Shown here: positions 1 to 46,313 of the stretch, in pieces
Layout: each line of letters begins with the position of its first letter
Numbering within the stretch: position 1 is the stretch's first letter
Position numbers and translations under genes: made by a program
The notes under the pieces: model-generated
What the model was told of the DNA's origin: nothing
The model's input: only the letters and a program-made list of their open reading frames with translations
Databases searched by the model: none
From: Octopus sinensis
Lineage: Eukaryota
Direction of reading: 5' to 3'
Length of the DNA: 46,313 nucleotides
Assembly (NCBI RefSeq): GCF_006345805.1
Contig: NW_021834671.1
Location: 1 to 46,313 of the forward strand

Positions 1-529
1 CACCACTCCACCGTTCATTTATCACCCTTCTTACCTCCCTCACCCTCTCTCTTTCTCTCTCACTTTCTCTCTCTTTCGCCCACTGCCTATCATATATCTT
101 TCTATCAATACAAGTATATAAGTAGTAATAAATGTGTGTGTATATATATATATATATATAATATATATATAAACACACACACATATATATATATATGTAC
201 ATACATACATATATATACATATACATATATATACATATATATATATATACATATATATACACATACATACATATATATATATATGTATATGTATATACTC
301 GCACACATATACGTCCATACGTGCGTGTGTGTGTATATGGAGCAAGGTGTCATGTGCCCAGCATCTTCCGTAACTGACCGAACGTTATCACCATGGTAAC
401 TTGATATCACGTGTGAGAAATGAAGATGCATCTGTTGAAATGTCAGTCTAATTACATCTCGGCTTTTTATTTGCTTCGGAATCTGTTTGTGTGGGTGGGG
501 TGAGTGCAGGAGTGCGCGCGTGTGTGTGC

Positions 530-566
<37 letters not shown>

Positions 567-1082
567 TGAGTGTGTGTATGTGTGTGTACCTGTCTCGCTT
601 TACGTATGCCTGTGTGTGTCGTCATATATAAACTGACATCCACTCACAAGCAGATACACACACACACACACATACTAATACACATATTTACATATACGTC
701 TGTGCGTAATTAACATAATATACTATTTCTAAATTCATTTTTACATTTGTATACACACATACAGGCACACGCTCACAAACACACATACATACACACACAC
801 ACACACATACACACACATACACGCACTCATGCACACACATATGCATATATATGCATGTTGTTTTTCTTTTCTGAGTAAATTCCATTTGTTATTACGAACG
901 GAATAAAGGAACTTCTGCTTTGACGGAATGGCGGATTACATTCAGAAGGAATAAAACACAAACAGGAAACAACAAACAGTTAATAAAACAATAAAATAAT
1001 AATAGGTTCTCGTATTTTCCATAGTCTTTTATTTGCCACACACACATACACACACACAAACACACACACTCACACACACACA

Positions 1083-1123
<41 letters not shown>

Positions 1124-3067
1124 ACACTCACACACACACACAAACACACACACACACAGATTAGTATTTAAAAGAATCTGATTCGAGTGTATGCGTAGTC
1201 TTCTAATTGAAACTTAGCTCGTTCAGGCTCAGGTAACAGAATATATATCTATCTATTCACATAATATAACATGATTTATATATATGTGTGTGTGTGTTTG
1301 TGTGTGTATGTGTGTATGTATGTCAAAACGGCTATTTCTTCCATGATCAACATTTCCAAATAACATTTTTGGATCTTTAGATTTTACTCTTGTAATGTGG
1401 GCTGTTCGGTGAGTGATGCCCCTAATGCTAACGAAATTAAGACTTCAGATAGATAGGGAGTTTTTTCACCTCATCAGAAACAGAGCCAACACCTTTAAGA
1501 ATAATAATATTTCCTGCTTTTTTTTTTTTTTTTTCGTATTTTCACTTTTAACTTCTTAATTTTCTGTAATTGAAATGGCTCCCGCTGATGACCATTGAAA
1601 ATTGTTAAAAATTATTCTCTAAATTTTTGTATCTATGTTGAATTACAACTTCTTCGGCACAGATATAAAAAAAGAAAAGTTTCCTTGGTACCAATGTGTA
1701 GGATGTTCACACCGTTAGGAATTGTGCCGTCACTAATTCCCAACAACCATTTCCGGTTACATTTCAACCACATAATAACAAAATTCTGTCTTTTCTTCTT
1801 TCTATAAAAAAATTCCATCCAAAACATCGCAAGTTTTTTTTTAATGGTGCTAGCTACATTTACTTACGCCACCAAACATCGCCTTCAGTAAGATCTCTTT
1901 CCCATTCCCCGCCCTTTGAGAATTGTGGAGCACTTCAGCTTTTCGTTGTTATCATGAGATACTTCTTTGTCCATTCCGAACGTGGTTAGCATTCTCAATC
2001 GAGTAAGGAATGGTATTCTTGTCACACCTCAGAAGAATAGTGAGGCATTTCAGTTTTAATTGAATTACATCGGTAGATAATTATTTTCCTATTTTGTTGG
2101 AGATTTAGAATAACACATTTGAATTCCAAAATTTGAAATATAAAGATGAAATTTCAATGTTTGTAATATCGAATTTAAAATTCCATATTAAAGTACTTTA
2201 TATAAAATACCAAATTTGAAATGCCAAATTTGTAATTCTAATTTTAAATAATTTCGAAATGTTAATTTAGAAAATTCAATTTTCAAATTTCAAATATGAA
2301 ACGCAAAATCTAAATCTTTTATTTTCTTATTAAATAACTGAAATTTCGAATTCTTTAAACTCAAAAGTGGAAATGGATGAAGACCACGTCAAACCAGTGA
2401 ACGGTAAAGTATATTGACTCATTATTTCGGATTACAATAATCATAGTTGATAAATTACGAGGTTTTCTTAAATCCACCGCCATTTTATCCGTTTCTCCTC
2501 CGACGCTTCATCCTCGCCGCCATTTTCTCTGTCACCCAACTGATGTTGCTAACACTACAATTGCATAATGTCAGTGTCAATAATCCTTATTTCCATCCTC
2601 TTTATAAAGACCCAGATTTTGATGAAGGAAAGGTTGGGGCCTATAGTCTTTCCATGTCTTCTAATTCTGAAGAAGTCGATGTTGTTAATGTTCCGTTTTA
2701 TTTTGAAACTGTTATCAGTAAACATCGGCAGGAAAGACATGAGCAAGGAAAACACTTCAGTGGGGAAAGGTTTTCTGGGGGAAGGACTAGGGTTAGTCCT
2801 TTTTCCCCTAGAAGAAGTGCAGATCCGAGTGTGGCGTGCACATAAAGTGTGTCATGAGATTGAGAGGAAAAGAGAGGGAGGGTCGCTGAGATGAAGAGAT
2901 TATACTCAGGGACGGTATAAGCTATCCATTTACCCCAGTATATTACAGGTACTTTATTGTATCAACCCCAGAATCAAAATGTTATGTCGACTTCTATGAT
3001 ATTTAAACTTATTGCATGAAGAATATTTAGTGGCGATTCTGTCAACGGAGAAAACCACATCAATAAT

Positions 3068-3250
3068 AGCCTGAAATTGTTTGGGAGAGGGGTCTAGTCG
3101 ATTACACCGTCCCTAGTACATGACTGGTACTTATTCTCGCGAGTTTGAAAATGTGAAAGACAAAGTCGACTTCGGCGGAATTGTCGAGACGGGCGAAACG
3201 GCGCTAAGTATTTTGGCCGGTGCGCAAACGATACTGCTAGTCCACCGACC
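3068..3250 (-). mobile_element. SINE family B copy, diverged
   Basis: CTGGTACTTATT...GAAAGACAAAGTCGACTTCGGCGGAATT. Confidence 0.6.
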
Positions 3251-3267
3251 GAGTAATACAACTACTA

Positions 3268-3365
<98 letters not shown>

Positions 3366-3378
3366 CAACAACAACAAC

Positions 3379-3450
<72 letters not shown>

Positions 3451-3457
3451 CTTCCTA

Positions 3458-3824
3458 GGCGCAGGCGTGGCTCTGTGGTTAGAAGCTTGGTTCCTAACCA
3501 TATAGCCCCGGGTTCTGTCCAACTGTGGGGCCACTTGGGCAGGCGCCATCTTCTATAAGATTCGTGGGTGAACTTGTTAGATGGAAACTGAAAGAAGCTC
3601 GTCGTATAATATATACATGTATATATCTTAGTGTATGTCTTTGCATTTGTGTTTGTCCACCACCACGGCTTGACAACCGGAGTTGGTGTGTTTAATGCCT
3701 CCATAACTAGCGGTTCGGCAAAAGGCACCGATAGAATAAATACCAGACTTAAAAAAGAAGACTTCAGGTCAGTTGGTTCGGGCAAAACCCTTCAAGCAGT
3801 ATGGCCGCAGTCAAATGACTGAAA
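3458..3824 (+). mobile_element. SINE family A copy
   Basis: Same head, body and GCAGTCAAATGACTGAAA tail as 43697-44093. Confidence 0.75.
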
Positions 3825-4839
3825 AATTATTTAGTCACAATGTCTGACATTTTCGGGGAGGGTGGTCAGTCGATTACATCGACCCTAGTACATGACTGCT
3901 ATCGATCTCGGCGGTATTTGAAAACTTAATTTAAAACTGATGGAAATCTTTTCCACAACCAACGTTAATTCGTTTTCTCAAATGACGCTCTACAGAAAGA
4001 TGCCATCCAGAAAATATGCTTCTTGTAGAGACGCTTATATCTGAATAAACGAGGAGGTAGTCACGGTTGGAGTATCTTTTGTTATAGATTTGTTTGTTAA
4101 AAAAACTGACCTGGGTTAAGCAAAAACAACAGCAACGATAAATTTTGTTTAATTGATTTTCTGGTATCAATTATTGATCCCATTTAGAAATATTTCGTTA
4201 CTTTAGGATGTTTTTTTTTTACTTTTCAAAATATTTGGCTCTGTCAAGTGTTTCAAAATTGAGGGGAATTTCTTAGTTTTTACTAATTTTAACAATTTTT
4301 TATTTCTGTTCCGACCATATTTTCTCTTATTGGGCTAAAAAATTACAAATTGAGGGGGAAAAATTAAAAGGAAAATAAAACGAATAAGAATGACATGTTT
4401 CAGAATTTTGTAATAGATTTCGGATTGAGGAATCGAAAATTAAATTCCAACTGGCACTGAAATATCTATTAAAATATCAGAAATTGGTATCGATTAACTT
4501 TCTCTGTCTGTCTCTCTCTCTCTCACTCTCTCTCTACCCATCTATCTATATCTCTCTCTCTATATATATATGTATACATGTATGGTGTCTATATATGCGT
4601 GTGTTTATATATGTATATATATATATATATATAAGCACACACATATATATACGCACCATACATGTATGTTTCTGTACATGTGTGTGTCTCTCCCTATCTC
4701 TCTCTATATATATACAAATATATACATATATACATAAATATTACGCGCGCACGCACACACACACATATAATTAGTATCGTATGTATGAAATCCTGACAAA
4801 GGTATTTTCTCTGTGTATAAACATATTTATACACTTTAT

Positions 4840-4926
<87 letters not shown>

Positions 4927-5497
4927 CATATATATATATGCATGTATATATGTGGTGTATGTGTGTATGTGTACACTTACATCAATATATATAATAATTA
5001 ACTTGTTGATTAATATGTGTATACACACATGTATATAAACTAGTTATTAGTGGAATGGAAACCACATTTTGGGTATAATTCTAAATATAAAAGCTTTTAA
5101 TAAAACTATTTTAGTCTTTAATAAACATCCAATAATAGCCTCGCAGTGACAAAGAAATTAGTTGGAAATAGAAGTGACTTGAGCGGGTTCGAATCCCGAT
5201 GAAGGGAAAATTGTCAGATTGATCTTATCTCGACTCACGACAGGATAAATAGATTGGTCTGGTTAATTAAAAAATATTATGCATATATATGGATGAATGT
5301 GTGGGTGTATGTGTATATGTGTATACACATATATATAGGTATGTATATACATATACATACACACACGTCTCTCTCTCTCTATATATATACATATCTATAT
5401 GTGCATGTGGATATATATACGCATATACACATATAAGCATATGTAAGAATATATTTCTGTGGATGTATATGCATTTGTGTGCGCGTTGTGCTCATAT

Positions 5498-5533
<36 letters not shown>

Positions 5534-5631
5534 CCGGAGTAAACACATAAATGTGAGACAAGGTGGAAAAAAGAGTACTCAAATACCAGTGGTAGAGTAA
5601 TATGCTTTATTTTAAGCAGCAGAAAATTCAA

Positions 5632-5680
5632 CAAAATCTGTTACTCTGAGTTTCTCGTTGCCGTTCATCAGACAGTTTTG
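5632..5680 (-). ncRNA. Type I hammerhead ribozyme motif, mirror copy
   Basis: Reverse complement of the 5723-5772 motif within the palindrome, differing by one A in stem I. Confidence 0.75.
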
Positions 5681-5722
5681 CTAGAATGGAACTTATATAT
5701 TAATATATAAGTTCCATTCTAG

Positions 5723-5772
5723 CAAAAACTGTCTGATGAACGGCAACGAGAAACTCAGAGTAACAGATTTTG
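5723..5772 (+). ncRNA. Type I hammerhead ribozyme motif (Penelope-type, minimal)
   Basis: Stem I CAAAAACTGT/ACAGATTTTG (one mismatch); CTGATGA 5733-5739; stem II a-CG-GCAA-CG-a; GAAAC 5750-5754; stem III ACTC-A-GAGT; GUA triplet 5760-5762. Confidence 0.75.
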
Positions 5773-5798
5773 TTGAATTTTCTGCTGCTTAAAATAAA

Positions 5799-5849
<51 letters not shown>

Positions 5850-6605
5850 TCTACTTCTATTAAAATAAATTTTGGTTCAGTTGCTGATATCAAATTTTAA
5901 GGAATAATTTTTGTGGAAGCCCCTCCCACTCCCACCACTACTTGGCATTTCGATTAAGGAAAATATTTCAATTCCCTTTATTATTTGAAATTTCAAATAA
6001 AATTTTTTAAATAAAACTTTTAAAAATAAATATAAATGAAATAAAACGCACAAATTGATACTAGTGCTGTTATGGATTTCAAAATGTGTGTCAATATATA
6101 TACACACATAAACACACACATACACACGCATACACATACGTATATATATAATATATATATTATATATATATATAATATATATATATATACAGATATATAC
6201 GTATGTGTACGTGTAAGTGCGTCTGTGTGTGTGTATCTGTCAGTAGTGGGGGGGGGGGCACCGTTTCCTTTTATCACCAAAGATCTACTTTTTAACTGTG
6301 GTCGCTGTGCGCCCTACCGCTCTCCTTCAACTTACTTTGACCCCTCACCCCTTCTTTCTACTCCCCATTCGATCCGTGCTACTTCCTCTTTTCTTTTTTT
6401 TTTCTCTTTCACTGTCTCTTTCCGTATTGCTCACCTTGTGCTTCAAACTGTTGACCTTCATCCGTTAACCTATCTATTCCTTCCACCCACATCCCCCCTC
6501 ATCACCCTACTTTCTTCTTTTTAATCCCTTTACAATTCATCTGCTCACAGAATATCCGATATTACACGTAGACACGCGCACGCACTCATACACACATTCT
6601 CTTTC

Positions 6606-6643
6606 TGTCTTTGACGAAAGATATAACCCCGAAACGTTAGATA
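6606..6643 (+). ncRNA. Degenerate minimal hammerhead motif
   Basis: TGTCT-TTGACGA-aagatataacccc-GAAACGT-T-AGATA: 5-bp stem I, loopless palindromic stem III (ACGT), C3U change, decayed stem II. Confidence 0.5.
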
Positions 6644-7110
6644 ACTTACTCATCAGTTAATTGAACTCATCCAACCTTCCTAACAATTTTTATGTCCAGA
6701 CAATCACCTTTTCTCTGAGATTGGTGATTTGATCACAACTATATGGAAATGTTTCCCTTGTCTCGTGGGGCTGGCTTCAAGAAAGTTGCTTACCAATTTG
6801 GCTTACGTAATCGAATAGATTAAAGGTAAATCTCTCTCTCTATAGAACGCCACACAATTTCATATGAACGCACTCATTGCTATACGATTAACAAGTTTAC
6901 TCTCAGCCACCATCGCTACCACCAATAACAGTGAATTTAGTGCTGAGAGTATTGGTAGCAGTTTAGGTTGTAGTGTGTACGATGTAGGCTTTGTGGGTTC
7001 AATCTCACTAGACAGTATCTGTTTTTCCCGCAACCCCAGATTTTCCAACAGCTTATGTGGGAAATTTGGTCGAAGGAAACTGTGGAGAAAACCGTCATTT
7101 GCTTTGTGTA

Positions 7111-7166
<56 letters not shown>

Positions 7167-7522
7167 CGTTTGTGTGTGTGTGTGTGTGTGAGTGTGTGTG
7201 TGTGTGTGTGTATGTATTTGCGCACGTACTTCAGCGAAATCTACACACATTGGCAAGAAATTGCCGATGCAAAGGTGTCTCGAACAAAACGTATCTTCTG
7301 CTATCTGTTCAACCCTTTCGACTGAAGAGGAAATATAGCATTGTGTGGATGCGTGTTGCGTGTGATTGCGCGTGTATATACGTGCGTGGGTATGTGTATG
7401 TATGTATATATATATATATATTATATATATATATATCACATATGTATATGTGTATATATATTTTGTATCATATACATATATATATATATATATACACGTC
7501 ATATATGTATAAATACAAATGT

Positions 7523-7553
<31 letters not shown>

Positions 7554-7685
7554 GAAATACATATATGTATATATTTAAGCATATATGTTGACATATATAC
7601 ATATGTATGCGTACATATTTATACATATTTGAACACGCACATTTATCTATCCATCTATCAATCTGTCTGTCTGTCTATCTATCTA

Positions 7686-7720
<35 letters not shown>

Positions 7721-7924
7721 GTCTGTCTCTCTTTATATACATATATGCACATGCATGTACAAATATGTATAGGTATGTACTTCTGCGTGTGCGTTGTAGG
7801 TGTATATGCATATGTGTGTATTTCTGTTTATATATTAAGTATATATGCATAGACATATATTCCTTTAAACTTATCTATATGTGTACATACATATATATAT
7901 ATTATATATATATATTATATTATA

Positions 7925-7967
<43 letters not shown>

Positions 7968-8747
7968 TATATACACACACACACATACACACACACATGT
8001 ATGTATAAAAGCGGTATGGGTCGCCAGTTATAGCATTCAACCATAACTGATATCTTCCAAACACTTCTTATCACCTACTTTCTCCTTTCCACTTCTCTCT
8101 CCCCCTTCCCTCTCTCTCACCTCAATCCATTATTTACTACTTATGTTTTATTTCCATTCGTTCCTTCCATATTTATCACTTTTTTTTTTATATGAATACT
8201 TTCCCTCTTTCTCTCCTTCTCGCTGCTTTGTTTTTCCTTTCTTTGTCGCTTTCGTCCTTTCTCTTTTGCTTTCCTTCCTCACTTCCTTCCTTCATTTATT
8301 AATTCTTTCTTTCGTTTGTTTTGGCTCTCTCTCTCTTCCCCCTTTCTCTCTCTTTGTTACATTTTCAATTCATATTTTTTTTGTTTATTGTGGATATAAA
8401 CCAACCAAACACACAAACACACCTCAAACACAAAAACATGCTAAACGTATGAATATATCATAATTATAGATTTGAATATATAGGTGTATCTGCATATGCA
8501 TATGTGTACATATACATATATACATAGATACATACCACAACACACACACACACACACACATATATATATCTGCAGGTTGGCCCCAATGTAGGTTTACTGT
8601 TATCACGAAGGCACTTTAAATTTCACTTAAAACATTTTATTACGTTTAAATTTCTATCTTACAAACTGAAAAGAGAGTTTGACAAAATTAACTAAACTAG
8701 CAGAGAATAATGGTTTCATGTTTTCTTATATTGATAGATAGACAGAT

Positions 8748-8955
8748 AGCACGTCAGGCGAAATTGTTAGCAGTATTTCGTCTGCCGATACGCTGTGAGT
8801 TCAAATTCCGCTGAAGTCGACTTTGCCTTTCATCCTTTCGGGGTCGATTAAATAAGTACCAGTTACGCACTGAGGTCGATGTAATCGACTTATTCCCTTT
8901 GTCTGTCTTTCTTTGTCCCCTCTATATTTTGGCCCGTGCGGTCAATAAAGGAATA
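8748..8955 (+). mobile_element. tRNA-derived SINE family B (core GTCGACTTTGCCTTTCATCCTTTCGGGGTCGAT..AAGTACCAG, resembling the Meta/MESC domain)
   Basis: B-box GAGTTCAAATTCC plus a conserved core repeated about a dozen times in the window. Confidence 0.75.
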
Positions 8956-8980
8956 TGTATATATATATATATATATATAT

Positions 8981-9145
8981 ACGACAGGCTTCTTTCAGTT
9001 TCCATCTACCAAACTCCACACACAAGGCTCTGGTCGCCCCAAGGCTATGGTAGAAGATACTTGCCGAAGGTGCCACGCAGTGGGACTGAACCCAGAACCA
9101 TGTGGTTGGGAAGCAAGCTTCTTACCACACATCCATTCCTGCGCC
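8981..9145 (-). mobile_element. SINE family A, 5' half
   Basis: Homologous to ~43930-44093. Confidence 0.75.
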
Positions 9146-9365
9146 TAATGTGTAAGAGTCACAATAAAAACATGCAAGGCATTTCCAAAGTAAAATACTT
9201 AAAACTTATCGTAGATGCTGCCTCAATTCCAGTTTGTTCGTACGTTGGCATGTATGTGTGTGTGTGTTTGTTTGTTTGTGTGTTTATGTGTATCTTTATG
9301 TCATTGTCCATAAATTAGGGGTTGGACAAATATGTATAGATAAAATTAAAACATCAGTAATATAT

Positions 9366-9410
<45 letters not shown>

Positions 9411-9681
9411 TGTATATATATATATATATGTATATATATATACAGATATGTGTGTGTTGTAAGTGCATGTGCACACATATACATTGGCTGCAATCTGGGA
9501 CTTGATAAACGCCAGCCAGGTCACCTAGGAGAGAGGGTCCGATGTTGAAAAAATCGAAATCCCCGGAGACCCCAAGAACATTACGGTCAATGCATCACAG
9601 AACATCTGCAAGACTGATTGTAGAATTATACATACACACACACAGTTTATATATGTATTTATTGTTTATACACACACACAC

Positions 9682-9736
<55 letters not shown>

Positions 9737-10409
9737 CGTGTACATGTGCGCGTGCAGAGCGGGGAGTTAAAGTTTAGTTTCCTCCATAATTGTTTCCTGC
9801 CGGAAGCTGGACATTTGTACGTCAATTATCCTACAATGAACGGTGGAGATCGTGATTGGACATGACAATGCATGTCGGGACATGTCTAGACTTTTGGAGC
9901 TGGTTTCTCTCGATCAGATCAATTTAGGATTTGGTTATATAGGAGCTTTGTTTGCAAAAGGACGTTGACATCACGTGAGTTGGACACTGCTTACGTGGGT
10001 TCAAATCTTGGTCGGTGCACAGAAGATTTCTTGGAAATTCAGTTGCGACGATGAACGAAAGACGTAATATTTCATCTCATTGCTTTTCGACAACCAAAAT
10101 TTCTTAATGAGGTTCAGATAGATTTTTCCTGTGTTCAGTTTTGGTTAATGAAGAAGTTAATTTTAGGTCCATAATTAAATGAACAACACAAAATCTCTCT
10201 TACAGGTTTATTTATAAGTATAAGCGTTGTGTGCTTATATGAGCATGCGAGTGTATATAAATTGGTTAGACTAAATAGAAACCAGTATTGGAAATAATTG
10301 AGACCAGAACAAATAATGTGGGGATGAGACTAGGTTGTTTATTGTATATTTATTTAATTTGTTTGTAATCGACTTAGCGTCTTCACCGGAATGTTCGCGA
10401 CCTTCTAAC

Positions 10410-10510
10410 GATTCTGTAGCCTGATGAGGAGCGACACCTGTCATTGGTCAATCCCATTGGCTGAATCCATTGGCTGAATCATAACTGTATAGTAATTTAT
10501 CAGATTCAAT
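10410..10510 (+). ncRNA. Degenerate hammerhead motif
   Basis: CTGATGA 10421-10427 ... ATAAC-TGTATA-GTA 10481-10494 (GAAAC mutated, near-palindromic stem III). GATTCTG/CAGATTC is a stem I remnant. Confidence 0.35.
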
Positions 10511-10552
10511 AAGGATAACATGAATATTCTCCGCTGTACACACACACACACA

Positions 10553-10652
10553 CACCACACCATACCACACCACACCACACCACACCACACCACACCACAC
10601 CACACCACACCACACCACACCACACCACACCACACCAAACCACACCACACCA
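10553..10652 (+). repeat. (CACCA)n pentanucleotide microsatellite
   Basis: About 20 near-perfect units. Confidence 0.95.
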
Positions 10653-10933
10653 CACTTTGCGCTGTACAGCATGTCAGTCACTACAATGTCATAAAGGCAG
10701 ACTATGTTCCGCTGACGAAAATCATAACCGTGTACACAATAAGGTAGAAATAATCTGAGTTGTCTCCCTTGCACAACCCAGTCCCCAACGCCGCCAATGT
10801 CCACTTAAATCGTGTCTCTGTTCACAGTATTTAAATCTATTCTGATTACTTCTGGTCTTAGAAGGATTCTAAATAATCCAACGACCTTATAATAGTACAC
10901 TTACAATAGAATAGAATTGACCAGTGATTATTG

Positions 10934-11196
10934 GTCTTCTTCTTCTTCTTCTTCTTCTTCTTCTTCTTCTTCTTCTTCTTCTTCTTTTCTTCTCCTCCTT
11001 CTCCTTCTTCTTCTTCTTCTTCTTCTTCTTCTTCTTCTCCTCCTCCTCCTCCTCCTCCTCTCCTCCTCCTCCTTCTTCTTCTTCTTCTTCTTCTCTGTAA
11101 ATATGCTTATTAATATTATCATTATTATTACTATTATTACTGTTGCTGGTGTTGTTGTTGTTGTTGTTGTTGTTATTATCATTATTATCATTATTA

Positions 11197-11251
<55 letters not shown>

Positions 11252-11260
11252 GTTATTATA
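10934..11260 (+). repeat. Compound (TCT)n-(CCT)n-(GTT)n-(ATT)n array
   Basis: Direct reading. Confidence 0.95.
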
Positions 11261-11559
11261 TTGCTGATGTCGTAATTATTGCTGCTGTGTTGGTCAATTG
11301 TTTAAACTCTGCGAAATATTCATAATTTCTTTCCTCTCTTCCTTCTTCCAGGCAGGAAGTTGGCTCCCACTGTCATGGGCGTGGGGCGGGAGAGGGTCAC
11401 CTCCCACCGCCACTGACCTCTCTGATCCTCCGACGACATATTGAAATGAAATATTCGGCTGCGAGGACAAACACAGATAACAATTAACAATGGACTTGGT
11501 CTCCTTAAACGGCAGACGACATCTTCCACGCCGTCTTTCTGTTTCTCTGTCTCTCTCTG

Positions 11560-11593
<34 letters not shown>

Positions 11594-12497
11594 CCTCTGT
11601 CTCTCTCCCTCTCTCTCTCTCTCTCTCTCGTTCTCTTCCCTTCATTCTTGGCGAATAACAATTAACAATGGAATTCTTGCCCTAAATGAAGTTAATGATG
11701 GACAATAATTAATACGTCCTACTTCTCCTTCATATACCACCATCACCAGCACCCCCAACAATAACAACAACAACAACAACAACAGCTATTAACATCGTAG
11801 ACCAAATTTTGCTCACAGACAGAAATAATGGAACCAATGAAACCGGAACTTCTCCAAGACACTCCTTTCCGTGGCAAATCCAAAGATTTGATAACAGTTC
11901 TTACAGGAAACAAACTTACGGACTTCAAGACTTTAGTTGTTCATTCAATTTTAATGAAATCCACTACTTCACTGATTCTTGTTTCCATCGGCAACGGAAG
12001 AATGACAACCAAAGTTCATGGCAGGACGTAACCGATTACCGCAAGGTATTATGGGAAGCGTTTAACGATTTTGATGTCGTCTGACAATAAAATTTCTGAC
12101 GCACGCAAAGGGCAGGATTTCTTTTGAATTTGTTTTGAGGTGGGGATGGCATTAATCAATTACATCGATTAATTTATTTTATCATCGGCAGAAGAAGGAC
12201 GAAAGACGAAGTTGTCCTCGGTGGAATTTGAACTCGGAATGTAAAGAGCTGGAGCTAATGCCGCTGAACATTTTCCCTCAAGGCTGCAATAATTCTGCGA
12301 ATTCACTACCTTTGTGGCGCAATTCAAAGAATTTAAGAGAACGGCTGAGGGTAGGGTTAGTGCCATAACGACAACTAAATTCACGGGTAATTCTATATTC
12401 TGTGGACCCCGGAATAATGCAATCAGAATTCGAGCCGAGTGGGATTTGAACTTAAAAACACAAATGCCACAAACATATCCGACGGCCTCGTGAAGGA

Positions 12498-13194
<697 letters not shown>

Positions 13195-13227
13195 TAATAA
13201 TAATAATCTTTTCTTTTCTTTCTATAT

Positions 13228-13640
13228 GCACAAGGTCGGAACTTTTGGGAGAGTGGCTAGTCGAGTATATTGACCCCTAATGCTTAACTGGCCCTTAATT
13301 CATTGACCCCAAAAGAATGCACGGTACATGTCGACCATGTTTGGATTTGAAATCAGAATGCCAAGACGACGAAATACCGCTAAGCATTTCGTATGGAGTG
13401 CAAATAGCACTGCCAGCTCGCATTTCATTATAATAATGGTTTTTAATTTTGGCACAAGGCCAGCAATTTCTAGTGTTTGCTAAGCCTTTTGCATCAAGCC
13501 CAGTGCTCAACTCGTGCTTGTTTCATCGACCCGGAAATGATGAAAGGCAAAGTCAGCTTTGGCGAGAAAACTTCAAATCAGAACATAAAGACGGACGAGA
13601 CGCCACTAATTGTGTCTGGCGAGCTTAACTTGTCGGCCAG
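13228..13640 (-). mobile_element. Two tandem diverged SINE family B copies (~13228-13420, ~13449-13640)
   Basis: GCACAAGG tail and core remnants occur twice. Confidence 0.55.
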
Positions 13641-13819
13641 TTGATGACGATGATGATGATGATAAAAATGATACTGATAATGATTATGATGATGATGATG
13701 AAAATAATGATAACATAAGCAATATCAGTAATGATAATATTAACATAATATTAATAATCACAGCATGAAGGAAAATTATGAAAACTATTTTTATATCTTT
13801 CGATAATAATGATTTCTTT

Positions 13820-13876
<57 letters not shown>

Positions 13877-15518
13877 TTAACAACAACAACAACAAGCGCA
13901 ACAACAGCAACAGAAGAAATCATATTGATGATGATGATGATGATGAGGATGATGATGATGACGACGACGATGATGATGATAATAATGATAATTATTATTA
14001 TTATTATTATTATCATTATTATTATTATTATGTATGTTATCATTATTATTATTATTGCTTTCCCGTCGCCACAAGGGAATAACGTTGATAATAATAATCA
14101 GTGATATAGAATTGTGTAAAATAATAAGATATGATAATTGCACATTTAAATATCTGATAGCTGCCTAGATTTATATATATATATATATTTCTGCGTGTGT
14201 ATGTGTGTGTATGTATGTGTGAGTATATATACATACATACAACATATATATGTGTGTATGTGTGTGTGTGTGTGTGCGTGTGTGTGTATGTGTGTACGCG
14301 TGTGTGTACGTGTGTGTATGTGTGTGCGCGCGTCTACGTGTGTGTCGATTCGAAAATGCTCCTAAGAAAATGTTTTATGATTTGCCATATTGAAAATTTT
14401 ATTTCAAAAACTACAATTCAAAGGGCAACACTATTTAATCTGTGCTGTTTATATACACCGTATGTGTGTATATGTATGTTTGTATAGATGTACATATATG
14501 TATATATGTACATACATGCATATATATATATATATATTTATAATGATATATATTCTTCATATATGTATATATATATTATATATATATATATATACATATA
14601 CGTATATATGAATTCATATACATATATACATATTCCTATACATACATATATTATATATATATATAAATATATATATATATATGTATATATAACCCATATA
14701 TACACATATACATATATGTGTGTCATTATGTGTGTATATATTTACAAACATAAATGCGTATATATGGTTGCATTTATGTGTATGTATGTATGTATATATA
14801 TGTGCCTTTATATAAGTATGTATGTATGTATTTATACTTTTCTGTGTATGCATATATTTATGCAAATACACATATTCATAGACGCCTATCTATTCTATCT
14901 ATCTATCTATATCTATCTATCTATATATATATATGTAGTGTATGTACATGTGTGTGTATATATGTGTATATATATATAATATATATATGTTTATATACGT
15001 ATATATATAATATATATACATGTATATATACGTATATATATTATATACATGTATATATATATATATATATTATATATAATTATATATATATATATATTTG
15101 TGTGTGTGTGGGTGTGTGTGTGTGGTGTGTGCCTGTTTGTTTGTGTGTGTTTGTGTGTATGTACGTATGTGTGCGTGCCTGTGCGTGTATGCTCCGTTGC
15201 CTATTTTAAATAATATTCTACATGATATCTATTTATTATAATTACAAAATCACAACTTTTCTCTATCAGTAATAATCTTGATTCCATGTATCGTTATATG
15301 TACGTACATACACACCTGTACACAGATACACACATACACACATTTATTATCATTTATATGTGTATAAATGAATATAAATAGGTACAAATATAAAAGAAAA
15401 CACACAATCATATGTATATATATATACATATACACACAAGCATATATAATACATATACATATATAATATATATATACGTATATATATATATTAATGTATA
15501 TATATTTTATATGTATTA

Positions 15519-15578
<60 letters not shown>

Positions 15579-16033
15579 GTATGTATATATCTACACCTCT
15601 ATGACCAATATAAGATACAGTTAGGTCTTTATCTTTTCATTGCCAAAATGGTTAACTGTTTAATAGCATGATTAAAGATAATGAGATTTAGTAAAAGGGC
15701 GATAAATGTCGGATGATGAACGTTAATTTAACACCCCACGACCACGACCACCACCACCACCACCACCACCACCACCACCATCACTACCATCACTACCATC
15801 ACGACCACCACGATCACCACGATCACCACCACTACCTCCGCCTCTACTACTACCACCACCTCTACCACCACCACTACCGCACTGTCTTCTGCACACACAA
15901 ACATACAACAACAACAACAACAACCACGTTTCTACTTTCACTATCACTCTTCCGCACCGACGCCATGTTTATGTTCGCGTTCTTCTCGATTCTTTTACTC
16001 TCCGTCGTTCTTTCTTTCTTTCTTCCTTCCTTC

Positions 16034-16075
<42 letters not shown>

Positions 16076-16679
16076 CTCCCTTTCTCTCGTTCTTTCTCTC
16101 TCTCCTCTTCTATCCCTTTGTCTCCCTTTATCTCTGTGTTTGTCTCAGTTTCTCTTTTCTCTGCAATCACCTATTTCCTTATGGGGTTTTATTGTGTGTG
16201 TGTGTATGTGTGTGTGTATGTATGTGTGTGTGTGTGTTGTGTGTGTCTGTGTGTGTGTGTGTGGTATGCAAGCAGGCATTCAATCACATGCGCAGGCACA
16301 TTAACGTAGGCACATATGTTACACATACATACGTGCATATATACACACATATATATGTTTGTGTGTCTGTGTATGTGTGTAATGATTATATATTTCTTTA
16401 TTAATTTTATTGTATGTACACACACACATACACATCTACATATATACGAAAAATACACACGTGTACGCACACCTATAATTGCACATAAATATATGTGTTG
16501 TGTATGTTTGTATATTTTGTGTATTTGTTTATGAATATACTATATGTATACGCACACACATACAAATATACATAATATAAAAATTTATATTCATATATAC
16601 ATGTATATATACACTCATATATATATATATGTATATATATATATAGATAGATAGATAGATATAGATATATATATAGATG

Positions 16680-16719
<40 letters not shown>

Positions 16720-17439
16720 TTACACACACACACTCACACACATACACACACACATATACGATACACTCACACAAGACTTTCCACTCCTTGTTTACCAATT
16801 CTTCCTCTAAAATAACCGGAAACCGTCTTTCACCGATTCCGCAGCCACGTCTACTGCTACCACGTCTCTCCTTCACCTCTCACCGTTACCACTCTCGAAA
16901 TTCGTTATTTCCTTTTCTCTCACGAAAACTAATTTATGCATACGTTGTCAGAAATAGCAGCCAAGACACACTCAAATTACACAATGCTGGTTTTAGAACA
17001 CATTGGGAAGTGTAGTCCAAGATGAATTATGTCTGGAAAAAAAATTCTGAATGGTTCTCTGTGGAATGTCTATGATCACTGGTTAGCTGGATCACTGGTT
17101 AGCTGGATGCGATCTGGCCTGTGGCTAAACCACAATAACAGTAACAACAATAATAATAATAATCCCTTTCTGAAATTTTGTGGAAGGGGCCGAGACGATC
17201 ACATCGGCCCCAGTGCTCGACCTCGGCGGGATTTGAACTCAGAACATGAAAACGGATGAATTGTTGTGAAGCATTTCGTCCGGCGGGCGAACGATTCTGC
17301 CAGAAGGACGAATTGGCTAATATAGTAGCTGGCACTCTATGGGTGGAAAATGGGGTGGGCAAGAGTGGAACGTCTCAGGTGATTTGCTGATGTACCTGTA
17401 AAATCAGTGTTGAATTGTAGGTAAATGATTTCAATACAC

Positions 17440-17828
17440 CACCACTATGTACCACCACCAAAGCCACAACCACCAATACCACCACCACCATCACTACCAC
17501 CACCGCCACCACCACCACCACCAATACCACCACCACCACCACCACTGCCACCGCCACCACCACTACCACCACCAGCACCATCACCACCACCACCACCAAC
17601 ACCACCACCACCACCACCACCACCAATACCACCACCACCACCACCACCACCACCACCACCAATACCACCACCACCACCATCACCACCACCACCAATACCA
17701 CCACCATCACCACCGCCACCACCAATACCATCACCACCACCATCACCACCACCACCAGCACCACCAATACCACCACCACCATCACCGCCACCACCACTAC
17801 CACCACCACCACCATTACCCCCCCCACC
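17440..17828 (+). repeat. (CCA)n degenerate trinucleotide array
   Basis: Direct reading; source of the poly-Pro/His/Val ORFs. Confidence 0.95.
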
Positions 17829-18222
17829 AGTCTGTGAAATTACAGTCTATTGTTTAGAGTCTAAATGGCAGCAATTCAAAGATATTTCGTCTCCTTTTAA
17901 TATTTCTTTTGAAGTTTGGATGGCGATTTAGTTCACCGTTAATTGGAGTAATGCCTCTCATAGAGGTAAACCTGCATTTTGGGGTTCTCGTCCATATCAC
18001 CGCCAGAATCATATACGTCAATCGGGGCACGGGCTCTAGTGCCTATACACGCGCTCACACACACATATACACACACTGTAAGGGTATAATCAATCAAACG
18101 ACTATTTTATTGTTAAATATATGATATTTATAAATTCTTTCAGTGTATAAATACATATATTTACATGTATGTGTGTGTGTAATATATATATATATATATG
18201 TATATATCTATATATGTATATG

Positions 18223-18253
<31 letters not shown>

Positions 18254-18888
18254 TATATATATATATATTATATATATATATGTGTGTGTGTATATAAAGA
18301 GAGAGAGAAATAGATATAGATACATATCTACATATACATATAAATTCCTGCATATAAACGTATGCACACATATAGTGACTTCGAAGGTTCGGCATTCAAC
18401 GGACAGATATATACACACTGCATACATCTCACAGATCTCACACACCTATCCATCTCTCAATCTATCTAATTAATACACTTTCTCTCTCTCAATCTCTCAC
18501 ACTCTCTCTCTCTCTCAACAGTCCAATGTTTGAATTAAATAGACGTCAGGAACTCTATAGATGGCACCACAATGCATCAGCAGCGACGCAAACATCAATT
18601 TAATATTTCACCGTCAAAAACCTCCCAAGCTATTCCGATGTCATACTTTGCTTCTATTATCTTTACTTCCTTACTTTTGCGAAATTGTTCCATTTTCCTC
18701 GCTAGGAAGCGTCAATAACTTTTCGTTCTCCGCAGCTAATAGCAATATTCCAAGAGGAAATGAAACGGTGAAAGAATTCTCCAGATATCACCAAACTTAG
18801 TTTGCATTCTTATATCTGATGGCAAACATTTCCTAGACTCTCCACAAAGAATATCTCCATTGTGGTCATTTATGAATCATATAATTGT

Positions 18889-19226
18889 GGAAGGCGCATG
18901 GCTCAGTGGCTAGATCGTCGGGTTCACAATCATGAGGTTGTGAGCTCGAATCACGGATCGGGTCGTGTGTTGTGTTCTTCAGTAAAACACTTTATTTCAC
19001 GTTGCTCCGATTCACTCAACTGTAGAAATAAGTTGCGACGTCACCGGTGCCAAACTGTATCGGTCTTTCCCTTTCCCTTGGATAACGTCGATGGAGACAA
19101 GAAGCTGGTATGCATGGGAGACTGCTAGTCTTCCATAAACAACCTTGACCGGACTTGTGCCTCGTGCAATAACTTCATAGGCGCAATCCCATGGTCATTC
19201 ATGACCGAAGGTGTTCTTTACCCTTT
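18889..19226 (+). mobile_element. tRNA-derived SINE family C with CORE-like segment
   Basis: GGCGCATGGCTCAGTGG A-box, GAGCTCGAATC B-box-like, GTGTTGTGTTCTTCAGTAAAACACTTTATTTCAC core. Confidence 0.7.
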
Positions 19227-19420
19227 CATAATTCTGGAAGGACTTTGAACTAACCTCATCGACAGTTTAACGAATATTTACTCGGAACTGACGGTGTGCA
19301 AGTTCAATTTTCCTTGTCAACCAATGACTTTGTTTTTCACAAAACATATTTTCAAATTTTGAAACTATTTCTTCACTAAATTATTCCAATGTCTTTGCAA
19401 TCTGTTTGCCAATATTTTGA

Positions 19421-19630
19421 GGCGGCAAGATGGTAGAATCGTTAGCACACCAGGCGAAAGTCTTCATGGCATTTCGTCTTTATGTTCTAAGTTCAAATTC
19501 CGCTGAGATCGACTTTGCCTTTCATCCTTTCGGGGTCAATAAAGTAAGTACCCGTTATGCACTGGGGTCGGTGTAACCGACTCATTCCCTCCTCCGAACT
19601 TGCTGGCCTTGTGCCAAAATTTGAAATCAA
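19421..19630 (+). mobile_element. SINE family B copy
   Basis: GGCGGCAAGATGGTAGAATCGTTAGCAC head, B-box and core. Confidence 0.75.
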
Positions 19631-19659
19631 TATTTAAACTAATATATGAATATTGTAAA

Positions 19660-19961
19660 GGCATGTGGGTGAGTGGTTAGGGTGTTACACACACGATCGC
19701 AAGACCGTAGGTTCAAATCTCAGAACAGCGGTGGCTTGTGTTCTTGAGTAAAAAAAAAAACTTCATTCCACGTTGATCCAGTTTACACAGCTGTAAATAG
19801 ATAACTCTGTTACGGATTGGCGACCCGTTCGGTGAGGTAGTGTTGGCCTGTCCGGGCTGCTAGCGTGTGGCACCATTTGAAATAAACAAAAACGATGTGG
19901 GGAAGCGCATTGTGATCAGCGGTGTATATCAACATCAGATGAAGTGGTCGATACATTGATA
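19660..19961 (+). mobile_element. SINE family C variant
   Basis: tRNA-like head, GTGTTCTTGAG core, and a GAAGCGCATTGTGA tail shared with 43328-43624. Confidence 0.6.
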
Positions 19962-20851
19962 TACTGATGTTCACATTATACCTCATTACCGTGCGAATAA
20001 TCGGTACGGTGAAACTTAACCACGATTTTAGAATTTTAAGTCTGCTTGTATATGTTCTGCGTTCATTTTTCTTCTGTTGCTTCAGTCACTGAAACCTTCG
20101 AAGGATTAGTTAATCATATCGATTCTAGTCTTTATTATTTTAGGCTCAAGCTCTAATATCAATAGCTTTTTGTCGTACCGCAAAGTTAGGAAAGTCAGGA
20201 ATTTAGTTGTTTTTTTTTTTCTCCAAGAATTCTAGATTTTGAGATTATCTTCCCTTCTCGTTTGGAATTGGTATCAACTGCCACTAAGCGATTAGTCTAC
20301 CCTCTCTGGAAGAGAAGGTTATTTCAATAAACCAAGAATTTATCTTATTAAATGTACTTTTGTTCGCCTTTGTTATTGAAATTAATGCGAATGACGGCTT
20401 TCAGTGATTTCTCTGAGTCACAACAGCAAGAACATAAAAGAGAAATTTCAAACTAAAATATATACGAAATACTAATTTAATATCGTTCGAATTGAATGCA
20501 TTCTGGTAGCACTTTATTGTTAACAAGGTGCGACAAGAAACTCATATAAATGACCAACCTGGTGCTATATATATGAAAAATATCACGCAAACGTACGACA
20601 TGAATGCATTTTTAAAGCAGTCTTTATGTTGCAGAAAAGTCAATAAGTTTCAAAGAAAATTAATATAAATTAATTTAAGATTATACAACCTAAATAAAAT
20701 TAAAACAACTAATTATAGTATATATTATATATACATATGTATATAAAATATAAATTAGAGATAAAACCACTATTATGCAACTCAGTGATAGACATAAACC
20801 AATACATAAATAACAAAAACATAAACCAAAATACATCTGTATATATATTTA

Positions 20852-21150
20852 TATGGCCCAGTGGTTAGGGTGTTGCACTCAGGATTGCGAGCTCGCAGTT
20901 TCAATTCCTAGATCGAGTGGTGTGCTGTGTTCTTGAGCAAAACACTTCATCGCACATTGCTCTTCAAGCACTTCGACAACTAACACATGGTGCACTGTGG
21001 TGCATCTGTTCAGACAACTTCGGTTCGATGGAGGGACAGGTGAGCTAAGGTGCGACACGAACATTTGATCCCTAGAAACAAATCTTTTGTGCCGGTCGTT
21101 CGGCAAAACAGCTGAACCCTTCATACGTCGACCATCGACGGGAGAGTCCT
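20852..21150 (+). mobile_element. SINE family C variant with a different tail
   Basis: TGGCCCAGTGGTTAGGG head; GTGTTCTTGAGCAAAACACTTCAT core. Confidence 0.6.
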
Positions 21151-21194
21151 TCACACGTCTTCTCTATATCTTTATTCGTTAGGTGTGTATGTGT

Positions 21195-21245
<51 letters not shown>

Positions 21246-21409
21246 GTGGCCCAGAGAGGATTAATAACTCTCTTACTTCTCCAAATACTTGTATGAAATT
21301 TTAATTCAATAAAAAGGACATAATGGAAATTCATTTGCACCTGTCCTTTTCCTCATACCTCTGCACTACGCATACATATATGGTGGTGGTGTTGTCATCT
21401 TCCTTATTT

Positions 21410-21606
21410 GTGTGTGTCTTTGTCCAAGTGTCTATCCCCGCGATGCTTGACAACCGGTTTCGATTTGTTTACGTCCCATTTACTTAGCGGATCGACAATA
21501 CGGGCCGTTAGAATAACTAGCAAACTTTAAAATAAGAGTAGCAGCTGAGGTCCGTTTGTTTGACTAGAAACCTTCCAAGCTGTGCCCTGGATATGGCCGC
21601 AGTCCA
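21410..21606 (+). mobile_element. SINE family A, 3' part, diverged
   Basis: GCTTGACAACCGG...TTTACGTCCC...ACTTAGCGG...ATGGCCGCAGTC. Confidence 0.6.
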
Positions 21607-22124
21607 CATAAGAGATAGAGGATATGCATAAACACACACATACACACACACACACACATGCGCGCGCGCACACGTGCATTTATGAATACTTATATAAACA
21701 AATCACCTGCTCGTGCAACGGACGGCAGTTTGAGGATATAAAAAAAAAGCTCGGCTTTTTGATTAAAATTGATTTGAATTGATCAGAAATTGATGCGAAA
21801 TTCGACACAAGAAAAACCGTGTTTTATCCTGTTTGTTGTGGCAGTTGTTGTTGTTGTTGTTGTTGTTGTTAAATTTGTGATTTATGTTCACCCAATTAAA
21901 CGACCCCTCTGCACCCCCGCCCTCCACCCATCCACCTCCAACACATCCCAATGAACAAGCGATGTCCCCTTTCATCTACGACGTTGTTCAGTAATGTCTG
22001 CCAGCCACTCAACGAGGCGATGCTGCCTGTGACTTGAAGGGAGTCGTTGAAGTTAGTGGCAGAGTCATTCATACGTAACTAAATATTCCAACTTTAACAG
22101 AACCAAACCCCATGATGATGATGG

Positions 22125-22171
<47 letters not shown>

Positions 22172-22179
22172 TGGTGATG

Positions 22180-22211
<32 letters not shown>

Positions 22212-22306
22212 GATGGTGATGATGGTGATGATGGTAGTGGTGGTGGTGGTGGTGATGATGATGATGATGATGATGAGGATGATGGTGATGAAGGTGATGA
22301 TGATGT

Positions 22307-22365
<59 letters not shown>

Positions 22366-22687
22366 GTGATGATGATCATCGTCATCGTCAGATACCGGCA
22401 GTGAAGTCCTGCTCCCTTTCAAACGTGATTTACTAACACTAGTCAAACGCGTGCCTCCATCGCCGTCTCCTCGGTTTCTGCAGTCGCGGGTCCGACATGT
22501 TTGCAGCAGAACGATCGGATTAATGCAAAGCTGGTTAAAGGGTTTACAAGTTATAAATATAACCCGAGACATGTTCAAGCAGAGACTCACAGACATTCAT
22601 ATGCACGAATGCGTCTATATATATGTATATATAGTCCGCCATTTTTGATAATTATGTAAATATATATACATACATACATATATACAT

Positions 22688-22743
<56 letters not shown>

Positions 22744-22906
22744 AAATATATATATAAAGAGATGTATATATAGATATGTATATGTATATATATGTATATA
22801 TATGTATATATATGTATGCATACATACATATATACAAACGTATATATATGTCCATATATGTATTCCTGTCTATATATATATATATATATATATACATTAC
22901 ATAATG

Positions 22907-22947
<41 letters not shown>

Positions 22948-24399
22948 ATATATGAACATATAAGGTGTATGGAGAAGTTCGGTGTCTGCCAGATGAGAGC
23001 GTAACCCGAATACAGGATATTATTTAAACGTATGAAGAAGCCTCTTCATCGGTCTGTTTATTCCTTTTTATCTACTTCAAATATCAGAGGGATACAGAAA
23101 CGCATACAGACACACACACACACATACACACGCATGCATACTTATACGTACATATATATATGTCAGTATGCATGCATGTGTGTGTGTGTGTGTGCGTATG
23201 TTTGTGTGTGTGTATGCTTTGGCCTTAACTTGCTACGTCAACCTCTACGTTTTCTTTTGCCAATATGCCTGAGGTAGCTTTCATCTTATGTGATTCCCTC
23301 TTTCTCTTTGAATACACACACACACACACATACATATACATATACATATATATATATATATGTGGATACATGCGGTATAGAATAGATAGGTTGATAGCTA
23401 GATGGATGGATGGACGGATGGATAGGTGGTAAGGCTTATATGTGTTCCTATATGAGACGGCAATATTGTAAAGACCGATAAACATACAAATTGGCAGACA
23501 CACGGACAGAAACATAGATAGAGGGAGATAAGAAGAAGAAGAAAAAGAGAAAGAGCTATATACGCCTAGGACACACACACACACACATACACATATATAT
23601 ATATACATATATACAATTGTAGGTAAGTGTGTGAGGTGGTTGGCGGGAATGTAAGAAAGTCGAAATATCTAAACCACAAATGTTTCGTGATATTAACATT
23701 GTGAATAAGATTAAAACTACATTTCAAACCGAATCTTTGTTCTGCAACAATCAGTTCTTTGAGGCTTTAAGTTTCGGCCAAGAATTCTCTCTCTCTCTCT
23801 CTTCTCTCCTAATTCCATTCCGACCATTTTCAAATACTAATTTCCATAAAGCTATTTAAAACACAAACCGCCTTCCACAATTCCACCACAACCACCACTA
23901 CCACCACCACTACCACAACCACTACCACCAGGACGACAACGACGACCACGACCACCACAACCAGCAGTATCACCACCACAACCACGACCACCACCACGAC
24001 CACCATTACCATCGTCACTACCATAACCACTACTACCACCACTACCATCATCACCACCACTACCACCATCACCACCACTACCACTACCACGACGACGACG
24101 ACCACCACCACCACTACCATGAATTCCGCCCTACCCCCTCCAACCCGTACGCCTCCGATCCCTACCACAAACACCACCAACACCACTACCGCTACCATTA
24201 ATATCACCCCCACCATCCCCATCACCTTGCTCAACAATGAACCGCAACTCTCACTTAACCACTATTGCTACGTAACATTTCGCCAGTAATACAAATACAC
24301 ACATGAAACACACACCTTTATATCAGAGTACAAAGAAAATATAACAGGAAATGGTACATGCACATACACACACTTGTATATATGTATATATATACATAT

Positions 24400-24465
<66 letters not shown>

Positions 24466-24511
24466 TATATATATCTGTAAATGTAATATGCGACACTTAT
24501 TCGGTGGCCAT

Positions 24512-24572
24512 GATAAAACTCCGAGTTTCGGATGTCGGGGTGGAAATCCACGCCGTCTTCTCTTCAGTTATC
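24512..24572 (-). ncRNA. Type I hammerhead ribozyme motif, near-intact
   Basis: Minus strand: GATAA-CTGAAGA-gaagacggcgtggatttccaccccgacatcc-GAAAC-TCGGA-GTT-TTATC. Perfect 5-bp stem I, partly paired stem II (GTGGA/TCCAC), stem III ACTC-G-GAGT. Lies in a ~220-bp cassette (24475-24698) bounded by (TA)n. Confidence 0.75.
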
Positions 24573-24698
24573 CGACAATCGGAAAAAATGCTATGAAAAT
24601 GACCGTTAAACAAAGGGAAATTACTGTGAGAATGACCAATATTAAGACAAAAGTGCTATTTGAATGACGGCTAAGTGGTTGTCTTACTATTTCTCTCA

Positions 24699-24730
<32 letters not shown>

Positions 24731-24867
24731 AGAAGAAAAGGGAGTAAATCCAGAGGTAGTATTCATCAGCAGTTTGACATTATATTATGTCTATTTATTT
24801 TAAATTGTTCAGTATAAATACATGTGTAAAGTACTCGTAATTTCTAGAATAGAGAAAGAAGAGCAGT

Positions 24868-24976
24868 TTCTTACAGCTGTTTCTGACGGGTGGTCACACT
24901 ACTCCACATATTATACCATAGTGATCTGCAGCTAAAATTAGGGTACTTGGGTGTGCCTCTAGGCTTCGTCAGAGAG
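24868..24976 (-). ncRNA. Hammerhead-like motif with 82-nt stem II region
   Basis: Minus strand: TCT-CTGACGA (24972-24966)...82 nt...GAAACAGCTGTA (24883-24872)-AGA. Palindromic stem III ACAGCTGT. In a (TA)n-flanked cassette 24727-24989. Confidence 0.55.
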
Positions 24977-25054
24977 TTCAAAAGATAGTATATATATATA
25001 TATATATATATATAGACTCACATATATACATGTGCCTAGAGTAGAAAAGAATTT

Positions 25055-25200
25055 TGGCAAAGGCCAGAAATTTCGGGTGATGGGGACTAGTCGATTACAT
25101 CGACCCAAGAGCGTAACTGATACCTATTTCATCGACCTCGAAAGAATGGAAGGCAAAGCCGACTCCGGCGGAATTTGAACTCAGAACGTAAGGACGGACC
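25055..25200 (-). mobile_element. SINE family B copy (further fragments at ~12100-12310, ~17168-17305, ~28243-28375)
   Basis: GAAGGCAAAGCCGACTCCGGCGGAATTTGAACTCAGAACG. Confidence 0.65.
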
Positions 25201-25357
25201 AAATAAAACGAAAGTAGACCAAAGACAGAGCATCGTTGTGTAGCAGTGAATGTCCAACATAAAAATATTTCTTCGAGGCCTTTATTGTGTTAAGTGCTCC
25301 GGACGAAATGAACCAAAATGGAATTGTTGCGATAACTGTCATTTCTAGCTTCCTTCT

Positions 25358-25416
<59 letters not shown>

Positions 25417-26182
25417 ACTCGCTCCGTGTGTGTGTGCGTGTGTGTATGCATATGTGTGTTTGTATGAGTGGAAACGGGCATGTGTGCGCTGACTCGCGTG
25501 TCTATGTGTAGGAATACATGTGTATATTTGTAATCATTAACAAAACCTGTTATATATGAGTGTCTGTGTTTGTGTGTGTATGTTTGCGTGTGTGCATATA
25601 TGCATATATATGCATACACATAGTCATATGTCTATGTATTTATCTATTCACACACACACATACATGTATCTATGCAAACATAGACATGTGTATACACACA
25701 CATACATATGTATGTATGTTGTATGTATCTATGTCTGTTTGTATGTATGTATGTGTGTATGCATGTGCATGTATGTGTGTACGTATGTATGTATGTGTGT
25801 ATGTATGTATGTATGTGTGTGTATGTATGTATGTATGTATGTATGTGTATATGTACGTACGTACGTACGTATGTATGTATGTATGTATGTATGTATGTAT
25901 GTATATAAATAGATGAGAATATCTCAGTTGCTGGTCCCGAAACCATCGAACTGTGAATAGTAAAGATAGGGGCCAGGCAACAGCTACAAGACTACTCCCT
26001 ACCATCTCAACCTCAACCCGCCCCCCACCGTTCACTAATATAGTATATTGTTCACCTGAAATATCCCCATGGGGCAGGTTGGTGGCGGGGAAGAATCGGA
26101 CGTACACAAATGCAGATAAAGGGAGACACGCCAATGACTTCTTCAATTTCGTACTTTTAATAATCCACGTGACGAGAGGGGG

Positions 26183-26762
26183 AACAACAACAACAACAGC
26201 AACTACTACTACTACTACTACCACTGCTGCTACTACTACTACTACTACTACTACCACTGCTGCTACTACTACTACTACTACTACTACTACTGTTGCTGCT
26301 ACTGCTGCTGCTATCGTAGACGCAACAAATTGTAGCAATCAATGCAAAAGCCACAGCTATTACGGCAACAGCAACAAGAATAACAATTGCAAGATTGACC
26401 AGAAACATCATAACGAAAACAATATCAACAAACTGAACAACGACACGAATGATGATGATGATGATGATGGTGGTGATGGTGGTGGTGGTGGTGGTGGTGG
26501 TGGTGGTGATGATAGTGATGATGGTGATGATGGTGGTGATGATAATGATAGTGATGATGATGAAGATGGTGGTGGTGGTGGTGATGGTGGTGGTGGTGAT
26601 GATGATGATCGTGATGGTGGTGGTGGTGATGAAGGTGATGATGATGATGATGATGATGGTGGTGATGGTGGTGGTGATGATGATGATGATGATCGTGATG
26701 GTGGTGATGAAGGTGATGATGATGATGATGATGATGATGATGGTGGTGGTGATGATGGTGAT
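26183..26762 (+). repeat. Compound (ACT/GCT)n and (GAT/GGT)n trinucleotide arrays
   Basis: Direct reading. Confidence 0.9.
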
Positions 26763-27031
26763 CTTTAAGCTTTCTTTTGTTTGCGACAGAGGCGTCAGAA
26801 GATTGCGATTTTTCCAATAAGAATTCCAAAGCTGTCTGTAGATACGTTTCATTCTCACACATCCAGATTAAAAACAGGAAAGACTTCAGTTCTGTGCGTC
26901 TAGGAGACAAAACCTCCCTTTCCTGACGTGCAAAATTCCCAAGCAATGTAGATAACTCCAATGAAATCAGTAAGCAGAACGTTTTGGAGCATCAAGGCGA
27001 TATAGTTTATGCTACTTTTAAAGGTAAATGT

Positions 27032-27062
27032 AACATGTTCCAGTCTTATGTGACCTCTTCAG
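27032..27062 (-). ncRNA. Degenerate minimal hammerhead core
   Basis: Minus strand: CTGAAGA-GGTC-acataa-GACT-GGAAC-AT-GTT. 4-bp stem II, palindromic stem III ACATGT, A13G change, no stem I. Confidence 0.4.
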
Positions 27063-27704
27063 CGAGACTTTCTATTCCGATAGCAGAAAGAATCCCAACA
27101 AAATAACGTGTCATTTTCTGGTGGCATAATGATGATGATGATGTCGACGAGGAGGACACTAATGACATTGGTAATGATGAGGCTGAAGGGGATGATGATG
27201 ATTGAGTCTGGACAGTGAGGGAGGCAGGATGGGTGATTCGATCTGAGAAGTGGGGAGATATATTGGAGGTGCCGGTAAATTGATCTTTAATGTATGGGAG
27301 AGGTGGTGGTGGGTGGGGGATAGGTCGAACTTTCGGACACCCGAGATGGCTTTAGAATTTGTAAAGGGATAGATAAAGTGAGAGAGAGAGAGAGTGAGAG
27401 AGGGAAAGGAGGAGAGAAATAAGAGAGAGGAAGAAAGAGAGAGAGAGAGGGGTAGTGAAAGAGGGAGTGAATGAGATAGGGTATGCTTAACGAGGTTCTT
27501 CATTCTATATCCTCAGGTAAATCTTGGGTTATTATTCCACGTTAATTAACGGTATTGAGTACTTTCTTTAATGCTCTTCTCTTTAACGGCGTCTTACATC
27601 AGTGTGTCAGCATGATACAACCAAGCATTAAACATACATGCATTCATATACGTAGAAACATATGCACATACATACATACACGAATATATATGTATATATA
27701 TGAG

Positions 27705-27739
<35 letters not shown>

Positions 27740-28407
27740 ATGTGTGTGTGTGTGTGTGTGTGTATGTATATATGTATATATATCGTATGTGTGTGTATGT
27801 ATGTATGTATACATGAACGAATGCAATGGTATAATTCAAGACTCATTCGCGCGTGCATTCTGTTGGCGTTTCCAACAATGTGAACATTGGGAGATAAATA
27901 TTCGTGCACGCATGTCATATAACCATGCGTATACAGACACACACACACCACACACACATTCACACAGAAACAAACTAAGACTCCCAAATAGACACACAGT
28001 AATCCATACGTCCACACACACACACATAAATATACAGCATCAGTCCCATGTGTACGGGGAGGACATTAGCGATTGTAAGTGAAGTAATTGAAACTGTGTG
28101 AAAATCGATTCCCCAAGCCATGGGAGACCACGTGACGTATCCTAGCACGTGCTTCAGTGGACACAAGTTGGAGTGGTAGTAGTAGTAGCAGCAGCAGTAG
28201 CAGCAGTAGTAGTAGTAGTAGTTGTAGTAGTAGTAGACTCTTCTACAATAGGAACAAGGCCTGAAGTTTTTTTTTAGGGTGAGGTTTTGTCGAAATAATC
28301 AACCCTAATGCTCGACCGATATTTATTTCATCGACTCCGAAAGGATGAAAAGCAAAGTCAATCTCGGAAGAATTTTAATTTTAATCATTTTTACGATCAG
28401 CCGCCTC

Positions 28408-28450
<43 letters not shown>

Positions 28451-28460
28451 GTGATGATAA

Positions 28461-28731
28461 ATGCCCTAATGCAGTACCAGTCAGTGGCTCTCATGGCTTC
28501 TGATCTTAACTGATTGGAAGTGTTATCATGTACATTGTTTTGTCTTGGTATAAAAGATGGGCTACAGCAAATATTCTGCTCAATACCACAGATTTGCTTG
28601 TCAGTTGTTTGACCTTAACCAGTTGAGCATGTCCCTTAGTGGCTGACAATGTGTGCATCTCTGATCATGAGCAGAAGTAGTGGGGGAGCATCATAGCCGT
28701 GTGTTGAGAGGAATACTTTGGAGTTTGGATA
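28461..28731. mobile_element. Partial second copy of the (AAT)n-associated repeat
   Basis: ATGCCCTAATGCAGTACCAGTCAGTGGCTCTCATGGCTTCTGATCTTAACTGATT... matches 12641 onward, again preceded by (AAT)n. Confidence 0.7.
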
Positions 28732-29457
28732 AAGAAGATAGACGAAGCAAGGAAGAGGAGGTAAACACCAGCTGGGAAACGGCGGGATAAAAGAGGAGAA
28801 GAGGGCACACGTAGTAAAGGACGACCCCCAACCCACACCCACTCGGCTCCCACCCGCACCCACTCTACCCCAACCACCCTATAGACACCAACCATCCCCA
28901 TGCCTTGCCTGGCATAAACACAAGCACAAACACACGGGAGCCCCAAATTTCCCCACCCTGATTCTTGGATAGATTTGTTATGTAACAGGAATAAGGAAGA
29001 ACTTTGAAACGATATAAAAACACGGGAAAATGCAATAGAAGTGGACATAACAAGGGCAGGAGGGTTACCCAAGGGAGTTTTTTGTGCAGTGGCGGACCTG
29101 GAGTACCTCTCTAGATTGATAAATTACGAACAAGCAACTGATTCCAATTGGTAGATTAGGAAAATGGACCCTAACAAAATAGCTAAAAGGGTAAGTCATG
29201 CTTGTATTTTAAAAGAATTTGACAAAGACATTTTCCAAACAAGTGAAAACTAGCTGTCACAAAGACATTATCAATGGTAATAAAAATTAATAATTAAAAA
29301 AGAAACAAGGTTGTAATAACAGGTTCAATGAAGTCACTCAGAGGAGGGGGCCGAAAGGCTTCACTCCATTTTTTCATTATATTCTGTTCATCTTTTCTCT
29401 CCGTTTTTTTTTGTCTCCACCTTGTACGGCCTTCATGGCCAATTTCATGAAATAAAG

Positions 29458-29776
29458 GAGTTCAGTCTCACTGCGTAGCACCTTGGTCTAGTGTCTTCTA
29501 CTAAAGCCTCAGGCTGACTAAAACCTTGTGAGTGGATTTAGTAGATGGAAACTAAAAGAAGCCCGTTGTATATATCTGTATGTATGTATGTATGTATGAG
29601 CGCGTGTCTTTGTGTCTGCCGGTGCTAGTTTGTTTACGTCCCCGTAAATTAGCAATTCAGCAAAAGAGACTGATAAACAAAGTGCTAAGCTTAAAAAAGT
29701 CCTGGGTTCGATTCATTCGACTAAAAATTGTTCAAGCCGAAGCTCCAGTATGGCCGCAATCAAATGACTGAAACAA
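29458..29776 (+). mobile_element. SINE family A, 5'-truncated
   Basis: GTTCAGTCTCACTGCGTAGCACCTTGG...GCCGCAATCAAATGACTGAAAC. Confidence 0.7.
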
Positions 29777-30129
29777 AGGATTAAAATGTTCATAAATTCG
29801 CAAACGCGGTCTTTAATATTTTCCTTGCGATGCTTGTTCGGTGTTTAGTTCCAGAGAATCCCCTCTCACTGTCTCTCACCGCCTGAAAGGCAGTGAATCC
29901 TCTTCTTCACCCGTTCTTCTCGTCTTTCAATTTCTCCCTCCTCCAACGCCTACAACTTCTGGTTTAAGCCGAAGCTATTAAAGAAAACAGCCGTAAATTG
30001 GTGAGAGGAGGATATGAACTGATGACCTTTCTGTTTAATTTCCCACTGGCAGCGAGAAATTGAATGAAAAGGATGAAAAGAAATAGAAAGAAGACAAATT
30101 TAAGACCAAAATTAAAAGTAATAAAAAAT

Positions 30130-30303
30130 GCATAACGGCATTTCGCCAGTCTGCAAGTTCTGAGTTCAAATTCCGGTAGGTCAACTTTGCCTTTCATCCT
30201 TTCGCGGGGTCAAAGAAATAAGTACCAGTCGACCACCAGGGTCCATATAGTCGACTTATCCCCTCCCACCAAATTGCTGACCTTCTGCCAACATTTAAAA
30301 CCA
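30130..30303 (+). mobile_element. SINE family B copy upstream of PA28-like exon 1
   Basis: GTTCTGAGTTCAAATTCCGGTAGGTCAACTTTGCCTTTCATCC. Confidence 0.7.
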
Positions 30304-30519
30304 AAATTAAAGAAATTTCTGTTCAAAGAATAACATTTGAATATCAGAAAATTCGATATTGTTTCAGTCTTTAGAAATATTCTAATTATTGCTTGGAATG
30401 TTTTATTCTTCTTCTAATGATGAATCCATTATAAATTTTTGTAGAAGCAGCAGTGGTTGGTCGGTTGTAGCTTGAGGAAGTCTTTTGGAATCGGCGTCTT
30501 CATACTTTGGCAGGGAATC

Positions 30520-30840
30520 ATGAACACGCGGGTTTCCCTAAAACGTTCTTTAATTACCAACTTCAGTCGGAGAGCTATCAAAGACGCCGAGTTACTCATT
30601 TCTCAGTGTTTCCCCCGTGAAATAGATGAATTAGAAGACATTGCTTGTTACAACATCGGCACTATAGAATCGCGCCTCTCTAACCATATTGATTTTGTCT
30701 CCAATGAGATTACAACAAAATATGCACAGTTAAAACCAATTCTTCAGAACCTTGAAGCCCACAATTCATTAATTAGAAGCTGGGTGACGTTTATTTCTCG
30801 GGAATTTCAGACGTTCAAAGATGCTGGCAGTTTAACTTCG
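30520..30840 (+). CDS. Divergent PA28/REG (11S proteasome activator, PSME-family) protein, coding exon 1 (aa 1-107)
   Basis: ATG at 30520 and phase-0 donor TCG|GTAAAC at 30840/30841. Translation NFSRRAIKDAELLISQCFPREIDEL...SN...LKPILQNLEAHNSLIRSWV aligns by eye to human PSME3 as I recall it (SFRERITSEAEDLVANFFPKKLLEL...SN...VKPEIRLLIEKCNTVKMWV). Candidate upstream acceptors at 30444 (TTTTGTAG) and 30513 (TTTGGCAG). Confidence 0.8.
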
Positions 30841-30874
30841 GTAAACAAATAAATCTTTTCTTCAAATTCTTTTT

Positions 30875-31268
30875 GGATCTTTTCGGTTTGAACGGCAGTT
30901 TCATATGAAATTGTCACCCATAATTATAACCCTAGTATCGATCAATTGCATTTCAATCTGTTTTAGGGTTAGGGGTGGGGGTAAGGGTATATTTTTTTCT
31001 TCACAAATGTAAATAAACCCAATCTGTTTCTTAAACGGGGGACATATACGGCACAGAATGTTTTCAACTCAATAGACGTCATTGATTGGTTGAAATTACA
31101 GAAATTGAAGAAAAACAACAACAAATATCTTACAAACTATAGAATTTTCTCAATACAGCCAAGGGAAAAAGATGCTTTACAAACCCATTCTACCAGTATA
31201 CGAAGTTTAAAAGTGTTTAGTTACGTGGAAATTATTTCAAAAAACTGCCGTTCAAACCGAAAAGATCC
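30875..31268. mobile_element. MITE with perfect 27-bp terminal inverted repeats, in the intron of the PA28-like gene
   Basis: GGATCTTTTCGGTTTGAACGGCAGTTT at 30875-30901 and its exact reverse complement at 31242-31268. No clear TSD. Confidence 0.85.
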
Positions 31269-33176
31269 AGAACGAGTTTATTCTAGAGGCAGGAAACGCC
31301 GTCATAGGATTGAACGCCGAACAACTTTATTAGAAAGCAAACACTCTACCCACCCCCCATAGCAATTCCGATGCCCAGCGTTCTCTTTCGTTCGTTGCCT
31401 GTGAAAATGCACGTTGTGTGTTGTGTGTGTATACATGCTTTCTGTATGAGTAGATTTGTCTATAGCTTTCTTCTCCCCCAAACTCTGCTAATAGAACCCC
31501 CCCACCCCATATATATATATATATATATATATATGTGGGGGGGAGGGTATTTTTTCTTTTCTTTTCTCTACTTCCTCTCCAGAGATTCTTCGACAGAGAT
31601 AACCGGTTGCTCGAATTAAAACCGATACATCACTCCTCCTAGTAACGATGTATTTTATTAAAACGCCACCACCGACTCCACCATGCACCGATGGGCATCG
31701 CTTTTCTTTTTATTTCATTTTCGAACATTTTTCTTTATCTTTTGGTTTTCTTTTGGATGGTTGGGAGTATATTTCTTATGTTGGATAAAATATTACTTAT
31801 TGACGAAGGAAAGATCAATTATTGATGTGGAATATTTATATTGGAATACGCTAATAGAAATAATGGCCAGAAAAAAGCAAGTTTCGACTAAGTTTTTAAA
31901 TTTCAAGGCGAGGAATTTCGTTGTATTTCAACATTTTTGAACTTCCACCGTGGGCCGGGGAGTAGGTTTAAGTGTTATTAAAGTTGGTTAAATCCTTCGT
32001 ATGTCACTTTACCTCACGTGTGTGTGTGTGTGTGTGTGGTGGCTGACTAAAGAAAGAACAGCTGCATTTGTGGAAACTTAGTTTCAAGAAGTTAATGTCT
32101 GCCGACCGAATTCGTGGGTCACAGAATCTGACCGCTTGGTCTTTTTTTGTCTGCTGTGAGGAGAGAGAGAGAGAGAGAGATAGTTTATTGGCTGTTGAAG
32201 AGAAAAAAAAAACACGTGTCTCTGTTGCTTTCCTTTCTGCTGTACAAATTTATCAGCAGGCTCTTTCTTTCTTTCTCTCGAAATCGTTAAACTCGGAGTC
32301 ACAATTAAAAGATTCGGTTGCCAATCACTACACTACAAAGGTAGAAAAACCATAGCTAATCGGAAAATCTTTCCACATTTCCCTTAATGCTATAATCACG
32401 GAGTTAAGGACAATCCTCGCATCAGCTCCCAATCCATTTAGACCCCTTTCGCATTCAACTTCTTTCAATAAAACCTCATATTATCCTTGTATTACATTCC
32501 CTGGTAGGTTTTTGGTGAGATTACGACCCAGGGATTTCCTTTTCAGCTGAAACTACAAGCAAAAGGCATAAAAGTTGAATACCTCAACATCTCCTTTCTC
32601 TACAGGTGTGTGTACTCGTATATCAAATCTGATCTAGATGCCCAACAATAAAACCGTTCCAGGCGTGACCATTTTTTGTTCTCTTTTCAAATAGCCTGCA
32701 TACAGAACCACTTTGTCTAATGTCCTTCCATTTTTTTTCAAGCCGGCAGGGTCAGAAATAGTGTTATTTATGATTACTTGTAGCCCAGCCGATCTATGAT
32801 GAGAGGGATCCCATCCTTAACCAGCCTGCGGTATTTTCAGAGGCACGGCACTAATATATCCCTGCCAGAATTAAGGCTGTATCATGTGACAAAAAATTGT
32901 AATTGCTATTTCTAGCAGGTTTAGCGACCACTTTCCTTTGCTGGCTAGTTCGTAATTAATTGCACAAGGTTACTCGCCATGTGAGATTGAGTTTTTATGT
33001 ATACTCTTTTTGTCCTTAAGGTGGGATGGTCATTGCTGGAATAACTTTGACCACAAATCTAATCATTGCTGACCTGGAGCTAAATAACTTTTAGAATCCA
33101 CCTAAATATCTTAAATTGTTTTATTTGTTCTACAATTTTTTTTGTCGTAATTTTTTTTTCAATTTATCTCCCGCAG

Positions 33177-33452
33177 GAAGAATCGTTTTCCAAGTTACAA
33201 CAAGTGGCTGATTATTGCAAACAATCTTTGGATAATCTTTCTGCCTACGTGTCTCAGAATGAGAAACTGACGGAGAAATGTAAAAGCTACGAAGATGAGG
33301 TTTTCTATCAAGAACTGGAATACCTCAATAAGCGTCACTTATGCCGGATTAATTCGATGCCACAAGAAATAAGAGAGAAATTCCTCATTCTGACCAGTGT
33401 AATCTTCAGTATACTTGCAATATTGCGACCGATTCAATCTGCAAGGAATTGA
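33177..33452 (+). CDS. Divergent PA28/REG protein, coding exon 2 (aa 108-198, stop TGA)
   Basis: Strong pyrimidine tract plus CCGCAG|GAA acceptor at 33176/33177, phase 0, compatible with exon 1. EESFSKLQQVADYCKQSLDNLSAYVSQNEKLTEKCKSY aligns without gaps to PSME3 EETVAELRTVESEAASYLDQISRYYITRAKLVSKIAKY. Ends ...LRPIQSARN*. Confidence 0.8.
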   Translation, partial: EESFSKLQQVADYCKQSLDNLSAYVSQNEKLTEKCKSYEDEVFYQELEYLNKRHLCRINSMPQEIREKFLILTSVIFSILAILRPIQSARN

Positions 33453-33665
33453 GCTCCGAATACCGTTAATTAGTTTCAATATAAGCAGTACTGGTTTTTT
33501 TTTTTTTCATCTTTGGAATTGATTTTAATTGAAGCAATTTTTTTCTTTACTCGTTGTTTGTTAACCGTTAATGTCATAAACCCCTTCACACAAGAGACAT
33601 GGATGTGAGATTTGTATTGGATTTATGGTTTGATAATTCACCTTTTAGTATCTTAGAGAGAGAGC

Positions 33666-33860
33666 GCGGCTAGCTGGCAGAATCGTTAGCACCTCGGGTA
33701 TTGCGTCTGCCGCTACGTTCCGAGTTCAAATTCCACCGAGGTCGACTTTGTCCTTCATCCTTTCGGGGGTCGATGAATTAAGTACCAGTTGCGTACTAGG
33801 GTCGATCTAATCGACTGGCCCCTCCCATCAAATTTCAGCCCTTGTGCCTATAACAGAAAG
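33666..33860 (+). mobile_element. SINE family B copy between the convergent genes
   Basis: AGCTGGCAGAATCGTTAGCAC head, GAGTTCAAATTCC and core. Confidence 0.75.
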
Positions 33861-34318
33861 GAGAATCCTTAGCCCCCCCCCCGGGTTAAATACTTAGCGA
33901 CATTCCCTAGAATAGTCGAAACCAATATTCTATAGAGGGAAAGGCATAAACGTCACGCACTCATAGTATGTTGTCCCTTCTAAGCCTCAATCAATAGAAT
34001 AACGTACCAAAGAATAATTGTGTTGATATTTTTACTTCTCTTCTTCCCCTTGAAGCATCATTTAAATCAATAATCTATTAATAGACAGATGTTGACAATC
34101 CTAGTTAGACCTCCCTCCAAAACAAACACAACTCGCTCCATCGTTTTCTAATGTTAAACTCAATGAATTCTTTGTCTTTTGTTTTTATGGACCATTCCGA
34201 GTTAAGTTGCCAGTATTAACAAAAATAAGATCCATCTCAAAATGGTGGACAGACCCGCATTATCTTCTGCTCGGTCGTTGTCCGAGGCAAAAATGAAACG
34301 CCGTAATCTTCATAAACT

Positions 34319-34553
34319 TTACAAGTCAATCGAGTCAGTAGGTGGGGGAGGGTCACGCCGGGCGATGAGGCCGGTGTACTGCAGAGCCGTCAAGAGAAAG
34401 TCCCTGAAAGAGTACGGATTTTTTTCCTGACGGCCCTTAAACCTAGTGGCGTCTGGTTTGCAGAACTTTTGCATGGCAGGGCTTTCACGGGCAAGCTGTT
34501 TGCAAGTTTCTACAATGACCTCCACTTGGTTCGATCTCCTCTTTCTAGTGGAA
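34319..34553 (-). CDS. Probable terminal coding exon of an unidentified protein (..STRKRRSNQVEVIVETCKQLARESPAMQKFCKPDATRFKGRQEKNPYSFRDFLLTALQYTGLIARRDPPPPTDSIDL*)
   Basis: GC-richer, non-repetitive open frame of 77 codons. It starts just after a TTTTAAG acceptor with an in-frame TGA immediately upstream, and ends at TAA 34321-34319. No family recognised. Confidence 0.45.
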
Positions 34554-35145
34554 CTTAAAATTCAGAAATGGATTTTTGCCACAAACTAAAATAATTCCCA
34601 ATTTCCCTTTGTCCTCACTCTTCGCTGCTTTGTTACAATTAGAAAAATATCCGCACTTCTTTATCAAACTTGATTTCATAATGGGTAGATAAAATCAATA
34701 GGAGTCATATGTTGTGATTAATCTAATCGATTATAATCTGCCCACAAAAAGTCATGGCCTTGTGCCATTCTTAGAAATGATGCAAAACTGGCACAAACAG
34801 AATATAATGCTAAAAGATGTAGATTTTTGAATTTCATTCTAAGTTTACTCTATCTGGCAGAAAACCCCCCGTTTGAAACTGGTATAACAACCTTCAGACT
34901 TGAACACTTAACAACCAGTTTGCAGGATGCAACCAGTATTTAAAATATCTCAATGCCGCGCGTAAATTATTATTTTTAACTCTAATAAAAATAACTCTCC
35001 TTGTGTGTATGGATCAGATACAGCAACTCCTCGGCTACCGCAGGTGTTACATTCCAAAACTCCCACGCGATATGCCAAAATCCGCGAAGTAAAAACAAGT
35101 ATTGTAGTGTGTATTTTTTATGTTTCTATGTTTTGTATGTATTTA

Positions 35146-35532
35146 TCTCTCTCTATATAAACGGCAGTTTGTCTGTGCGTGTTTGTGTGTGTCTGTTTGC
35201 TTGTACCCTCACTCTGACCACGGCTTTCAACCGATTCTGATGAAACTTGACACACACATAGCCCAATGTCATAATTCAAAACTAACGCAGCGGAAATTTT
35301 GAAAAGTTCCCCCAGTTCTGAAAAAAATCGATAAATTCGACATGGGGTCGAGAATAAAAAAAAAATAAACCACAGACTGTCTAGGGGACGCAACTCAGCC
35401 TTTTTTTACTCTCAAAAAAAATTTACCATCATTTTTTTTCCATTTTTTTGCTATTTTTTGGCTATAACTCTCTAAAAATGCTTTATAGTTATTTCCCTTA
35501 CAAACCTGAGCAACGCCGGGCGATACTGCTAG
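35146..35532 (+). mobile_element. Non-autonomous Helitron
   Basis: A|TC 5' end (TCTCTCTCTATATAAACGGCAG), subterminal hairpin CCTGAGCAACGCCGGG, and CTAG|T 3' end, with no TSD. Confidence 0.75.
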
Positions 35533-35666
35533 TTTTATTATAAATGCAGAATAACACCACGGAGGAATCGACGTAAATTTAAATAATGAACCGTGATATG
35601 GCGAGGGATTACCGTAGTTCTCTCCCCAAGCATGTAAATTAACTTTGAGAAATTTGTACTCATTAC

Positions 35667-35740
35667 CTCCCCGTCTCCTTGACAGTCGCTAACAATTTCT
35701 GCTGGCGATTGACTTCTTTCGCTAAATTGCATGCAAATTT
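35667..35740 (-). CDS. Candidate upstream exon of the minus-strand gene (KFACNLAKEVNRQQKLLATVKETG-)
   Basis: TAG|AAA...GAG|GTAATG; 74 nt ending in phase 2, which joins the 34553 exon in frame. The acceptor has a poor pyrimidine tract. Confidence 0.25.
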
Positions 35741-36953
35741 CTAATACTTTTGCGTATAATATTAGTATGCTCCAAACCGGTACCTTAGTTTCCTAAATTC
35801 AGACTTTGAACTGAATTGGTTTATCTCCATTAATTCATTCTTTTAATATCTCCTCTTTTTAAACTTTCAGATTCCACGCAATGTTTTGTATTTCTGATAT
35901 ATTTCCAAATTAAATAAAATTCAAAGCTGATATTTTAATAATTCTTCTGAGTTCGATAAAATGCTTGCGAGATCATTTCTGGTATCAATAAAATTGTTTA
36001 TATCCTTATAATACCGAAGACTTGTTCTTTGGATTAACTCGTCATATTCTTGGTTGTGTTAAAAGAATAAAACTTCTGTTACATCCTACTCAGACTTTCC
36101 TTTCAACTTTTCTCCGTTCTCATTTTATATTTTTTCAAAGTCAATAACTGATGATATTGCGAGTGAGAGGTTCCAACCGCCGTCGCAGCCAAACAAATCA
36201 ACAAACCTCGACTCACAAGAAATATTTCTTTTCCCGCCCGTCTCCCCCCTCTCTCTCTCTTTCTCTCTCTGTGTTTACCAGTCTGTTTCTCTCATTTTTC
36301 TCAGTTTACCAGTCTGTAACTCTCTTATTTTTTTTTCATTTTTCTCTCTCCACTGCCCACTTCTCTCTCTCATTTTCTCTCTCTCTCTCTCCACCCTCGT
36401 CTTTTCCCCCAGTAAGAAAAAAAAATCAAACTCTTTGTTATCACAGAACCTGTCATGGCTTGAATATCCGAAATGAAGACAGAACATTCTTAGAAAGCTT
36501 TTAATATTCTCGAAACATCTGACTGTATTGAACAACCCATCAGTCTCTGGTGCTCTTTCCTCTTCTCTATCCCCCCCTTCTCTTGCTGACAACGATCAAT
36601 ACAATCTAAAGTGATTTCCATATACTAAATCTAAAACCCGCTCTTTTCACAAACAATAATAATAATAATAATATTAGCCACAGGGGCGCGCCGATGTAAT
36701 ATAATGAAATGGAAAAAGCTGTGGTGTAAAATGGACAAATATTAGAAAAAATGAGCGGGGAAGGGTTAGTATATTATTATACGTAATATAATTGAACGCA
36801 TAAAAAACAATTATCTAAAAAATGCACATTTCTACATAGAAAAAGAAAATTTAATGTGTAATATAGGAAAATAATTAAAACCAAATAAATTATAGAAATA
36901 ACTAAGTTATGGTTATGTCTAAATAATTCTGATTACATAAATAACGTAGTATA

Positions 36954-37305
36954 AGCGCATTTGTGGCTGTGTTAAGAAGCTTGCTTCCCAACCACATGGT
37001 TCCGGGTTCAGTCCCACTGCGTGACACCTTTCTGCAAGTGTCTTCTGCGATAGCTTCGAGCGGAACAAAGCCTTGTGAGAGGACTTGATACGCAGAAACT
37101 GGAAGAAGCCCGTCGTGTGTGTGTGTGTGTGTGTGTTTATCCCCCCACTGTCGTTTGACAACCGATGTTGACGTATTTTCGTCACTTTAGAGGTTCAGCA
37201 AAAGTGACCGAAATAATAAGTACTAGGTTTACAAAGGAGTCCTAGGATCGATTTCTTCGACTAAAAAAGTCCCTTAAGCCGGTACTCTAGCATGGCCGCA
37301 GTCAA
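36954..37305 (+). mobile_element. SINE family A copy
   Basis: GAAGCTTGCTTCCCAACCACATGGTTCCGGGTTCAGTCCCACTGCG...CATGGCCGCAGTCAAA. Confidence 0.75.
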
Positions 37306-38969
37306 AAGAATAGTACTCCACATTTCTGATGGGAGGTACCACGACGAAATTATTGATCATGTTACCCCCAATCCTTCTTTCATTTTTGAAGATTCTAGAA
37401 TCTTCCGTGATGGACCTCTTCGACAAGAGAGGGACTCCGTTCTCTGTGGTTTTAGCATGCTTCACTTCTTAATGATAGTCCCTAAATAGGAAACTAATAC
37501 CCCTTACTTTTTATCTTGTTTGAAATAGGACCTAGTTCTCTTCACGATCCCTAATTTCTCTGGAAGTTCTTCGCGTTTCAGATTTTGTTTGACCGTGGTC
37601 AATCTTGCAATGAACTGTGAATTTCCTTTCGCTGAGGGAAGAGACTGGTTTCTCCTAATAAGATATTGTTTCCCTTTCACAGGAGTTCTTACTCAGTGGA
37701 GAGAGTTTCCTGTTCACTGCTGTACCCTTCCATGTGCTTTTGTATTGCGAGGGTCGACCGATGTCCGGAGTAAAACTGAGTTGACGGAAAAAAACTGTGT
37801 AGAAGCCCCTTGACCAAACTTTTATTTTGCATGTCCCTCCTCGTCATAGTGTTTCTACCTGAGAATCACGCCATCGATACATGACTGTGCTGCGGAATAC
37901 TCGGCAACTTCTAAAGTTCCTCGTTTGCAAAACAATAAAAAAAAAAAAACTTTCAGTTTGTGAAATCTGGCAATAATCCAATACCCTCGGAGGAGCTTGA
38001 TATCACGCCCGCACATGCCACCACACAACACACACGCACTCAGTAATAATAATAATAATAATGTTAATAAATTGTTTTCCATTGACTGGAAGGCTGAGTT
38101 AATGAAACTCAGAAAGATTTGGCCAACCATAAGTGGTTGTTTGGTTTAGAAACTGAAAAAAAATATCGAGACATATGTTCAGTCATGAGAATATTGGAGT
38201 CAAAGGGGGGTGTAGGTGTATATATATATGTGTGTATATATTGTATAAATGTGTGTACATATTGTTGGTTCTTTAGCTCTATTTTACTATATATATGTGT
38301 GTGTGTATGTATCTGTATGAATTTGTTTATTGTCTCTCTGTAATATGTGTGAGAGTGTATATGTGCGCAGGTGCATAAGGGTGTGTGCCTTCGCACAAAC
38401 TGCGCTGTACACGCGACCCCCGGCCACCCGACGTCGAACCTACCTCAATCGCCGCAACTATCGGTAGCACCACATCAAATTAAATAAACACTCACAGAGG
38501 TTCGCAGCCCCCGACCCTCAAACAGATGCACAAGAATACCATTAACTACAGCCACCACCACCACACCCACCACAACCACCACCACCACCACCACCACCAC
38601 CACCACCACCACACCCACCACAACCACCACCAACTCCCACAACAACCACCACCACCACCTCGTCCTCTTCCTCCATTGGTAACACCGCCACCTTCGTCTC
38701 AGTCGATCTCGTGTGTAGCATCACCTTCATTATCGCACACCATGTTGCAGAACAACAACAACAACAACATGACGCCACCCCACCCCCCGACCACCCACTT
38801 CTCCCTTCAACATGATTCTCCACCTATTGTGTTGCTTAAAACAGTTTACATTGACTATTTGAAATTCCAGCGTATTTATCACTCATGTATCTGTGTGTTT
38901 GTGTGTGTCTGTGTGTGTGTGTATGGAATTAGACATACGTACGTACATACATGCATACATAAAGATATA

Positions 38970-39014
<45 letters not shown>

Positions 39015-39030
39015 ATATATGTATTTCTAT

Positions 39031-39067
<37 letters not shown>

Positions 39068-39241
39068 CACATATATATACACACACATATACACGTATAT
39101 ATATTCCCATAGGTATATTTGTATGTGTATATATGTATATGTGTGTGTATATATATTTATACGTGTGTATGCACATTTTCAAAGTTATGTATTTATATTT
39201 GCATATATATAATATGTACAAATATGGAAATGTGTACATAT

Positions 39242-39319
<78 letters not shown>

Positions 39320-39819
39320 TTATATATATATGTATATATATATATATATATATATAATTTTATATATATATGTATACATATATATATATAAATTATATAT
39401 ATATTTAAATATATATATACCGGTATATGTATATAATTTTATATATATATATATATATACATATATTTATATATATATGTACGAGTGTGTGTATACAGAA
39501 GAGGCGTCTGTATGCAAGTGTGTGTGCGCGTGCGTGCTGTGTTCCTCGCGTATCTTCCCAGTCTCCTAGAAATGTTCCTCTCTCCTATTTAACGTGCCAT
39601 CAACTTAACCAAGTTTACCAAACATTGGTAATTTCTGCCTCAGTTATTCCAATACAAACCACTCCAGATATTTCTTCCCAATTCTCTTCTAAATTTACCT
39701 TTAAAAATAAAAGAACATCAACATTTCTATTGAATTCCATTCTTTTGGAAATGTGCACCAATAAATTTTAATGATAGATAGACGTATACATATAACAACA
39801 CAAACAACACGCACACACA

Positions 39820-39862
<43 letters not shown>

Positions 39863-40207
39863 TACATACAAATGTGTGTGTGTGTGTGTGTTGTATGTTT
39901 TGGTGGGTTTTATTTTCCTGGTTTTATTTTCGAAAAATTCTCACCAATAAAGGAAGAACCGGTTTCCAAACAAGAAACAAAAACAAGAGTCTTTCAATGG
40001 AATTTTAACAACTTCAATCAGGTGTGTGTGTATGTGTGTGTGTGTGTGCGTTTGTGTGCATGGCTGGATAGGTAGGTGGATGGATGTGTGTGAGTATATA
40101 CGTATGTGTTTGTATCTTTGTATCTTTATATGTGGTTATGTATGTGTACATATATGCATTTCCTTAGACGTTTATATGTGTTTCTCTGATGTATGCACAC
40201 TATCACT

Positions 40208-40230
40208 TATATATATATATATATATATAG

Positions 40231-40263
<33 letters not shown>

Positions 40264-40326
40264 TAATATATATATATATATATACACATATATATATATA
40301 TATTATATATATATATATATACATAT

Positions 40327-40423
<97 letters not shown>

Positions 40424-40445
40424 CATATATATATATATATATTAT

Positions 40446-40502
<57 letters not shown>

Positions 40503-40835
40503 ATATACATATATATATATTTATACATATACATATGTATATATATATACATATATATATATATACATATGTATATATATATACATATATATATATATAT
40601 ACATATATGTATATACACACATATATATATATATATACATATACATATGTATATATATATACATATATATATATACATATATGTATATACACAATATATA
40701 TACATATATACCTATACATATATATATATACATATACATATGTATATATATATACATATATATATATATACATATATGTATATACACATATATATATATA
40801 TATACCTATACATATATATATATATATATATACCT

Positions 40836-40877
<42 letters not shown>

Positions 40878-40908
40878 TATATACACATATATATATACAA
40901 ACTATATA
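40208..40908 (+). repeat. ~700-bp interrupted (TA)n array (other large TA/CA tracts at ~130-335, ~14170-15190, ~38940-39480, ~44677-45450)
   Basis: Direct reading. Confidence 0.95.
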
Positions 40909-41231
40909 TTTCCAGGGTGTATATTTGTGCTTCTGTATGCTTATATTTATTTAAATGCTAAACTTTTGACTCTTTTATATATTTTCACACTTCTAATATT
41001 TGCCTGTAATGATAATATTATAAAAAAATCATCTTACTGGGGCCGGAATAATTGATTAATTAATTAATTACAGTATCTACACATTCCTCATTAATTAGCC
41101 GTCCAATATTCCTGCCTGGCTTATCTTTAGGTAACCTGGGCAACATTTTTTTTCTGCATAGCAGTAAAACATGTTTCCACTGCTGTCTTTAAATATTAAT
41201 GATCTTTGCCAGTAATATTCTTTTCTAATCT

Positions 41232-41430
41232 AAGCACAAGGCCCGGAATTTTTCGGGAGAGGGCCAGTCGATTAGATCGACCTCAACACGCAGCTGGTAC
41301 TTAATTTATCGGCACCGATAGGATGGAAGGCAAAGTCGACCTTGGTAGCATTTGAACTCAGAACGTAAAGACAAACGAAATAGCGCCAAGCATTTCACCT
41401 GGCGCGCTAACGTTTCTGCCAGCTCGCTAC
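41232..41430 (-). mobile_element. SINE family B copy
   Basis: Reverse complement of the family B head and core. Confidence 0.7.
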
Positions 41431-41612
41431 CTTTTCCCAGTGATATTGCACCTGTGTTCTATCATATTCTATTTAGTATAACATTGCACCCTATTCTGAC
41501 CTTCATTTTCAGGTACCGTATTGTATCTAATGTTTTGGCCAAAATATTTCTGCGTCACTTTCTACAGTAGCTTTTTTTTTATTTGCTATCAATTCCTGTC
41601 CCTGACAAGTAA

Positions 41613-42063
41613 TAATGCGTTGTGTCTAAAGTTTTGCTATCTTTCGGTAACTTATTTGCTTTATTCATCAAGCTACAACAAAAACAGCCTAGCCTTCAAA
41701 TCGGAGGCAATCGGGTTGCGCTGTCTGAAGCGGCCACCTTTCTGTCAGTTCTTTCATCCAGAACGGAGACCAATTTTTGTCTTTCGTGGCACAGGACTCC
41801 TTCACTGAATATTCCATCTCCTCCTCGTTGAAGCATTATGAATCACAGGAAGTGAGCCATAGATTAGAACCAGCAGAAGGGTTCTTCGCCTCGGAAAACA
41901 AGAACTGTTATCACCGTGGTATCAAAGAACTGGCAGAAAGATGGCTTTAGACAGTGCAACAGGATGGCCTCTACTTGGAAGGCTAGACTGCTTGTGTTGT
42001 ATCTTGACAAATAAACAAAATAATACACGGAACGTTGGAAATCTTTTCACTCAACGAAATATA
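41613..42063. mobile_element. Mariner-derived foldback/MITE made of two inverted transposase 3' ends
   Basis: Right arm (+) translates FFASENKNCYHRGIKELAERWL*TVQQDGLYLE; left arm (-) translates NEEEMEYSVKESCATKDKNWSPFWMKELTERW. Both resemble the mariner transposase C-terminus (FF..K...Y..GI..L..RW..V...G.Y). The arms are mutually reverse-complementary out to decayed TIRs. Confidence 0.75.
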
Positions 42064-42079
42064 TTATTTATTGGTTCTC

Positions 42080-42870
42080 TCTGTGACTACCATCCTCAAA
42101 TGCTGGTAATATGACTGTACAAAACGTTATGATAACAGGATCATTGTCTATATGGATGTCAGGGTTGGATTGCTTGTGGATGGTCGTGCACATCGTATTA
42201 ACAATAGCATCATGGTCGCTATAGTAAGTGGTCGCTTGATGGTATACTTTAGTGCTAGTTGCTGATCCTGTGTAAAATCTTCAACAGATGTGTTACAAAA
42301 TCGACATTTACGGATGCGTTTTGAGGCTTTCATTGTCGCAGGAGGAATAACAACCGTGTTTCGTGGTCCGCTACCACAACAGCTCCTTTATAGGATCCAG
42401 TTAGCTCAAGACGTCATCAGGAGGAACTACGTCCGGTTTCGGCCCCTATTCCTCTACCGTTTTGACGTGGCGGGGCCCCCCTTTCGGAGGTGTCTTCAGC
42501 TCTTGTGTTGGGTGCATGTCTTCTTTCTTCTTCTTTCTTCTGTTCCCTGATGCGTCTTGAGGCTTGAGGCTTTCATTGCCTCATTTATTCCTTATATATT
42601 TCTTCGATTTCAAAATTACAACCTTCGAACTGTGACGAGATGTAACGTTCACGTGCCCAAGAGAGGTTATACGTCATCTTTACAATTGCTTGTCCTTCAA
42701 TTTTAACGAGAGCACATCCATACATAACGGTTTTGTGGTACGCTAGTCCCACACGTCTGGGTTTGTGTGGGAGATCAGAAAGTGTGCACGCGATCGTGTG
42801 TGCATGCGATTTAATGCTATTACAGTTACTCGCTAATTCGATCTCCTCTGATGATATTTTCAAACTGGTT
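42080..42870 (-). pseudogene. Possible decayed AP-endonuclease domain of a transposon, interrupted by the 42313-42578 unit
   Basis: Minus-strand peptides LASNCNSIKSH (~42830) and TTYYSDHDAIV (~42215) resemble the first (N..S) and last (SDH) APE motifs in the correct order. Frameshifts and stops lie between them. Confidence 0.3.
42313..42578 (-). mobile_element. ~240-nt structured, terminally redundant unit with variant hammerhead (retrozyme-like)
   Basis: Direct repeat GATGCGT(T/C)TTGAGGCTTTCATTG at 42313 and 42549, the second with a 7-nt duplication. Inverted repeat 42403-42427/42542-42564. Minus strand CTGAAGA...GGCCCC...GGGGCC-GAAAC-CGGAC-GTA. Confidence 0.5.
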
Positions 42871-42984
42871 TAAATCGCAATTATTCTTCGTATGTCGATC
42901 GTTTTCATTGGCTGGTTTCTAAAATAAAACTTACCAACGGAGGTACTTTTTTGAATATATTTGTGTTGCTGTTGTTGGTTTACT

Positions 42985-43075
42985 ATTTTACTTGTTTCAG
43001 TCATTTGACTGCGGCCATGCTGGAGCACCGCCTTTAGTCGAGGAAATCGCCCCCAGGACTTATTCTTTGTAAGCA
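42985..43075 (-). mobile_element. SINE family A, 3' end fragment
   Basis: Near-identical to ~43700-43790. Confidence 0.7.
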
Positions 43076-43147
43076 CATTATCGTCAATATCATTTCTAGC
43101 AACGTCATTTACTGCATCTCCTGCTCATTCTGCCCTTCTCTGTACAC

Positions 43148-43268
43148 CTGTTGAAGAGCGTAGCCTCGAAACGTAAAAGATTTTCTCACCTTCCCGAGCA
43201 TCAAACTAATACACCTGCTTGTTGTTTATACACCTGTCTTCGTCTTTTGTTTTCTGTAAATTTCAACT
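43148..43268 (+). mobile_element. Penelope-like pLTR 3' fragment with degenerate hammerhead
   Basis: CTGTTGA-AGAGCGTAGCCTC-GAAACGT-A at 43148-43175 (A6U change, loopless ACGT stem III), then ~90 nt of tail running into (TA)n. Confidence 0.45.
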
Positions 43269-43327
43269 ATATATATCTATATATATATATATATATATAT
43301 TAATATATATGTGTGTGTGTGTGTATG

Positions 43328-43624
43328 GAGGTGCAATGGCCCAGTGGTTAGGGCAGGGGACTCGCGGTTTCGATTCCCAGCCCGGGCGTTGTGAGTGTTT
43401 ATTGAGCGAAAACACCTAAAGCTCCACGTAGCTCCGGCAGCGGGTGGTGGCGATCCCTGCTGTACTCTTTCGCCACAACTTTATCTCACTCTTTCTTCTT
43501 TTGACCTGCTCGCTAAGCCAGTGGGGTGGCGTCAATTGAAGGCTAAAACAATGCGAAGCGCATTGTGACCAGCGATGTGTAGCAATATCTGATAGCTTGG
43601 TCGGTCACGGTGATGACGGTGATA
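43328..43624 (+). mobile_element. SINE family C variant
   Basis: GGAGGTGCAATGGCCCAGTGGTTAGGG, GGTTTCGATTCCC B-box, TTGAGCGAAAACACC; flanked by microsatellite. Confidence 0.65.
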
Positions 43625-43696
43625 TATATATATATATATATTAATATATATATATATATATAATATATAATATATATATCTATATATATATATATA

Positions 43697-44091
43697 CTCT
43701 TTTACTTGTTTCAGTCATTTGACTGCGGCCATGCTGGAGCACCGCCTTTAGTCGAGCAAATCGACCCCGGGACTTATTCTTTGTAAGCCCAGTACTTATT
43801 CTATCGGTCTCTTTTGCCGAACCGCTAAGTGTCGGGGACGTAAACACACCAGCATCGTTTGTCAAACAATGCTAGGGGGACAAACACAGACACACAAATA
43901 CACACACACATATATATATATACATATATACGACGGGCTTCTTTCAGTTTCCGTCTACCAAATCCAGTCACAAAGCTTTGGTTGTCCCGAGGCTATAGTA
44001 GAAGACACTTGCCCAAGATGCCACGCAGTGGGATTAAACCCGGAACCATGTGGTTGGTAAGCAAGCTAATTACCACGCAGCCACTCCTGCG

Positions 44092-44093
<2 letters not shown>
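43697..44093 (-). mobile_element. tRNA-derived SINE family A, full-length copy
   Basis: Minus strand GGCGCAGGAGTGGCTGCGTGG (A-box-like), GGGTTTAATCCC (B-box-like), internal (TA/TG)n, tail GCCGCAGTCAAATGACTGAAACAAGTAAAAGAG. Flanked by (TA)n; several homologous copies in the window. Confidence 0.8.
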
Positions 44094-44140
<47 letters not shown>

Positions 44141-44287
44141 TGTGTATGTATACACACAAATATATATACATGTAATATATGTGGATACATGCAAGTGTAT
44201 TTACACATACATATGTATTTATAATCTATTGACAATCCAAGAATATTCATGCTGCTGGCAATGTCTTATCTGCGACAATCCACACAC

Positions 44288-44332
<45 letters not shown>

Positions 44333-45866
44333 CGATGGCGAGAATGCTTCTTTCGTTTAACGTTTAACTGCCAACCAATTCCGCGATTATGATAAATGAG
44401 AGCTGATTGTAAAAGGTTATGGCCCTTATTAGTTGAGTAAATTCCCCGAATGAGAATTTCTTGAACCAAGACAATTTCCTAAGGATCACCAGGGAATTAA
44501 TTACTTAATAATAATTTTGTTTTACGTGGTTTTTCTATGTGTTTTTTTTTGTGTATTTGTTTTTGTGTTTGTTCTGTATTCAACAATCAAAGACTTCATT
44601 ATGGTCGGCGGTGTTTTGCTCATTGATGTCGGTACTGAGACGCTATTGATCAGTGTCAGCTCCGATAATTTACAAACACACACACACACACACTTGCACA
44701 CTCACATACACACTTACATACACACAGACACAGGTACACACAACTCACACATACACACAGACAGACATACATGCACACTCACATACACACAGAATATACA
44801 CACAACACACACTCACATACACGCACAAACACACACACATACACACATACACACAAACACACACATACACACAGGCACAGATACACACAACACACGCATA
44901 CACATATACCCACACACAACGCACACGCACATACAGCACGCACGCACACACAACACACACACACTCACAACGCACATAAACACAACAAACACACAGACAT
45001 AAATACACACACACAAACAAACCGCTCCTCACATACACACACACACACATACACAATCACGCATGCTTACATATACACATATACCAGACTCAAACTTACA
45101 CTCGCACGCTGACACACTCAAAGACATCCACACATACACACACATATGCATGCACGCAACTACATACACACGTGAAATCACAAAATCCTTCGCATATGTG
45201 TTCGCACGTACGCACACACAATGACACAATAGACGTTCACACAAACATACTCACACAGATATGCAACCAGATTAACACATGCACACACGCACATATACAC
45301 AGAAAAATACACACACACATACACACACACATATATACACACACAGACACAGAGGTATACAGACATGCACAAACATAGAAGGAAGCACGCAGGCTCACAC
45401 ACACAAACACACATACACACACGTAAGTACGCACACGACACACAGACAAATACACTCCATCGCCATTGCTTTACTCTAGTTGCTGTTGTTATTGTTGCTG
45501 TTGTTGTACTTAAAGAATGTGGTTATGATGATGATGATGATGATGATGATGACGATATTAGTGATACTAGTGTACATGTATGTCTGTTCTGATGTTGGAA
45601 TGTATGAAAGTGTATATGTATGTATACATGTACACATGTATGTATGTGTCCATGTACTTATTTACATAAGAATGTACGTTATGTTTGTGTATGTAGGAAT
45701 GTAAGTCAATTAACTGGAAGTGAGCTTAAGAATAACAGCTGAACACTCACTGAACGACTGTTGAAAGTAGAGAGAAATTTATAGCTTTACACGGAAGTTG
45801 AAATCAAAACGAATGCCATTATATATATATATACATAATTTAATGCAGACACTATTTAAGATAAAA

Positions 45867-46076
45867 GCTACAAGTAGTTTCATGCCATGGTGACACTAAT
45901 ACTGGGCAGATTTCTATAACGTGCCTTGTGTCTCCAAGTAATCACTGGGTTCGTAGCACATGCTTTGATCTATTTGAAAGGTGTGCCCTGAGCCCGAAAC
46001 ATTGCTTGGACACACAAGGCTTGTTATCTAAATCTGCCTTAGCTCAGTGTTTCCATTGCAAGTAACTCTTTGTAGC
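45867..46076. repeat. 210-nt imperfect inverted repeat / rod-like hairpin
   Basis: Arms 45867-45942 and 46001-46076 (76 nt each) are reverse-complementary with scattered mismatches. The central 58 nt also fold (GGGTTC/GAGCCC; GCACATGCTTT/AAAGGTGTGC). Confidence 0.85.
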
Positions 46077-46174
46077 ACGAGCTTTAAATATTCTGTACAA
46101 TAAAGGGTATTTGACTCTCACTGGATAGAGTACTATTTTATGGTGATCCTAAATTAATATATATACATATATAA

Positions 46175-46206
<32 letters not shown>

Positions 46207-46313
46207 GACTCTAATTTTTTTAGTGATATGTATGAACATATTTTGTATTACATACACATATATGTTTGTGGTGTTATTTATTTGTAGCAGCAGCATCAGT
46301 AGCAGTAGCAGCA

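Follow-up and report, generated by a model that had tools for sequence, protein, structure and literature searches.

Introduction

In a review of the 11S proteasome regulators, the activation loop is called invariant and a rule is stated for the C-terminal tail, with Pro at position -10 and Tyr at the end (PMC10526260). Loop mutants of PA28alpha/beta bind the 20S proteasome but do not activate it, mutation of the beta subunits alone halves activation, and trimming of 5-6 tail residues abolishes 20S binding (PMC7854634). For PA28gamma, G150S and N151Y gave no activation and P245Y gave no binding (PMC2265109). Proteasome-independent roles of PA28gamma are on record (PMC2265109, PMC7915322), and less than 5% of the cellular protein was reported to be 20S-bound (PMC7915322); the one documented role of this kind, in MDM2-p53, acts through the insert (PMC2265109).

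Both vertebrates and tunicates are known to carry fast-evolving PA28 duplicates alongside a slowly evolving PSME3; tunicates have four PA28 genes, of which three evolve fast (Fort et al. 2015, PMC4453063). An initial annotation of the DNA analyzed here had stated that invertebrates typically have a single REG-gamma-like gene, to which the four genes of tunicates are a published exception (PMC4453063). Molluscs are not mentioned in the main text of the same paper, and neither the gene reported here nor any natural loop-less PA28 was found described in publication listings and abstracts.

The octopus gene resembles each of these systems in part. With PSME3 (octopus P0008; human 7yqd) it shares the PA28_C domain, four predicted helices, the conserved FP, KP and W, and a phase-0 intron after W+19; it differs in lacking the activation loop, the insert with KKRR and the Tyr tail, in having 1 rather than 8 coding introns, and in an identity of 22-23%. 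Its evolution is far faster than that of PSME3 (42% versus 97% identity between Octopus and Argonauta). PA28alpha/beta (PSME1/2) are likewise fast-diverged duplicates of a PSME3-like gene and provided the best structural matches (TM up to 0.72), but in PA28alpha of human and mouse the loop is unchanged and the Pro/Tyr tail retained, and rings of alpha and beta subunits activate; the octopus protein has neither element. Tunicate PSMEb/c/d are also independent invertebrate duplicates with long branches, conserved across species alongside a slow PSME3, in a lineage other than that of the octopod paralog. Trypanosoma PA26 has a similarly short helix 1-2 linker, a very divergent sequence and the same fold (predicted here for the octopus protein; Z 13-14), but it keeps a recognizable loop, docks by its tail and activates. 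The engineered mutants alpha N146Y, beta N136Y, gamma N151Y, G150S and P245Y and the tail truncations, in which loop or tail function is lost, are single laboratory lesions, whereas in the octopod paralog both elements are lost in a natural, selected gene.

Results

A two-exon gene is spliced into an open frame of 198 residues

The window, i.e. the whole stretch of DNA analyzed, is the entire 46,313-base contig C11142 of a 2.72-Gb genome of Octopus sinensis. The ATG at 30520, the donor GT at 30841, the acceptor AG ending at 33176 and the TGA at 33450-33452 define a phase-0 splice and an uninterrupted 198-aa frame, as the initial annotation had proposed. The features of the locus are as follows.

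30520..30840, + strand: coding exon 1 (codons 1-107), spanning helices 1 and 2, the short linker between them and the former activation loop
30841..33176, + strand: single coding intron, 2336 bp, GT..AG, phase 0, 19 codons past the conserved Trp, matching the position of the PSME3 IQ/E intron
33177..33452, + strand: coding exon 2 (codons 108-198 plus the stop), spanning helices 3 and 4 and the shortened tail
30646..30687, + strand: short helix 1-2 linker, aa 43-56, in place of the PSME3 insert with KKRR, which is ~45 aa longer; 2/14 residues common to the Argonauta ortholog
30799..30828, + strand: activation-loop position, REFQTFKDAG versus P[KR]IEDGNNFG, length kept; 1/10 residues as in PSME3, 1/10 as in the Argonauta ortholog
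33303..33338, + strand: family-specific motif FYQELE(Y/F)LNKRH, aa 150-161, start of helix 4; 11/12 residues as in Argonauta, different from PSME3
33429..33473, + strand: tail PIQSARN and its stop, followed by residual APNTVN up to another stop; in P0005 the frame continues past the first stop position, and the tail ends in NTVN
30141..34074, + strand: outer bounds of the stretch (without the intron) matching an intronless copy at 90-91%; the copy is G000:C2:37318280-37318873(-)

The protein is identical to P0004 (XP_036355773.1), recorded as 'uncharacterized' and labelled Octopus sinensis, and an O. vulgaris protein differs from it by one residue. The proposed junction was found as a joint (30839 to 33176, GT..AG, cut +1) in one contig each of runs X2 and X8, which belong to two studies (97% likeness); X2, X6 and X8 are assembled contigs whose RNA status is guessed or unrecorded, none being on record as RNA. 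The X2 splice contig has 42 nt on its short side and 2 differences from the window, and that of X8 has 0 differences and 30 nt on its short side, one below the 31-nt bar. Because a second X2 contig across the same stretch shows 16 differences, the two spliced contigs were assigned to the window copy and not to the second copy. In X8, depth was 173-305 for exon contigs and 4-11 for intron contigs. In X6, a contig passes from the intron into exon 2 unspliced, and part of exon 1 had no cover in the 76% of the run that was read. Among the 179 open reading frames listed for the window, most of the others being simple repeats, 23 further frames were searched and none had a Pfam match above cut-off.

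The protein is a PA28 homolog with a predicted four-helix fold

The affinity to PA28, at first seen by eye, was borne out by the Pfam PA28_C profile (30.9 bits versus a cut-off of 20.9, E 2.7e-7); PA28_N scored 17.6 bits, below its cut-off of 21.2. The best PDB sequence match was human PA28gamma (7yqd; E 4e-5), to which the protein aligns without a gap from Trp88 to the EE of exon 2, as the initial annotation had described, and Atlas features gave a score of 0.92 for PA28 membership, PA28 being absent from the rows listed by the Atlas structure search. Sequence comparison thus identifies the protein as homologous to PA28/PSME3, beyond chance.

An AlphaFold2 model built with an alignment reached pLDDT 84 and showed four long helices at residues 3-42, 57-95, 108-145 and 148-197; 76 of the 81 rows of that alignment are PSME3, so that the model leans on the family. 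A single-sequence fold without the alignment was poor (pLDDT 52). Foldseek returned PA28 chains only, with a best TM of 0.72 and no row reaching E 0.001, and the top 21 rows of the VIA structure search were all PA28/PA26 chains at Z 12.9-14.8, values near 13-15 being modest for helical bundles. The suggestion that the ring-forming helices are kept is in line with these matches, and the four-helix PA28 arrangement is predicted to be retained. A four-copy complex prediction, run without use of the alignment, scored 0.01, a value that speaks neither for nor against assembly.

The activation loop, the insert and the docking tail are lost

In the ungapped alignment with human PA28gamma (7yqd), P145-G154 stands opposite R94-G103 and Gly alone is kept, which agrees with the replacement of the loop claimed earlier. 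With 1 of its 10 residues as in PSME3, the segment is not an 11S activation loop. The motif P[KR]IEDGNNFG was present in 80/80 full-length PSME3 matches and in 112/120 of the matches listed; these 120, of 493, had been chosen by likeness to one octopus exon and are therefore canonical by selection. Seven of the eight listed matches without the motif start beyond it and one is gapped through it. The same loop occurs in human PA28alpha and gamma, mouse PA28alpha and Plasmodium PA28.

The insert of octopus PSME3, with PSKKRRLD, has no counterpart in the window protein (242 versus 198 aa; ~45 residues missing), which upholds the claim that the insert with KKRR is gone, and no KKRR-like run was found in P0004, P0002 or P0126. 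Among the columns conserved at 95% or more across the 80 PSME3, 17/66 are kept.

The tail is altered likewise. All 80 full-length PSME3 among the matches listed end in Tyr, and 77/80 have Pro at -10; the window protein ends in RPIQSARN, as annotated, with its last Pro at -7, a terminal Asn and no Tyr, so that the 11S docking tail is disrupted. The last Pro lies at -7 in P0004 and P0002 and at -14 in P0005, and none is found in Argonauta P0126; with respect to the docking register, the tail of the window protein is 3 residues short, that of P0005 exceeds the register by 4, and the Argonauta protein has none. Because the longer tail of P0005 matches the DNA behind the window stop, the present stop is likely a later shortening. 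The 10-residue length of the loop is kept and, in Octopus, so is the R-P near the end. Since neither loop nor docking tail is present, the protein is classed as a PA28-fold homolog and not as an activator.

The initial annotation had suggested, by analogy with N146Y, that the protein may act as a decoy. As a decoy cap, its ring would sit on the 20S alpha ring, leave the gate shut and block 19S, PA200 and PSME3. Such a cap would accord with PA28 loop mutants that bind without activating (PMC7854634, PMC2265109), with the R-P and short tail with free carboxyl end retained in Octopus, and with PfPA28, which binds with just one tail inserted (PMC7854634). However, the analogy needs an intact tail, from which the binding energy comes (loss of 5-6 residues abolishes binding; PMC7854634), and the tail is out of register in Octopus and absent in Argonauta. 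The loss of the tail weakens the decoy reading, which we consider improbable. A dominant-negative subunit, also named in the initial annotation, is a possible alternative.

A canonical PSME3 and single 20S alpha genes are present in the same genome

C10 carries a normal PSME3 (P0008) of nine coding exons, in which the loop reads IPKIEDGNNFG, the insert contains PSKKRRLD and the C-terminal end is KKPRSANAENLY. The window gene is thus an extra, lineage-restricted paralog beside a separate canonical PSME3, as the initial annotation had proposed. The intron lies 19 codons after Trp, at the same place as in PSME3, in agreement with an ancestral IQ/E position; because the seven other PSME3 coding introns are absent (1 of 8 kept), the window gene likely derives from PSME3 by duplication through RNA or with loss of introns, having arisen or been reshaped via RNA.

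With one short profile, 7 octopus 20S alpha genes were found on chromosomes, one per type, which is a lower bound; no duplicated 20S alpha gene that could have co-evolved with the paralog was found on the chromosomes with this profile. This bears on the reading that the protein is still an activator, acting via a divergent loop and tail and possibly with a specialized 20S. Trypanosome PA26, highly divergent and yet activating (PMC4453063), offers a precedent, and the loop length is kept; but the PA26 loop still resembles the PA28 loop (PMC10526260), and with 1/10 loop residues common among the paralog orthologs no replacement motif is under selection. Retained activation is accordingly judged very unlikely.

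Two further matches were set aside: C9497, rejected as a second octopus paralog, which keeps the loop, has 24-nt introns and accompanies another complete set of 7 alpha genes located on unplaced contigs, and a match on C9 whose PA28 similarity was absent on re-test.

An intronless second copy lies on C2

Beyond the initial annotation, an Argonauta ortholog and an intronless second copy were found. The latter, at C2:37318280-37318873 on a chromosome, is an open 198-codon copy whose protein is 86% identical to the window protein and identical to the recorded O. vulgaris protein P0002. It shares window bases 30141-30841 and 33176-34074 at 90-91%, and on C2 the match to exon 1 directly adjoins that to exon 2, which marks a precise intron loss at an unlinked site. 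Neither a poly(A) tract nor a target-site duplication was seen at the ends of the shared stretch, and for this reason it is labelled an intronless copy likely made through RNA. Because the intron loss is exact and the copy entered the genome and was inherited, spliced RNA of the paralog would have been reverse-transcribed in the germ line, and we infer germ-line expression.

Between the two copies, dS was 0.097 and dN 0.059. A dN/dS near 1 had been named earlier as a mark of a pseudogene; the ratio is 0.61, and neutrality lies within its bootstrap range (0.31-1.38). Indels numbered 0 in 594 coding nt and 10 in 994 flanking nt, some of the latter in homopolymers. Of 26 amino acid differences, the C2 copy accounts for 14 and the window gene for 6, the other 6 being assignable to neither with certainty (14 versus 6, p=0.12).

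The paralog is older than the Octopus/Argonauta split and shows selection on its helices

Among 1.84 billion representatives searched, 5 matched with E no higher than 0.001. P0126, a protein of Argonauta hians, has 200 aa, is 42% identical to the window protein and has the same short linker; HDANRPNDMA stands at its loop position, and it ends in VILNLTQT, without a tail. Identity between the Octopus and Argonauta paralogs was 73/160 in the helices and 3/24 in the two loops (Fisher p=0.0017), and 11 of 12 residues of the motif at aa 150-161 were identical. In neutral-substitution simulations with both frames required open, which modelled substitutions only and no indels, 1/4000 runs succeeded at 44% identity and 0/4000 at 37%. 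Because the Argonauta ortholog keeps the helices and not the loops, these comparisons indicate that the paralog predates the split of the two genera and is under selection, with conservation confined to the helices.

The protein is then unlike a pseudogene, the outcome named beforehand as counting against the annotation: frames are open in Octopus and Argonauta and conservation is helix-biased. A decaying, transcribed duplicate without function would fit the very fast evolution, the window/C2 dN/dS range that includes 1, and a variable C-terminus whose present stop looks recent. It is contradicted by frames of ~200 aa kept open at 42% identity against a neutral expectation of at most 1/4000, by the concentration of identity in the helices with the conserved 11/12 motif, by the lack of coding indels between the window and C2 copies and by the existence of spliced contigs; this explanation is largely refuted.

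Two unnamed fragments from further relatives, P0003 (70%) and P0005 (83%), were also found; P0003 extends into an intron-like VNK at the position of the window intron, from which the intron state of that ortholog is inferred. P0127, an unnamed protein of 251 aa, also lacks the loop and has a few derived residues in common with the paralogs. From the paralogs' side it is the nearest non-family match (53.7 versus 46.8 bits; 44.8 versus 27.2), but its own best matches are canonical PSME3 (up to 72 bits), so that it is not a reciprocal best hit. In the tree, the three paralog rows form one group (100/99), to which P0127 attaches (98/96), on very long branches; a clade of the paralogs with cephalopod PSME3 was not recovered and, at p-AU 0.36, was not rejected. 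The tree dates the duplication only to before the Octopus/Argonauta split. The range over which the paralog was found is Octopus and Argonauta.

Many residues common to the paralogs are rare in PSME3, which matters for the possibility that the protein is a dampening subunit: it would join PSME3 in mixed seven-member rings and lower activation, since every copy incorporated means a loop and a tail fewer; lacking KKRR, it may also hold PSME3 outside the nucleus. Mixed rings exist in the family (PA28alpha/beta), the loop mutation in beta subunits that halves activation (PMC7854634) is a precedent, the helices and their lengths are kept, and the role requires neither loop nor tail. On the other hand, PSME3 is 96.7% identical between Octopus and Argonauta and the paralog 42%, and a near-frozen partner should constrain the paralog more; the low retention of near-invariant PSME3 columns (17/66) and the residues peculiar to the paralogs also speak against it. 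A dampening role is considered possible but rather unlikely.

Discussion

The reading put first is that the gene is a spliced, selected PSME3 duplicate whose product has the PA28 fold (predicted), no longer attaches to the 20S proteasome or opens its gate, and acts as a small helical scaffold for a different partner; we give it a probability of about 0.5. It is placed first because nothing conserved has taken the place of the lost loop and tail, whereas selection acts on the helices. Gate opening would be lost, since single loop substitutions already abolish opening in human PA28, and docking on the 20S would be lost, since tail length and terminal residue vary among the orthologs and Argonauta has no tail at all. 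A new function would be exerted via conserved helix surfaces, chiefly FYQELE(Y/F)LNKRH, which may serve as a contact between subunits or as an external binding site. In the PA28 architecture, helix 4 begins towards the end that points away from the proteasome.

The scaffold is assumed, by analogy with the family, to self-assemble into a ring; such a ring may fail to form, as a loop mutation can block stable heptamers (PMC10526260). It would probably be cytoplasmic because KKRR is lost, and it would be expressed in the germ line. A counterpoint to the scaffold reading is that the MDM2-p53 role of PA28gamma uses the insert, which is absent from the window protein.

More tentatively, and on balance doubtfully, the paralog could be a natural octopod 'pseudo-activator' without loop or tail that, in rings of PSME3 or of its own, turns off ATP-independent activation of the proteasome in the germ line or redirects it.

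The paralog, a naturally occurring and long-maintained member of the family that lacks both loop and tail, would separate the PA28 scaffold from proteasome activation and is a direct route to ask what the PA28 fold does off the proteasome, although the narrow range found, Octopus and Argonauta, limits its impact. Should the paralog mix with PSME3, 11S activation would have an endogenous inhibitor. If P0127 is related to it or is a separate instance, disarmed PA28 paralogs would make up a recurrent and so far undescribed class of proteasome regulators.

Contigs across the window gene and surrounding repeats

The octopus paralog of PSME3, a two-exon gene lacking the activation loop and docking tail, is flanked on either side by related SINE-like copies, and a different repeat lies at the start of its intron. 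The three high-copy repeats had very high depth in all runs of assembled contigs.

30141-30300, high-copy repeat
30895-31270, high-copy repeat at the intron start
33660-33850, high-copy repeat

In run X8, a minor alternative splice joined 32203-32605 to 33177, into exon 2, at a depth of 11. Neither an open frame nor an ATG was found upstream, indicating that the splice product is likely non-coding. Contigs of 1.7-1.8 kb from runs X1 and X2 covered 33973-34500 and extended beyond 34500, and the first AATAAA 3' of the stop was located at 34984, so that more than 1.5 kb of 3' UTR may be present.

Related genes in the octopus assembly

G000:C2:37318280-37318873, (-), second copy of the window gene, intact and without an intron (L014)
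G000:C9497:225430-226350, divergent PSME3 with 24-nt introns (L013)
C9073, C8907, C9002, C8702, C8459, C10215 and C7512, unplaced contigs with a second, complete set of seven proteasome alpha genes (L021, L024, L026, L027, L029, L030, L037)
G000:C19:47699050, PSMA3-like alpha gene (L025)

The intronless copy was also found in O. vulgaris. Contigs resembling it were present in X1 and X2, and it may therefore also be transcribed. The PSMA3-like gene is likewise intronless, with one open frame of ~250 codons, and no copy with introns was found in the alpha-gene search.

The divergent PSME3 also carries the IQ|E intron. Because tiny introns and an octopus host are known for dicyemids, according to PMC6736024, this gene and the second alpha set likely represent a dicyemid kidney parasite genome mixed into the assembly.

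Other PA28-like proteins

Freshwater mussels seem to carry a pair of PSME3-like proteins (P0128, P0129 and P0065); both P0065 and P0129 were present in Sinanodonta, and P0128 retains the loop and tail. The 251-aa Logan protein P0127 is PA28-like and, like the octopus paralog, lacks the activation loop; it also lacks the tail Pro, but differs from the paralog by an insert and basic runs. P0127 is either a distant relative of the octopus paralog or a case of separate loss.
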